DNA of 64,000 nucleotides, from contig JALVYU010000026.1 in assembly GCA_027022365.1 (NCBI GenBank), positions 256,001 through 320,000 of the forward strand, in the 5' to 3' direction. Origin of the DNA: Desulfurococcales archaeon (GTDB lineage Archaea; Thermoproteota; Thermoprotei_A; Sulfolobales; Desulfurococcaceae). The notes under the pieces are model-generated. The model was not told where the DNA came from, ran no database searches, and saw only the letters and a program-made list of their open reading frames with translations. Numbering within the stretch: position 1 is the stretch's first letter; each line of letters begins with the position of its first letter. Of this stretch, positions 1 through 64,000 are shown piece by piece. The translations under genes were made by a program, and so were the position numbers.

Positions 1-333
1 TACTCTAACTGGTATGATCTCTAGAGTGTTGTCTCGGCCCACGACCAATACCAAGTCGCCTTTCTTGATATCCAGCGATTTAGCGAAAGCCTTGGGTATA
101 GAGTATACCGCACTTACGTTTGTTTTCCACACTTTAACTTTCTTCACATTCCACGCAGTCTTCTTAACTACACGTACAGCGTACTCTCTACCTATATTGC
201 TATCGATAGGCACATAAAGAATCCTATCAATACCTAGAACAGCAAACACCTCCTCTCCAGCTGGTACTATGAAGTGTCTAGACGTTATATAGTACGATAC
301 ATTACCCATAACTTTAAGTACTTTAATGTACAT
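1..333 (-). CDS. AbrB/SpoVT-like DNA-binding protein (3' end runs off window; not in ORF track)
   Basis: Manual translation from ATG at 333 with GGTGGT RBS: MYIKVLKVMGN...AVYSIPKAFAKSLDIKKGDLVLVVGRDNTLEIIPV, an AbrB-type IPK..A..L.I..GD signature; open to position 1. Confidence 0.7.
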   Translation of the reverse strand, partial: MYIKVLKVMGNVSYYITSRHFIVPAGEEVFAVLGIDRILYVPIDSNIGREYAVRVVKKTAWNVKKVKVWKTNVSAVYSIPKAFAKSLDIKKGDLVLVVGRDNTLEIIPVRV

Positions 334-559
334 ATGTACCACCGGTCAACTCCTATTTTCATCCTAAATAAATACTTACTGAACTCTTAATGAACTTCAT
401 TTAGAATACTATAAAACTATGGAATAGTATTTCTTTTATATAATTTTTCATTAGTTATACATCATATTGTTAAACTCTATGAGAAGAACAGCTATAATCC
501 TATACACGTCATATTTTTTATAAGATTAAAGTGGTGATATAGTACTTGGTGTCTCGTAG

Positions 560-1612
560 TTGAAAATTCCTATAGGTAAGCTTATTATAAATCCCGAGAT
601 CGTTGCTAGAACTAAAATTGATGAGGAATACCTTAAGCTTTTAATGAAGAGTCTTAAGGAGGATGGCCAATTACATCCTATTACTGTGAGACCACTACCT
701 GATGGAAGATATGAAATTATTGATGGTCTTCACAGAGTGGAAGCTGCTAAAAGACTTGGCTGGAAGGACATTGAGGCCAACGTTGTATCAGTAGATGATC
801 TTGAAGCTAAGTTTCTATCACTTAAGGCTAATCTTGTTAGGAGGAACCTTGAGCCTGTTCAAGAGGGCGAACTGATATACCGTATAATGGTTAAACACAA
901 ACTTACTGAGAAGCAAGTAGCTGAAAGGCTCGGGGTATCTGTTGAATGGGTTTCAAAGAGACTAGCACTAGTACTTAAGGTACATGAAAAGGTTAGGAAG
1001 CTGGTAGCTGAAGGTAAGTTATCGTTAGGTCACGCTGTAGTTATATCGAGGATCAAGGATCCTACTAAACAAGTAAAGTTCGCTTACTTAATAATAAGAA
1101 ATAGTTGGAGCGTTAAACAAGCAGAGGAAGCACTCATAGAGTTCATAAACGATACCATATTCACGATAGGCTATGAAGGTAGGAGTTTTGAGGAGTTCGT
1201 AGACTTATTGAAGAAGCATGAGATCAAGGTTGTTATGGATATTAGGCATGAAGTAGACTTCGTTAAGCAGGAGTTCTCGGGAGAGCTACTAAAGAGGCAA
1301 CTCCCTGTCTATGGTATCAGATATATTCAGTTGAAGGAGCTTGGAGTACCTAGAATGATAAGAGAGCCATATATAGAGGGTAAACTTTCATTTGAATGCT
1401 TTAAGCAGTGGTATCTATGGTGGATTGAGAAGAATCGTGATGAATGGGAGAAGAAGCTAAGGGAAGCAAAGAGAATAGGGTACATTACTTTACTATGTGT
1501 CGAAAGATATCCTAAGCCACATGGAGCACAGAAACATTACTGTCATAGAGATATCCTTGCTGATTATCTAATAAGACAAGGCTTCTTCGAAAAAAGAGTT
1601 GATATTATATGA
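560..1612 (+). CDS. ParB/Spo0J-family protein (ParB N-domain + HTH) fused to C-terminal DUF488 domain
   Basis: SLKEDGQLHPITVR..YEIIDGLHRVEAA (ParB); LTEKQVAERLGVSVEWVSKRL (HTH); TIFTIGYEGRSFEEF..VVMDIR and LLCVE...CHRDILADYL (DUF488). Confidence 0.85.
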   Translation: MKIPIGKLIINPEIVARTKIDEEYLKLLMKSLKEDGQLHPITVRPLPDGRYEIIDGLHRVEAAKRLGWKDIEANVVSVDDLEAKFLSLKANLVRRNLEPVQEGELIYRIMVKHKLTEKQVAERLGVSVEWVSKRLALVLKVHEKVRKLVAEGKLSLGHAVVISRIKDPTKQVKFAYLIIRNSWSVKQAEEALIEFINDTIFTIGYEGRSFEEFVDLLKKHEIKVVMDIRHEVDFVKQEFSGELLKRQLPVYGIRYIQLKELGVPRMIREPYIEGKLSFECFKQWYLWWIEKNRDEWEKKLREAKRIGYITLLCVERYPKPHGAQKHYCHRDILADYLIRQGFFEKRVDII

Positions 1613-1899
1613 GGGAGGCTACAATGCTTGTAGGCGTTATATATCGAAGTAAAGAGGTAGAGATTCTAGGTATTGAGTTAGTTACATCTAGAGAACTATT
1701 TGGTCAAGCAATATACTGTCCTCTCTGCCGTAAAGAACTTAAGGGATGGAGTGAAGGATGTACAGTATTTCACTTATATTGTGATCACTGCGGTATTGCG
1801 ATAACAGTGGCTAACACCAATATTCTTGAAGATAAAGATCTTAGCGATCTAGAAGCTAAGCTCCTTTCTCTATTCGACGAAATAAGCTCTAGGTGGTAG
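1609..1899 (+). CDS. small zinc-finger protein
   Basis: CPLC...CDHC; overlaps both neighbours (translational coupling). Confidence 0.65.
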   Translation: MREATMLVGVIYRSKEVEILGIELVTSRELFGQAIYCPLCRKELKGWSEGCTVFHLYCDHCGIAITVANTNILEDKDLSDLEAKLLSLFDEISSRW

Positions 1900-2783
1900 A
1901 AATGGTTGTCGAGAGGATAATAGTTTTAGCGAAAACGTATCCAGAGCTTAGTTCAAAACATGGTCCACTAGTATGTGTTGCTGGAGTAAATGAGTATAAG
2001 GAGTGGCGTAGACTTTATCCTATACCGCTTAAGATATGGATAAACGAGAAGTATGAGGATATAAGATTCAGGAAATGGGATAAAATAGAAGTTGAAGTTA
2101 GTGAGAAACCGCCACCACATGATAGAAGATCTGAGAGTAGACGCGTGATTAACTGGAAGAACATAAGGGTTGTAGGCCATATAAAGGATTGGGAAACTAG
2201 GTTAGCCGTAATTAAAGAGCTACTTGATCCAGATATAGAATCGATCATTAATTCTGGTAGGAGTTTAGGTGTTATAAAACCTGCTAAAGTATTAGACTTC
2301 TTCAGTAAGCCTAGGCATAGGCTTAGAGATGAAGCTGAGAAAGAAGTTCTGAAGAAGATGGATGAAGCTGATAGCACGGTAACACTCCTAGAATATCTTG
2401 AGATAGGTGATAAGTACCTACTACCTGAGGTAAGGGAACCTGACGTTAAGGTAGAAGAACTTCCATGGATAGGCTACAAGTTTTACTGTGGTAATCCTCG
2501 ATGCAGAGGACATGAGATGATGGTTATTGACTGGGAAGCGCAGGAACTATTCCGCAAGTATAGGACTGTTGAAGGACCGGTAAAACAGAAGTTGTTCAAT
2601 GAGCTAGTGTTTAAGAGGGATCTCTACTTCATAGTAGGTAATACGTGGAAGTATCACAAATCCTTCATGATAATAGGCTTGTTCTACCCACCAAAAGGAA
2701 CAGTTCCAGTAAAGCCGCTCGTACCAATATTCAAGGATAAACCAAAGCAGAAGACTCTCTTCGATATCCTGCAACAAAGGTGA
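1893..2783 (+). CDS. conserved protein of the DUF488-associated (dual OB-fold-like) type
   Basis: LAKTYP..S..VCVAG...WRRLYPIP, FRKWD.IE, DRRSES, SLGVIKP, Y.FYC...C..H.M..IDWE, DLYFIVGN...SFMIIGLFYPP. Confidence 0.65.
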   Translation: MVEMVVERIIVLAKTYPELSSKHGPLVCVAGVNEYKEWRRLYPIPLKIWINEKYEDIRFRKWDKIEVEVSEKPPPHDRRSESRRVINWKNIRVVGHIKDWETRLAVIKELLDPDIESIINSGRSLGVIKPAKVLDFFSKPRHRLRDEAEKEVLKKMDEADSTVTLLEYLEIGDKYLLPEVREPDVKVEELPWIGYKFYCGNPRCRGHEMMVIDWEAQELFRKYRTVEGPVKQKLFNELVFKRDLYFIVGNTWKYHKSFMIIGLFYPPKGTVPVKPLVPIFKDKPKQKTLFDILQQR

Positions 2784-2795
2784 AAGGATGATAAT

Positions 2796-3317
2796 ATGCC
2801 TACAATGTTCGAAAACGAAGAACAAATGAAAGAACTGCTAATAAGATGGCTGAGAGACAACGGGTTCATAACAAGGAGAGGACTATATGTTAAGAATTTT
2901 GAAATAGATGTAGCTGCACTAGCCTCAGCGAGGATAACTAGAGAGGGAATAAGACTAGTCAGAGATAGATATGTGTACGCGTTCGAAACCAAGGTTGCTA
3001 CAACATATAAACTTATAAAAGAGGTTGTCGAACAAGCGATCATAAGGCTGTTAGCAGTAGACTATGTCTATATAGTTGTACCTAAAATAGCCGAGATTTG
3101 GAAAGATGGAACAACTAAGGACATTATAACGCCTCCTATCAATGTTAAGAAGATAGCTTCAGGAACATACTCTAAAAACATAGGAATCATAGCAATAGAG
3201 CCCAACGGAACAATCGAAATAACCAGAACAGCACGAAAATCTGGACTAACAATAAAAGAACTAAGAAATCTCGTCATAAGAGAGCTAAGAGGAGAAAACA
3301 TAAGACCATTATATTGA
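2796..3317 (+). CDS. PD-(D/E)XK restriction-endonuclease-fold protein
   Basis: E..MKELLIRWLRDNGF, FEIDVAA, AFETK, EQA...AVDYVYIVVP. Confidence 0.7.
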   Translation: MPTMFENEEQMKELLIRWLRDNGFITRRGLYVKNFEIDVAALASARITREGIRLVRDRYVYAFETKVATTYKLIKEVVEQAIIRLLAVDYVYIVVPKIAEIWKDGTTKDIITPPINVKKIASGTYSKNIGIIAIEPNGTIEITRTARKSGLTIKELRNLVIRELRGENIRPLY

Positions 3318-3771
3318 CAAATTATCATTTTTAGCACTAGAGTAGTCATGATATACCAATCATTTTAATCTAAGTGAGATCGAGATTATGTGAATCATAG
3401 ATATAGCTACTTGCTGAAACGGATAGGAACGGGGTGTTTGATATAGCCTTTCCTGCGGAGATTCTCCACGAGCACTGCTTTATGGGGCCTGGCCATGATG
3501 CACCTCCCCCTTACTAAGCCGTAGGGGATCTTTTAAAGCTGAATCTAAGGACTTTTTCGCTAGGGCAGAGGTTCTGATCCCTATATGGGCAGTGGATGTA
3601 GTCGTAGATTCTACAGGGTTCTGGGTGGTGGATCGTTGCGTGGATTATTTCTCAGCATACCTTGCATTTCCCGATTACTTCGCCTCTACGAGTAATGATG
3701 TGTTGTCCGGGTTTGAGCTTGAGGGTTTTCAGGGTTAGAGTGTATATCCGGACTATTTTCCCCGCCTCGTG

Positions 3772-3826
3772 TTTACTCTTTAGACTTAAGAGTATAAACT
3801 TTATACTCTTAAGTCTAAAGAGTAAA
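3772..3826. repeat. perfect 27-bp inverted repeat with 1-nt spacer (55-bp palindrome)
   Basis: TTTACTCTTTAGACTTAAGAGTATAAA-C-TTTATACTCTTAAGTCTAAAGAGTAAA read directly. Confidence 0.95.
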
Positions 3827-3834
3827 ATATCACT

Positions 3835-6205
3835 GTGATCCATTGTTACGGTTTGATAATAGTCTGTTCCTATGTCTATACGGTCCTTCTATATAATTCG
3901 GTGTTGCTAATGGGCAGGATGTTATATGCTGTAATCTATATCGTCTTGATGATTTCTTCCAGCTTGTTATTTGTAGAAGCAACGCTCTTAACAGGGAGCT
4001 TATTATTTGCTGTTCCGTTAGCGGTTCTCAGTATGGCTTTACTGTTTGCGGATGTTATAATATGGTACAGATATATTCATCCCGTAGTCGTTAGGAATGT
4101 CGAGATGCTTATTGCCGTAGTATTTACATCTTTCATGCTCTTAATGATCCCGCTTCTTCTCGGATTCCTACATCTAGCCCCAGCTTTGGTGATGCAGGCT
4201 ACTCTCGCTTCCACGGGCCTTATAGATGGTTGGAGCCGTGTAAGGGGTTTAATCTCTAGGTCTAGGCGAACAGCTGTTAGGAGAATCCGGGAGAAGAAAG
4301 GCTGGAGCAGGTCTGTTCCCAGGGAGCTGGAGATATTTGTTTATATAGACTTGTTTACGGCAATGCTCTTCATACCATCTATACTTCTCGGGTTCTACCT
4401 CTTGGTAACGGGTGTTGACATACTTGTATCCAGCCTGGGCTTTGCCCTAGTCATGTATGGTTTAGCGGGGATGGGGTTTCATGTAGCTAACCTGCTGAAA
4501 CCCCCCGTGGAGGTTAGGATTCGTGTCTTGAGGAGGAAGTGGTATACTGCTTTCTTGGTCAGGCATCCGAGGATCTATTCTTTCGCTGAAAAGTACACGG
4601 GCTATATTAAGCGTCTCCTCGTTGAAGCCGGGGTGTTTCAGGGATCCCTCGTATTTGCTTCTAGGTATTTTGTCCCGGCTTTGTTAATGCTTGTTTCGCT
4701 GGGCCCGCTAGGTGTGGTTGCTCCTCTGCTACTGGGTAGGCTTGGTTTCATAGTCCTGGGTATAGTGTTTTCTGTTCCAGCGATCCTCCTATTGTTCCCC
4801 ATCATGTACTTGTCCTCGAGGAGGGGTGATAGGAGGCGTAGGGTTGAGGATGAGCTTCCCTGGTTCGCCCTATACGCTAGTATTATGCAGAGTGCTGGGT
4901 TGAGCCTATACGAGTCCTTTAAGAGGCTGATAGGTAAGGGGATCCTCCCGGCTATAGAGAGTGAAGCAACTATTATTGAGCGTAATGTTAAGATGCTCGG
5001 TATGGATCAGGTGAACGCTATTGAGGCTCTGGCTAGGCGTCATCCCTCTAGGAGGTTCAGCGAATTCCTATACTCGTACACAACCATATTGAGGACCGGT
5101 GGGGACCTGGTATCGTATCTTGAGGGCAGGGTTAGAGAGTACTTGGAGCTTCTCAAGTTCAGGCTTAAACGATATGCTGAGAGATCGGTTGATTTAGGCG
5201 AGATACTCATAACAATGTTCTTTATATTGACGAGCATTGTTGTTTCACTGGTTATTGCTGCCTGGGGATATAGCCCTTACAGCTATTAGGATGTATAACT
5301 ATCTCGCGATACCGCTGATCACGATCGTGCTTTACTCGGTAATTAATTCTATTCAGCCGAGGCTCTATGACAGGTATAGGGTCAGCCATGCTCTGCCAGC
5401 CATTACAACTCCTCTTGCAACCCTCATAGCCGTGGTCTCGGGCTGGGACCCGTCCTTGATCATTGCATCGTTCGTGATAGGGCTGGCTGGCGGTTATGGG
5501 TTCCAGTACTATATGCAGCAGAAAGTCATCTCTGCTCAGGAGAGGGCGTTGCAAGATTTTCTCCGGGATGTTGCCGAGTACCGGAAGATCGGGTTGCCGG
5601 TCTCTAGAGCTATTGTCTCTATTGCTGAGAGGAGGAGCTATAACTCGTTCTTCGATGACTTGCTCTCCTATATCGCTTTCCAGCTAAGGATGCATAAGAG
5701 GCTGGGAGAGGTAGTAGTGCCTACGAGCTCCCGGCTCGTCAGAACGGTGTTCTTCATATTGGGCGAGATAGAGGCTAGTGGTGGGGGTACGATTAGGGTT
5801 CTCGAGGAGCTTGTGAACTTTGTCCAGGAGTATAATATTGCGAAGAACGAGATGCGGGGAATGCTCCGCCTCTACGAGCTCCTAGCCTACACTACCCCGG
5901 TAATGCTGGTATTAACAGTTTCACTTGTAACAGGGCTCAGCACAGGATTCCAAGCCCCCGCGTCCTCGGCTTTCTCGAGCCTCCCAGGCTTCAGCCTCAG
6001 TATAGGGCGTTTCGACAAAGCAGTCCTAAGCAAAATAAGGACATCGACCCTGCTAGCCTCGATATCCCTAGCAGTCCTTACCAGCAAGACCATAGATTTC
6101 ACCGTGAAGAACACGCTCCGAGCAGTAATAGTCATAGTGATAACCATTGCCTCGTTCAGCTTCCTGCAACCATTAGCCGAGGAGATTATCAAGACGCTAG
6201 TCTAG
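3835..6205 (+). pseudogene. type IV pilus platform protein (TadC/FlaJ-like, two T2SSF domains) split by a frameshift into 3835..5289 and 5237..6205
   Basis: RRVEDELPWFA..S.MQSAGLSL...TILRTGGDL and ERALQDFLRDVAE..KIGLP...EASGGG in overlapping frames; shift near 5255-5270. Confidence 0.7.
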
Positions 6206-6557
6206 CGGGTATAGTTTAAACACGTTATCCCTTACATGTACGAGCATGAATTTTGGTGGGTTTCCTTTTGGGCCATGGATTATATTCTTTTTCTCTGAAG
6301 TAGTGTTTAAAGAACTCGTGCCTGAGCTCTGAGCATTTTCTCCAGAATGAATCCGTTATCTCCACGCTTATACGGTACTTATCCTCAATGATTAGCTCGA
6401 CGTAGCTCCAGGTTCTGCTGAACAACGTGTCTCTATCGGGCTTTCTTATCCTGATCCCGTATGTGAACCTCTTCCAGTCACGGTTTTCCCTTCGTGCTCC
6501 GCCTTTCCACGCTGTAGCTATAATATAGTCGTTCATAGGCCTGCCCCGCTCATTCAC
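6197..6557 (-). pseudogene. conserved hypothetical protein with probable +1 frameshift near C-terminus
   Basis: ORF 6225..6557 (YGIRI..DRD..F...W...SFW..C.EL..PWPK); removing one A at ~6268 gives PWPKGNPPKFMLVHVRDNVFKLYPLD* ending at 6197. Confidence 0.5.
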
Positions 6558-6719
6558 TTGCTATGTGGGTCGTCGTTAATAAGGAAATGGAGGGGGTACT
6601 GCTATGCTTGTGTAGAGGATCCGATCATTAACGGATATGCTGGCTAGACCCATGTTGAAGGAAAAATGCAACGTGTGTTCATTGATAAGTAACTATGTTT
6701 TTGTGTCTATTCTTTCCTA

Positions 6720-7250
6720 GTGGTGATGGTAATGAAGGCGATAAGCCCTGTAGTGGCGACTATACTGATAATTGGGATAACCATTGCGGCCGTAGCAGGT
6801 CTCTGGATGCTGGTGCAGAGAAATGCCAGGACGGGGAGCGTTGTGAAGCTCGACGTTGTGAGCATACAAGCCAATGCGGCCCCTGACGCGAAGAGCTGTG
6901 GCTTCGTCGTGACTCTGAGGAACTCTGGTAACGTACCTGTAACCGTGTCAAAGGTCGAGGTAAGCGTTGGCTCCGGGAACAACGTGATCAATACGACGCT
7001 GAGCCCCCGGAACGCCAGGATAAGCCCTGGTAGCACAGAGGACTTCACCGGCGAGGCCAGCAGCCAGAGCCCGGTCTTCACGGATGGCGCCATCCGTGAA
7101 GACCGGGCCGGACGGGGCTCAGCACACTATAATCCAGTACGCCACCATAAGGACATCCACGTTCTAGCAGTAGCTTCCCATAAGGTATTTGGAAATACAA
7201 AACTGTTTTTTAGCCCTTCAACCACCCCCTCCGTCTCCATTATTCCTTAA
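6720..7250 (+). CDS. archaeal type IV pilin (class III signal peptide); C-terminus probably frameshifted near 7090
   Basis: MKA/ISPVVATILIIGITIAAV; VTLRNSGNVPVTV; alternative frame after 7090 gives SVKTGPDGAQHTIIQYATIRTSTF*. Confidence 0.75.
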   Translation: MVMVMKAISPVVATILIIGITIAAVAGLWMLVQRNARTGSVVKLDVVSIQANAAPDAKSCGFVVTLRNSGNVPVTVSKVEVSVGSGNNVINTTLSPRNARISPGSTEDFTGEASSQSPVFTDGAIREDRAGRGSAHYNPVRHHKDIHVLAVASHKVFGNTKLFFSPSTTPSVSIIP

Positions 7251-7259
7251 TCCGTAACT

Positions 7260-7586
7260 ATGTCCCCCTCCTCCCCTAATCGGTATCGGTGCAGCTGGAT
7301 GGACTGCGGACTGCTTAATGGTTGCATAGACTATGAGTTCCTCGGCAAACTAGTAGATGCGCTAGAGATCAAGCTTGTACCCTTCGCCGACAAGTGGTTA
7401 CTGATAGTAGTCATAGGCTACACGTTCTATGATGATATAGAGTCGACCATTAGAGCTGTGCAGAAGTTCCTGAAAGAAAATGGTGTAGAATCCAGACCCC
7501 GGGAAATAGCCCCCGACTTCTACAATGACCTACCTGTTCTCAGGCTCGTGTTCGAGATAAATGGGTTCGGCGGTGATAATGGTTGA
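7260..7586 (+). CDS. hypothetical protein
   Basis: ORF coupled to downstream gene; start uncertain. Confidence 0.45.
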   Translation: MSPSSPNRYRCSWMDCGLLNGCIDYEFLGKLVDALEIKLVPFADKWLLIVVIGYTFYDDIESTIRAVQKFLKENGVESRPREIAPDFYNDLPVLRLVFEINGFGGDNG

Positions 7587-8893
7587 AGGTCTCCGTGTTT
7601 ATGATTCTTTTACTCTTCTTCTCATCGATATCATCGATATTGCTTTTATCCCCAGTTGAGGGTAGCGGAGATGCAGGGGCCTCCGCAAGTATTGGTGTAG
7701 AGACCCCTATACCCGGGAATAAAAGCTATCGGGGAGGCAATGTATCGCTAGCTCTAAGTATTTATAATGGATTAGATGAACCCGTAAACATTAGTGTTGA
7801 AACGTTCCTGGATCCGATGATTCTCTTATGGTCTAACTATACGGTGGAGAGCCTTGATCCCGGAGCCCGGGTCAGGTTTATGTGGTTGGTGAAGGTGCCT
7901 GAGGATATAGGCTTCGGCAACTATACTCTGGGCTTCAACATAACCTATGTACACGGATCTGAGATCAACAACGTGTATGAGGAGGCTTGGGTCGATGTTA
8001 TACCTAGAAACATTACTCTGCTAACGGCTGACCTATACCACAACGCTACCGGATACTATTTGGTGGTCTCGAACCCGCTAACTGATCCCGGACAGTATAT
8101 AGTAGAGAACGTGTCGATAACTATAGAACCATTTAATATAAGTGTGGTTCCACGGGAAGCCGTTATTAATGAACTCTACGCTACCAGCTCCTACACGATA
8201 CCCCTATCTATAAGCTTCAATGAATCGGATATCGGAGCATTAACGGTAAACATGACAACCCATGATGACGTTCACGGACTAGTGTATTTCAACTACACAT
8301 TCATAGTAGTTAATGCTACGGCTTACCTGGATCTCCGTGTAGTAAATGATTATGGTGAGCCGTTATCCGGAGCCGTTGTCAATATAGCTAATGGGGCCTA
8401 TCCTACAGATTCAAACGGCCATATAAGCCTGGTTCTACCCGTAGGGATCTATAATTATACAGTTGAGTATCAAGGACATAAGGCCTTAGGGAAGATAGTT
8501 CTCTATACGGGATATAATCAATACACTATAATAGTCGATCTAACACCACCTATAATATTGAGTGCAAGACAAGAAGGCTATGGTATTATGGTTAAAGCCT
8601 ACGATCCGGGAAGTAACTGTTCTGGCGTTTCATCGATTATATTCGTCCAGGGAGAAAAAGTTTGGAAATATATGTTCTCCGCGCAGAGAAACATATCATT
8701 GATGCTTTACCCGTCGTTAAAATCGGGAAGCGCAACTATAATCGTGTTTGACGCGCAAGGAAATAAAAACAGCACCACGATCCAGTATATTGAACCAGTA
8801 AAAACAGATATCATATTGGAAGTTATCATTGTCTTCTCAATAGTTTTCATAGCGTTGATTGCATTATTGCTTTTAACTTCAAACCATTGGTAA
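7583..8893 (+). CDS. secreted, C-terminally anchored surface glycoprotein with Ig-like/carboxypeptidase-regulatory-like domains
   Basis: signal peptide, many N-x-S/T sites, GEPLSGAVV...TDSNG...LPVGIY motif, C-terminal TM helix. Confidence 0.7.
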   Translation: MKVSVFMILLLFFSSISSILLLSPVEGSGDAGASASIGVETPIPGNKSYRGGNVSLALSIYNGLDEPVNISVETFLDPMILLWSNYTVESLDPGARVRFMWLVKVPEDIGFGNYTLGFNITYVHGSEINNVYEEAWVDVIPRNITLLTADLYHNATGYYLVVSNPLTDPGQYIVENVSITIEPFNISVVPREAVINELYATSSYTIPLSISFNESDIGALTVNMTTHDDVHGLVYFNYTFIVVNATAYLDLRVVNDYGEPLSGAVVNIANGAYPTDSNGHISLVLPVGIYNYTVEYQGHKALGKIVLYTGYNQYTIIVDLTPPIILSARQEGYGIMVKAYDPGSNCSGVSSIIFVQGEKVWKYMFSAQRNISLMLYPSLKSGSATIIVFDAQGNKNSTTIQYIEPVKTDIILEVIIVFSIVFIALIALLLLTSNHW

Positions 8894-8951
8894 GCGATTT
8901 TAATTTAGTACTTATAACGTTTAAATAGCCAGAAAATTAGATACGTATATT

Positions 8952-9027
8952 GGAGGCGGCGGTCCTATAGGCCGTTGGCCTCCGGAGAATCCCGCGGGTA
9001 GCGGTCCTATAGGCCGCGGACCGCGGG
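8952..9027 (-). ncRNA. candidate structured RNA (two tandem hairpins) immediately 3' of DUF3800 gene
   Basis: GC-rich hairpins 8952-8983 and 8991-9027 share the 16-bp repeat GCGGTCCTATAGGCCG (8959-8974, 9001-9016) but have different basal stems. Confidence 0.6.
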
Positions 9028-9043
9028 GAGATGTTCTAGCTAT

Positions 9044-9772
9044 TCATTCTATCTCCCATATCTTCAACCCGCATCCTTCGTAAGTATTCTGTCCGGGGCA
9101 CCTCCTAATTCTCGGCTCTATGGTGAGGAATGCTTTTTCGAAATCAAAACTTTGCCATCTATACTGTTTCGTAACTATGTATCTAGTCAGATATGCCACA
9201 TAGTCGGCTATCTGGATCGCTGGTTCTAAGTGGGAGTAGGAGAAGGTGATGTATGTTCTATATGTTGGATTTGCGAGTGCTTCTTCTATACCCTTCTCGA
9301 TATCATGTCTAATATTTGCATCTTCGCGTAGATTCTTTGAATCAAATATGATGAGCGCTATGTTTTCATCTGCTCTAGTCATATATAGTCTCTCGACAAG
9401 GAGTTTTAATGCATGTTTTCTTATACCTCGGGCCCTCTTCTTCGAAATCTCTACTCCTGGTCTTGATTTAACAACAGCTACAATATTTAGTACTATGTCA
9501 AGCCTTGAAACGAGTTCGGCGATTTCTTGAAATATCCTTGCCCTATCCCGCATGGGGAGTCTCCACGGAGAATTCCCCTTAACCAGATGCTTGGTATGGA
9601 CCTCATTAACCCGGATACCATATTGATTATTAATATGTGAGAGGAAACGCGAGAAACTACTATCAACTACACCAAGTTTATCCTCACAGACGGCGACAGA
9701 TGACAAAATATATGGGCCTTCATCGAGCTGAAGAGGATCACCCGACTCGTCAACAAATATTAATAGCGTCAA
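9044..9772 (-). CDS. DUF3800 family RNase H-like protein
   Basis: IFVDESGD, EVHTK, LIIFD, SHLEPAIQIADYVAY. Confidence 0.85.
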   Translation of the reverse strand: MTLLIFVDESGDPLQLDEGPYILSSVAVCEDKLGVVDSSFSRFLSHINNQYGIRVNEVHTKHLVKGNSPWRLPMRDRARIFQEIAELVSRLDIVLNIVAVVKSRPGVEISKKRARGIRKHALKLLVERLYMTRADENIALIIFDSKNLREDANIRHDIEKGIEEALANPTYRTYITFSYSHLEPAIQIADYVAYLTRYIVTKQYRWQSFDFEKAFLTIEPRIRRCPGQNTYEGCGLKIWEIE

Positions 9773-9952
9773 CAGTCACCTACCCTGTGCTCCTTGTACA
9801 TACACTAAGCTATTTCGGATATATTTAACATCCACGTATGATATAAGCTTAAACCGTTTAGTAAAGAAATCTATCTCATAGATCTGCTTTCACAGTTCAT
9901 CAATGATATGTTCCTATGTGTTTGCTTCACTGTTTTTATCGGTGCATACTAT

Positions 9953-11104
9953 ATGAGGGGCCAGGCGGCTGTTATTGGTGTTGCCTTGTTCTTCATAGCC
10001 ATGATCATAATGGGGGCCGTGTTCCTCAGCCTAGTCTCCAAGACTGTGAAGCTGTTCATAGCCGAGGAAATGTCGCTAAAGTACCTGGAAAGAAGGGCCC
10101 AGGAGAGCTTAAAGATTGTATGGGGCTGGGATATGGTGTCGGCTACAGAGGGGTATCCCAAGCTTATCATAAATAATACTGGGTCAGTGCCGATACATAT
10201 TGTCCAGGTTAGGCTCAGTATAAGGGAGAAGGATCCAGACAGGCTCTCGTGGTCCAAGATAGTCCAGGGACCATGGATCATAGCCGAGGATAGGGATCTC
10301 CCTGTAGGAGGCTCACTAGTAATAAAGGCTAACCAGAAACTTAACAGGACACAAATAGAGTACTGGTACAAGAACAACATGACAAGAATACTAGAAGCAA
10401 GAATAGTGACAAGATACGGAAACGTATTCAGAACTGTATATGTCCCGAGACCTCCGAAGTCAGGTCTAAAACCGGGATACAACACGATATTATTCTACTG
10501 GTCTGCTCATGACTGGATGGATATAGAGAATAATGACTGGTGGCATGGAGACAGGCTGGGCTACTATAAGATGACTGCTCCGGATGGTGCTTGGAGCATT
10601 GACGGGGGCAATATCGAGATCCCCGAATGGACTACGGTCTCCTCGAAGACCATTAGCTTTGAGTTCATGGTTTATCTGCCGGGCACGGATAGTGACGGAT
10701 ATGTTTTGGGCAGTAAGAACTATCTCGTCCTGGCCGTAGAGTTTATTGATAAGGGCACGGGGCCCGCCTATCCCGCGACGGTCTACTATTCATGGTCCCT
10801 GATAATTACCGGTCTCGATGGTAGTAGCGTATACAGTGTCTCTACGGGAGAGATAGAAGACACAATATCTGTTCCTGACGGGGTTCCCCACACGGCGTGC
10901 TTCAAGCTGGAACCAGGCAACCCCAAGTTCATAGTATTCGACGACATCCATGTAGAGAAGTCTCTCGACAAAACACCTAAGAATATCGAGCCAGGCTGGT
11001 ACATCGTAGAGCTGAAAATAAGGCTCAGAGCAGAGGCCGGGGGATCCGCTACACTTGGCCTTAAAAGCGTATTCCTATACATAAGCAACAAGAATTTATG
11101 GTAA
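9953..11104 (+). CDS. large pilin/adhesin-like protein with class III signal peptide
   Basis: MRG/QAAVIGVALFFIAMII; INNTGSVPIHIVQV; IVTRYGNVF; start refined from 9908. Confidence 0.65.
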   Translation: MRGQAAVIGVALFFIAMIIMGAVFLSLVSKTVKLFIAEEMSLKYLERRAQESLKIVWGWDMVSATEGYPKLIINNTGSVPIHIVQVRLSIREKDPDRLSWSKIVQGPWIIAEDRDLPVGGSLVIKANQKLNRTQIEYWYKNNMTRILEARIVTRYGNVFRTVYVPRPPKSGLKPGYNTILFYWSAHDWMDIENNDWWHGDRLGYYKMTAPDGAWSIDGGNIEIPEWTTVSSKTISFEFMVYLPGTDSDGYVLGSKNYLVLAVEFIDKGTGPAYPATVYYSWSLIITGLDGSSVYSVSTGEIEDTISVPDGVPHTACFKLEPGNPKFIVFDDIHVEKSLDKTPKNIEPGWYIVELKIRLRAEAGGSATLGLKSVFLYISNKNLW

Positions 11105-11107
11105 TTT

Positions 11108-12025
11108 TTACCAGAGGGGTCTTCCTATATCATATAGTTTTTTATAATATGGTGCAATTATATTCTCCACCTCAGAACATGGGTAGGGTTTAATTGGGAA
11201 TTCTGGCTCATAGCCTGCTGACAGTTCTGCCAGGTAGAATATGTGGTTTTTCCATGTGAAGTTAAAGCATCCTTTCAATCTAGGAGGGGGATTATCAATG
11301 GCTATTGCCACGTATGCGTGATCAGCTGGGAAACCATTTGCTGGGCAGGCTTTAGCTGTTATATAAGCCACCCATAAACCAGCGTCAGCCGCTAGCTCGA
11401 TAGCTAAGCCAGATTTAGTCATACAGTTTCCCTCGTCATATACTATTTCAAGAAGTGCATCGTATGATCGTGGTTCCCACTTGTAATGGATCTGTGAGGC
11501 TATACTTAATATCATTAGGGCTAGTCTGTACTCAGTGTAGTTTGACGGGTATTCTTCAACGTATTTTCTTAGTGTAGTAGCTATTGCCTTTATGATTGGT
11601 TCTGAACCCCATTCCGGCATGTTGTTAAGGTGTAGTTCTATTACGAATTCTGGAATAATTATTTCTAAGACAACATATCTATGAATTATGTCATCGTAAA
11701 AGTAGAACTTTCTAGTAATTGTTGAGGAGTTTGCATGGTCTATAATGCTTAGTAATTGCAATAAGTTGTATTTCCCTGTTACTAGCTTTCCCTCTCTAAC
11801 CATTCTATCAGAGTACAGTATGTAGTCTCGGTATATCCTTTTCCATTCTTCAATTGTTTTATTAACAACGAGTATTATTCTATTGTTCTGTGTTGTTGTG
11901 GTTTGGTTTTCTTCTTGTTCTCTCTGTTTCAGTTCTGCAACTATGTTTGTATACATTACGTGTACGAGGAGTATGAGCACTATGACGATTAATGCCGTAG
12001 CGGCCGCTTTATGTATTGTTCTCAT
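11108..12025 (-). CDS. membrane-anchored transglutaminase-like (Cys-His-acid) protein
   Basis: N-terminal TM; GNCMTKS, DHAYVAI, YLAELS. Confidence 0.65.
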   Translation of the reverse strand: MRTIHKAAATALIVIVLILLVHVMYTNIVAELKQREQEENQTTTTQNNRIILVVNKTIEEWKRIYRDYILYSDRMVREGKLVTGKYNLLQLLSIIDHANSSTITRKFYFYDDIIHRYVVLEIIIPEFVIELHLNNMPEWGSEPIIKAIATTLRKYVEEYPSNYTEYRLALMILSIASQIHYKWEPRSYDALLEIVYDEGNCMTKSGLAIELAADAGLWVAYITAKACPANGFPADHAYVAIAIDNPPPRLKGCFNFTWKNHIFYLAELSAGYEPEFPIKPYPCSEVENIIAPYYKKLYDIGRPLW

Positions 12026-12350
12026 CTTCCCCCTCCTTGAAAGGCTCTATTATTATCTTGTCGCCGTCCCCGCGTATTTTTACCAGTTCATACTTATCCA
12101 GGCCGGTTTTCTCTGCTAGTTCCCAGGGTATGTTTACCCTGTACTGTCCCCGCCCTTTGGTCGGCTTCACGACGTAGTAGTCTATACGCTTGACCACCAG
12201 CTTATCGTCCTGGACCGTTACCAGGACCCGCTCTCCTTCTTTGAAGGGGGCTTTATCCTCACCAATATACAGTCTCAGCTTCCCCCTCCCCACATCCACT
12301 ACCCTGACCGGGCCCATGCCCCGTCTAAGCACAATCTTATCACTGGTCAT
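12009..12350 (-). CDS. tandem AbrB-like DNA-binding protein
   Basis: GQYRVNIPWELAEKTGL...DGDKIIIEP; start refined to ATG 12350; overlaps transglutaminase gene. Confidence 0.6.
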   Translation of the reverse strand: MTSDKIVLRRGMGPVRVVDVGRGKLRLYIGEDKAPFKEGERVLVTVQDDKLVVKRIDYYVVKPTKGRGQYRVNIPWELAEKTGLDKYELVKIRGDGDKIIIEPFKEGEDENNT

Positions 12351-12362
12351 CAACACTATTTC

Positions 12363-13551
12363 CAAGGAGCCCGGCTTCAGGTATATCGACGCCTTCTTCC
12401 CCGACAAGTGTAGATATGATAACATCTACCTCGCCACTTTTAGCCTTCTTAACAAGTTTTAGTCGCTCTTCCTTCTTCGTATCACTTGTTAAAACGGCTA
12501 CTTCATCGTCAGAGAACCCCATGTGGTTAACAATTGTTCTTTGGAATTCCTTAGCAGTAGCTTTACGAGATGTATATACCAGTACTGGCTTCAGGTTATC
12601 ATTTTCTTTAATACCATAGACCGTTAAAATATCAATTAATATTCGAGCTTTATGCGAGGGTTCACTCGAGTTGTATAGTTCGTCGAGGTCTCTATGGGGT
12701 ATTATCTTGTTTCTTTCGATGGCTCTCCTGTAGCTTTCACGGAATGCTTCCTTACCGTATCTTGATAGTGTTGACTCGAGGAACTTAATTATCTTGGGAT
12801 CTCCACTAGGTAGTGCTCTGAATAGGGCATTGTAGACCTTGTTTTCGAGATCGCTCATTTCTGCATCGAACAGGTCTGCTATGGCTTTTGGAGGCTTGAA
12901 GTTAGGGTCCATTTCTTCTAATCTCCTGAAATCATACGATAAGAGATGAGGATCACCGGTCACTTCTACAACTCCAAGGTCTAGCCGGTACCTCTTATAA
13001 CTGGGTAGTAGAGCCGTAAAACCAATTATAATATCCGGCTTGAGCTCCGTGAGTAGTTCCATGTAGTATTTCCCGCCAAAAAGCATGGTGTACCTCATCA
13101 ATTATTATCATTCTGAAGTCTTCCTTGAGAATAGATGTACATTTGAGGGCCGTCTGTGGTGTTGATATAACAATTCTTTTGCCAAGTTCAAGAAAGCTAT
13201 TACAGTTTCCCTCATATTCTTTACCGACGAGATCCCCGAATACTCTACTCCATAAGCCACATTCCCTTCCTCTCCCATACATTTGGTCACAGAGAAATCT
13301 GGTAGGCTCAATACAAGTATACGAGGGATACCATGTTGGAGACCGTAAAATGCCGTAAACATCTCGAGTAATGTTTTACCGCTACCAGTAGGCATAGAGA
13401 CTATAATAAACCTTGAACCTCTTTCTATAGCTCCAATAACTTCATTAGCAACATGTTCCTGATACTTTCTAAGCTTAAAACCAAGTATATTATAAACACG
13501 ATCATTGAAAGAGCCGAGTAAACTGCTCATATCCAAGGCCTTACGATACAT
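12363..13551 (-). pseudogene. SF2 DEAD/DEAH helicase, two frameshifts and 3' truncation
   Basis: MPTGSGKT, VL(E)PTRFL, IIIDEVHHA, GFTA, STLVGEEGVDIP spread over three frames; motif VI absent. Confidence 0.8.
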
Positions 13552-13596
13552 GATAACATGACATAATAATCCGAAGAAGAATTATTTTTAATTTAT

Positions 13597-13780
13597 TTTT
13601 TTAATATTTCCGGGTACTTCTTAATGACTGCTAGGAGCTTCCTTAATTTTTCTTCAGTTTCCTTTTTCTCTTATTTCCAGTTCCAATGTTGCTTGTTGGT
13701 GTAGTGGATAGGCACATCTCCAGCAGTAATTGGCTTTCTTAGGGTTGGTTGCTCCGAATTCCTGACATATTATGATTGTA
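13597..13780 (-). pseudogene. probable C-terminal zinc-ribbon remnant of an archaeal tyrosine integrase
   Basis: manual translation ICQEFGATNPKKANYCWRCAYPLHQQATLELEI then (other frame) ETEEKLRKLLAVIKKYPEIL. Confidence 0.45.
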
Positions 13781-14257
13781 TTGTGTATTGTATTGATGTT
13801 TTTCTCTTATTCGTCTGCCCCTTTTAAGTACAAGTGAATGGTTAATAGACCGATTACATTTGTGTCGTCAGCATATCGTAAGAGTCTTTCAATAACAGCG
13901 ACTTTATAGTATCCTCGCTAACATATAATTGAACCACTGCTGTGGCCCCGCAGAAGTTGCTTCTCTATGTATTTAAAGAAGAGACTCGAACGCAAAAGTG
14001 AGGGCTCCCTGGCGGAACCATATATTTTAGTTCGGGTTTCCAATCTCTTACATTCTTCTATACCTCCATTTAGCCTCTTGTTATGATTTCAGTAAAGCAT
14101 GTTGAGCCCTTGTCTTGGTAATGCGTTTGTTCCGATCATTATAGCTTTTATAAACCTCTTATCAGTCCACTAGAGACAATAAGAGTAGTACCTAACATAC
14201 AATATAATATTCTATTCAATGAAGATCATAAAATAACTTAGTAAAAAAGCAATGAGC

Positions 14258-15658
14258 TTATCTACTAATCATGGATATTTCTATAGCTGAGGCATCGACT
14301 AGCGAGTTATACCCGATACAGAATACCTTGTCTACTATCATTGGCAACGCGTTGTACAATAGCCCGGTAGTTACGGACATTTCTAATTCTAGAAGTGAAC
14401 CGTCATTGCTGTATGTGAGGTTTATTAGTCCTAGATTTATCCCTATAACGTAGCAGTTGTCTCGTATTTTAACGCCATAAATTATATGTTTGACTATTAT
14501 CTCACCATTAATAGTTTTGTATATATGTTCATGTTTTCCAACGATGACTATTGTCATTAGCTCCTTATGATGATTAGCTCTTGAAAACATATTTGTTTTC
14601 ACATCATACATTATCAGTGTTTTGTTCTCTGGAACTATTTTACGATATGTCAAGAACGGGGGTAGATTCATGATTCTTATATTCTCCCCACAGATGGGGC
14701 AAGAGCCGATGTTTTGGTAGGGAGAAATTATTTTCTCTATTAGGATTAGTCCGCCTCTATGTACAATAGTCCCATTTCTTAATATCATAATTGGTTTAGC
14801 TATATATTCATCACCGCATTTTTCAACGTATATTAGGTTTGCTAACGAGTATGTCTTATTATCTATTTTCATTATGGTTTTGGGGAGTACATTGTATAAT
14901 ATTAGAGTTTCGTTACTATACATGCTCCTATTTGTTAGATGGAAAATCCACTCTCCAATGAATCTACCATGGCTATCAACTACTGATCCCGTCTGCATAT
15001 TAACATGTACGGTTCTAGTAATGTTTAGATAGTTGAAGACCGCGATATGAAACCCATCTTTAATTATCCAGCTAGAGTCTATCCGTGGAAGCGGCTTGTA
15101 TTTCTCACCGCACACAGCTATCCCTTTCTCGAAAACGAGCGTTATGTTAATCTTCGCTTTACTGTTATGCTGTATAACTACATACATTCTTTCCGATAAT
15201 ATTCTACATGATATCTTATTTAATAGGTTGCTTATGCTTTCTAGATCATTATGCTGGCACATAATAGCTCTGTAATCCTTATAACTATTGTATAATACAA
15301 CATAATATCTTGGATAAAATGAACCGTTGATTAATCCTTTCCCATATTTATTGATTATCTCATTAGCAATGCTTCTGAATATGTATAAATGTATCGTATC
15401 ATTAATATCACCCAAGGTTCTGACCTGATATAGCGTTTCTACCGGCTTTACAACAACGTCATGTGAGGCACTGGTAGTATTTATTGAGCTAGGCGAACTA
15501 AATTGATTAATGGATGGGGGGACGTTATATATCGTACCGCTAAGTACAAGTAATAGAATTAATATAGCGGTTGCGGCACCAGCTAGAACATATGTGGAAG
15601 TTTTACTTCCAACCATATATATCGCCTTCATACAGTTATGTGAAGCATGTTCCAGCAA
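14258..15658 (-). CDS. hypothetical membrane-anchored/secreted protein
   Basis: long AT-rich ORF with N-terminal TM helix. Confidence 0.6.
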   Translation of the reverse strand: MLEHASHNCMKAIYMVGSKTSTYVLAGAATAILILLLVLSGTIYNVPPSINQFSSPSSINTTSASHDVVVKPVETLYQVRTLGDINDTIHLYIFRSIANEIINKYGKGLINGSFYPRYYVVLYNSYKDYRAIMCQHNDLESISNLLNKISCRILSERMYVVIQHNSKAKINITLVFEKGIAVCGEKYKPLPRIDSSWIIKDGFHIAVFNYLNITRTVHVNMQTGSVVDSHGRFIGEWIFHLTNRSMYSNETLILYNVLPKTIMKIDNKTYSLANLIYVEKCGDEYIAKPIMILRNGTIVHRGGLILIEKIISPYQNIGSCPICGENIRIMNLPPFLTYRKIVPENKTLIMYDVKTNMFSRANHHKELMTIVIVGKHEHIYKTINGEIIVKHIIYGVKIRDNCYVIGINLGLINLTYSNDGSLLELEMSVTTGLLYNALPMIVDKVFCIGYNSLVDASAIEISMISR

Positions 15659-16130
15659 GAGATGCTGCTACAGAAGGTTCAACACTACCGCACATATTCT
15701 GGACAACTGAGGTGTACATTATATTGCCAGCGGGATGATAGCTGGCAGATACTGTGCTCCCATCGAGCCAGAGGACTAGAGTTGTATGGTTATATATTCC
15801 TAGAGATATATCATAGTATCCTATTTGAACTAATGCGTAGCTATCAGCAACACAGCACGCGCCCCCTAGTAAGGCATCGCCTGTAGCGGTTCCTACACCA
15901 TAAGAATCTAAATCATTTGAACCAGTTATCTGAGCACTTACTTCGATAGAATCACAGTTACTGCTGGCCTGATTAGTGCAGTAAGGATCCCCGACACTAG
16001 TATTGATTTTACTCGCATTGTTAGCGTGAGTGATGAAAGGAATACTATATAGCCCTACGTATCCAGCCATAATCACTATAAATAAAAGCGGCATCATAAG
16101 CGTTAGAGCAATAAGCGAACGTTTCTCCAT
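15636..16130 (-). CDS. hypothetical secreted Cys-containing protein
   Basis: signal-like N-terminus, six Cys. Confidence 0.55.
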   Translation of the reverse strand: MEKRSLIALTLMMPLLFIVIMAGYVGLYSIPFITHANNASKINTSVGDPYCTNQASSNCDSIEVSAQITGSNDLDSYGVGTATGDALLGGACCVADSYALVQIGYYDISLGIYNHTTLVLWLDGSTVSASYHPAGNIMYTSVVQNMCGSVEPSVAASLAGTCFT

Positions 16131-16571
16131 ATGTTTATCGCCTGATATTTTCCTAAATTAATAAATAACTTATATTTTTTCTTTCATAGAATGATTTTTC
16201 CTTTGGAAAAAGGCTTTAATACGGCTTGATGGTTGAAGAGAAAAGCGTCATGGTATCGAAGTTTCTAATACCTCAGATGATGATCTTGAAAACACTATAG
16301 CTACAGGAAGGATCTAGTTGTATAATTGTTGGGCAGTTTTTAGTGTGGTTTTTAATGTTAGCTGATAAACGACTTGGAACTAGTGTTCGTTAAATATCCG
16401 GCTTGTATATGTTCTTTCCCATGCGTATTTCATAAGTTTTACAGAAATGATTATCAATGTGTTTTTATAGGTGTCTATGCACCATAATTGTGCGTTAGGT
16501 GATATGAGGGATGTGTTTTAACTAGTGGGTCTGAAACACGTGTTCTTCACCCCAAGTCCTTATCCGTATAC

Positions 16572-17834
16572 ATGTCTAGGCGGTCTCTCCTCAAAGATCT
16601 AGGGAGAGACGAAGAAGCCATTATTGTGGCATGGATAGCTGACAAGCACGAAGACAAGATCGTTCTTAGAGATGCTAGTGGCTACAGGGAATTTAGAGTT
16701 AAGGGCTCGAAGGATCTCTCTGAACTGCCGCTTGAGACACTCGTAGTTATCGAAGGGGAGATTAGAGATGATATCCTATTTGTCAAGAAGGTTATACCCC
16801 TGACATTACCGCGCAGGGAAAGAGGCTTCGACTACACAAGTGTAACGCGGGACACCGACCCTGTTGCCGCGGCCAAGTATTCACCATGGGTTCTCCGCAG
16901 CAAGCTACTGCAGTCCGTAGTGAGGCTTCAGCAATATATCCTGGAGTATGTCCGCGAATTCCTTTACCGGGAGGGGTTCACAGAGCTACTGCCCCCGATA
17001 GCCAGCGTTGTCAGTGATCCTGGCCTTAGGGGTGCTAGGAAGCTTAGGACGAGCCTATATGGCGTCGAGTATGAGTTGACGAGCAGTGTTATAATGTATA
17101 AACAATCCTCCGCGGCAGTGTTTGAGAAGATATTTTACGTTGCGAGAAACATTAGGGAGGAGCCTCCCGAGAACATAGGGACTGGGAGGCACTTGGTGGA
17201 GTTCACGCAGATAGATCTGGAGTGGGCGCTGGCTAGCGTGGATGATGTGATAAGGCTTGCAGAGAGACTCTTAGAATACGTCTCGGAGAAGCTTGCGAGA
17301 GAGAAGAGCTGGTTGTATGGGGAGCTCGGCGTGGAGCCGTACGTGTTTAAGCCTCCCTTCCCAAGACTAACATACGATGAGGCACTAGAGGTTGCGAAGA
17401 GGCTCGGATACAGTGTTGAGTGGGGTAAGGAGCTGAGCCATGAGGCTGAGACAGCGATAGCGATGGAATACGATTCGCCAGTGTGGATCACAGGGTTCCC
17501 GGTCGTGAGCCGGGGCTTCTACTACCTCCCTGACCCAGACAGCCCACGGTATAACAGGGACTTCAACCTAATACTGCCTAGAGGCTATGGCGAGGTAATA
17601 GATGGGGGAGAACGTGAGTACAGGTACGAGGAACTCGTCAAAAGGATAAAGGCTGTCGGCGAGCCGCTGGAGAAGTATGAGTGGTTCCTCGACCTCGCAA
17701 GGGCGGGAGGTATCCCTCCCAGTGCTGGCTGGGGCCTAGGACTGGAGAGGCTGACAAGGTTCTTGGCGGGACTAAAGCACGTGGGGTTAGCAACGCCATT
17801 CCCGAAGCTACCAGGCGTGGCCGGAACTCCGTGA
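16572..17834 (+). CDS. asnA: asparagine synthetase A (AsnRS-like, class IIb paralog)
   Basis: SDPG, LTSSVIMYKQ, NIREE..TGRHLVEFTQIDLE, EVIDGGERE, PSAGWGLGLERL, PFPKLPG. Confidence 0.75.
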   Translation: MSRRSLLKDLGRDEEAIIVAWIADKHEDKIVLRDASGYREFRVKGSKDLSELPLETLVVIEGEIRDDILFVKKVIPLTLPRRERGFDYTSVTRDTDPVAAAKYSPWVLRSKLLQSVVRLQQYILEYVREFLYREGFTELLPPIASVVSDPGLRGARKLRTSLYGVEYELTSSVIMYKQSSAAVFEKIFYVARNIREEPPENIGTGRHLVEFTQIDLEWALASVDDVIRLAERLLEYVSEKLAREKSWLYGELGVEPYVFKPPFPRLTYDEALEVAKRLGYSVEWGKELSHEAETAIAMEYDSPVWITGFPVVSRGFYYLPDPDSPRYNRDFNLILPRGYGEVIDGGEREYRYEELVKRIKAVGEPLEKYEWFLDLARAGGIPPSAGWGLGLERLTRFLAGLKHVGLATPFPKLPGVAGTP

Positions 17835-17851
17835 CCTTGCAGAGATTATGC

Positions 17852-18055
17852 TCAGCGGCAGTAACGATTCATGATCCTAATTATTTTCTGGCCCTTTGAC
17901 CTACTCTTGGTTCTTGCTATTACCTCGTCTCCAGCATCGATGACGTCGATTCCGGCAAGATAATCTTTAATACTTTGGTAGCAGCGCTTATCGATTATAA
18001 TGATGTAGTAGCCGCTTGGATCACGTGGGCCCAGAGAAGCCATTATCGCCACCAT
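17852..18055 (-). CDS. hypothetical protein
   Basis: short ORF filling gap between convergent/divergent genes. Confidence 0.45.
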   Translation of the reverse strand: MVAIMASLGPRDPSGYYIIIIDKRCYQSIKDYLAGIDVIDAGDEVIARTKSRSKGQKIIRIMNRYCR

Positions 18056-18123
18056 TATAGTAAAATATATGTTATCTGGTCGAGTATTATTATTTAAGAG
18101 CCAAGTTTTATGGTGAACGTTAT

Positions 18124-18786
18124 ATGAAATGGAATGTTACATGTAAACCGTCCTACTCGTTATTAAAAGTAGAGCTCGAGCCAGGTGAAACTGTCACGAC
18201 CGAGCCGGGCGCGATGGTCTATATGAAGGGAGATATAGAGATCAAGACGAGTAGCGGCGGAATACTAAAGGGCATTATGAGATCAATGCTTGGAGGAGAA
18301 AGCTTCTGGCTCAACACATACCGTGCACGCTCACATGCAGAAATATGGTTCGCCCCAAGCCTTCCAGGCGATATAGAAGCACTTAACATAGATGGTAAAG
18401 GACTCATAATACAGGACACTAGCTACCTTGCACATCACGGAGACATATCAATAGGCACTGCTTGGCGGGGATTCCGCGGACTACTCGCGGAGGGAGAGCT
18501 CTTCTGGCTAAAAGCCGAGGGACGGGGACTAGTATGGGTTACGAGCTATGGCGGCCTCGAAAAACTCGAGCTGAAGCCTGGTGAAAGAGTAATCGTTGAC
18601 AACTTCCACTTCGTAGCAATGGACGACGGCATGAAATGGAAAGTGAGAAAGTTTGGTGGATTAAAATCATTCTTATTCGGTGGAGAAGGCCTTGTGATAG
18701 AGGTAGAGGGACCTGGTAGACTGGTATTACAGACAAGATCACTGCCACCATTCATAGGGCTAATATCAAAATACCTTAGAAAGTAA
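18124..18786 (+). CDS. TIGR00266/AIM24 family protein
   Basis: EPGAMVYM, GGESFWLN, GEGLVIEVEGPGRLVLQTRS. Confidence 0.9.
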   Translation: MKWNVTCKPSYSLLKVELEPGETVTTEPGAMVYMKGDIEIKTSSGGILKGIMRSMLGGESFWLNTYRARSHAEIWFAPSLPGDIEALNIDGKGLIIQDTSYLAHHGDISIGTAWRGFRGLLAEGELFWLKAEGRGLVWVTSYGGLEKLELKPGERVIVDNFHFVAMDDGMKWKVRKFGGLKSFLFGGEGLVIEVEGPGRLVLQTRSLPPFIGLISKYLRK

Positions 18787-18792
18787 TGATAG

Positions 18793-18889
<97 letters not shown>

Positions 18890-18950
18890 AACCAGTATTT
18901 CAGAGTAGCAGGTTACCAAATTAAATCTTTTCTTCAAAAGGATTCTAGAT

Positions 18951-19028
18951 GGGTGCCGCCCGACGGAACCCGTACTCACCGGTCCCCGTGAGTCACGGGG
19001 ATCTTGTACGGGCGAGGCTCCGCCGTGC
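18951..19028 (-). ncRNA. candidate GC-rich structured ncRNA between tRNA-Val and tRNA-Trp
   Basis: stems CCCGTAC/GTACGGG and TCCCCGTG/CACGGGGA; TATA-like TAAATAAA ~24 nt upstream on minus strand. Confidence 0.45.
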
Positions 19029-19112
19029 AATAATATTTCTTCTCGTCTATCCTTTATTTAGGATTTTTCTCAACCGAATGAATATCGGGCTAGAAGATGG
19101 ATCGGGGAGAGA

Positions 19113-19256
19113 TGGTGGGCCCGGGGGGATTTGAACCCCCGACCTACGGGTCTCTCCCGGCTGTCCATTCTCCAGATCTATTTCATCCCCCTGATAGGGT
19201 CATAAGACCCGTAGAGATCTGGAGCCCGCCGCTCTGCCTGGCTGAGCTACGGGCCC
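19113..19256 (-). tRNA. tRNA-Trp(CCA), encoded CCA end, 67-nt 37/38 intron (19152-19218) with C/D guide features
   Basis: cloverleaf; CTCC/GGAG central helix; intron has segments complementary to the anticodon arm. Confidence 0.95.
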
Positions 19257-19364
19257 ACCAGGCTGTCATCCAGGAATTACGGTTAGTTTTTGGAGGTATA
19301 AAGGTTTTTGCTGTAGTATAACCGGATTAACTTTATCTTCTAAGCAAGGGATAATCTATTAGTG

Positions 19365-19441
19365 CCCCCGATGAAGAATGAACCCGGGTATAAAACCCGT
19401 CTGAATACCTGCAATGTAGATAAGGCCCGCATGTGAGGGGG
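19365..19441 (+). ncRNA. candidate box C/D sRNA
   Basis: terminal CCCCC/GGGGG stem, C box ATGAAGA, internal CTGA, D box GTGA, two tRNA-complementary guides. Confidence 0.65.
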
Positions 19442-20044
19442 TTAGATCTTTTCTTTCCATAGCATGCGCATCTTTCTGCGTTTTTCAAGGAATGTTTCAC
19501 GCTCTATATACCTGTATACTGTCCCGTGTCTTCTCCCTTCTATAAGGAGCTCGATAGCGTTTTTCGCTATGTTCGCTGACTCGAAATCACCTATAATTGC
19601 AACATAGTGCTTATATACTGATATGTAGGTGCCTGTCATCTCTTCGAGAACACGCCTAGCCTTTCCCCCCTCACCTATAATTCTACCTTTTATCCTCTGC
19701 AGGTGGTTGAGCTTATCTCCAACATACTGCTTAAGATCAATTATTATGAGCACTTGGTCCTCATCGAGCAGTCTAAAAGCCCTCTCTGGGCTGAAACCAT
19801 ATGCTATCGCTCTCACTATGTCGCGTGCTTTCATAAGGTTTAGAGCGGTAGTTGATGGTGATGCTGGTTCTATTATCACGGAGCCTGTAGTGGAATCTAT
19901 TGTTATCAACGTGTTTGTACGGCGCATAATCTCTTCTTTTACCTTGCCGTCCTGTCCTATGAGTACACCTATCCTATCCGGCGGTACTTTCTCATATAGT
20001 CTTGTCACGCCTATTGTCAGTCTTCCCTTGTCTTCATTAGACAC
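19442..20044 (-). CDS. KH-domain pre-rRNA processing protein (Dim2/Pno1)
   Basis: IGVLIGQDG, KGRIIGEGG, GRRHGTVY. Confidence 0.9.
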   Translation of the reverse strand: MSNEDKGRLTIGVTRLYEKVPPDRIGVLIGQDGKVKEEIMRRTNTLITIDSTTGSVIIEPASPSTTALNLMKARDIVRAIAYGFSPERAFRLLDEDQVLIIIDLKQYVGDKLNHLQRIKGRIIGEGGKARRVLEEMTGTYISVYKHYVAIIGDFESANIAKNAIELLIEGRRHGTVYRYIERETFLEKRRKMRMLWKEKI

Positions 20045-20823
20045 GACTTGATCTCCTCCAATACTTTGTTCGGGTCGGGTGTATCTATACCTACTTCATC
20101 CTTGAAGAACCTAATAAGGTTCTTAATATCCCTGATCAAGAATTCCATGGAGTTAGGATGATCTAGGAGAACGGCTTGACCTACATCAATGATGACTATA
20201 TCGAGATCTGGTGTTACCATTATGTTGAACTCAGATAAATCGCTGTGGACGAGCTTGGCTTTGCATACAATCTTGTTGAGTTCCGCTAGGATCTTATTCA
20301 GTATCTCGGCAAGTGATTCCTTATCCAGCTCATTGTATACTTCTGCTAGTAATGGGTATCTTTTTCCATTTTCACCCATAAATTCCATGACTAATACATT
20401 GTTTAGGAAAGTAATAGGTTTGGGTACTTTAACGCCCGCTTCATATAGTCTTTTCAGGTTTCTGAATTCTTTTCTGGTCCACGCATAGATTAGTGCCCTC
20501 GTGTTTCGGGGCTTAAACCCCTCGAAGCGGGGGTCTCCAATGATGTATTTTAGGATGCCTTTCTTGAACATTGCGGTTGATGTTAAATATATTTTTACGG
20601 CTAGAGAAGTGTTTTTGAGCCCGTATGCAAGGTAGACTCGCGCTTCTTTACCGGAACTGATTACACCCGCCATTCGCTTTATGATCTTGCGTCTCATTAG
20701 ATTGTATATCGTCATAACTGTTCTTGTATCAAACACTTCTTCGACTGTCTCGTAGAGATCTTTGTCCTTTATTCTTTTCTCACGGCGAGGATAGGGGTAG
20801 AAGATGTCATCATCTATGCTCAT
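20017..20823 (-). CDS. rio1: RIO1 serine kinase
   Basis: ISSGKEARVY, AVKIY, KEFRNL, VHSDLSEFNI, IIDVGQAV. Confidence 0.92.
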   Translation of the reverse strand: MSIDDDIFYPYPRREKRIKDKDLYETVEEVFDTRTVMTIYNLMRRKIIKRMAGVISSGKEARVYLAYGLKNTSLAVKIYLTSTAMFKKGILKYIIGDPRFEGFKPRNTRALIYAWTRKEFRNLKRLYEAGVKVPKPITFLNNVLVMEFMGENGKRYPLLAEVYNELDKESLAEILNKILAELNKIVCKAKLVHSDLSEFNIMVTPDLDIVIIDVGQAVLLDHPNSMEFLIRDIKNLIRFFKDEVGIDTPDPNKVLEEIKSCLMKTRED

Positions 20824-21167
20824 ATGTACTCACTTAGTGCTTCTAGGAATTCCTGTGGCAGTACACCCTTCTCCAGTAGCTTCGCTACCTCGCCCCTACT
20901 ATACTTGTGTACTATTTCTCCCCTATCCGGCGAGAAATCCCATAGCCCGACTAGTACGATGTCGCCTTCGTTCATCCATACCCTTCTACGCATTTTTCCG
21001 GGTATTCTGACTTTTCTTTCAGCACCGTCGATGCATTTGACCACTAGGTAGTCTCCGCCGAGCAACCTGATAACTCCACAGATAATTGTTCCTTCGCCGG
21101 GCAGTGGCGGTTCTTTACTACTTTCCTCCCTATATCTTCGTTTTTTCTTTTTCCTTTTTCTAGGCAT
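20820..21167 (-). CDS. eif1a: translation initiation factor aIF-1A
   Basis: LLGG..VKCIDG..RIPGKMRRRVWM.EGDIV. Confidence 0.95.
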   Translation of the reverse strand: MPRKRKKKKRRYREESSKEPPLPGEGTIICGVIRLLGGDYLVVKCIDGAERKVRIPGKMRRRVWMNEGDIVLVGLWDFSPDRGEIVHKYSRGEVAKLLEKGVLPQEFLEALSEYI

Positions 21168-21183
21168 GGTTTCACCAATTAAA

Positions 21184-22245
21184 CTATTCTTTGACCATGT
21201 ACACTTTATCCCTTACTCTTACTCTTTTCAATCGTTCACCGGTCTTTACGTTCTTTAAGCCCTTTGTCCGTGGGAACTCGTCTAGCTCTCCGGTCTCCTC
21301 GTTTAGGAGATATAGAGTTGATTCATCTTCTGCAACTACTAGGAATTCCTTATCATACACCATGTAGCCCGGCTTCTTCAGCCTGCCCTTCCAATAGTCA
21401 TCATATGGTACACGTATGTTTGAACCATCATCGAGCATGCTGATCTCTACTCCGTGCACATCACGCGACTTCACAACACCTGGGCGGCCACGGTATTCTA
21501 CCAAGTCGCCTCTACTTAGATCAGGCAGTCTCACGGATAACGTAGTGATCCCGTCCCAAGCGCCTTTATCGGGATTATATTTTGTCGGTTTAAACGATTC
21601 TACAACCTTAGCACCAGCGTCTCTACTCAAAAGCATTGATAGTCTCTTAGCTGCGACCTGGCTCAATAGTCTCACATCTAAACCTGTCTTCTTCTCTTTA
21701 ATCTCGACTATCTCCGCCGCGACACCGGGATCCCTTAGAGCCCTTCCTATGATCTTCATGTCATTCTCGTCCAGATGGCCACGTGCACTCCTAATCTGCA
21801 CTAAAGCCTTGTGTGCTCCCCCGGCTACAGCTAGGCATCTGGGACAAGGCACCCTCTTTATGTTGAGCACTAACTCTATCTCATGCTTTACCGGATAGCA
21901 ATCTGCTAGAATAGCCGAGACACGGGCCTTGACACCATGCTGTGTCTTATTTATCTTGTAAAGGTCTGAGACTATATCTATGTCCACTATCGTTATTTTG
22001 TCACGCAAGTTTTTCTCCAGCTCTCTTAGAGCTATTCTCCTGATAACTTCTCTCATCGGTAAGGGATCTCTCCACTCACCTTTATACAACCAGGACCCGC
22101 ACCGAGGACATATTGTTATAGTCAGTACTGGTCTTTCCCTAAATAATCCCTTACGATCTAAGAAGCAGGTTGGACACATCCCGTCTATCAAGGGCTCGTT
22201 CTCGCCGAGCTTCCGGCCACATACTACACAGTATTTTTCACGCAT
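21184..22245 (-). CDS. NMD3 family ribosome biogenesis protein
   Basis: CVVCG..CPTC, CPRCGS, CPRC..ALVQIR; start refined from 22341. Confidence 0.85.
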   Translation of the reverse strand: MREKYCVVCGRKLGENEPLIDGMCPTCFLDRKGLFRERPVLTITICPRCGSWLYKGEWRDPLPMREVIRRIALRELEKNLRDKITIVDIDIVSDLYKINKTQHGVKARVSAILADCYPVKHEIELVLNIKRVPCPRCLAVAGGAHKALVQIRSARGHLDENDMKIIGRALRDPGVAAEIVEIKEKKTGLDVRLLSQVAAKRLSMLLSRDAGAKVVESFKPTKYNPDKGAWDGITTLSVRLPDLSRGDLVEYRGRPGVVKSRDVHGVEISMLDDGSNIRVPYDDYWKGRLKKPGYMVYDKEFLVVAEDESTLYLLNEETGELDEFPRTKGLKNVKTGERLKRVRVRDKVYMVKE

Positions 22246-22561
22246 GACTAACCCCCAGTACCGCGAACTGGGCATGTTTAATTCCTCTAACCACGAGAAT
22301 AGCGTCAGGATGAACCAGTCCACGATTAATTGCTGCTTCAACTATGTTATTGCCTACGAGGTTAGCTATGGTTGCGCCCGCCAACATATTGAGGGCTTCA
22401 TCTATTGTGACCAGTTCTCCCTTGTAGAAAGCCGGGTCTACGTAGAACTTTATATTATCGTCGCTGAGCGTGGCGCCGAGTAGGTCAGCGTCGCAAACAG
22501 CTATAATTATTTCTCCGTCGTACTCGTATCTCTTGATATAAACCATGTCATTGTTACTCAT
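22238..22561 (-). CDS. DUF424 family protein
   Basis: IAVCDADLLG, FYKGE, ANLVGN. Confidence 0.85.
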   Translation of the reverse strand: MSNNDMVYIKRYEYDGEIIIAVCDADLLGATLSDDNIKFYVDPAFYKGELVTIDEALNMLAGATIANLVGNNIVEAAINRGLVHPDAILVVRGIKHAQFAVLGVSHA

Positions 22562-22632
22562 AATCTCTACTACCCCTAGGGTTTGGTGTTCTAGAATGTT
22601 GGATAAATGTTTCTGTTAATGAAAATAAAGCA

Positions 22633-23061
22633 TTAGAATGCTTGGAGAGATGTTTCGGCACCGCATGCAAGGCATTTCAGTATGAATACTTTTCCTGACC
22701 TCTTGAGCTCCGTGAACCTGCTACCGCATGTTGGGCATAATACGTATTTCTTCACGAATATCTCGATTAGCTTATTTATGACGTGCGCGCCGAACCTGCC
22801 TTGGAGCACTAATTGCTGTGATTCATCCATATATGCCGGGACAGCTAGTTCTTTCGCAAAGTAGCGCTGGAGAATCTTGGGATCCCGGTTGAGATAATCA
22901 GCTATCCACCTGAAATTACGTATTACAGTCTTCCCACCAACAATTATTATCTCGGCCTTCGGTATCTGGAACGCCTCCTGCGACCTAGCCTTAGTCGGTA
23001 ACTTCGAATATGCTCTCTCGAGTAATTCGTCGTATGTGTACTCACTCACTTTTTTGACCAA
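22633..23061 (-). CDS. eif2b: translation initiation factor aIF-2 beta
   Basis: YDELLERAY, KTVIRNF, YVLCPTCGS...CLACGA; start refined to TTG after GAGGTG. Confidence 0.92.
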   Translation of the reverse strand: MVKKVSEYTYDELLERAYSKLPTKARSQEAFQIPKAEIIIVGGKTVIRNFRWIADYLNRDPKILQRYFAKELAVPAYMDESQQLVLQGRFGAHVINKLIEIFVKKYVLCPTCGSRFTELKRSGKVFILKCLACGAETSLQAF

Positions 23062-23188
23062 ATCAACCACCTCATTAATGGTATTCAAAAACATCTATTT
23101 ATTTACTATTAAGTGCTAATGCGTGTTTAGAATAGTGTCATAGATACCTTATAAAGGGGTTTCTCCCCTTGAAAATCGAGGGGTAGAA

Positions 23189-24472
23189 GTGAGGATATAT
23201 ATTGAAACATATGGCTGTGCTCTGAATAGAGCTGATGAATCAATTATGAAGACTGTGCTTACTGAGAGAGGCCACGAGATAGTATCTTCGCCGGATCATG
23301 CCGATGTCATAGTAATTAACACGTGTACTGTCCGACTAGACACTGAGTTAAGAATGGTAAAAAGAATCGAAGAACTACGAGATTTCTGCCGAGCACATGG
23401 TAAGAAACTGGTGGTGGCTGGATGTATGGCTCAGGCGCAACCCTACAAGATCTCCAAGATAGCGCCAGAGGCCAGCCTTATATCCCCACAGAATAGTAGC
23501 AGAATACACCTGGCTATCGAGGAAAATAGTAGGGTAGTACTCCTAGACGGCGATAGAGACAGGAATTGTATTGGTTTATGGGTTGAGAAGGGAGTAGCAT
23601 ATATTCCGCTCCAAGACGGCTGTACAGGCGATTGCAGTTTCTGTATAGTGAAAAATGCACGTAGAAAACTCACTAGTTATCCAATGGAAAAAATTATTGA
23701 TGTGATCAAAAAAGCCGTTACTAATGGTGCTGTGGAAATTGAGCTTACAGGACAAGATACTGCGTCATACGGCCTAGACCTTTACGGCTCCCAGAAGCTT
23801 CCGGAACTACTAGAACGCATCGATGACTTACCCGGGAATTTCATGGTTAGAATAGGCATGATGAACCCAGACACATTGAGAAATATATTGGATCAAGTGA
23901 TAGAGGCCATGAGGCAATGCAGGAGAATTTATCACTTTCTCCACATACCGCTCCAGAGCGGAAGTGATAAGGTATTAAAGATCATGAGGAGAAGATACAC
24001 TGTCGACGAATATGTTGAGCTAGTCAAAGAGCTCAGAAGAAAAATACCTGAGGTAAGCATAGCAACAGACATAATTGTGGGGCATCCAGGCGAGGAAGAA
24101 GAAGATTTCGAGGCTACGATCAATATTATAGAGAAACTAGAGTTCGAAAGAGTACATGCTGCTGTTTACAGTATTAGACCTAACACTCTATCCGCTAGAA
24201 TGCCTCAAGTCCCGACCAAGACAAAGAAAAACAGGATGCTAAGACTACTTAGAGTAGTAGAAGAGGTCGGCTACAAAGTACATGCGCGTTACATTGGGTC
24301 AACGCTGAATGTGTTTATCACGGAGAAGACCAATAAGTGGATCGGTAGAACTAGGAACTATATTCCCGTGATCATATTGGACGACTTCAGCCCACTTAAC
24401 TACGGCAAACATGCAACAGTATTTATCAGGGACGCTACATTCTATGATCTCCGAGGAGAAATAGCTCGTTAG
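23189..24472 (+). CDS. tRNA t6A37 methylthiotransferase (MtaB/e-MtaB, radical SAM + TRAM)
   Basis: [36 protein letters not shown]. Confidence 0.88.
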
Positions 24473-25269
24473 ATCGTAGTTTCTATAAATTCTATCTCAG
24501 GGTTATACTTAATCAACGACCTGTTTATCTCGTTAGCCAGTCTGACAAGATCGGATAACCTAATAGGGGTTGATACGGGATAAGCCCTTATCCTTGCAAC
24601 AACCTCCCCAACGCCTATTTTCTCTATCATTATTTTCTTCGAGTCTATCCTGAATATTCCCAGATCTATCTCCTCGATACTTTTTATAAGGTCGTCGACA
24701 ACTCTTAGTGGATCTATCTCACCAGTATTTAGTCTGATTCGTATCTGAACCGATGGTACGTACTCTTTGATAATAGCGTTAACTAGTAGGCTGTTTGCAA
24801 TGTATATTCTCTTACCATATATATCCTCGAGTGTTGAGACCATAGGCTCTACATCAATTATTCTTCCATAAACAGGTGTTGTGTGCCCGGGCAACCTTAT
24901 TTCATAGCTCTTCCCCTTGATGTGGCGGAGTAGCTGCAGATTGATATATGCGACGAACTCCCTGATCTCATAGAAGAACAAGATGAAGCTTGATACAACA
25001 AATATCGATATAGCTATAATAACTATATCGGGAGGAACAAATAAGTTCAGGATTGTTACCAGAATTATGAATATGACAATGACATCTATGAATCTGCTGA
25101 TCGTGTTCTTTGTTGAAGCAGATACTATTCCTCTATTCATGAGCGAGGTCAGAAATCTAACGAGCAGTATTCTCATGAGTACGAGTATTATTATTACGAG
25201 TATGACTGACTGGAATTTAAACAGTAGTTGCTCTGGCGATGGAAAAGTGAACGTCCAGTTAAAATACAC
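24469..25269 (-). CDS. MscS-like mechanosensitive channel protein
   Basis: three TM helices then GRIIDV...G..IYIANS. Confidence 0.6.
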
Positions 25270-25275
25270 GTGTAT

Positions 25276-25920
25276 TCACCCTTTGAAGTACCTCTCAACA
25301 TCTTCTACTCTGGATAACACTATTAATTGGTAGCCTGGACGAAGCACGTCATCCTCTATAGGGGGGCGAAGAGTTTTTCCATCGAAGAGCAAGAGTATCT
25401 TCACGTCCTCAGGGAGTTTTAGGTTTCGAAGCTCTGTCCCTATGACAGGATCTGTTTCTGCGAGTGATATCTGGTATATCTTATAGTTTCCTACGATGCT
25501 GATCAGTCTTGGTGAGGATATTGAGTCTAGATAGCTATTGAGGATTGATGCTATGAGACTGGCCTGAGAGATGGGTACTCCTAGTCCGAGTTCTTGGAGT
25601 AGATTCGCTATTCTATGATCGGTGACTTTGGCTAGCCTGTAGGGGACATTATATAGTTTGGCGATTGCAAGCACGAACAAGTTTATCTCGTTCCTACCCG
25701 TCAGCGCTATTACCATGTCGATTTCATCCATTTGTATGTCGCTTGCATATAGTGTTACATCCGTCGCATCCTTTCCTATGACAAAAATATCATATTTACT
25801 TGATAGCTCAGCTCTCCTCTGAGGATCCTTTTCTACGACGTAGACTTGGTGCTTCTTCAGGTCAAGAAGACTCAATAACTCCTCTGCAACTCCTCCGCCG
25901 CCAACAATGAGTATTCTCAA
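25276..25920 (-). CDS. trkA: Trk potassium uptake NAD-binding subunit
   Basis: ILIVGGGGVA, KDATD, ALTGRNEIN; TrkA_C. Confidence 0.88.
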   Translation of the reverse strand: MRILIVGGGGVAEELLSLLDLKKHQVYVVEKDPQRRAELSSKYDIFVIGKDATDVTLYASDIQMDEIDMVIALTGRNEINLFVLAIAKLYNVPYRLAKVTDHRIANLLQELGLGVPISQASLIASILNSYLDSISSPRLISIVGNYKIYQISLAETDPVIGTELRNLKLPEDVKILLLFDGKTLRPPIEDDVLRPGYQLIVLSRVEDVERYFKG

Positions 25921-25956
25921 GGAATCATCACTCCGTGCTTAGGGATCAGCGCTTCT

Positions 25957-27414
25957 TTACCTTAGTATTTTAATAACCTTGCGCCCAGATATAAGTCCTA
26001 CTAATAAGAAGACCTGTGTATATTCGACTCTCCCGATCAGCATCAATATCATTATCACAGCTCTTACCAGTAGGGGAGCATTGGGTGCGACTACTCCAGC
26101 GCTTAAACCTACACATCCTGCTGCGGATGTTGCCTCGAATAAAGCGTTTATGAAGCTGTATCCCTCGGCGGTTATTAGTAGGGCTCCGATAAATATTGCG
26201 AACATATGGACTATTGTGAAGAGAAGAGCTTGCCCTATTTCTTGCTCGGTGATGGCGTTCCCATCTATTTTTATCGTCTTCTGTATCTTGTCTCCAACAA
26301 TGGTATTTATTGATGCGTATTTGAATTTCTTCACTAAAACTAGTAGCCTGAAGCTCTTTATACCACCAGCTGTTGAGAATATCATTCCGCCTATGAACAT
26401 AGATAGTATAAGTATGAGTTTAGTGGTTGTTGATAGTCCGGCGATAGTTCCTATATTGAATCCTGTTGTTGTCATAGCCGATACTAGATTAAAGGAGCCA
26501 GCAACAAGAGAATATTCTAGGGGTTTATGATCTACTAGCACGTAGCTGAGGTCTGTTGCTATGACCAGTATGATCATTGAGTAAAGATATGTTCGGAACT
26601 CCTCGCTTCTCCATACGCTACGTAGTTCTCCTCTCAACATCTTATCCAGCAAAACAAAGTTCATACCTCCTAGAAACATTAGAGCCATTACCGGTATGTA
26701 TGTCAGGGGCGCCCTATTGAATATGACTTGATAGCCTTGATCATATGTTGACATACCACCAGTCGCTACTGTGGTTAATACGTGGTTGAATGCCTCGTAG
26801 AAATTCATGCCCGTATAAACATACGCTATTATTCCGCCTATCGTTAGGATCAGATATATCCTTATGAGTCTCTGCGCGGTCCGATAGAACGTCGCCTCTA
26901 TCTTTAGTGGTCTCTCAACACCATAGGCGGCCGCGCCGACTCGGTAAAAGTATGGAAACAATACCATGGCAAAAACAACTACACCGAGCTCGCCGCTCCA
27001 CTGCATTATGCTACGCCACGTTACTATGGATGGCTTCATGTGATCGAGGCCTGTCAGGACAGTAAAGCCTGTACCGGTGAAGCCCGAGATCGATTCAAAC
27101 CATGCGTTGACAAAGCTTATCTTCAGAGATATCATTAGCGGTATGGCTGCTTCGAGGGAGATCAATGGCCAAGCTATAGATGTAGCAATTAATCCTTCAA
27201 GGAGAGAGAGGGGTTTTGCCTCGATTTTCTGGAGCAGGTAACCCGCGAATATAAGGACTATTGAGGCGATAAAGAATGGCCAAGTTATAGGTTTCAAAGT
27301 GATCATATCAATCAATGGTACGCTCAGCATCAAAAGACCAAGCACTATCTGTAGAGCACCAATTATCTTCAAGATACTGCTCCAGTTAATCACCGCCAAA
27401 GCACCATTGCTCAA
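25957..27414 (-). CDS. trkH: Trk potassium uptake membrane subunit
   Basis: FESISGFTGTG, ATGG, TTTGF, STAGGIK, GCVGLS, MLIGRVE. Confidence 0.92.
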   Translation of the reverse strand: MSNGALAVINWSSILKIIGALQIVLGLLMLSVPLIDMITLKPITWPFFIASIVLIFAGYLLQKIEAKPLSLLEGLIATSIAWPLISLEAAIPLMISLKISFVNAWFESISGFTGTGFTVLTGLDHMKPSIVTWRSIMQWSGELGVVVFAMVLFPYFYRVGAAAYGVERPLKIEATFYRTAQRLIRIYLILTIGGIIAYVYTGMNFYEAFNHVLTTVATGGMSTYDQGYQVIFNRAPLTYIPVMALMFLGGMNFVLLDKMLRGELRSVWRSEEFRTYLYSMIILVIATDLSYVLVDHKPLEYSLVAGSFNLVSAMTTTGFNIGTIAGLSTTTKLILILSMFIGGMIFSTAGGIKSFRLLVLVKKFKYASINTIVGDKIQKTIKIDGNAITEQEIGQALLFTIVHMFAIFIGALLITAEGYSFINALFEATSAAGCVGLSAGVVAPNAPLLVRAVIMILMLIGRVEYTQVFLLVGLISGRKVIKILR

Positions 27415-27550
27415 AGATCATTGTAAATCTCCGTAACGATACCCAGGCCACGATGATAATCTAAAGTATGTTTTTAAAATTAAATATTCCCCAAAGAACA
27501 ATAGGATCACCAACAATATTCATATGGGCTCTAAAATGATAGAGAATATG

Positions 27551-27625
27551 CGGGCCCGCGGGGATTCGAACCCCGGGTCTCCGGCTTAGAAGGCCGGCGC
27601 CCTATCCTGGCTAGGCTACGGGCCC
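27551..27625 (-). tRNA. tRNA-Arg(TCT), no intron
   Basis: cloverleaf, anticodon arm CCGGC-CTTCTAA-GCCGG. Confidence 0.95.
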
Positions 27626-27678
27626 ACTGCCCCACGCCAGCCTTCATCTTAGGAAATATTTTTCGGGGGATATAGGCT

Positions 27679-30417
27679 TTATGGAGCTGGTTTACACTGG
27701 TTTGCTATGAGCTCTATTATTTTATCTATGTGTTTCTCTGGTTGTTCAATCCTTATTGTTACATGATCTTTCTTCCCTCCGCCTCTAGCACCATATTTTT
27801 TAAGCTCCTCTACGACCTTGGTTAGATCTACCTTGTTATTCCTGCATGTTTCGGGATGAGTTGCTATTTCAACTAGTTTTTCATCATAACTGATCACTAT
27901 GTATTTCTTCTTTAGTGAGTAATATTCTACAAGTTCGCGGAACAATTGTTTGTCTCCTATGCCCTGCTTTATCACAGCTACGTAAGTGTTGCATACAGGT
28001 GTCTTGGAGTTCTCTATGTCTTTCATGAGAAGTTCTTTCACTAATTTCCTATACTCGGAGATGAGCATGCGTTGCTCATATAGTTCTCTAGCCTTCTTCC
28101 GAGCCGAGTTGACAGGACTTCCTGTGTCAAGACCTAGCACGTCTGCTATTTCTTTTATTTCGTTTTCCAGCTTCTCTATGTAGGGCGGTAGCCTTGTGCT
28201 AGCGATGTATTCTAAACGGTATACTCCATCCTGTATTTTCTCAGTATTTATGATCTTTATTGCACCGACCTCCGATGTATTCGCTACATGAGTTCCAAAA
28301 CATGCTTCTGCATCATAACCGGGGATCTCGACTATTCTGATTATTGGCTGAATTACCGCTCCGCCCTCGTATATTTTCAGGCCGTACTTCTTCTCTGCCT
28401 CGAATTTTGGTAGGTAATGTAATTTCAGCCCTATATGCTCCTGTATAACCTTGTTGGCTATTTCTTCGATCATTCGTATCTCTTCCCCTGTTATTTGCTT
28501 ATAATGAGTTATATCCAGCCTAGCCTTCTCAGTAGTCTTCTCAGCTCCTGCTTGCCACACATGTTCGCCGAGGACTCTACGTGCGGCAGAGAGAATAATG
28601 TGTGTGGCTGTATGGTGCTTCATCAACGTGTATCTTCTATCCCAGTCAATAACTCCTCTGATCTCTGTACCGATGTCTTCGGGGGAGGGTTCCTTGTCTA
28701 GTCTATGTATAATGACGTTTCCTACCTTGTAGACTCCTTCGACTCGGTACTTGTTGTCCGCTATCTCGATAACGCCTGTATCGTGTTCTTGCCCGCCTCC
28801 ACGCGGGTAAAAGGCCGTCTGGTCAAGTATGACGTAATTATCTCTGATACCGAGTATTCTCGCCTTGAATTCCCTCATATATGGATCCTTATGAAATAGA
28901 AGGCTTGTTTCTGGAAAGTTACTAGCCCACGAAGCTATATCTGATGATACATCGGTCTTCTTTTCCTTTATTAGGGCTCGAGAACCACCATGTCTTGACG
29001 CGACGATACTATAGAAGTTTGGTGGAACATCTATTTTTACACCGAGTCTCGACGCGTATGATACTACTATTTCGGGCGGGATGCCATGGGAGTCATATAT
29101 CTCTATCATGGCGTCGAGATCGAGTTTCTTCTTTTTCTTAAGGATCCTTTTCACTATGCGGAATCCTCTATCGATGACGTCTAGGAATCTCTTAGTCTCC
29201 ACGCTTAATACGTCTACGATATAATTCATTCTTTCCCTAAACTTTGAGTAGATGTACTTGTCTTTCCAATAATTGGCCTGTAGTTTGAACAGCTCTAAGA
29301 TTATATCCTCTAGTCTCGAAGGCTCGACATTCAGCTGGAGAAGGGTTTTGAGGGTCCTTCTTATTACTAGGCGGGCCAGATAGCCTTCACCAACATTTGA
29401 CGGGACTATATAGTCTGATAGCATCAGGGATACAGTACGGATGTGGTCTAGGAGAGTGTATAGCCTTATTGATTCGATCAGTTGTTCGTAATACTTAGAA
29501 TACCCGATCCTTTCTACCTCATGTTTCAGTTTATCCAGACTATCAATCTCCTTATCGCTAAGCAGGTATGCAACCCTTCTTAAAACATCATATGGCGGCT
29601 CCTCTATCCCTAGTAGATCCTTGTATTTGCCGACCAGTTCTCCGTAGATGGTGTGGTACGAGGTTGGTAAGCGCTGAGTGAACCATGCTATTCTCTCTAT
29701 GCCGTACCCTGTATCCACCACTGTTATAGGCATAAGCTCGCGCTTATCATCTCTTATACGGTACTTCATAAATACAAGCGTTGCAAGTTCAAGACCGTCA
29801 ACCACTACCTCGTAAGCAGGCCCGGCGTTTCCTCCGCCTTCCCACCATGATTCTTTGAATACTAGATCGTCGGGATCAATACCTATTTCTTTAGTGAAGA
29901 ACTCAAATGCGTGGCTTAGAGTTTCGTCTACCCAGTAGACGCGATTATCTTTTTTATTGAATGCATGGTGCCCGCCCATTTCGAAGCTTGTAAGATGTCT
30001 ACCGAATGTTAGGCCGACATTGTCTATGTCTTCTAGCCTTATACATGGTTGTACTATCACTAATGGATTATAAGGAGGATCAACTATTCCCTCAGTCACT
30101 GCCGGCTGGAAAACAACTATTGATGCTATTGTCAAGTATAAGTCGTTCCTCCAACGAGCGAGAACAGGATAGGGTTCAATATAGCCGTGATTATTCCTTA
30201 CGAAATAGTCTATGAATCTTCTGCGGACCTCCTCCAAACCCAAGCTCTCGATATTAGGGTAGTCTTTGATTAGGAAATCATATTTACTGCACGGTCTATC
30301 GGGACACGTTTCCCGAGGTACTCGGCTCCAAAACGTTGCACCACATACTTTACACTTATAGGGCTTATAGTCGTGTTCTGGCAGAAACTTGTTCTTGAAC
30401 TCGGGCTCTACTGTCAT
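27679..30417 (-). CDS. alaS: alanine--tRNA ligase
   Basis: ASIVVFQP, QPCIR, FEMGGH, DTGYGIER, HTATH, CFGTH, GGGK. Confidence 0.97.
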   Translation of the reverse strand: MTVEPEFKNKFLPEHDYKPYKCKVCGATFWSRVPRETCPDRPCSKYDFLIKDYPNIESLGLEEVRRRFIDYFVRNNHGYIEPYPVLARWRNDLYLTIASIVVFQPAVTEGIVDPPYNPLVIVQPCIRLEDIDNVGLTFGRHLTSFEMGGHHAFNKKDNRVYWVDETLSHAFEFFTKEIGIDPDDLVFKESWWEGGGNAGPAYEVVVDGLELATLVFMKYRIRDDKRELMPITVVDTGYGIERIAWFTQRLPTSYHTIYGELVGKYKDLLGIEEPPYDVLRRVAYLLSDKEIDSLDKLKHEVERIGYSKYYEQLIESIRLYTLLDHIRTVSLMLSDYIVPSNVGEGYLARLVIRRTLKTLLQLNVEPSRLEDIILELFKLQANYWKDKYIYSKFRERMNYIVDVLSVETKRFLDVIDRGFRIVKRILKKKKKLDLDAMIEIYDSHGIPPEIVVSYASRLGVKIDVPPNFYSIVASRHGGSRALIKEKKTDVSSDIASWASNFPETSLLFHKDPYMREFKARILGIRDNYVILDQTAFYPRGGGQEHDTGVIEIADNKYRVEGVYKVGNVIIHRLDKEPSPEDIGTEIRGVIDWDRRYTLMKHHTATHIILSAARRVLGEHVWQAGAEKTTEKARLDITHYKQITGEEIRMIEEIANKVIQEHIGLKLHYLPKFEAEKKYGLKIYEGGAVIQPIIRIVEIPGYDAEACFGTHVANTSEVGAIKIINTEKIQDGVYRLEYIASTRLPPYIEKLENEIKEIADVLGLDTGSPVNSARKKARELYEQRMLISEYRKLVKELLMKDIENSKTPVCNTYVAVIKQGIGDKQLFRELVEYYSLKKKYIVISYDEKLVEIATHPETCRNNKVDLTKVVEELKKYGARGGGKKDHVTIRIEQPEKHIDKIIELIANQCKPAP

Positions 30418-30616
30418 GAATTAACACCACTACTATTTTGCATGCTCCATATTGTTTCTCTATAGTACGTCTTACTGAGAATAATATCATGGTTTTTACA
30501 ACTAATTATACCTAATCACGAAAACACGCTAGCAAAACAACATAGATAGAATTGAACTAACAGGTTACGTTTTCCTAAAAACTAATACGTTAATACTCTA
30601 CACAATATAACCACTG

Positions 30617-31176
30617 TTTTTAGCCGAAGAGGGCGCCTAGACCCTCAGCAAGCTCCTCCTCGCTAACAGTCTCCTTCTCTTCCTCCTCAGCAGCCTCTTC
30701 CTCCTTCTTCTCCTTCTCCTCAGCAGGCTGCACAGGAGCAGCGGCTGGAGCAGCTGTTACTGGCGCTGCAAGAGCCTGTTCGAGAACCTTGGCTATGTCT
30801 ATGTTCTTTATTGCCGCTACCAATGATTTTACCTTTACATCGTCTACCTCTACTCCAGCGGCTTCCAATACCTTCTTAAGGTTCTCTTCATTTATCTCCT
30901 TGCCTGCTTTGTATAGTAATAGAGACGCGTAGATGTACTCGATCGCTCCTCACCCCGTCCTTTATCTATCCAGCCTTTTATTCAAGCATACAAGTAACAT
31001 GGGTTTAGGAGTTTTAAATCCTTTCCTTTCTAGTGTCAGGAAAAACTTTTTAGCCGAAGAGGGCGCCTAGACCCTCAGCAAGCTCCTCCTCGCTAACAGT
31101 CTCCTTCTCTTCCTCCTCAGCAGCCTCTTCCTCCTTCTTCTCCTTCTCCTCAGCAGGCTGCACAGGAGCAGCGGCT
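30617..31176. repeat. 130-bp identical direct repeat (30617-30746 and 31047-31176), 3' ends of rpl12 and rpl10
   Basis: base-by-base comparison. Confidence 0.9.
30620..30943 (-). CDS. rpl12: 50S ribosomal protein L12 (P1); apparent ATC start codon
   Basis: in-frame extension (I/M)[29 protein letters not shown] after GTGAGGAG RBS; acidic tail GLGALFG. Confidence 0.95.
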
Positions 31177-32072
31177 ACTGTTGGTACTTCTAGCCCTAGG
31201 TCCGGTGCGTACTTGGAGATCTCTGCGGCTAGTGCATAGGCTTTCATCAATGCTGTTCTGAACACATGTTCTGCGGTGTCCGGCGCCACGAATCCTGCTT
31301 CAGCAGCTAATGCTAGCGCGTGCCTGTATGCCTTGGTTATTGATAGCTCGATTACCTCTGGTACAGGCCATGCTATCTCAGAGCCCAGCTTCAGTGCGTC
31401 TAGGTGAGCATTGGTGAACATGTTCTCGTATTCTCCGAGGTCTAGGACTAGCTGATCACCTGGTATTAGTACTCCTGTATCATAGGCTATCTTTACCTTG
31501 AGCTTTACCTCCTTGAGCGCTATTCCTAGCCTCTGTAGTATGCTTGCTAGCTCTTCGGATATGACATCGCCCGGCTTTGCTACCTTTGTGTCCTTAGTTA
31601 TCCATATTGTGTTGCCCTGTATCTTTACGGGTATCTTGAGCTTGCTGAAAGTGCTTAGAATCGGTCCTGGCGATAACCCGGTGTTACCCTCCGGGACTAT
31701 TATTTCTTGGTCAGCTACTTCGCCTGGCTTGTAGAAGGTCTTGGCCTTGTATTTCTCGAACAGTAGGGCTAGTTCGAAAGCATTGAGGTTACTGAACACG
31801 AGGAGGTTCTGGCCTGTCAGTAGGTTTTCAAACTTCGACACGTCTAGCCCGGCTTTCTTTAGAGCTCTAAGTATGAGCTTGTTCTTGGATACTCTAAATA
31901 CGGCTACTTTGGCGAGCTTTTTCCTAAGTTTTTGTAGATGGTTTGTAGGGAATCCCTGTATATCCGCTATTAGGAATACGGGGTACTGCTTGAACAGAGA
32001 CGTCAGGTATTCTACCTCCTTTATCTTCCATTCAGGTATCCTCTTAGCTCTAGGCACTGCAGTCGCTGACAC
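31050..32072 (-). CDS. rpl10: 50S ribosomal protein L10 (P0)
   Basis: IPEWK, VSKNKL, GNTGLSPGP, acidic tail. Confidence 0.96.
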   Translation of the reverse strand: MSATAVPRAKRIPEWKIKEVEYLTSLFKQYPVFLIADIQGFPTNHLQKLRKKLAKVAVFRVSKNKLILRALKKAGLDVSKFENLLTGQNLLVFSNLNAFELALLFEKYKAKTFYKPGEVADQEIIVPEGNTGLSPGPILSTFSKLKIPVKIQGNTIWITKDTKVAKPGDVISEELASILQRLGIALKEVKLKVKIAYDTGVLIPGDQLVLDLGEYENMFTNAHLDALKLGSEIAWPVPEVIELSITKAYRHALALAAEAGFVAPDTAEHVFRTALMKAYALAAEISKYAPDLGLEVPTVAAAPVQPAEEKEKKEEEAAEEEEKETVSEEELAEGLGALFG

Positions 32073-32079
32073 GGCTCAC

Positions 32080-32727
32080 TCACCCTATAACTTCCACTGG
32101 TGGACCCATAGTTGTTTTTACAACTATTTTAGCTATATTATTTGCACCGTTAGGCAACTTTGTCTCGAGCAATGAGAGTATTGTCTGCGCGTTCTCAACG
32201 AGATCATCTATGTTCATGTCCTCAGTACCGATACGCGTCATCAATTGGGGCTGATCCTTGTTTCTAAGGAGAACTGCTGACTTGTATCTCTTGATGAGAA
32301 CAGAGATATCTGCCGCTGGCGGCACAGGAACGGGGATCTTGCCTCTAGGGCCAAGTGCCGGTCCTAGTTTTCTACCAGCAATAGCCATTAAGTCCGTTCT
32401 CACGAGAACCCAGTCACACTGCTGTGCAATCTTCTTGGCTCCCTTCTTGTCTAGTGCTTCAAGCTCGGGCTTCGTTATGACTTTAGCTGCGCCTGATTCT
32501 CTCGCTTTTTCGGCCATTGCTCCATCGGCTACTACGCATATTATTTTATCCTTACCTAGCCCTTTGGGCAGAACGATTATTTCACGTATTCTACCCTCAG
32601 GAGACCTGGGATCAATATCTCTTAACACAATGATTAACTCGACGCTTTGTTTAAACCTGCGTGGCGGACTATATTTTATTGCTTTTTCAATTGATTCCCT
32701 TAGTTTCTCCTTTGATGGGAGAGGCAT
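32080..32727 (-). CDS. rpl1: 50S ribosomal protein L1
   Basis: RRFKQSVEL, LGPRGK, KTTMGP. Confidence 0.96.
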   Translation of the reverse strand: MPLPSKEKLRESIEKAIKYSPPRRFKQSVELIIVLRDIDPRSPEGRIREIIVLPKGLGKDKIICVVADGAMAEKARESGAAKVITKPELEALDKKGAKKIAQQCDWVLVRTDLMAIAGRKLGPALGPRGKIPVPVPPAADISVLIKRYKSAVLLRNKDQPQLMTRIGTEDMNIDDLVENAQTILSLLETKLPNGANNIAKIVVKTTMGPPVEVIG

Positions 32728-32732
32728 TATGG

Positions 32733-33257
32733 TTACACCTCTTCTTCCTCTGTTTCTTTCTCCCACTCAGGCTCGTACTTGGCTAGCACCGCGTCATATA
32801 TGCCTTCATCGATCTCCTTCTGGACTATCTTCGGATCCTTGCCGTTGACTGTAATACCTATACTTCTAGCGGAGCCTAATATTGTTTTAACACCTGCTTT
32901 GAGTGTTTTGGCTGTTAATTGCTCTTTCTTCATTAGAGCTATCTCTATGATCTTCTCAATGGGCAGGTCTCCTATCTTTTGATGCGCCGGATCGCCGGAT
33001 GGGTTCTTTGCACCAACGGCTTTAAGGAGAAGAGCTGTAGTTGTCGGTATTCCGACTTTTATCTCAAATTTCTTTGTTGCAGTATCAACTATTATCTCGA
33101 CCGGGACTGTTAATCCTTCGAACTGTTTCGTCGCTTCATTAATCGCTTTTACTACTTCCATGACATTGACCTTGAGGGGAGAGAGCGTCGGGCCTAGCGG
33201 TGGGCCCGGGTTCGCCTTACCTCCTTCAACCATTACTTTTACTACTTTTTTACCCAT
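32733..33257 (-). CDS. rpl11: 50S ribosomal protein L11
   Basis: [19 protein letters not shown]. Confidence 0.96.
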
Positions 33258-33258
33258 T

Positions 33259-33741
33259 TTACCCACCACCTTTCTTCACGGGCTTAACATAATCACCTGG
33301 AACGGTTATAGGCACATTGAAAGCAGCCTCTAAGATACTAAGCATTACCATATTCTTATTTCTATCTACGCTCACGACCTGGGCCTTCATACCTCTGAAC
33401 GGACCACGCACAATTTCGACAATATCTCCCTCACTAACCATCTCAATAACTGGTTTGGGCTTGACCAGCCTCTCTATTTCTTCGGGCTTAACTTTTACGA
33501 GCTGGCCTCGCTTCACGTACTTAACATCTGTTATTAATGGGTAAACTGAACCCAGATTAGGGGCTTCTATAAAGACGTAACCCTTGATCCCGGGAGGAAC
33601 AATAATTGATCGAGCGTCTATTCCCCTTTCTTCCCTAAGGACGCGAGCCCTATTTTCCACTATTAAAGCAACATCCAGTTCCCGGCCAGCCGTCGTCCGT
33701 ATTGCGAAAAACTGTGAAGTCCTTGTTGCCAACGATATCAT
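33259..33741 (-). CDS. spt5: transcription elongation factor Spt5/NusG
   Basis: [31 protein letters not shown]. Confidence 0.95.
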
Positions 33742-33923
33742 CCTCCGTAGAGCTGCGGGAATAGGAACGTTAGGAAGATCAGTCTGATGACGAAGGCTAT
33801 AGCACCTACGAGGGTCAGGCCGAGGAGACTTATTTTTAGACTGGTCATGTATTCTTCACGTGTGGGTTTAGTGGCAAGCCTGATTATACGGCGCCATGAA
33901 TCGATTAATTCTCTAAACCCCAT
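33738..33923 (-). CDS. secE: protein translocase SecE/Sec61-gamma
   Basis: LATKPTREEY + TM; synteny. Confidence 0.9.
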   Translation of the reverse strand: MGFRELIDSWRRIIRLATKPTREEYMTSLKISLLGLTLVGAIAFVIRLIFLTFLFPQLYGG

Positions 33924-33943
33924 TATCGATCCGCTCCATATCC

Positions 33944-34834
33944 TTAATATATATTCGGTAATATCTTATTTACAAATTCATCGATGCTGAAAGGCTTTAA
34001 ATCTTTATATTCCTGTCCAACACCTATCATTATGATCGGTTTTCTTATTGCATAGACTATGCTAAGCGGAACACCGCCTTGCTCATACGCATCGACCTTA
34101 GTTACAATAACGCCATCAACCCCGATGTATTCGTCGAAGAACTTTGCCTGCTCAATCGCATCATTACCAGTCAAGGCATCCACAACAAGTATTTTACGGT
34201 GAGGTTTAGAAACTCTAACCAGTTTCTTGAGCTCGTTAGCTAGATCTATATCTGTATGCATCCGCCCAGCAGTGTCTATTAAAACAACATCGTATCCACG
34301 GTTCTCAGCGTACTTGATAGCGTCAAAAGTTATAGCCGCAGGATCAGCGCCGTACTTCCCCATGAACACCGGTATACCTGTTCGTTGACCATGCAATTTT
34401 AATTGTTCCTGCGCACCGGCGCGGAACGTGTCAGCTGCAACCATTAGTGGCTTGTATCCCTTCTCCCTATATGCAACAGCGAGCTTGGCAATGGTTGTCG
34501 TTTTTCCAACACCATTAACCCCGAGAAAGACTATCTTATAGGGTTTATGGTTTTGGGCTTCCTCAAATATATCTAGATTTCCTGCTTCTCTGAATAAGCT
34601 AATTATCAGTTCTCTAAGCTTTATCACAAGCTCCTTCTTATTCCTTATATTGCCTCTCTTTATCTCTTCCCGAAGAGAATTTATTATGTATTCAGCACAT
34701 TCATAAGCAACATCGCTTTCAATAAGGCTGAACTTGAAATCTTCTAAAATCTCATCTAGTTTTTCTCTGGCTCCCAAAAACGAGGAGGCTTTCTCTATAA
34801 ACCTGGAAAATACTTTCTTTATCTTTCCAAACAA
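33944..34834 (-). CDS. ftsY: SRP receptor FtsY
   Basis: GVNGVGKTTT, DTFRAGA, DTAGR, TKVD; start refined from 34900. Confidence 0.95.
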   Translation of the reverse strand: MFGKIKKVFSRFIEKASSFLGAREKLDEILEDFKFSLIESDVAYECAEYIINSLREEIKRGNIRNKKELVIKLRELIISLFREAGNLDIFEEAQNHKPYKIVFLGVNGVGKTTTIAKLAVAYREKGYKPLMVAADTFRAGAQEQLKLHGQRTGIPVFMGKYGADPAAITFDAIKYAENRGYDVVLIDTAGRMHTDIDLANELKKLVRVSKPHRKILVVDALTGNDAIEQAKFFDEYIGVDGVIVTKVDAYEQGGVPLSIVYAIRKPIIMIGVGQEYKDLKPFSIDEFVNKILPNIY

Positions 34835-34862
34835 TTGGAATACACCGATGCTATTTTTCTCC

Positions 34863-35327
34863 CTATCCTTGAGCTTTACTGGTCTGTTGTACCTGCGCAT
34901 ACACGGACGCTAGGATCTGCTGTATGTAATTATATTCCGTCAGTGCCGACGCTAATTGTCTCTGAAGCCCATCTAATAGACGGCGTGTCTCGGCTATCCT
35001 CTTGTTTAGAAGTTTCATAGCATTTTCTTTATCAGTTTTGATATAATAGTTGCCACCAATATTTACCAGAAGCTTCTTATGCCATTCATCAACTATTTTA
35101 ACGGGCAGAAAGACTGTATTCATTCTATCCAACATGACATAAGAATCAGTGGAGCCTTCTGGGAGTTCATCTATTGTTGTTAGAGATAGTTGTAGCTCTG
35201 TTAGTTGAGCTGACAGTTCTTGTACTTGGGTTTGCAATATACCAATATATTCACGTAACTCGTTAGCCCTTATCATCAGCTCTGTCAAAGATATTTTTCT
35301 ACGTCCTTCTCTTGGTTGTTTACTCAT
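34863..35327 (-). CDS. pfdA: prefoldin alpha subunit
   Basis: coiled coils flanking VNIGGNYY; synteny. Confidence 0.85.
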   Translation of the reverse strand: MSKQPREGRRKISLTELMIRANELREYIGILQTQVQELSAQLTELQLSLTTIDELPEGSTDSYVMLDRMNTVFLPVKIVDEWHKKLLVNIGGNYYIKTDKENAMKLLNKRIAETRRLLDGLQRQLASALTEYNYIQQILASVYAQVQQTSKAQG

Positions 35328-35584
35328 ATCTCAAACCCCTTGATCATGGCGAGTGCTGCGATTCTTCTGTCTCTAACCTCGTCCAAACTGATCTCTTTGA
35401 CACTCGTGATCTTTATGTGCTTTCTCCTAAGCTTATGGTTGCTCCCCAGTACCGAGTATACATATTCAATCGCTTGTTCCTTCGTTAATGCTCTAACTTC
35501 TTTGGAGAATTTCTGCCATGTTGGATACCTATCATGGCTTATTAGCATGTAGCCCTCTACCTTGAATATTTTGACCTCGCTCAT
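35324..35584 (-). CDS. rpl18a: 50S ribosomal protein L18Ae/LX (eL20)
   Basis: FSKEVRA, YSVLGSNHKLRR. Confidence 0.93.
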   Translation of the reverse strand: MSEVKIFKVEGYMLISHDRYPTWQKFSKEVRALTKEQAIEYVYSVLGSNHKLRRKHIKITSVKEISLDEVRDRRIAALAMIKGFEI

Positions 35585-36264
35585 TTTTCTGCACCTTCGA
35601 AGCCTCTTTTAATACGTAGTATTTCAGGTCCGGTGGTTATTTCCCCAACTATAATGCCATAATTATTAGCTACTAGACCACTCTTTATAAAAGGTATTCC
35701 TGCATTTACAGTGCTTCTTTCAATACCTATGTTTAGTATCTCCTCAAGTTCTTTGATCTCATCATCGCTCACATCTGGGTGTATTACTCCCCCATTATCA
35801 TTTATCACGGCTAAGCTTCCCGGTATGGGCAGCCCCATTATGTTCTTCTTTATGATCTCTATACCTAACGTATCAGATATTTTGTCAATCTCCGAATCCT
35901 CTATCTCCTCGCTCGCTATTCCTATCTTATTGTTTACGAGGAACATGTTCCCCAGAGCAGTATATCTAGAGCCAGATAAGTATATGTTTAAGCCATATTT
36001 TTTCAAGAGCCTAGACAATGCATCGATTTCCTCATAATTAGTATTCCTGGGTAGTATGATGCCGTTGTTATTACCAACTACAAGTATTCCATGTAGAAAA
36101 GTCCCCGCGATCGTTATCCGAACTGTTTCAACGTTGAGAGCTTCCTGAATAGTATTTTCCTCTTCCCTAGTTATGCCGGGTGGTACTAGCGCTACCTTGT
36201 CATTAGCATAGATAAATACGCCGACATTGGCGTTACCCATTAATCCCAGCTTATATATTTCCAT
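35581..36264 (-). CDS. eif6: translation initiation factor aIF-6
   Basis: NVGVF, GVIHP, TVNAG, TTGPEI. Confidence 0.95.
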   Translation of the reverse strand: MEIYKLGLMGNANVGVFIYANDKVALVPPGITREEENTIQEALNVETVRITIAGTFLHGILVVGNNNGIILPRNTNYEEIDALSRLLKKYGLNIYLSGSRYTALGNMFLVNNKIGIASEEIEDSEIDKISDTLGIEIIKKNIMGLPIPGSLAVINDNGGVIHPDVSDDEIKELEEILNIGIERSTVNAGIPFIKSGLVANNYGIIVGEITTGPEILRIKRGFEGAEK

Positions 36265-36424
36265 AATTCACTCCCGCATCAGCTGTATTTCAATATATAT
36301 TGACATATTATATAGGAGATATTATAGTAATCTACCATACTACCGATAGAGACAATGCAGTTTATCAACTGAGCAACAAGGAAATAATTCCGGCTTTCTA
36401 GATAATCCAGATCATGTAAAAGAA

Positions 36425-36730
36425 TTATTTCTCGGTCCTCGAGCTAATTATGTTTTGTTTGCGGACAAGCAATACCTTGGCTACTTTTTCTTCTTTGTCA
36501 AATCTTATCTCGACCATGACTCGTCTCGGTGGCTTTTCTCTACTGAACCGCCATATATAATTGTTGACTTCATTTGATATCACGATTCTCTCTGCGTCCT
36601 TAAAGTGTCTAGCTACATACTTTCTGATCAGCCTTATCGCCCTGTCTGCCCTATTTGTTCTCCTTCCCCAGTACACGCGCTTTAAGGGGATCACATGTAT
36701 TGATTTCACGATTTTTCCTTCCTCACTCAT
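36425..36730 (-). CDS. rpl31e: 50S ribosomal protein L31e
   Basis: RADRAIRLIRKY..RH, VNNYIW..SREKPP. Confidence 0.95.
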   Translation of the reverse strand: MSEEGKIVKSIHVIPLKRVYWGRRTNRADRAIRLIRKYVARHFKDAERIVISNEVNNYIWRFSREKPPRRVMVEIRFDKEEKVAKVLLVRKQNIISSRTEK

Positions 36731-36760
36731 AGGGGCTCACCCAAGCCATGTGTGATATCA

Positions 36761-36916
36761 TTAGACTTTTAGCTTGTTTCTCCTCCAGTGTCTTCTTCTC
36801 ATGCCTCTTCTTACTTTGAGGCGTGTCCTTATACTTACCCATATAGGTACGGGTGCGTTGGACTTGTAAGCTGCTGCAAGCCTGAGTTTGCGGGCGAGTG
36901 GCTTATAGCGGGCCAT
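36761..36916 (-). CDS. rpl39e: 50S ribosomal protein L39e (not in ORF track)
   Basis: MARYKPLARKLRLAAAYKSNAPVPIWV...RRRHWRRNKLKV. Confidence 0.95.
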   Translation of the reverse strand: MARYKPLARKLRLAAAYKSNAPVPIWVSIRTRLKVRRGMRRRHWRRNKLKV

Positions 36917-36928
36917 ATATGTTCACCC

Positions 36929-37264
36929 TTATTTCCTAATAATACGAATACGTGTCTCCCTATGGGTCTGTTCATATATCTGGGCAAGCAGAGTTTTCAA
37001 TAACTCATCCGTCACTGGAATAGGTAGTCTACCAGCCTGAGCTAAAGCAATTATCTGTTGTTCCACCAGGGAAGCGAGCTCGGGTTTGACGAGTCTTAGA
37101 TTAGCCAGTCTTTCACGAGCTTCTGGAGTCATTATTTTGCGGAGCAATGCTTCTACTTGTAGCCTACGCTGTCGCTCCTCCTCCATTTTCTTCTGTAGTT
37201 CTATCAGTTTTCTCCGCTTAAGCTCCTCGAGATCAGCATCGTATCCTTCAGCCATTCTTGTCAC
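36929..37264 (-). CDS. PDCD5-like DNA-binding protein
   Basis: MTPEARERLANLRLVKPE. Confidence 0.92.
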   Translation of the reverse strand: MTRMAEGYDADLEELKRRKLIELQKKMEEERQRRLQVEALLRKIMTPEARERLANLRLVKPELASLVEQQIIALAQAGRLPIPVTDELLKTLLAQIYEQTHRETRIRIIRK

Positions 37265-37274
37265 CGCTAAAATA

Positions 37275-37769
37275 TTACTTTCTAAGGACCTTATTACGTA
37301 TATTGACTGGCAGGTACTTCGCTAGCTCTGGCTGCTCCTTTACGAGCTCAATCATTATCTCGAAGGCAAGCCTGTCTAGAAGGGCTCTTCCTTGTGGTGT
37401 GAGTATTCTTCCTTTCCCTCTAACTTTCCTTACTAGGCGGGCCTGCTCCAGTTGCTGTAGTATTTTCCTCGCAATACTGCCACTACCCTTTACGAAGTGC
37501 TCTGGGGCGGAACCATAGTTCTTTCTACCACCATATATTGTCCTGAAAGTCTCTATGCCGATGGGCTCTGAGGACTTGTATAGTTTTCTCAGTATACTGG
37601 CTGCTCTATAGTACCACCAGTCGGGATCACTTGGAGGCTTCTCCTTATGGGCACCTGTTTTGACAAAGTATGCCCACTCCGGAGGCTTCACCTGCGGTAC
37701 ATTATTCTTTAGGTACAATGCTAGTCGCTCTATGAGTTTGTCAGCTGGTACTTCAAGCGCTGTTACCAT
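37275..37769 (-). CDS. rps19e: 30S ribosomal protein S19e
   Basis: [29 protein letters not shown]. Confidence 0.97.
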
Positions 37770-38137
37770 TATCTTCCCCCTCTTCTAATTGGATTTTCCA
37801 ATATAGATTCAGTGTTTTTATTTTTACCTATACTTTTTCCCTTTAATGCGAGTATGAAAGTATTCCCCCTTACTTCTATAAGTCTTGCCCCGGCGAGTTC
37901 GGCTACTTTTCTAGCTATGCTTCTCCTATCGTTCTCCCCGGATTTGAGATAGGATCTAAGAATTCTTATCTTGACAACACCCTGTTTCTTCAGACGCCTT
38001 TTCACCTCGTTTATGAATCCCTCGGTTAGCCCTGATTTTCCGAGCTGTATGTCTACTTTTCCGCGTCTTCTTTCCTTGATAAGGTTCTTGATCTTGTTTT
38101 TATCATATACCTCCTCTTCCATCCACACATCAGGCAT
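37769..38137 (-). CDS. YhbY/CRM RNA-binding protein
   Basis: [24 protein letters not shown]. Confidence 0.88.
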
Positions 38138-38433
38138 GTCACAACTACCCTTGAACCTCTATGTCCCTCACTTCTTATTCTGACCCTTGAGGTCAATCCC
38201 GGTATTAGGGGTATATGGCATTTTCTACAATATCCCCTCCTTATATATCTTGGAGGTTTTATTCTAGCTTTGTGCGCGATCCTAATAATTAGTTCAATAT
38301 ATCTTCTCGCTAGCCAGTACCTTCCCTGCCTGGTCTCGGTGAGCGCCAATCTATAGAGCAGAGCTATTCTCTGCCTCGCCATGTCTTTCATGAGCCTTAG
38401 TTTATTTTTCCATTTCATACGGCTTAGCCCCAT
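38053..38433 (-). CDS. rnp4: RNase P protein component 4 (Rpp21)
   Basis: ARRY, CRKC..LIPG, CLMCG. Confidence 0.93.
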   Translation of the reverse strand: MGLSRMKWKNKLRLMKDMARQRIALLYRLALTETRQGRYWLARRYIELIIRIAHKARIKPPRYIRRGYCRKCHIPLIPGLTSRVRIRSEGHRGSRVVVTCLMCGWKRRYMIKTRSRTLSRKEDAEK

Positions 38434-38490
38434 ATCCCTTATATTACTATTATGTAATATTATTTTGAAATCCTAGTAGGGTGTACAAGC

Positions 38491-39177
38491 ATGAATAGGC
38501 TGAGAATAATACTGCTTGAATCAGCGCTGGAAACAGTGCCTCAGGAGATATGGGGGCATCCCGCAGTAGTTAAGAATGCGAGGAGGAGAGGTAAGAAGCC
38601 AGGCGAGACACTACTTGATGTTTCATTACACTATCATGCTATGAAGAACCTGGAGGATCGCGAGAAGAGAGGTCGGCCAGACATAGTTCACATAACGCTT
38701 CTTGAACTTCTTGAGAGCCCACTTAATAAGGAGGGACATCTGGAAGTATATGTTCATACTTATCAGGGCCACGTAATATTCATAGATCCATCTACGCGTA
38801 TCCCTAGAAACTATAATCGATTTGTAGGACTAATGGAGCAATTATTCAAGTACGGCAAGGTTCCACCAGACGCGGAAAAACCGTTAATTTATATCAAAAC
38901 ACTAACCCTTGAAAAATTATTAGAAAAACTAGGGTGCAAGGGCTTAGCTATACTATGGGAGAAGGGAGAAAGGGCTAGTCCCGAAAACATAGTGTCGATT
39001 GCGATGAACAATAACTATGCGATAGGGATTGGCGGGTTCCCGCATGGTGATTTCAGCGAAAAGATTATTTCGCTTGCATCATACAAGTTCTCGATATATA
39101 GGGATCCGCTGAATTCATGGGTCGTGGCCTCTAGGATCGCATATGCTGCGGAGAAAATACTTGGAATTCTGCCGTAG
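38491..39177 (+). CDS. nep1: 16S rRNA pseudouridine methyltransferase Nep1/Emg1
   Basis: RGRPDIVH, RIPRNYNRFVGL, GGFPHG. Confidence 0.95.
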   Translation: MNRLRIILLESALETVPQEIWGHPAVVKNARRRGKKPGETLLDVSLHYHAMKNLEDREKRGRPDIVHITLLELLESPLNKEGHLEVYVHTYQGHVIFIDPSTRIPRNYNRFVGLMEQLFKYGKVPPDAEKPLIYIKTLTLEKLLEKLGCKGLAILWEKGERASPENIVSIAMNNNYAIGIGGFPHGDFSEKIISLASYKFSIYRDPLNSWVVASRIAYAAEKILGILP

Positions 39178-39294
39178 AGTATATTAAATTGTTTATATAT
39201 GAATAATCTGTTCTAAGATTTATACAATATTAAATACCCGGTACAATTAAATGGTAATACCATTGAATACTTCTTACGAGCGGAGGAGGTAGTC

Positions 39295-42198
39295 ATGACT
39301 AGCGTTGTTGAGAAACGCGAAGAGACCATTCCGAAGAATGACCCAATTGTTGAGTACGCCAAGTGGAACAGTATAGATGTGAATGAGAATGCGAATAGAT
39401 ACATGGGACCAACGGGCTTCTTCTCCTATCTACTCGAGACATATATGAGGAGAGACTTATTATCACTGCTTCCACACGACCTGCTACGAGCTCATTTCGA
39501 CGGCTACATATACATCCATAAACTACCACACAGCCTATACATCCCATACTGTACGGGCCACAGTGTATCCAGGATGCTCAAGAAAGGGTTAAGAACACCT
39601 ACAATTGTTTCTAGACCTGCCAGACATTTCGATACATATGTTGATCACATAGCTAACTACCTCATAACACTACAACACTACTTCACCGGCGCACAGGCAT
39701 TCAGCAGTGTAGAATGGTATGCAGGACCATTCATAAGAAGAGATAAGCTAAGCTATGAACAAGTAAAACAACAAATACAACGCCTAGTATTTAATCTAAA
39801 CTACCCAACAAGAGTTGGGATGCAATGTCTATCAGAAGATACAAAGATACTAACTCCAGAGGGCTGGAAGGGCTATAGTGAAATAAGAGAGGGAGATCTC
39901 ATATATACCTTTAACATTAAAACAAAAACAATCGAAATTAAGCCTGTAAGGCATATATACGTAGATAAATATCGTGGAAAAATGTATAATCTAAGAAATA
40001 GAACACAGAACCAACTGGTTTCACCTAAACACAGAGTAGTATGGCTTGATTTTAAGAATAAAGATATTGTCAGATACAACCCTATAGAAGAAATATTAAA
40101 GTACAAATCTCCGATACCCATCCCAACAACTGCTTATCCGGCCTATGACAGTAAAGATTACCCTATAAGCGACGACGAATTAAAATTAATAGCATGGATC
40201 TTGTCTGAGGGCTCCATAGACCTGTATAGAAGAAGAGGGGAGAAGAAATACTATAGAATAAGAATTATACAATCAGATATAGCTAATCCAGATAATTTCA
40301 ATGAAATTTTATCCCTTCTTAATAGGCTGGGTATTAAATATCGTATCGTAGAAGATAAAGGCTTAGGATATGCTAAGGCAATAGTATTAAGTGCTAAAGA
40401 TTCTGAGAAAATATTTAATCTATTAGGAAAGCCAGAAAAGAAACCTCCAAAATGGCTTTATAAGTTAAGCAGACGACAGGCAAGAATATTTATTGAAACA
40501 TATGTTAAAGGTGATGGATGGGTAGAATATAAAGGTGGTGTTCCAAAGAGAATTAGAATATCAACAGTAGAACCAGATATAAAGGATGCATTAGTTGCCC
40601 TTGCAGTACTCGCCGGTTATAATGTATCATTAAAAGAAAGAAAACCATCATCTAAAATAAGTAAGAAGACTCAATATGTAATCTCTCTTACTACGACGAA
40701 ATCTGATTATATTAAAGAAATAAAGGAAGTTGATTATGACGGGATAATTTGGTCTGTCAATACGGAAAACGAAACAGTCATAGCAATGAGGGAAGGGTCA
40801 ATATTCATAACAGGCAATACCCCCTTTACTAATTTTACAGTAACACTTGATGCTCCGAAGAAGATGCTTGAGGGTGATTATGCAGTATATAATGGTAAGA
40901 AAATAGCCCGCCTCGGAGAGTACTATAAGGAGGCTAAGACATTCATATTGGCATTAACAGATATACTTTATCATGGAGATATGTATGGACAACCATTTAC
41001 ATTTCCGATCCCAACATTAATGACAACAGCCGATATGATATGGGAGGAGCCAGAAGTATATGAGGCAATATTTAGAACAGCTGCGCGCAGAGGGAGCTTC
41101 TACTGGCTGAACACCCGTATAGTAGATCCTGATGCAAGCTTCAGCATGTGTTGTAGAATAAATATAGATCGCAACGAGCTACTCTACGCTTACAACGGCA
41201 AGGCAAAAGGACTGGGCCTTAATTTCAGCATTAAGAAGGATCTGGAGGAGCTACACGAAGAAAATCTCGAGATGATCGAGAAACAAAGGTTCGGGGGACT
41301 CTGGGCAATGCCGGACGTAACTGGCAGTGTTAATGTAACAACAATAAATCTACCGCGCATAGCGTTGGAGTCAGGTGGTAATGATACAAGGTTCTGGGAA
41401 ATATATGATAGGATACTAGAACTCGTCAAGAAGAGCGAGGACTGGTTTAGAAAGAGATACGTTAAATTAATGTCCAGATACCCTGGAATGTATATGATGA
41501 TCAAAGAATATCTTACGGAGTTCCCGAGCAGCCACTTTAATACGATAGGTATACTTGGACTGCCAGAAGCAGCCGCTATCCTTATGAGAGAGCCGAGGCT
41601 ATGGTGGGAGGGAAGTAAGAAGGATTGGCTACGCGCAACCGAGTTGATGAAGAAGATGGTAGAATACGCCGTGATGAAGGCCAGAGAATGGATGCGCGAG
41701 TCGGGTATCCCGTGGAATGTCGAAGAAGTGCCTGGTGAGAGTGCGGCGGCTAAACTAGCTATTAAGGATTCAGAGAAATTCCCGGAGGTAGTAGATTATC
41801 TGAGCGATCCCGAGAACCCGATCTACAGCACCAGTATCGCTCCCTACTATGGAGAACTAGAGCTAGCTGATAGGATCGAGATCGAGTCTATGGTGCAGAA
41901 ACACTTCACCGGCGGAGTAATGATGCACATATTCCTAGGAGAAGAGCCTGACCCGGACGCATTAGCCAAGCTCACCAAGAGACTCATCAACACGGATCTA
42001 ATATACTGGAGTTACACACCGGCAATAACACATTGCCCGAGATGTAGCAAGACATTCACCGGCCTCTACAGGAGATGTCCTGCATGTGGATATGAAGGAG
42101 TAGAAATATGGAGCAGAATAATAGGATACTACAGACCGCTCAAGAACTGGAACCCGTATCGTAGGAGGGAGTTCTGGACAAGGAAACACTATATGTAG
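39295..42198 (+). CDS. nrdD: anaerobic (class III) ribonucleoside-triphosphate reductase, intein-containing
   Basis: IYIHKL, YC, GAQA, SMCCR, VTTINLPR, PGES, TGG, CPRC..CPAC, SRIIGYY glycyl loop. Confidence 0.95.
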   Translation: MTSVVEKREETIPKNDPIVEYAKWNSIDVNENANRYMGPTGFFSYLLETYMRRDLLSLLPHDLLRAHFDGYIYIHKLPHSLYIPYCTGHSVSRMLKKGLRTPTIVSRPARHFDTYVDHIANYLITLQHYFTGAQAFSSVEWYAGPFIRRDKLSYEQVKQQIQRLVFNLNYPTRVGMQCLSEDTKILTPEGWKGYSEIREGDLIYTFNIKTKTIEIKPVRHIYVDKYRGKMYNLRNRTQNQLVSPKHRVVWLDFKNKDIVRYNPIEEILKYKSPIPIPTTAYPAYDSKDYPISDDELKLIAWILSEGSIDLYRRRGEKKYYRIRIIQSDIANPDNFNEILSLLNRLGIKYRIVEDKGLGYAKAIVLSAKDSEKIFNLLGKPEKKPPKWLYKLSRRQARIFIETYVKGDGWVEYKGGVPKRIRISTVEPDIKDALVALAVLAGYNVSLKERKPSSKISKKTQYVISLTTTKSDYIKEIKEVDYDGIIWSVNTENETVIAMREGSIFITGNTPFTNFTVTLDAPKKMLEGDYAVYNGKKIARLGEYYKEAKTFILALTDILYHGDMYGQPFTFPIPTLMTTADMIWEEPEVYEAIFRTAARRGSFYWLNTRIVDPDASFSMCCRINIDRNELLYAYNGKAKGLGLNFSIKKDLEELHEENLEMIEKQRFGGLWAMPDVTGSVNVTTINLPRIALESGGNDTRFWEIYDRILELVKKSEDWFRKRYVKLMSRYPGMYMMIKEYLTEFPSSHFNTIGILGLPEAAAILMREPRLWWEGSKKDWLRATELMKKMVEYAVMKAREWMRESGIPWNVEEVPGESAAAKLAIKDSEKFPEVVDYLSDPENPIYSTSIAPYYGELELADRIEIESMVQKHFTGGVMMHIFLGEEPDPDALAKLTKRLINTDLIYWSYTPAITHCPRCSKTFTGLYRRCPACGYEGVEIWSRIIGYYRPLKNWNPYRRREFWTRKHYM
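39826..40818 (+). mobile_element. 331-aa intein with LAGLIDADG homing endonuclease in NrdD
   Basis: GMQ/CLSEDTKILT, VSPKHRV (block B), WILSEGS and YVKGDG (LAGLIDADG), ITGN/TPF; AT-richer than exteins. Confidence 0.93.
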
Positions 42199-42237
42199 CA
42201 AACACGTTTCCCTTAACTCATTTTTAAATATCAATAT

Positions 42238-43071
42238 ATGGGAATAACTATAGAAGGTAATACAGGCTTGAAAACTATCTCAAGATCACTACAACTATCA
42301 GAAAACAATAAACCCGCATATCTATACGGTTCCGGATGGAAATCCATAAGCATGGTAGATGTCTATAAGAGCGTCACGTTCACACTATGGCTATGTGGAT
42401 GTAACTTAAAGTGTCCTTTCTGCCATAACTGGCACCTAGCCACGAATGATCCATTATACTGTCGTCCTCTTGACGTTGGCGAAATAGTAAAACGCGTAGA
42501 CGCCGCGAAGCCCCTTATTGACTACCTACACATAACTGGTGGCGAGCCAATAGTACAGTACAAGGTGTTAGAATATCTTCTAGAACGAATTAGAGAACTA
42601 CATGTGAAGATTAGTATAAACACTAATTTGACTCTCCTGAACCCTCTCAAAAAACTCCTAGAGAGACACCTAGTTGATCACATAGCAACAGATCTAAAGA
42701 CACCACATAGAATACTCTACGGATACGAAGAGAATACTTCGGATAAGCTATGGGAATTATTCCTTGAAGGCCTCAAGCTAGTTAAGAAATACGATATTCC
42801 TCTAGAACTACGTATACCCGTTCCGAGAAAATTGGTTAGAACGGATGAATATATGGAGGATTTATCAAAGGCATTATCGAGAATCAAAGATCATAGAGGA
42901 AGCTATATAATTGTTCAGCCACTCCTAGGCCCCCCGATTACAGACCCTAGAAATAAGGACTGGTGCAACGAATTCTGTGATCCTGAATGGCGAGAATTAG
43001 AGTATGTGGCTGAATACGTGAGAAGCTTTACAAATCTACAAGTTATTGTTAAGAGGCATGTTACCTTATGA
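42238..43071 (+). CDS. nrdG: anaerobic RNR activating enzyme (radical SAM)
   Basis: GCNLKCPFCHN, TGGEP, DLK; follows nrdD. Confidence 0.9.
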   Translation: MGITIEGNTGLKTISRSLQLSENNKPAYLYGSGWKSISMVDVYKSVTFTLWLCGCNLKCPFCHNWHLATNDPLYCRPLDVGEIVKRVDAAKPLIDYLHITGGEPIVQYKVLEYLLERIRELHVKISINTNLTLLNPLKKLLERHLVDHIATDLKTPHRILYGYEENTSDKLWELFLEGLKLVKKYDIPLELRIPVPRKLVRTDEYMEDLSKALSRIKDHRGSYIIVQPLLGPPITDPRNKDWCNEFCDPEWRELEYVAEYVRSFTNLQVIVKRHVTL

Positions 43072-43994
43072 ATGACGAGTATAAACCCAGTGTCAGACTA
43101 GTGTCATATCTTCCAGAGGCACCCAAGATAATTGCTGTGGCATCGAAGCTAACCATTTCTCACAAACCAGTTGATAGAATAAAACAGAAAATCACAGAAG
43201 AAGAAGTTAGGAAATGGATCCGGGAATTAATTCTGCACGGCCATGGCTCTCCACTTGAGCACAGTATCTATATATTCGAAATAACTTGTAGTCGTGTAAC
43301 AAGCCACCAGATCGTCAGGCACAGGATCGCTTCATATACCCAGCTGAGCCAAAGATATAGCGACAAGTACTTGAGGCGAATGATCAGTGCTATAACCGGG
43401 TCCATGTCTCAAGCCGCTTACAATGGCGGATCACGGGTAAAATTCCATCAATACAGTATTGTATTGCGAGATTTCACGGACAGTACGAATGATTGGAACG
43501 AATTACTTGATATAGTTTCGAAGGCCTTCATCATACCTCCAAAGATCGTATCCGAGCAAGACACTGGTTTTCTGAAAAACCTGCTTAACGCCGTATCAAC
43601 TTATTATGAGCTACTGGCCCATGGCGTACCATACGAGGATGCCCGATATGTTCTGCCACAATCTATCAAGACACGGATTATTATGACTATGAACGCGCGA
43701 GAGCTCATTGAATCATTTCTTCCGCTACGCATGTGTAGTAGGGCACAATGGGAAATAAGATATATTGCCTGGTCTATGTGGCGGATCCTGAACACGGTAC
43801 ATCCAGAGATATTCGTGTATGCTGGGCCTAGATGCGTATATTATGACCAGAGATCGAGGAAAGAATTATGTCCTTTAAAGGAGTACCTCAGCAACGAATG
43901 TGTTCCCTCCATAGAGCGTTGCCCCGAGAAAGTGGAAAGAGAACAAATAAAGAAGTGCATAATATATGGCTCACGGGATCCATGGTCTTTATAG
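43068..43994 (+). CDS. thyX: FAD-dependent thymidylate synthase
   Basis: GHGSPLEH, SHQIVRHRIASYTQLSQRY, EDARYVLP, RAQWEIR. Confidence 0.95.
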   Translation: MNDEYKPSVRLVSYLPEAPKIIAVASKLTISHKPVDRIKQKITEEEVRKWIRELILHGHGSPLEHSIYIFEITCSRVTSHQIVRHRIASYTQLSQRYSDKYLRRMISAITGSMSQAAYNGGSRVKFHQYSIVLRDFTDSTNDWNELLDIVSKAFIIPPKIVSEQDTGFLKNLLNAVSTYYELLAHGVPYEDARYVLPQSIKTRIIMTMNARELIESFLPLRMCSRAQWEIRYIAWSMWRILNTVHPEIFVYAGPRCVYYDQRSRKELCPLKEYLSNECVPSIERCPEKVEREQIKKCIIYGSRDPWSL

Positions 43995-44048
43995 GGAGAG
44001 ATCAATAGAAGATTTCTTCAGACTTATGAAAGTCTACGGTGATACCAT

Positions 44049-44582
44049 ATGATACTCAGCGATTGGGATATCCGATTATATATTGAGAAGAAACTGTTGA
44101 AGATAGATCCCCTGTACCCTGATACTATTAGGGAGAACGGCATAGATCTAAGGTTCGGTAAAGAGTTCTGCAGATATACGGCCGGTGAAGAAGTAATCGA
44201 CTCACGCTCAGGCGTTCCGGAGAGATATCTTGTTTGTGAAGAAATTGATGCTGAGAAAGGCTACGTTATAATGCCCGGGGATAGAATTCTTGCTACAACA
44301 CTGGAGTACGTAGAAGTACCCATCGATCTTGTTGGGCTGGTTAATCTGAGAAGCACATTCGCTAGACTCGGCCTCTATATACCGCCTACGGTAATTGATG
44401 CTGGATTCAAAGGCCAGGTAACGATTGAAATAGTAGGGGCTAAACGCCCGATAAGAGTTTATCCCGGGCAGCGATTCCTACATGTAGTATTCCTAAGGAC
44501 AAGCAGCCCTGTCCATAGTCCTTATTCAGGCAAGTATCAGGGGCAAAGAGGCGTTACACCACCAAGACTGGATAAATCTTAA
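44049..44582 (+). CDS. dcd: dCTP deaminase
   Basis: MILSD, RSTFARLG, IDAGFKG, YSGKYQGQ. Confidence 0.93.
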   Translation: MILSDWDIRLYIEKKLLKIDPLYPDTIRENGIDLRFGKEFCRYTAGEEVIDSRSGVPERYLVCEEIDAEKGYVIMPGDRILATTLEYVEVPIDLVGLVNLRSTFARLGLYIPPTVIDAGFKGQVTIEIVGAKRPIRVYPGQRFLHVVFLRTSSPVHSPYSGKYQGQRGVTPPRLDKS

Positions 44583-44659
44583 TATGTTTATTAGAATCTC
44601 TAACATCATGTTTTTATATCCCTAATTATATTATTAATTATTAGAAAAAGGTGGTTAGC

Positions 44660-45367
44660 ATGCCTGGACAAATACCCCTAATAGGTGAAAAATTCCCTGA
44701 GATAACAGTACATACAACACACGGTACAATAAAGCTCCCAGACGACTACAGCGGAAAATGGTTCGTATTATTCAGCCACCCAGCAGATTTCACTCCTGTG
44801 TGTACAACCGAGTTCGTGGCCTTCGCCAAACGGTACGAGGACTTCAAGAAGCTCAACACCGAGCTTATAGGACTCAGCGTGGATAATACGTATAGCCACA
44901 TAAAATGGGTTGAGTGGATTAAGGAGAAGCTCGGCGTCGAGATACCTTTCCCAATAATAGCTGATCCACAGGGTAATGTCGCTAAAAAGCTTGGAATGAT
45001 ACATGCAGAGTCATCCGTAGTAACAGTACGTGCTGTCTTCGTTGTTGATGACAAGGGCATAATCAGGACAATACTTTACTACCCGCTGAACCTCGGCAGA
45101 CTGGTGGACGAGATACTGCGTATCGTGAAGGGACTGCAGATCACCGATGAATACGGGAGAGCGCTCCCAGCGAACTGGCCGAATAACGAGATCATAGGTG
45201 ATGCTGTAATAGTGCCCCCGGCAAGCACTGTCAAAGAGGCAGAAGAAAGACTAAAGACTTATGAGTGCCTTGACTGGTGGCTATGCTATGAGAAGGGCAA
45301 GGTGCCGAAGGAAATCATCGAGATGGTCAGAGGCTTCCTGAAGAGAGCGGCGGGCCTATCCCAGTAA
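44660..45367 (+). CDS. peroxiredoxin (archaeal Prx6-type)
   Basis: [27 protein letters not shown]. Confidence 0.95.
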
Positions 45368-45369
45368 CA

Positions 45370-45663
45370 CTATGTTTTTTCAATACTCAATACCCTTCTA
45401 TACATGTATTTTGAAACCAAGTGTTTTCCAACAGCAAGCAATGCCTTCTTTCGGGCTTCCTCGATGAAGTCCATGACGTTGAAATCACATTCATAGGACT
45501 TATTGCCTACATACCAACATATACCATTATCTACACATGCCTCAAGGATTAGCAGGGCGATAACAGCATCAACAGGACTGAGGATCTCACTATTACCATT
45601 CACACCTATAATACCATATCCCTGAATCTCTATACTATACCGCATCATTATCCCCATACACAT
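45370..45663 (-). CDS. hypothetical protein
   Basis: ORF only. Confidence 0.4.
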   Translation of the reverse strand: MCMGIMMRYSIEIQGYGIIGVNGNSEILSPVDAVIALLILEACVDNGICWYVGNKSYECDFNVMDFIEEARKKALLAVGKHLVSKYMYRRVLSIEKT

Positions 45664-45959
45664 AAATCATATATATTTAGCAGAGTCGCCCGTAAGAATT
45701 CCTACTAAAAACCAGAAATGATAAAAACCAATTCCCCCTCATGCAGTAACAAGGAATTCCAAACGGACTTACTAGAAGTACCTCTCAGGATTCTCTTCAG
45801 GCCATTAATATATTAATACACATGATTTAACAACCATAATGCTCACGTAATGAAATAAGAAGTGTATTGATCGTGATGAGTCAACCTAATAGACCAAAAA
45901 CGACTGTGTGCGAGGAACGGTAATACAAGAGCATATAGGTATTTATTTTGTAAAATAGG

Positions 45960-46065
45960 TGCCGCCGCCGGGATTTGAACCCGGGTGTCCCGCGCACGGG
46001 CCATGAGGACCCGCGGACACGGGCTCGAGAGGCCCGCATACTTGGCCGGGCTATACTACGGCGGC
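45960..46065 (-). tRNA. tRNA-Glu(CTC) with 31-nt non-canonical intron at 45/46 (45987-46017)
   Basis: cloverleaf GCCGCCG...CGGCGGCA; BHB with CCCG/CGGG central helix in the variable region. Confidence 0.92.
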
Positions 46066-46108
46066 ATCCAGACATAATGGATTATCGAGGGGAGTTTTTA
46101 TAGGTTAC

Positions 46109-46459
46109 TCATCCTCCTTTATGTAGTCTTGTAATGATTTCTTTTCTCCATAGAACTATGTTTGTTAGTATGAGTAATTGGCCATAATCTATCGCGAAGG
46201 CTTCTCCATGACTGTTTTTCTCTAAGAATATTAGGGGGAGCATTGTGACTTTTTCAAATAATGATACCTTGTATAGAATAATGTAGTGGATCACTATGAT
46301 CAATGCCGATACAGCAGTTATTACTATCTTGCCCTTCTTGTTTAGGTCGAGGAATGCGAGTAGACCTATTAGTACTATAAGCAGAATACAAGCCACTTGC
46401 TCCAAAAGATATATTGGATCTATTACACTAGTCGGTACGATATAATATGGCTTAAACAT
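46109..46459 (-). CDS. hypothetical membrane protein
   Basis: three hydrophobic segments. Confidence 0.55.
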   Translation of the reverse strand: MFKPYYIVPTSVIDPIYLLEQVACILLIVLIGLLAFLDLNKKGKIVITAVSALIIVIHYIILYKVSLFEKVTMLPLIFLEKNSHGEAFAIDYGQLLILTNIVLWRKEIITRLHKGG

Positions 46460-46519
46460 AATTAATCAGCTCGGGAAACCCGGATTAATCATAGTATAGG
46501 TTATAGGAGGGCGAGTTTT

Positions 46520-47524
46520 ATGAAGGCTATGGTTCTGAAGAAACAAGCTCCTATTGAAACCAATCCTCTTAAGCTCATGGATGTGGATACTCCTAGTCCC
46601 AAGGAAGGAGAGGTACTGATAAGGATAAAGGCCTGCGGAGTATGCAGGACTGATCTCCACATCGTCGAGGGCGAACTCCCAGCCGTAAAGCTACCACTGA
46701 TACCCGGACACCAGATAGTTGGAGTTATTGAGGAAGTAGGTGATAACGTGGAGGGGTTGAGGAGGGGGGAACGAGTAGGTATCCCATGGCTCTACTGGTC
46801 CTGCGGTAAATGCAAGTACTGTAGAAGAGGCTTAGAGAACCTCTGCGACAACGCACTATTTACAGGTTATAGCGTTGACGGGGGATACGCTGAATATGTG
46901 GTGGCGCCAGCCGCGTTCGTCCACCCAATGCCTAGAACCCATGACGACCTACACGCGGCACCGCTTCTCTGCGCTGGAGCAGTCGGCTATAGAGCTTTGC
47001 GTCTAACAGGCCTCATTGATAGACGTGAAGGAGTCCTAGGGCTATTCGGGTTCGGGGCATCGGCAAACCTGATGTTAAAGGCCGCTAAAGCCCTTGGGCT
47101 TGAGGTTTACGTGTTCACGCATTCTCCATGGAAAATAGAGTATGCGTTAAAGCTAGGAGCGGACTGGGCTGGAGACACTAGGGAGGTGCCACCGAAAAAA
47201 CTGGATGCAGCAATAGTCTTTGCCCCCGTATCATGGGTTTTCATCGAGGCACTAAAGAAGCTCGATAAAGGTGGGAGAGTTGTCCTCGGAGAAATCTATA
47301 TGACACCAATAGAGAAGCTGGACTATAGTCTCCTCTGGCTCGAAAGAGAGGTAAAGACGACAGCTAACGTAACACGTAGGGATGTACGTGAATTCCTCGA
47401 GTTAGCTGAGAAGCACAGGATCATGCCTGACATAACAATTTATAATCTCAAGGAGGCCAATAAGGCTCTACAAGACCTTAAGAAGGGACGTGTTAAGGGA
47501 ACTGCCGTGCTTAGGATCAGCTAG
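46520..47524 (+). CDS. zinc-dependent alcohol dehydrogenase family protein
   Basis: CGVCRTDLH, PGHQIVG, CGKCKYC...ENLC, GLFGFG. Confidence 0.92.
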   Translation: MKAMVLKKQAPIETNPLKLMDVDTPSPKEGEVLIRIKACGVCRTDLHIVEGELPAVKLPLIPGHQIVGVIEEVGDNVEGLRRGERVGIPWLYWSCGKCKYCRRGLENLCDNALFTGYSVDGGYAEYVVAPAAFVHPMPRTHDDLHAAPLLCAGAVGYRALRLTGLIDRREGVLGLFGFGASANLMLKAAKALGLEVYVFTHSPWKIEYALKLGADWAGDTREVPPKKLDAAIVFAPVSWVFIEALKKLDKGGRVVLGEIYMTPIEKLDYSLLWLEREVKTTANVTRRDVREFLELAEKHRIMPDITIYNLKEANKALQDLKKGRVKGTAVLRIS

Positions 47525-50500
47525 CAATAGCGGACAATAATAGATAGGCGTAATATAATGCCTTAGCGTCCTCTTCTAGATATTTTTCTATTTTCTCACG
47601 CCAAAACCTCGATCTAATCCTTATCTCTGCTTTTTTCAAAGAATCAACTACATCCGGCAGATTCAGCTCAAGTCTCAGTACTCCGGATTCATTAACTATT
47701 GTACGGTAGCTTGAAGGTGATAGATTATTGCGCTTGAGAATATCATTTAGCGTGATGATGTTTTCACCAAGCTCTACTATTCTAGCCAGCATTCTAAGAT
47801 TAGCTGTTCGCAGGAACTTCAGCATAGCATCCCTGTCCGAGATTAGGATTTTGAAATTATCGTATGATATAAGCTCTATTACCCGTGCCTCTATAGATCT
47901 TAGCGTCTCCGGCGGCTTAATATAAGGGACTGGCGGATAAACCTCAGCTCTCGCAACTGATTCCTCGCCGTCAAAGAACGATAAACCAACAACTAGTCTT
48001 GGCAGCTCAGCAGGTGATTCAATGATCTCTGCAATACCAGATAATGCGACAAGCTTTAACGACTTACTGGGCCTTGGTATGGTGATCTCTCTATCCATGA
48101 AAATCGCGCGTATCTTATCTCTCAACAAGATATAGTCTATTACACGTAGACAGACCTGCTTTATTACGCTCCAATCAAATCCCAGCGTGATATAGTCAGC
48201 ATAAGCGATATCATCGATCTCAGACAACAACACCAGGTCCAATTCATCAGGTTGATAATTCTCCACTATCCTCCTAATCCTCTGCCAATCAAGATCCACT
48301 AGTATACCCGCAGCCTCCGGTTCATGTAGGCTGAAATACTTTTTCTCGCCAGCTTTAACCACATCATACATTATTGTTTCAAACGCTATACCCGTCTTCC
48401 TCCTAAGAATTATCATTAGGAAAGACAGAGCTATACGCAGGAGAGTCGCATCCTCCGATTCATCGACATCATAAGAGAAGCCATACGTGTAGTCGCGGTA
48501 CTCGCCCCCGGTGCTCTTGGGCACATATATGTTTCTTCTGTCGTAGACAACCACAGTGTTTCCAGGCATCCTTAGTATTCTCGGCTTCTCGGATCTCAGT
48601 GTCCATATGCATCTGTTTGGGATTTTTCTATAACGGCCAAACCCGTTTGAAGGTGTATATACAACGCATAGCATCTCGGACGATAAGCGGCCGCTAAATA
48701 TGTCTCTGACTATGTCCGGCTTCTCTCCCCATCCCATCTTAATATAACGATACTCTTCCAGAGCGGTGGCCAATGCGTCGTCTTTATAGAATAAACGATA
48801 GCTGATCGGTTCCTCATAGACGGCTTTTACATGCCTCGAACTACGTCCGAATTCTAGTCTTGTCACGATGGCATCGTTACCTATGTCTATACATCCGGGC
48901 TGGAACTTCTCCACGAGATCACAGTGGCCTATCGGCTCGAGGGGCTTTTCCTCACTATTTTCCACTAAATAGCGTTTGATCCCATATGGTGGTGCAAACT
49001 CGTAGAAGTTCATCCTTTCCCATGTCCATTTTAACAGCTTCTCGTTTAGCTTATCTTTTGATAATATTCCTGTCTTGTTTAAAGCTTCCTTCTCCAAGAG
49101 AGTAAGCTCCTCATTAATCCAAGGAGATATTAATTTGAGTAGGCCTGTGAAGAGATGCATATATAGATTCCTGGGATTGACCAGAGTTCTCTCTACTCCT
49201 AGAGACAACCATTTATTCAATGTCTCTATTCCTTTCGTAAGAAGTTCTCTATCCCATCTAAGAATGGGAATTATTATTGACTCTGTGAACGGTATATTCG
49301 TCCTACGACCTTTACGTCCTTCACGTTGTCTAAATTCACGTACTTCGTCGGGTAGACCGACATGCACTATTCTGGCCACAACACCTATATCGATTCCTTG
49401 AGTCAATGTTCTTGGAGAAACTATTACCTTTACTCTTCCGTTTCGGGCATCATCTTCTATCTTCTCCCTAATAGCCTTGGGGACCAAGTGGTGATGAGAC
49501 GCTATTGGCGCGTTTTCACCATATCTAGATTTGATTGTTCTAACTATTTCCTCAGCCGAGTTAATACCTCTCGTGAATACCAGCGTGACATATTCATCGT
49601 CGAGATATCTCGATATTATCTCGGGGATATCAACAGATATGTTAGGGACATCTAGTCCGTAGGAGGCTTGGAGATAGGCAATGATCTTGTATGGGTCTTT
49701 CTTGAAGTACTCGTAGTTGTCTATGGCTTTAAGTATCTGTTCGTCGTCGATCAATATTTTGTTCTTGAAAACTTGTTCTCTTATCTTATTCCATACTTTC
49801 TTGAGATCCTTACCCAGAACTATAATGATCCTGTTCTCGACATGGAATGGTTTACCCTCAATAACCTTATAGTTTCTCCCTGTCATCTCCCTTAGGTATT
49901 GTCCTAGATCATCCGGATTAGAGAGTGTTGCTGTCAGTATGCATACTTGTATCTTCTTTTGACTAACGTAGGAGATGAACCATAATATTCCGAGTAGGAG
50001 TGCAATAGATCTTGGACCATAAAAGTCCATTTCATCTATAATGACTAGATCTATATTGGTTAAATAATTATACAATATACTGGAAGATGTTGATATTGAT
50101 GCCTTCTTGATATCGTGCATGAGAAACGCCGGATTAGTTATGATAATGTTTGCTGATTCTACCCGATTTCTCAGTCCTTTCATACCGGTTTCACGGATTA
50201 TCTCGTGTTTCTTGACGCTATCCAGCTGCAATGCTTTGGCTCCAATGGTTGAAACATATTTTGATATTCTCCTTATTTGGTCGTTTGCGAGAGCGAGAGT
50301 AGGATAAATAACTATTGCCCGATATCCTGGGTTCTCACTTGTTTTTCTTAGGAAATAAAGAACCCATGCTTCGGTTTTTCCACTGCCAGTCCCTGATCTG
50401 AGGATCACGTTGAATCCATTCTTGAGAGAATCATATGCTTCGAGCTGGTGCTTATAAAGTTTCATAGAACCGATCTCGAGGCTGGAAAGTTCATTAATTA

Positions 50501-50606
50501 TGTCCATAAATCTGAGAGGTACTTTCTCCGGGATCTCCGGTGGTTGTTTATGATAGTATATTTCATATCCCATGTCTAGAAGTATTTTTCGTGAATCAAG
50601 AGGCAT
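47517..50606 (-). CDS. large SF2 DEAD/DEAH helicase (Hrq1/YprA/SftH-like)
   Basis: LYKHQ, SGTGSGKT, YPTLALANDQ, DEMD, TATLSN, QGIDIG, QREGRKGR. Confidence 0.85.
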   Translation of the reverse strand: MPLDSRKILLDMGYEIYYHKQPPEIPEKVPLRFMDIINELSSLEIGSMKLYKHQLEAYDSLKNGFNVILRSGTGSGKTEAWVLYFLRKTSENPGYRAIVIYPTLALANDQIRRISKYVSTIGAKALQLDSVKKHEIIRETGMKGLRNRVESANIIITNPAFLMHDIKKASISTSSSILYNYLTNIDLVIIDEMDFYGPRSIALLLGILWFISYVSQKKIQVCILTATLSNPDDLGQYLREMTGRNYKVIEGKPFHVENRIIIVLGKDLKKVWNKIREQVFKNKILIDDEQILKAIDNYEYFKKDPYKIIAYLQASYGLDVPNISVDIPEIISRYLDDEYVTLVFTRGINSAEEIVRTIKSRYGENAPIASHHHLVPKAIREKIEDDARNGRVKVIVSPRTLTQGIDIGVVARIVHVGLPDEVREFRQREGRKGRRTNIPFTESIIIPILRWDRELLTKGIETLNKWLSLGVERTLVNPRNLYMHLFTGLLKLISPWINEELTLLEKEALNKTGILSKDKLNEKLLKWTWERMNFYEFAPPYGIKRYLVENSEEKPLEPIGHCDLVEKFQPGCIDIGNDAIVTRLEFGRSSRHVKAVYEEPISYRLFYKDDALATALEEYRYIKMGWGEKPDIVRDIFSGRLSSEMLCVVYTPSNGFGRYRKIPNRCIWTLRSEKPRILRMPGNTVVVYDRRNIYVPKSTGGEYRDYTYGFSYDVDESEDATLLRIALSFLMIILRRKTGIAFETIMYDVVKAGEKKYFSLHEPEAAGILVDLDWQRIRRIVENYQPDELDLVLLSEIDDIAYADYITLGFDWSVIKQVCLRVIDYILLRDKIRAIFMDREITIPRPSKSLKLVALSGIAEIIESPAELPRLVVGLSFFDGEESVARAEVYPPVPYIKPPETLRSIEARVIELISYDNFKILISDRDAMLKFLRTANLRMLARIVELGENIITLNDILKRNNLSPSSYRTIVNESGVLRLELNLPDVVDSLKKAEIRIRSRFWREKIEKYLEEDAKALYYAYLLLSAIAS

Positions 50607-50632
50607 GGATCCACCCTGTCAAAATTATGTAA

Positions 50633-51139
50633 TCATATGATTTTCCTTAGATATTTTATCAAGGAACCTTTTCTTAAAATACTCACTTCTTTAGCGATAT
50701 TATTTGATAACCATTTCGGCCTCCTACTACTGGTTGTGAATATGTAATAGTTTAGACCATCAATAGATCGGGCATATACTATAGCGTCTGCTAATGATAT
50801 TTTAGGCTTGGACGAGAAACTAGCCGTCAAAAATAATATTCTACGGCTGGAAATAGGTTCGTATAGATCCTCGAGCATTTCGATTGCCTCGTAAAGAGCT
50901 AGCGCAGGCTCAGCCGGGTGTTGAAGCAGTGGAATATTACGTATGTCGCCAAGCAATTTATCAACAGCACTGGTCTCGACCAGGTCTATGAGGGGTAATG
51001 GCTCCTTACCGTACAGTACTACACCCATCCTGGCAAACTGGTTCTTCGAGACAAGTGCATAAGTATTCTGTAGAAATTCGATTGTTAACTCTAGATCAGA
51101 TGATTTAGTCCACTCGAGAGCCAATACTATGTCAATCAT
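50633..51139 (-). CDS. degenerate vWA-domain protein
   Basis: DIVLALEWTKS, RMGVVLY, ALALYEAIEML, RRILFLT; no intact MIDAS. Confidence 0.55.
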   Translation of the reverse strand: MIDIVLALEWTKSSDLELTIEFLQNTYALVSKNQFARMGVVLYGKEPLPLIDLVETSAVDKLLGDIRNIPLLQHPAEPALALYEAIEMLEDLYEPISSRRILFLTASFSSKPKISLADAIVYARSIDGLNYYIFTTSSRRPKWLSNNIAKEVSILRKGSLIKYLRKII

Positions 51140-51704
51140 ACTGTTTACCCGTAATATGTTCTACCGTGTTTTTGAGAACGGAATAAAGCTCTGCCTTTGT
51201 CTCGACAGTATGCATTGTGCCACCCGTGTTTTTTACGGCTTGTTCTACTAATAATAGATCGTTCTCTCTTATCCTACCGAGACATACTATATTTAGTCTT
51301 ACCGAAGAGTTTTTAGCATAAATTGAGGCTACATCTAGAGGAATCCCCATGTTGAACCCGCCATCCGTTATCATTATAACATCCTTACTGCCATGTACTC
51401 TACGTAGAATTTTCACTGAAACTATCACGCCATCACCTGGTGCACTACCTTCACCCATTATCCTTAGCCTTGACAAAGCATCTAGAGCGAGGCTATAGTC
51501 TCTTGTAGGATTTAGGATAGGATATGCTTTGCCGAAGAAAACAGTCATACCTATTCTAACAGGTATACTGGTCTTTTTAAGTAGCTTCACAACTATATAA
51601 TCAACAGCGTCTCTTACAGCAACTAGCTTATTGGGTGTTAGATCGTTATAGGATTTCCTCATACTTAATGAGGTATCCAGTAGAAACACCATGTTATGTG
51701 CCAA
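51132..51704 (-). CDS. vWA-domain protein with MIDAS
   Basis: FLLDTSLSM..DLTPNKL, MITDG. Confidence 0.85.
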   Translation of the reverse strand: MAHNMVFLLDTSLSMRKSYNDLTPNKLVAVRDAVDYIVVKLLKKTSIPVRIGMTVFFGKAYPILNPTRDYSLALDALSRLRIMGEGSAPGDGVIVSVKILRRVHGSKDVIMITDGGFNMGIPLDVASIYAKNSSVRLNIVCLGRIRENDLLLVEQAVKNTGGTMHTVETKAELYSVLKNTVEHITGKQYD

Positions 51705-52470
51705 CTTCTAGCACCCTGGCGACATCCTCGTGAATTATTGTTGGAAACGACTTTAATCCAAACAATATGGTTCTAAGCTTATCATCGTCTATTTCGTTTC
51801 TAAGTGTCATGAGAATGGATAGGAGACTACATGTTCTGACCCCATATTCGCTGGCTATAAGTCGTGTTCTCATATCCTCAGTCATATAAACGATTCTTTT
51901 GCTACTCCTCGCATAAGCTATAGCTATTGCTTCATGAAGAGTTATTTTGACCTTGGGTGTTATATGTATGCGACGAGGTTTCTCCACGAACTTAACTATT
52001 CCCCTCATTTTAACCGAATAATATAGTCTCGGATACATTATTGTCTCGAGTATTGTTTCAGCCGATATTGGGGCAAAGAACTGGTATCCGTCCAGCGCCA
52101 GTTTCTCAAAGTATTCCTGAATGTCATAGGTGTATATAAGGTATATCGTTAAGGGATCAACAACATATATTTCATCAGTCGTCATCCTCATTATTTCATC
52201 GACGCTGTTAACTCCAACTAATGGTATAATGCCCTTTGAGATCATGTAGTCCGACATTTCGGGAAAAGATAGCTCTGCAAAATATGCTGCATATTGAAAA
52301 CTAGTTTTCTCGTTAACATAAAGTTTTATTGATAGCTCTTTGAGATCTATCTCCTTCAATAGTCTCCTAACAGCATCTCTAACAGCTTCACTTAAGCTAG
52401 AATACAATCCGAGTTCTACTAGTCTTCTCAGCTTTTCTTCAAGTACTCCAGTAAGTTCTACATCTACCAT
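51694..52470 (-). CDS. RHH + UPF0175-like + PIN-domain fusion
   Basis: LVELGLYSSLSEAVRDAVRRLL; SFQYAAYFAELS; YVVD...LHEAIAIA...TEDMRTR. Confidence 0.65.
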   Translation of the reverse strand: MVDVELTGVLEEKLRRLVELGLYSSLSEAVRDAVRRLLKEIDLKELSIKLYVNEKTSFQYAAYFAELSFPEMSDYMISKGIIPLVGVNSVDEIMRMTTDEIYVVDPLTIYLIYTYDIQEYFEKLALDGYQFFAPISAETILETIMYPRLYYSVKMRGIVKFVEKPRRIHITPKVKITLHEAIAIAYARSSKRIVYMTEDMRTRLIASEYGVRTCSLLSILMTLRNEIDDDKLRTILFGLKSFPTIIHEDVARVLEVGT

Positions 52471-52619
52471 GTTGACACTCTCAGCAATCAGTTATTAGTA
52501 ATATATGGGTATTCATCATCAAATCCCAAATATCGAGAATTCTCCTCTATATTTCCTTGCTACAATAAATAATTGTTTTCAAAAAATATTTTGTTTTAGT
52601 TATAAAATTCTTACAATTT

Positions 52620-55600
52620 TTACTTTGTCGGTACTATATACAGTACTACCGGCACATATGCAGGAGCTATTAGTAGGAATGATCTATATCCTAGCATTGT
52701 GTAGCCTACTATGTACTGATAATATCCAGGCAATTCTATCAGCATAACGGCTATCGATGTTTCATTCGCCTTAACTGTGACTGGTATCTTCTGGTAGTTT
52801 CCGAAACCTGTAATAGGTGGCGTCGATACTACTGCGTCGCCCTGCTCAGTTATGGTCATTATCGGTGCATAGCTTAGGGCATAGCTACCCCATATTGTTA
52901 TGTTTGCTTTACCTGTTCCATTGATGACTGGTATTACTACTGCGCCGACCTTCGGATTTATCGATGCACGGATCGGTATTATCTCTACCTGTATGTTCTC
53001 GGGATACTGTTTAGACGCTCCTATCAAGGTGTTTCTAATAACTACCCAGTATGTTCCAAGCACGGGTGTTGGTGCAAACACAGCTGATTGTGTGTCTGAT
53101 GGTGTATCAAAGTGTGTGCCCCATCCGGAACTGCCATGGATGAACCAGCTGAACTTACCAGCTATCACTGAGCCGTAGAAGAATGAAAGCGGCGGTCCTG
53201 CGAGTACGTATGGCGTGTAATAGCCTGCCACGAATAAGTCGATGTTGGTGTTGCTGTCTTTCCACATAACTTTAACGATTAATCCTACAACGCTGGGATC
53301 ATCAACGTCTACTGGGAATATTCTCCAGTCACCGCTCTCGTATCTCCAAGACCAGTCGAAGGGTCCCGCCACGTAGTAGTTATTGTATAACGTCTCGTTA
53401 TGTGTTGAAGTGAGTATTAGTCCTGGTGTGTTCGGTGTAATTGCTGCCTTAACAACTATTGATACCGGTACAAGTACGGGTTTATTGCCTCCACATACGA
53501 TCACGTATCCCTGGTAAATTCCGGGCTTTGCGTCTGATGGTACCTTTACCGTTACAGTCACGTTGCCTGGACTCACTTGTCCTGATGGTAGGGTTATCCA
53601 GTTCCATGGAATCCTAGACGCCTGTATGAGATCTAGTCTGAACGGTATAATGCCGTAGCCGTAGACATAATAGTAGGTATTAGAGAATACTCGTATGTCC
53701 AGCAACAATGATTGCTCGGCGTTCGCTGGTAGTTTTCCTAGGTATTCCTTGAGGTAGCTTAGTATGTTTTCGACCTTCGCATTGGGGTCTCCGAAGGCTA
53801 CGTGCCAGACGTTCGCATAGCGTATATCATAGTTTATACGTGCTGTTTCGTTGAGCTCTATCTTCTTGTCTCCGTTCAAGTCTATCCAATAATGAAGATC
53901 TAATCCCGCGATAATCCATGGCAGGTACTGTCCTTTTCTTCCAAGCGGGTCGTAGACACTATATGGTATGCTTGCAACGAATTCTACGAAGTCCTTGTTC
54001 TCCCACGCCTCCTTATTTACGGGTATCAATATATGAGTTATTGCAGGGTATGATAAATTCAGGTAGAGTACATCACCTTTTACAGCTACCATCAAGTCCT
54101 TCAAAGGCACCGCACCAGCAGGGGTAAACGCTATTGCATCGTTTAGATCAAGATACTTCAGTAGATCCTCTCTCACAGCCTGGTACCTAACAGCCTTCAG
54201 CGTGTATTGGCCTTTACCATTGATGGTCAATGTAATGTTCTTTGTTTCTCCAGGGTATAGCGGCCCAGTGTAGATCTGTGTATCGCCGACAGGCTTGATC
54301 GTCAGGTTCAGGTCGTGGTAGTCCATGTATGGTAGCTCATTGTAAAAAGTATCGTAGCTATAGACTACTGGTACCCCGCCGCTCACTATTGTCTTCACAG
54401 CCGTGTATACGTCTACTTGTCCCGAGCCCTGCGTGAATGGATCATAGCCTAAGTCTTTGGCTGTGCTCTTCAATAATGCTTTAACATATGTTGGTGTTGG
54501 TAGCTTACCGTATTTTTCTAGATAGGCTTGTAGAATCAATGCTATGCTCCCAGCAGTCATTGGTGTTGCTTCGCTTGTTCCTCCGAATAGATCATATGCT
54601 CCCAGCCCGTTTCCTAATCCAAAGTGCCACGGCGCTGGCGCCCATGCGAAGCTACCGATGTTTACTACGTCGGGCTTCGCTACCCCCATATCGGTTGGTC
54701 CGCGGTCACTCCAGCTGACAACCTCTCCTCCAGGTGCTGGTAGGTAGCCGTATAGCGGCCTATAGGCGAAGAGCGTTGATGCTCCTACGCTTATCACCAG
54801 ACTCGCCGCGCCAGGTATTGTAGCGGTGCCGTATCCTGGTCCTCCATTACCCATTGCGAACACTATTATCGTCCCCGTCTCCGATACTAGGTAGTTTACT
54901 AGGAGGCTGTTGGGATCCATTCCTGACGCGAAGCCCACTATGCCTATGTAGCTCATGCCCCAGCTATTGCTTATTATGTTGGCCTTGTGCTCGCCTGTGT
55001 ACTGCCAGTTCCACGGCATGTTGTTGATTGCTGAGAATCCTGACCAGAAGAACTCTGCTGTGAAAGCGTTTATCAGGTATCCTGGAGTCGACGCTATCTT
55101 GGCGTCGGGCGCTATGCCCTTTAGATGGAATACGCCATAGCCTAGGTTGTATGCTACTCTTCCACGGCTGGCTATTACTGATGCGCAGCTGGTACCGTGT
55201 CCTAGCCAGTCATAGGCTATGTCAACATAGTTGCCATTGGTATCTAGTCCTGGCAGTATGACCGCGTTGAACTCCCAGTCCTTGTCCCACCCGTATTCCT
55301 TGGTGTAGCCTGTTAGTATTCCTAGCCAGTCGTACACCCATCCAGCCAGTTCTCCAGCGCTGAAGTCATTCACGCCGTCGCCGTTGAAGTCGCGTGCCAT
55401 GACCTCTTGGCCGTAGTAGGCCGGTTTTTCATCAGCGAAGCTATAGTCTTCCCATGCCGGGTTAGGTGCTGGGGCTATGCCTGCCTCGTGTAGAACATAC
55501 ATTATGTAATAGTATGTTGTTGATAGGTCGGCGTAGACAGTGTCGTATTTACCATCATCATTGGTGTCGGCTAGTATAATGGGTATAGTGTACTGTAGTA

Positions 55601-56576
55601 TTCCTGACGCTCCGTAGTGCGGGTATACTGTTTGTACAGCTATTCCAAACTTGAACACGTTGTCCTTGCTATGTATGTTTCCTACATAGAATGTGCTTAG
55701 GGGAAACGAAGCCGAATATACATGGCCGGAGGGCGATATGTAGAGCACCCATCCATAATCTGTTTCACCTATTGTTCCAGGCCAGCTGAAGAAGGTTACC
55801 GGCAACTGTACTTTCAGTGTCCCATTATCATCGATTGCTTGGCTCAGTGTCAGGGTTAGCCCTAGCTCATCGGCATCAAAGATCATGGGTACTCCATTAG
55901 ATGTCCTAGCTATAGCATCCACACCTAGATCAGATATACCAAAATCAACGCCAGTATCGACAACGGCTACCGTTATCCCTTTACCAGTAATGTTGTACCG
56001 GCTCCATACTTGAGCCGCTCCTATAGTCTTTACAGCTGCATAGAGTGTCGGCTCCGCCCTGCCAATGCCTGGCAACCCAGAAGTTTGCGGATGAACCTTA
56101 GCCTCCTCGAGTATTTGTTTTACCGGGGACTCCTCCGCCATTATCTTGAAAACGTAGGGTGTTTTGGCAAGAGCTACGACGTCATTGTATGTGGCCCAGG
56201 CCTCTATGTACCAGTACTGGGGCAACTTATAAGCGAATATTATGCCCTTTGTATGTTTCTTAATGAAACCTATATCGATGATCGGGGAGGCTATGATGAT
56301 GACTTTGGCTTGACCTGGCCTCGCCTTCGCGATAATACTGGTCATGGGGGGCTCCGTAGGCTGTTTTAGAGGTATGTTTAATTTAGCGAAGAAGCTCTCT
56401 GTATAGAATGATTTGTCCAGCAATTGTGGAGAGAGCTTTGACATCCACGGCTTGTATGATAACTCGTTATTGGTCTGAACAGCGTATGTCATTGTGAACG
56501 GTGTTAGAGCTGGCATGAGAAGTATTGCGACGAATACTAGTATTAGAGGAATATACCATTTATTCATAGGAGTCAC
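52620..56576 (-). CDS. large secreted subtilisin-like S8 protease (STABLE-like)
   Basis: signal peptide; VAVVDTG, GHGTSCAS, AMGNGG, GGTSEATP. Confidence 0.92.
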   Translation of the reverse strand: MTPMNKWYIPLILVFVAILLMPALTPFTMTYAVQTNNELSYKPWMSKLSPQLLDKSFYTESFFAKLNIPLKQPTEPPMTSIIAKARPGQAKVIIIASPIIDIGFIKKHTKGIIFAYKLPQYWYIEAWATYNDVVALAKTPYVFKIMAEESPVKQILEEAKVHPQTSGLPGIGRAEPTLYAAVKTIGAAQVWSRYNITGKGITVAVVDTGVDFGISDLGVDAIARTSNGVPMIFDADELGLTLTLSQAIDDNGTLKVQLPVTFFSWPGTIGETDYGWVLYISPSGHVYSASFPLSTFYVGNIHSKDNVFKFGIAVQTVYPHYGASGILQYTIPIILADTNDDGKYDTVYADLSTTYYYIMYVLHEAGIAPAPNPAWEDYSFADEKPAYYGQEVMARDFNGDGVNDFSAGELAGWVYDWLGILTGYTKEYGWDKDWEFNAVILPGLDTNGNYVDIAYDWLGHGTSCASVIASRGRVAYNLGYGVFHLKGIAPDAKIASTPGYLINAFTAEFFWSGFSAINNMPWNWQYTGEHKANIISNSWGMSYIGIVGFASGMDPNSLLVNYLVSETGTIIVFAMGNGGPGYGTATIPGAASLVISVGASTLFAYRPLYGYLPAPGGEVVSWSDRGPTDMGVAKPDVVNIGSFAWAPAPWHFGLGNGLGAYDLFGGTSEATPMTAGSIALILQAYLEKYGKLPTPTYVKALLKSTAKDLGYDPFTQGSGQVDVYTAVKTIVSGGVPVVYSYDTFYNELPYMDYHDLNLTIKPVGDTQIYTGPLYPGETKNITLTINGKGQYTLKAVRYQAVREDLLKYLDLNDAIAFTPAGAVPLKDLMVAVKGDVLYLNLSYPAITHILIPVNKEAWENKDFVEFVASIPYSVYDPLGRKGQYLPWIIAGLDLHYWIDLNGDKKIELNETARINYDIRYANVWHVAFGDPNAKVENILSYLKEYLGKLPANAEQSLLLDIRVFSNTYYYVYGYGIIPFRLDLIQASRIPWNWITLPSGQVSPGNVTVTVKVPSDAKPGIYQGYVIVCGGNKPVLVPVSIVVKAAITPNTPGLILTSTHNETLYNNYYVAGPFDWSWRYESGDWRIFPVDVDDPSVVGLIVKVMWKDSNTNIDLFVAGYYTPYVLAGPPLSFFYGSVIAGKFSWFIHGSSGWGTHFDTPSDTQSAVFAPTPVLGTYWVVIRNTLIGASKQYPENIQVEIIPIRASINPKVGAVVIPVINGTGKANITIWGSYALSYAPIMTITEQGDAVVSTPPITGFGNYQKIPVTVKANETSIAVMLIELPGYYQYIVGYTMLGYRSFLLIAPAYVPVVLYIVPTK

Positions 56577-56798
56577 CCTACAATCTGGGCTTGATTTAGA
56601 CCAAACTATTTTTCTAGCTATCGTATTATTTAAAATTGTACCACTACTGTGGGTAAATACCTAGCTAAATCTTCGCTTTTCGAAACAGTCTAAAAACAAG
56701 CACGGGTACTAGTAGCTACAAACTTTATAGGATAGAGAGTATTTGGTTAGGAAAAAACATTTATTTATGAAACTATGGGGTTAATTTGTACCATTGCG

Positions 56799-59387
56799 TT
56801 ACTCTTTCTTCTTGTATATTCCGTAACCGCTAACGGCGATCGCGATGATTATAAGTATTATACTGATTATTCCGTAAGTTGATACTGTACCGCTAATACC
56901 ATCCACTGCCTTCTTTAGGTCTGAGTTCTGGCTGCTTATGTAGCTCTTGATGTCGTTGGCTGTTGACTCGATCTTGCTGGCCAGACTGCTGGCGGTGTTC
57001 TTTATGTCCTGTAGGTTGCTCTTTATGTCGGTCACGGTGCTCTGTACATTGGATACAGTGCTCTGCACGTTGCTGAGCATTGACTTGAGGTCATCCAGCG
57101 TTGATGCCAGCTGGTCTAGCTTACTGGAGACGCTACTTACTGATCCGCTGATGCTTCCTAGCTGGCTCTTTATCTCGTCGATCTTTGATAGTAGGGTCTG
57201 CGTGTCTACCTTTAGCCCGCTCTTGATCAGCTGTTCTAGCGCGTTGAGGTTCGCGGTGATGTTGCCTGCCGCTGTCTGTATTACGCCCTCTATCTCGCCC
57301 GACTTGGTTATGATTAGGTCCTTGAGCTCGGCGTTGCTGCTCTTGAGAGCTTGTAGTGTGGTCTGTATTTCGCCTACTGCAGTCTTAAGCTCTACTGTGT
57401 CTCCCTTAATCGATACTATCGTGGCGTTGAGCTCATTGAGCTTTGTACAGAGCCTCGCGATCACCTCGTTGTTCTTCTCAATGATCAGTGTTGCTAGTGT
57501 GTTGTTAATGCTCTGTAGCTTCAGAGTTATGTCGTCGCCCAGACTCGTGATCAGGGCCTTTAGGTCGTTAATGCCGACTACTACGTCGTTGAGCTGACTG
57601 CTCAGACCATTAACGGCGTTCAGCACGTCCTCAAGGGTTGGCCCTGATACTGTGAAGGTAGCGTACAGCTGTGGGGTTGTCACGTTTGGTGTTGCCCAGT
57701 ACTCATAATATACTGCTACTACGTGTAGCCCGGGCTTCAGCCCGGTCGCTGGCACAGTTACCTCTAGGCTACCGCATGGACCTGCCTCGAAGCCCCATAA
57801 CAGCGTGCCCTGATCAAGCATTATGTCGTAGTAGCCAGTCTCGTTCAGTCCCGTCGCATATATTGTGAGGAACTCCTGCCCCTCAGTTATAACCGAGGGC
57901 TCCACCCACACCTTAGCCTCTACGAAGAACGTCGTGTTACCGGCGTCGAAGGTTGCCCAGTTGCCATACTTATCGGCTGCGTAGACCACGTGTTCGCCCC
58001 AAGTTGCTCCTGGTATGGTAACTGTCACGTTCATGTTCGGGGCTGTTATGGTTGTGTTGGCTAGGAGCTCTGGGCACCCGCCCTCGAACCAGATCGTCAC
58101 TGTATCGTTTACGAAGTCGTCGAATCTGTGGAGTGTAACTATTGCTTGGCTACCAACGTATCCCTTCTCGGGCGATATAGTTATCCATGGGGTTATCTTG
58201 ACGTATACCTTAAACGACACAACGACGTCTCCATCACTGATGTTTAGCCAGTAATAGTCACTGTGAGGTATGCTTGTCGGTATTGTTATGGTTAGATTCG
58301 TGTAGTTGCCCTCAGGGCCAAGCGGGACATTTGATGCGAGTACAGCACTGTATCCCAGCGTCTCGTTGGACAGGGTTATTGTTACTGAGCCCTCGTAGAC
58401 GAAGTACTCGAGACTGATGTTGTACTCCCTGTCAATCTTATACCATGGAGCAGTATTGTCGCCGAGGACTGCGCCGTTCGCAGGAGTCTCTGAACCGAGC
58501 TCGCCGTAGAGAGTCACCGTCCTATTTAGCTCGAGGAACTCGAATGATGCGAGGATGTCTGTTCCCTGGGTTACATTGAACCATATGTTGGTAGCGTTGT
58601 CGCCGGGCAGTAGTCCTAGGTCAGTGGCAGGGAAGGTGTATTCTATGCCTGTCCAGTTCCATGCGGGGTTATAGTCCTGTGCAGCGATAGTGTTTACCTG
58701 TGATGGTATGTTCTCGGCGATCAGGCCCGACTTCCCGGTGGCATTCCACGTTATGTTGTACTCTGCGCCGACCGAGGTCGCATATGCACATATGGTTATC
58801 GGCTGCTTGGGCACTATGCTTGTCCCATTATCTGGGTTAACGCAGAATACTGGTGTTACCGTGAAGTTGTTTACTGAGACAGCTACGTCGGAGGAGGGTA
58901 TGTTGGGCCTTAGGGCGGGATTGACGTCGGTTACCTTTATCCAGTAGACTACGTCTCCTTCGAACTGCTTTGGTATGTTAAATACTACTGTGCCATTACC
59001 GAGTTTGACGTTGATTGTGCCTCCGCCGAAGGTTCCTGAGACTTGCACCGTTGACTCGGAAAGCGTGGGTGTTACATTATATATCTGATAGACATTGATT
59101 GGCCCTATATACCATGCATCGCTTGGGGTTATCACTGCTGATCCGTCTGTTGAGAACCATATCCAGATCTGTGCTCCGCTAATGACCATTCCAGTTAGGT
59201 TTAACGCTATTTCTGCGCCCGCGGGTATATGTAGCTGTGTAGCGTTGCTTCCATTGTAGTATATTACCGGCCTTCCAACTATGGTTGCGTAGGTTATCGT
59301 ATTGAGTGTTGTGAATGGGATTGCTATCCCGAGTATCATTAATGCCATGAAGATTATTCCGAGTGTTCTCCTATTCATAATTGTCAC
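56799..59387 (-). CDS. tetrabrachion-like S-layer stalk glycoprotein
   Basis: signal peptide, beta-rich N-glycosylated N-part, ~250-aa coiled coil, C-terminal TM + KKK; adjacent to S8 protease. Confidence 0.7.
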   Translation of the reverse strand: MTIMNRRTLGIIFMALMILGIAIPFTTLNTITYATIVGRPVIYYNGSNATQLHIPAGAEIALNLTGMVISGAQIWIWFSTDGSAVITPSDAWYIGPINVYQIYNVTPTLSESTVQVSGTFGGGTINVKLGNGTVVFNIPKQFEGDVVYWIKVTDVNPALRPNIPSSDVAVSVNNFTVTPVFCVNPDNGTSIVPKQPITICAYATSVGAEYNITWNATGKSGLIAENIPSQVNTIAAQDYNPAWNWTGIEYTFPATDLGLLPGDNATNIWFNVTQGTDILASFEFLELNRTVTLYGELGSETPANGAVLGDNTAPWYKIDREYNISLEYFVYEGSVTITLSNETLGYSAVLASNVPLGPEGNYTNLTITIPTSIPHSDYYWLNISDGDVVVSFKVYVKITPWITISPEKGYVGSQAIVTLHRFDDFVNDTVTIWFEGGCPELLANTTITAPNMNVTVTIPGATWGEHVVYAADKYGNWATFDAGNTTFFVEAKVWVEPSVITEGQEFLTIYATGLNETGYYDIMLDQGTLLWGFEAGPCGSLEVTVPATGLKPGLHVVAVYYEYWATPNVTTPQLYATFTVSGPTLEDVLNAVNGLSSQLNDVVVGINDLKALITSLGDDITLKLQSINNTLATLIIEKNNEVIARLCTKLNELNATIVSIKGDTVELKTAVGEIQTTLQALKSSNAELKDLIITKSGEIEGVIQTAAGNITANLNALEQLIKSGLKVDTQTLLSKIDEIKSQLGSISGSVSSVSSKLDQLASTLDDLKSMLSNVQSTVSNVQSTVTDIKSNLQDIKNTASSLASKIESTANDIKSYISSQNSDLKKAVDGISGTVSTYGIISIILIIIAIAVSGYGIYKKKE

Positions 59388-59468
59388 CTAGCCTAATCTT
59401 GTCTTAGCCGTAGGATGGATATTTATCGGGTCTATATTTAAGTAATACTGCCCATGATCTACATGATC

Positions 59469-59512
59469 ATACCCCGGTTTTCCCGGGGGTTAGGGGGGTA
59501 TTACCGGGGTGT
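59469..59512 (-). terminator. GC-rich hairpin between pilin-like gene and S-layer promoter
   Basis: ACCCCGGT (59471-59478)/ACCGGGGT (59503-59510) directly after stop at 59518. Confidence 0.35.
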
Positions 59513-59517
59513 TTGTA

Positions 59518-61467
59518 TTATATTATTCTGACTATTAACGGGTCTACATAGAGGATGTTGTCATTTGGGGAGAGTGGAACTATTAGGTAGTATCCCGGGG
59601 GCAGTATTATTGTGGCGTTATTTATGCCGGGCCTCATTGTCAGGTAATAGTCTGAAGTTTTGCTCAGTATTTCTGGCTCGTAATACATTGTCAGGGGCTC
59701 TCCCTGTTCTTTAAGGTTAAGTGGTATTATTGAGAGAACTATGGTTTTGTTAAAGGGATTATGTATTTCAATGGTTGTACCGTTGTATATCGTTGCTACT
59801 AGATACTGCCATGTGTAGCCAGCATTTATACCGATTTGGTTGTAGTAGTGCGGCATTATGATTAGGAGAGTCCTTCTCGATGGAAATTGTTGTAGAACTA
59901 GTACGTCGGGGAAGAGTGTAATGTAGAGGGCCGAGCTAGATAGACTTGTCCCTCCGATTACTCTGAATACCTGGTATTGGAATGGGCTAGAACGTGTCGT
60001 TATAACGTTTATCTTTAGTATACTACGCCATTGAAGGAGCCATTGTGGTATACTTGGTTTTACCGCTACTGTGTAGTTGGTTTTGACATAGATCGGACTG
60101 GTAGAAGGTGTTATTTTCCTAAAGACGGTGTTCTTCCCATAGCTTATAATCAGGAGCGGATCTTCTTTGTAATAACTCGTTAATTTAAATAGATTAAAGA
60201 GAGCTTTGGCGTAGTTGTCGCTATTAGGTGTTGAAACCCCAATACGCCATCTCTGTATCGTAATATAGTCCGAATCTATCCCTATAAGGGCCGGCTTTGG
60301 ATCCCAACTTATAAACTCTATTGATGTAATGTTTAGATCTACTGTAATATTGATCTCTGTTGGTGCGCCCCACACGTTTTTGATGTATCTCCCGTAGCCG
60401 AGCACTATCATTCCATCGCTACTAATATTGCCTATTATGCTACCATTAATTGTGAGGTAAGTGATCTTGTTGAGTCCTACTTGTTTAACATACTGCTTAC
60501 CGCGGAGATTAATACTCGTGTTGGCATCCGGCGCTAATGCCAGGGGGGTGTTCAAGTATTGGTTATTAATCTTTACCAGGTAGCCTCCAAGATTTACTGG
60601 TGTTGGAGCCATTGATTGCTGTACCTTTATTGTGCCGTTGAAAAGTATGTTGGTCGATACTGAAGAGTTAATGAGTATTCCTACGGCTGAGAACAGGTAA
60701 ACTGATGAGAATGTCGTATAGATAGCATAAACGTTTATAGGGTAGCCTCGTACAGTTATTGTCGCTAGTTTTGCAATACCATTGTTTTCTAGAATCTGGC
60801 TCCTGGTTACGGGATAGGTTATGGTGAAGTTTGGAGTTATTAGTCTAGTTACTTGTAATTTTATTCTGAGAGGTAATGTTGTAAGATTCACATCTGTCAT
60901 GGTTATGGTTGAGTTAACGCTATTTATTATCACTGTATTATTGATGAGAACAGGACTGAATCCTGCCGTGCCAATCATAGTGGGAGTGCCCATTCTTTGT
61001 ATTTCATTTATGAGGTTTTGATCAATATATGTTGTGTTAGGTACTATGTTATTGTTTATGAGCCAGGGGTCTTTCATCGGGTTATAGTATATTGTTATGC
61101 CCGGGTCGACTATTATTCCTGCCTTGAATGGATGTGTATAATCCGTTACAGGTAGTTTAATATACGTGGTATTGACTACGTAGCGGTTTAATTGTATAAA
61201 CGAGATCGTGCCATTCATATAGTCGATGAATACATATCGGATCTTAATCGGCTCGATCACCTGTACTACTAGGTAGAGCAAGTTATTAGTATAGGTAATA
61301 TCTAGCACAGGCTTATTAGATATTTTATCGAGTTTCCTAATATTATCGTGCATGGCCTTATTAGACTGATTTATTTCATTATTGATCATCTGATACGAAG
61401 CTATCAGTATTGCTGTGAATATTAATATTAGTACAAATGATGCATATACCGTGCCCAGAGCCTTCAT
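59518..61467 (-). CDS. large pilin/adhesin-like protein with class III signal peptide
   Basis: MKA/LGTVYASFVLILIF; N/T-rich beta region. Confidence 0.6.
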   Translation of the reverse strand: MKALGTVYASFVLILIFTAILIASYQMINNEINQSNKAMHDNIRKLDKISNKPVLDITYTNNLLYLVVQVIEPIKIRYVFIDYMNGTISFIQLNRYVVNTTYIKLPVTDYTHPFKAGIIVDPGITIYYNPMKDPWLINNNIVPNTTYIDQNLINEIQRMGTPTMIGTAGFSPVLINNTVIINSVNSTITMTDVNLTTLPLRIKLQVTRLITPNFTITYPVTRSQILENNGIAKLATITVRGYPINVYAIYTTFSSVYLFSAVGILINSSVSTNILFNGTIKVQQSMAPTPVNLGGYLVKINNQYLNTPLALAPDANTSINLRGKQYVKQVGLNKITYLTINGSIIGNISSDGMIVLGYGRYIKNVWGAPTEINITVDLNITSIEFISWDPKPALIGIDSDYITIQRWRIGVSTPNSDNYAKALFNLFKLTSYYKEDPLLIISYGKNTVFRKITPSTSPIYVKTNYTVAVKPSIPQWLLQWRSILKINVITTRSSPFQYQVFRVIGGTSLSSSALYITLFPDVLVLQQFPSRRTLLIIMPHYYNQIGINAGYTWQYLVATIYNGTTIEIHNPFNKTIVLSIIPLNLKEQGEPLTMYYEPEILSKTSDYYLTMRPGINNATIILPPGYYLIVPLSPNDNILYVDPLIVRII

Positions 61468-61817
61468 GGCCTAACCACCAAAATACACCTGTTTCTCATA
61501 ACAAGGATAGCCACAGGATCACCGGCGTGTATTCTGAAGATGGAGTCGTGTGGGACAACAGTTGTATTTATCCATTTATCGCCGTTGAGGACCTCAATGG
61601 GTGACTGTAGCTGGATTTTTGGGCCCGAATTATAGAGGTATATATATTCATTTGAGTAATCTATGTAGTTAATACTGTAGCCTACTTCACATGAATTACT
61701 AACTAATCCCTGTACTGTATTTTTCATATGCATCGAATACATCGCTACTATTCCCATCCCGATCACTGATAGCAGTAGTAATATTAGTGCTGACATATAC
61801 TGAGATAACCCTTTCAT
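61464..61817 (-). CDS. small type IV pilin-like protein
   Basis: MKG/LSQYMSALILLLLSV; YLYNSG. Confidence 0.65.
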   Translation of the reverse strand: MKGLSQYMSALILLLLSVIGMGIVAMYSMHMKNTVQGLVSNSCEVGYSINYIDYSNEYIYLYNSGPKIQLQSPIEVLNGDKWINTTVVPHDSIFRIHAGDPVAILVMRNRCILVVRP

Positions 61818-61905
61818 CGTCTCCCCTAGGATATATGGGAAGGATTAATTTAGGAGGGCTAAACGAAAATATTCGGTCTAATATCGTTTTCATAAGTCAG
61901 GAGGC

Positions 61906-63096
61906 TCACGATTTTGATCTAGTGCGACGCCAGGCCATGACTATGAGGATAACGCCGCTGATCAGGGATGCTATTGGTAGAAGCACGAGGTACCATTCAC
62001 CGCTTCTCGTATAACCATACAATGCTACGAACAAAGTGCCCGAAGCTGTGCCTCCTACAAGGAGCTCATTACCAGTTAGCCTTACTGTTGTCACAATTAT
62101 TGAGGCCCTCGATGAAATAATTATTCGCGTTGATATATGGCCTTTTCTAAGCTGGGATATGCTTGTAAGTAAGACCACTCCTTTCTTAGGATAACTACCA
62201 TAGTATCCCCCAAGAACTACTGTTCTATTTTCATTAATATCAAATGCTGTCAAATTAAGGCCAGGGTAATCTCTCGATAAGAAGTTCAAGTAGGTCGTTA
62301 GAATAGATCCTGTACGAGTATCGACCTGATAGAGCACGGGCGCCGGATTGTATGCCAGAATATATGCTTCGTATCCACTCGTTCTTAATCCTACAACGCG
62401 GATTTCCCCCAATGTACGATTCCATAGAATTCTGCCATTGTAGTTGATCATTCCTATGAATACATCCTTACCGCTCATGCTTAGATATATTACTCCAAGA
62501 TCGTTGTGGGTGAGCATTAAGATCGAGTCAACCTCTCTTCCTCCCCATATCTTCGTCCACTCATTCTTTCCGCTAAATATATCTGTGAACATGATAAAGT
62601 TCTGTAGCTTAAGCCCCGCGACGTACCGGGCGCCACCGATAACTGCGTATCTGGGCAATAGATCGTTTGAGAATATCCAATAGATACTAGAGAGGTTTAT
62701 TGATTTATTATCGATCAATGCACCATTCAGCGGGCTATATGTTCGGAGCAATAATATGTGTCTATTAGTGGTTGTCGCTGCTGTAACTATGTGATCATAC
62801 TGATAAAATATACCCAGGGGGATTAGGTCTTTATAACCCCATGTTATTCGCCAATGCAGATTGCCGTTACTACTTAGTTTATAAAGTGCAATATCGCCTG
62901 AGGTGGTGCTCGATAATATGTATACTCGCCCATTATATGGAAATAGATCTATAGGGGTATCGCCATATACACCAGTATACATATATTCTTGTTTTAGCCT
63001 CAAAGAGTATGCTTCAGTATAGGTCATATATGCTAGTATTGATGATAGTATCATGATTATAAGCCCTACTAGTACGAAGACCTTTGGATTAACCAA
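61906..63096 (-). CDS. membrane-anchored beta-propeller-like protein
   Basis: N- and C-terminal TMs; repeated G...W..TWG / W.KIWGG blades. Confidence 0.6.
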   Translation of the reverse strand: MVNPKVFVLVGLIIMILSSILAYMTYTEAYSLRLKQEYMYTGVYGDTPIDLFPYNGRVYILSSTTSGDIALYKLSSNGNLHWRITWGYKDLIPLGIFYQYDHIVTAATTTNRHILLLRTYSPLNGALIDNKSINLSSIYWIFSNDLLPRYAVIGGARYVAGLKLQNFIMFTDIFSGKNEWTKIWGGREVDSILMLTHNDLGVIYLSMSGKDVFIGMINYNGRILWNRTLGEIRVVGLRTSGYEAYILAYNPAPVLYQVDTRTGSILTTYLNFLSRDYPGLNLTAFDINENRTVVLGGYYGSYPKKGVVLLTSISQLRKGHISTRIIISSRASIIVTTVRLTGNELLVGGTASGTLFVALYGYTRSGEWYLVLLPIASLISGVILIVMAWRRTRSKS

Positions 63097-63175
63097 TTAT
63101 TATATCCCCCTACTAAGCAAGTAATGTTTACTTAAACTATTATCTTGCTTATATTTTGTAATCAATATATCTAGG

Positions 63176-64000
63176 TTATTCCCCCAATAACTTCCTTCTG
63201 AGAAACGGTAGCCATGATGTTTCGAGAATTATGGAAACTATTATCGTTACGAGTGTAGTGCTCAGAATAACTTCGCCCCAAGAAATTAGTGTAGGGTTAT
63301 TATACATTATCCCGAGACTGAGAGGTAGGGATGCAAGTACAGATGGAACTACTCCTCTTGGGCCTTCAAGTGAAATGAAGAGGTATTCTTTGAAGCTCCA
63401 CTTTCCAATCGGTATTATCGGTAAGCACGCAATAGGGCGGGCAAGTAAAACCACGCCGAGAGCTACGAGTAGTGACGGGAGAAAAGTCGTGATCAATATG
63501 TCAAGCCTTATACTCATCCCGAGCAGGAGAAATATAAATACTGCGGCAAACATTGAGAGGACTTCGTTGAAATGAAGCTCCGTATCTATCGTGCTCCTAA
63601 TTTTAAGCTCATCCTCTGCGGTTTCTCTGAAGAACTCGTGATGGTTTCCAAGTATTATGCCAAGGGTAGTCGCCACTAGATAACCGGATGCCATGAGTTT
63701 TTCTCCTATATAGAACCCTATAAAGGCTAGGCCGAGAGCAAACAGTATTATTTCCTCGTTTCTCTCAAACTTTAAATGTCTTATGAGCAAGTACCCGATA
63801 ATCGCAACACCTACGCCGAGAATAATAGATATAATTACTTCGTAGAGAAAATATGAAAGAGCCGCCAGAGAAAGAGGCATATACTGGGCAAAATACTCGA
63901 TAAACTGGGCGCTTGGTGCCTGTGGAACAACAAAAGCGACTGCTAGGGATGTCAGAACTATGCCCAAGGGATCATTGAAAATCGATTCTGACTCAAGGAT
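63176..64000 (-). CDS. CPA1/NhaP cation:proton antiporter (5' part off window)
   Basis: ILESESIFNDPLG at window edge, SGYL, GPRGVV. Confidence 0.9.
   Translation of the reverse strand: MLESESIFNDPLGIVLTSLAVAFVVPQAPSAQFIEYFAQYMPLSLAALSYFLYEVIISIILGVGVAIIGYLLIRHLKFERNEEIILFALGLAFIGFYIGEKLMASGYLVATTLGIILGNHHEFFRETAEDELKIRSTIDTELHFNEVLSMFAAVFIFLLLGMSIRLDILITTFLPSLLVALGVVLLARPIACLPIIPIGKWSFKEYLFISLEGPRGVVPSVLASLPLSLGIMYNNPTLISWGEVILSTTLVTIIVSIILETSWLPFLRRKLLGE

Follow-up and report, generated by a model that had tools for sequence, protein, structure and literature searches.

The 64,000-nucleotide stretch of DNA analysed here (the window), from a Desulfurococcales archaeon, carries near its left edge four intact and tightly packed open reading frames on the + strand, inside an AT-rich stretch of ~8 kb. 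These are g1 (560-1612, 350 aa), which encodes ParB CTPase-type and HTH domains joined to DUF488; g2 (1609-1899, 96 aa), a small zinc ribbon; g3 (1893-2783, 296 aa), a tandem-OB protein of DuOB type; and g4 (2796-3317, 173 aa), a member of a PD-(D/E)XK-fold nuclease family and the proposed effector. On the - strand, an AbrB/SpoVT-fold ORF (1-342; Pfam MazE_antitoxin) that is the probable regulator of the operon diverges from g1 across an AT-rich promoter region (343-559) with a TTTTTATA-type box.

A sequence-only reading of this DNA had described four co-oriented, intact, AT-rich genes with two stop/start overlaps followed by a 12-nt gap, and most of this description holds. The orientation and integrity of the genes agree with it, the 12-nt gap was read directly at the g3/g4 junction, and GC is 0.38-0.41 over 501-3000, compared with 0.46-0.52 over 4001-6000 and 0.47-0.54 in the upstream genes (L007 10200-13800). 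The first overlap was also read directly, as an ATGA common to the g1 stop and the g2 start, whereas the second depends on the start chosen for g3: g2 stops with the TAG at 1897-1899, and g3 could begin at GTG 1893 (a 7-nt overlap) or at ATG 1902 (a 2-nt gap). ATG 1902 is the more likely true start, because the database form of the protein (P0001) has 293 aa. With g2 in between, g3 lies 281 nt downstream of g1. Since g3 has 248 relatives at E<=1e-3 (among 1240 database candidates), and since many loci preserve the synteny of g1, g3 and g4, g1-g4 are considered to be real genes.

The g1 product contains a ParB N-terminal CTPase-type domain (residues 3-92), a ParB HTH domain (96-192) and DUF488 (210-337), and the earlier guess of DUF488 with ParB was borne out by Pfam matches to HTH_ParB (1.8e-19), DUF488 (7.9e-17) and ParB_N (1.1e-13). 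The DUF488 match (PF04343) reaches 62.4 bits against a gathering cut-off of 22.2, TIGR00180 is passed (106.5 bits; cut-off 58.45), and the PADLOC model PDC-M19A (PDLC04505) covers residues 185-341 at 3.9e-20. In 15 ParB-DUF488 sequences, the ParB-box residues G56, R59, N91 and R94 and the DUF488 residues C313, E315, H326, C328, H329 and R330 are invariant; the C-x-E and C-H-R motifs of DUF488 have a putative catalytic role. The definitions of the DUF488 clade and of DuOB reportedly come from Burroughs & Aravind 2023 (NAR Genom Bioinform), where DUF488 is said to be placed in a superfamily of the phosphatase/rhodanese type, with a predicted role in the processing of nucleic-acid ends. No PDB relative of the DUF488 part was found by sequence (best E 0.64, spurious), and g1 is the only DUF488 gene of this genome.

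An archaeal ParB ‘DUF488-HTH’ fusion is reported to bind CTP in vitro (PMC12704722). In addition, g1 resembles the CTP-dependent clamps of the ParB/Noc/KorB type in its ParB_N and HTH_ParB domains, in passing TIGR00180, and in its invariant GxxR (box II) and N..R (box III) residues. By analogy, we infer that g1 is a CTP-binding DNA clamp module that carries a DUF488 enzyme. It differs from these clamps in having an enzyme domain fused to it, and in three features that they possess. The C-terminal dimerisation domain of ParABS-type ParB was absent from g1 in the Pfam scan, its usual place being occupied by DUF488; no ParA ATPase was detected among 25 neighbouring ORFs here or among 66 flanking ORFs of related metagenomic loci, and none is annotated beside the cassette genes on the plasmids pSOG1, pSOG2 or pBEU9E1; and a conserved parS-like palindrome was not found when the divergent promoters of 11 loci were aligned.

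The zinc-finger guess for g2 rests on weak zinc-ribbon matches in Pfam together with a cysteine pattern (CPxC ... C ... CxxC) that is conserved in 7 homologues; phrog_16376 also matches, at 1.6e-05. This gene is present at 10 of the 20 g1-g3 junctions in the close clade (loci with g3 at least 50% identical), so it is an optional member of the cassette.

The g3 product itself had no Pfam match at E<=0.1, and its assignment comes from a relative, from other profile matches and from its structure model. P0100, which is 32% identical to g3, passes the Pfam DuOB family (PF22557) at 34.6 bits against a cut-off of 27 (a second relative, P0053, scores 18.7), the PADLOC model PDC-M19B (PDLC04508) matches g3 residues 4-269 at 2.4e-41, and phrog_25907 matches g3 at 4e-34. 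When the model of g3 (pLDDT 86) was compared with known structures, the best Foldseek matches were the tandem OB folds of RPA70 (4gop_C, prob 0.99; 1jmc_A) and HIN-200 (4jbm_B, 0.97), in line with the OB-like protein that had been suggested at first. Nearly all rows of the VIA-align comparison were OB-fold nucleic-acid binders, mainly SSB, RPA, Stn1 and Teb1 (best Z 5.8), and they divide the chain into OB1 (residues 1-~107) and OB2 (~109-281; Z <= 5.8). The zinc-bearing RPA70 DBD-C and Teb1 OB-C align with the second of these folds, and g3 contains a Cys/His cluster (C28, C199, C204, H207). We infer from the model that g3 is a zinc-bearing tandem-OB DNA-binding protein. Unlike RPA70 and HIN-200, to which its scores are modest (VIA Z <= 5.8, TM <= 0.37), it has invariant motifs of its own, R79-x-E81-S82 and H207...D213-W-E215...R221.

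The g4 product had no match in Pfam, PADLOC, NCBIfam or PHROGs, and a search of 1.84 billion cluster representatives with a profile of its family gave 22 matches at E<=1e-3, so the family is very rare. Its structure model (pLDDT 93) aligns with 3dnx (SPO1766) at Z 13.2 in VIA-align (rmsd 2.8, 126 aligned), followed by the PaqCI nuclease (11.9), the FdxN-element excision factor 2okf (9.7) and NucS (9.5), and Foldseek agrees. The order of secondary-structure elements (H8-21, E25-32, E35-48, E51-65, H71-84, E90-96) is that of an alpha-beta-beta-beta-alpha-beta core, and the residues invariant in 23 sequences (E8, E36, D38, E64, K66, E79, Q80 and R84) include a D...E-x-K signature, with D38 located where strand 2 begins and E64-x-K66 where strand 3 ends. 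By modelled fold and by signature, which agree with the original PD-(D/E)XK assignment, g4 is a PD-(D/E)XK-fold nuclease, with predicted activity. It shares the fold and the D...E-x-K signature with SPO1766, the PaqCI domain, 2okf and NucS/EndoMS, but is less than 22% identical to them and has no Pfam or NCBIfam family. A complex prediction (g1 residues 196-350 with g3 and g4; g4 as the partner) gave scores of 0.18 and 0.01, with the mark set at 0.32, which weighs neither way.

Analysis of fetched loci showed that the genes of this cassette travel together, and the co-occurrence that the sequence-only reading had proposed as a check proved strong. Among complete ORFs that adjoin DuOB genes, 65 of 72 contain DUF488 by Pfam at E<=1e-5, and 5 of the 72 have ParB_N joined to ASCH instead of DUF488 (HTH_ParB was also detected in 4 of these). 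In the close clade, g4 is present in 22 of 24 loci, the exceptions being one that ends at g3 and another (L029) that is truly without g4; it follows g3 in 22 of the 23 close loci with downstream sequence. A g4-type nuclease is missing from most DUF488-DuOB loci, and the core conserved across bacteria and archaea is DUF488 plus DuOB without it, so the general mechanism does not include a nuclease. Among 401 sampled genomes of the phylum, g3 was found in only 3, this genome included.

The AbrB-fold ORF overruns the left edge of the window; in full it encodes 127-128 aa (L007 17956-18342) and matches Pfam PF04014 at 5.7e-07 / 6.4e-07. It is 57% identical to its divergent counterpart in L001 and lies ~217 nt from g1 here. 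Across loci with at least 500 nt of upstream sequence, the family is found in 12 of 15, on the opposite strand 115-221 nt upstream of g1; because this divergent regulator is conserved, the cassette is counted as having five genes. This fifth member had been missed in the first reading. A second AbrB-fold ORF (12009-12425) was considered as a close paralogue of the regulator and was ruled out by comparison. The TTTTTATA-type box is positioned ~35 nt before the g1 start, and alignment of the promoters of 11 loci showed that only a T/A-rich box and the start region are kept.

The match of the divergent ORF to MazE_antitoxin, along with the presence of a nuclease on a mobile cassette, could suggest an addiction module in which the nuclease is a toxin and the AbrB/MazE-fold protein, or another cassette protein, is its antitoxin. 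However, the AbrB-fold gene is divergent and ~200 nt away, and is not co-transcribed with the supposed toxin; a MarR gene takes its place in the Sulfolobus-type copies (pSOG1, pBEU9E1); and the conserved DUF488-DuOB core has no nuclease. Scans of the cassette and neighbouring ORFs detected neither MazF nor another toxin family. We consider a toxin-antitoxin module very improbable, and regard the AbrB-fold protein as a probable regulator.

The sequence-only reading had not recognised the locus as a named system, which does not hold for its core: DuOB is a Pfam family, and in a PADLOC scan g1 and g3 match genes A and B of PDC-M19. This pair is described as one of 145 untested ‘guilt-by-embedding’ phage defence candidates, a set defined by embedding in BREX, DISARM and type I R-M systems (Payne et al., bioRxiv 10.1101/2024.01.29.577857). 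The locus thus matches a described system in part, and what it matches is a catalogued but untested candidate; our literature search found no experiment on any member of the DUF488-DuOB pair and no functional study of DUF488. On the basis of these sequence matches, the cassette is a thermophilic-archaeal variant of PDC-M19 with a dedicated nuclease and regulator. As in that pair, the genes for M19A (the DUF488 part of g1) and M19B (g3) are co-oriented neighbours. In contrast to it, DUF488 is fused here to a full ParB_N and HTH, a zinc-ribbon gene separates A from B, and both the g4 nuclease, for which there is no PADLOC model, and the divergent AbrB-fold regulator are added. New here, then, are the linkage of the rare g4 to g3, the conserved divergent regulator and the optional nature of g2.

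The type IV restriction enzymes GmrSD, BrxU and SspE are single polypeptides with DUF262 and DUF1524 (HNH-type) domains that combine a ParB-fold NTPase with a nuclease. The cassette is similar to these enzymes in having a ParB-fold nucleotide-binding module and a nuclease in a conflict context, but it differs in its canonical ParB and HTH domains, its separate PD-(D/E)XK protein, and its DUF488 and DuOB parts; no sequence match of the cassette to GmrSD, BrxU or SspE was found in the Pfam and PADLOC scans.

In this genome the low-GC stretch of ~8 kb that contains the cassette has a T2SSE ATPase gene on one side and a T2SSF gene on the other, and genes for VirB4/TraG-like, T2SSE and T2SSF proteins surround it. 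In 2 of 5 related loci, T2SSF lies within 1 kb after T2SSE. No att repeats or other convincing direct repeats were found at the island boundaries, no integrase was present among the island ORFs or the flanking ORFs scanned, and no contig joined across the island among the contigs of four DNA runs (on a 10-kb stretch). Two large ORFs of the island had no recognisable function, the 767-aa one being without a match in the ESM Atlas. The earlier claim that neighbouring genes are frameshifted, which was checked in part, holds for one helicase, split on the - strand into a ResIII ORF (13108-13551) and a Helicase_C ORF (12340-13101). Elsewhere, many copies of the cassette are chromosomal and lie beside R-M or Abi genes: for example, one adjoins an N6 methylase (L010), another an archaeal integrase and an Eco57I-type methylase (L015), and a third AbiEi/AbiEii and a serine resolvase (L022), while an integrase fragment is found near the cassette of L029.

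Taken with the domain content, these settings are consistent with the earlier proposal that the cassette would act as a sensor plus nuclease on invading or modified DNA. We give about an even chance to the reading that it is an anti-mobile-element system, in which a CTP-gated ParB clamp with its DUF488 enzyme works together with a double-OB protein that binds DNA and a nuclease that serves as effector. In such a system, the DuOB protein would recognise an incoming virus or plasmid by its exposed single-stranded DNA or DNA ends, and the ParB module would close on that DNA in a CTP-dependent manner. The DUF488 active site (C-x-E ... H-x-C-H-R) would thereby be brought to act on an end or an adduct of the DNA, which, once marked, would be cleaved by the PD-(D/E)XK protein, and the AbrB-fold protein would keep the operon repressed.

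Several observations have to be weighed against this proposal: the lack of a dimerisation domain in g1 and of a conserved parS-like palindrome in the promoter region, the island boundaries without att repeats or integrase, the two large island ORFs of no recognisable function, the missing nuclease of most DUF488-DuOB loci, and the distribution on mobile elements. The conjugative-type plasmids pSOG1 and pBEU9E1 both carry the g1-g3-g4 trio, and the annotation of g1 on them is partition protein; relatives of g3 appear in 22 plasmid records, of which 10 are typed conjugative, and the pair occurs on 13 viral contigs. Given these viral contigs and plasmid records, element-encoded functions other than defence fit equally well. 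One of these is maintenance or DNA processing of a plasmid or virus, in segregation-like positioning or on replication intermediates or conjugative DNA, with ParB on the element's own DNA, DuOB as an SSB, and DUF488 and the nuclease trimming ends. The VirB4/TraG-like, T2SSE and T2SSF genes around the island would suit this function, as would the statement that no relaxase has been identified in Sulfolobus conjugative plasmids (PMC4390865). However, ParA is missing from all the settings surveyed above, including the annotated plasmids. In addition, pSOG2 has no ParB-DUF488 gene even though it is said, like pSOG1, to be capable of conjugation, and the cassette genes are not among the shared ORFs of Sulfolobus conjugative plasmids given in Table 1 of that source (PMC4390865). 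The many chromosomal copies beside R-M or Abi genes, and the cataloguing of the bacterial pair from its embedding in defence systems (bioRxiv 10.1101/2024.01.29.577857), also count against it, and we judge a maintenance role unlikely.

The same phage, viral and plasmid copies raise the prospect of a counter-defence or DNA-repair module of mobile elements, in which DUF488 removes a host-made adduct or end modification from DNA to which DuOB binds. This role would agree with the end processing that is said to be predicted for the DUF488 superfamily. It would also agree with the replacement of DUF488 by ASCH in some loci, a domain described as RNA-binding (PMC12704722). On the other hand, the strictly linked g4 nuclease fits attack better than repair, and R-M and AbiE genes adjoin the cassette. 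Moreover, in Gordonia phages the DuOB gene adjoins the immunity repressor and is three genes from the integrase; prophage genes for the exclusion of other phages are usually located beside the immunity repressor. Counter-defence or repair therefore seems to us somewhat more doubtful still than maintenance.

Within the anti-mobile-element reading, a more specific and rather tentative version is that the cassette is an archaeal immune system built on a CTP switch. A segregation ParB clamp would have been repurposed to load on foreign DNA under the guidance of the zinc-bearing double-OB protein; the clamp would carry DUF488, for the chemical marking or trimming of DNA ends, and would license g4, and the exchange of DUF488 for ASCH would point to a modular surveillance family of ParB-HTH-X plus DuOB. 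If the cassette is a defence system, it would bring to light an archaeal immune mechanism that operates on such a switch. Recognition of the ParB-CTPase fold beyond chromosome segregation is itself recent. DUF488 and DuOB are widespread proteins, and the nuclease and regulator found here give a DUF488-DuOB candidate system a readable output. Since the trio is present on pSOG1 and pBEU9E1, plasmids of Saccharolobus/Sulfolobus hosts that can be cultured and engineered, the function of the pair, the substrate of DUF488 and the role of CTP are directly testable.

The four co-oriented genes near the left end of the window, g1 to g4, are a real, well-conserved cassette and a variant of a catalogued, uncharacterised candidate system. 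A sequence-only reading had proposed them as an intact defence or DNA-damage operon at 560..3317, and its gene layout largely stands: g1 (560-1612), g2 (1609-1899), g3 (1893-2783) and g4 (2796-3317) are + strand ORFs, g1 and g2 have an ATGA in common, and 12 nt separate g3 from g4. The second overlap that was claimed, between g2 and g3, exists only if g3 starts at GTG 1893 (the g2 TAG ends at 1899), but ATG 1902 is the more likely start because the 293-aa database form of the protein begins there. The operon is AT-rich, as had also been noted, with a GC content of 0.38-0.41 compared with 0.46-0.52 immediately downstream and 0.47-0.54 in upstream genes.

The domain content predicted for the four proteins was upheld by profile searches, structural models and residue conservation. 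The g1 product passes TIGR00180 and exceeds the Pfam cut-offs for ParB_N (residues 3-92), HTH_ParB (96-192) and DUF488 (210-337), and its motifs are intact: G56, R59, N91 and R94 of the ParB box and C313, E315, H326, C328, H329 and R330 of DUF488 are invariant among 15 full-length homologues. It is the only DUF488 gene in this genome. The small g2 protein has only weak zinc-ribbon matches, and its homologues keep the CPxC...C...CxxC pattern of the proposed Zn-finger. For g3, thought to be OB-like, there is no direct Pfam match, but a relative (P0100) scores above the cut-off for Pfam DuOB (‘Dual OB-containing domain’), the g3 model (pLDDT 86) has Foldseek matches to the tandem OB folds of RPA70 and HIN-200, and VIA-align retrieves almost exclusively OB-fold nucleic-acid binders at modest Z scores (<= 5.8). 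Within this family R79-x-E81-S82, D213-W-E215 and H207 are invariant and C28, C199 and C204 nearly so; conservation of these three cysteines and H207 suggests a zinc site. The g4 protein is without a match in four libraries (Pfam, PADLOC, NCBIfam and PHROGs), but its model (pLDDT 93) contains the anticipated PD-(D/E)XK nuclease core, with VIA-align Z scores of 13.2 (3dnx), 11.9 (PaqCI nuclease), 9.7 (2okf, the FdxN-element excision factor) and 9.5 (NucS). Foldseek concurs with this fold, and all 23 sequences compared retain D38 and E64-x-K66. The family is tiny, its profile recovering just 22 cluster representatives (E<=1e-3) out of 1.84 billion.

The DUF488 clade and DuOB were reportedly defined in 2023 by Burroughs and Aravind, who are said to have predicted DNA-end processing in conflict systems. 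The view that this is not a named system fails for the core pair, g1 and g3, which is PADLOC PDC-M19 (the DUF488 part corresponds to gene A, and g3 matches PDC-M19B at 2.4e-41). As far as checked, three features are new: a PD-(D/E)XK family linked to the pair, a regulator of the AbrB fold, and a five-gene arrangement in thermophilic archaea. PDC-M19 is one of 145 explicitly untested candidates, inferred because they lie embedded within BREX, DISARM and type I R-M systems (bioRxiv 10.1101/2024.01.29.577857).

The fifth gene, an AbrB/SpoVT ORF (Pfam MazE_antitoxin; 127-128 aa), lies on the - strand at window 1-342 and runs past the window edge (complete at 17956-18342 of L007, a locus of the same genome that extends to the left). 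The same family is found on the opposite strand 115-221 nt upstream of g1 in 12 related loci, and we read this divergent protein as the operon's regulator; in Sulfolobus-type copies a MarR gene occupies its position. That a cassette with a MazE_antitoxin-family gene and a putative nuclease is a toxin-antitoxin module seems very improbable. Four other loci have a small co-directional ORF directly upstream of the ParB fusion (L031 342-797, L033 410-820, L036 521-919, L035 767-1159); by eye, these have a C-terminal domain in common, preceded by an AbrB-like N-terminal motif in the first three and a CxxC...CxxC zinc ribbon in L035, so they are possibly a parallel regulator family.

Synteny was assessed in loci fetched with g3 or its alignment (3 genome, 80 metagenome and 13 viral), with own-genome copies and L025 (same contig as L002) left out of the counts. 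DUF488 was present in 65 of 72 complete ORFs adjoining a DuOB gene, as a ParB-HTH fusion, a 286-aa form with an unknown N-terminal part, an HTH_59 fusion, or a stand-alone protein (139-186 aa) downstream of DuOB; the others were five ParB_N-ASCH proteins (L005, L031, L034, L036 and L064; HTH_ParB detected in four), one truncated ParB and one ORF without a match. Since ParB_N-ASCH replaces ParB-HTH-DUF488 beside DuOB, the head that the ParB module carries, whether enzyme or reader, is exchangeable. A survey of the ParB-CTPase fold also mentions ParB-ASCH fusions, and reports CTP binding by an archaeal ‘DUF488-HTH’ fusion (PMC12704722). Co-occurrence, which had been set as a check, is strict in the close clade, which comprises 24 loci whose g3 has 50% identity or more. 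Each of the 20 loci in which g3 is intact and the sequence extends more than 125 nt upstream has g1, and 22 of the 24 have g4, the exceptions being L021, which stops at g3, and L029, where g4 is absent though 6 kb of downstream sequence is present. By contrast g2 is optional, at 10 of these 20 g1-g3 junctions. A remnant in L003 (5386-6066), comprising the last 97 residues of g3 and a g4 fragment, lies between housekeeping-type genes.

The cassette's neighbourhoods are of mobile or defence type. Across the phylum g3 occurs in 3 of 401 sampled genomes, the present one counted, and near-identical copies exist in independent vent metagenomes of other studies. Neighbours of related cassettes include an N6 methylase, an archaeal integrase with an Eco57I-type methylase, AbiEi/AbiEii with a serine resolvase, and an integrase fragment. 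Plasmids pSOG1 (identities 52% for g1, 57% for g3 and 39% for g4) and pBEU9E1 carry the g1-g3-g4 trio, pSOG2 has lost g1, and more distant g3 relatives occur in 22 plasmid records in all. With copies on plasmids, element maintenance or DNA processing is an unlikely but credible role, and counter-defence or repair is slightly less probable again. We give roughly even chances to an anti-mobile-element function, in which the DuOB protein would sense single-stranded DNA or DNA ends, the ParB module would clamp DNA under CTP control and deliver the DUF488 active site, g4 would cleave DNA, and the AbrB-fold protein would repress the operon. The main interest is that the DUF488/DuOB pair becomes testable, thanks to the g4 nuclease and to the copies carried by plasmids of Sulfolobus-group archaea. 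Seven Gordonia phage records also hold a g3 relative, after an ‘immunity repressor’ and three genes from the integrase; in phage Eviarto (L105 3018-4822), the DuOB gene gp43 follows gp44, so annotated, in which a domain scan detected an N-terminal HTH and no DUF488.

In the present genome, the low-GC stretch starts just past a T2SSE ATPase gene and ends just ahead of a T2SSF gene; in two of five related loci less than 1 kb separates this pair. On either side of the island are genes of the VirB4/TraG-like ATPase, T2SSE ATPase and T2SSF-type membrane kinds (L007 10499-13925; window 3835-6205). Five other sampled genomes of the genus lack a close orthologue of the T2SSE protein, whose best match, in other genera, is 48% identical, so the surrounding pilus/transfer locus may itself be accessory. 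Just left of the window, the island includes ORFs of 767 aa (L007 14022-16328, - strand) and 368 aa (16464-17570, + strand) without matches in Pfam, PADLOC or PHROGs, the larger also without a usable match in the ESM Atlas.

One 8,131-nt contig from the DNA sequencing run X3 spans exactly 568-8698 of L101, the 10-kb stretch around the island (window about -4430 to 3698). Its word depth is 33 vs 117-205 for flanking contigs, an unreliable measure; the island could be in only part of the population, or the flanks could be common to other strains. About 80 nt downstream of this contig break lies a 49-nt perfect palindrome (3775-3823; two 24-nt arms around one base), unique in the genome and 12 nt ahead of the T2SSF ORF, which starts at 3835. 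Window 9044-16130 looks like a second accessory stretch, with several orphan ORFs, a DUF3800 protein (weak PADLOC DUF3800_VII match), an AbrB-fold ORF (12009-12425) that is no close relative of the divergent regulator of g1, and a helicase whose ResIII and Helicase_C parts are separate ORFs; it is followed by an aminoacyl-tRNA synthetase gene and tRNA-Val (18792-18887).
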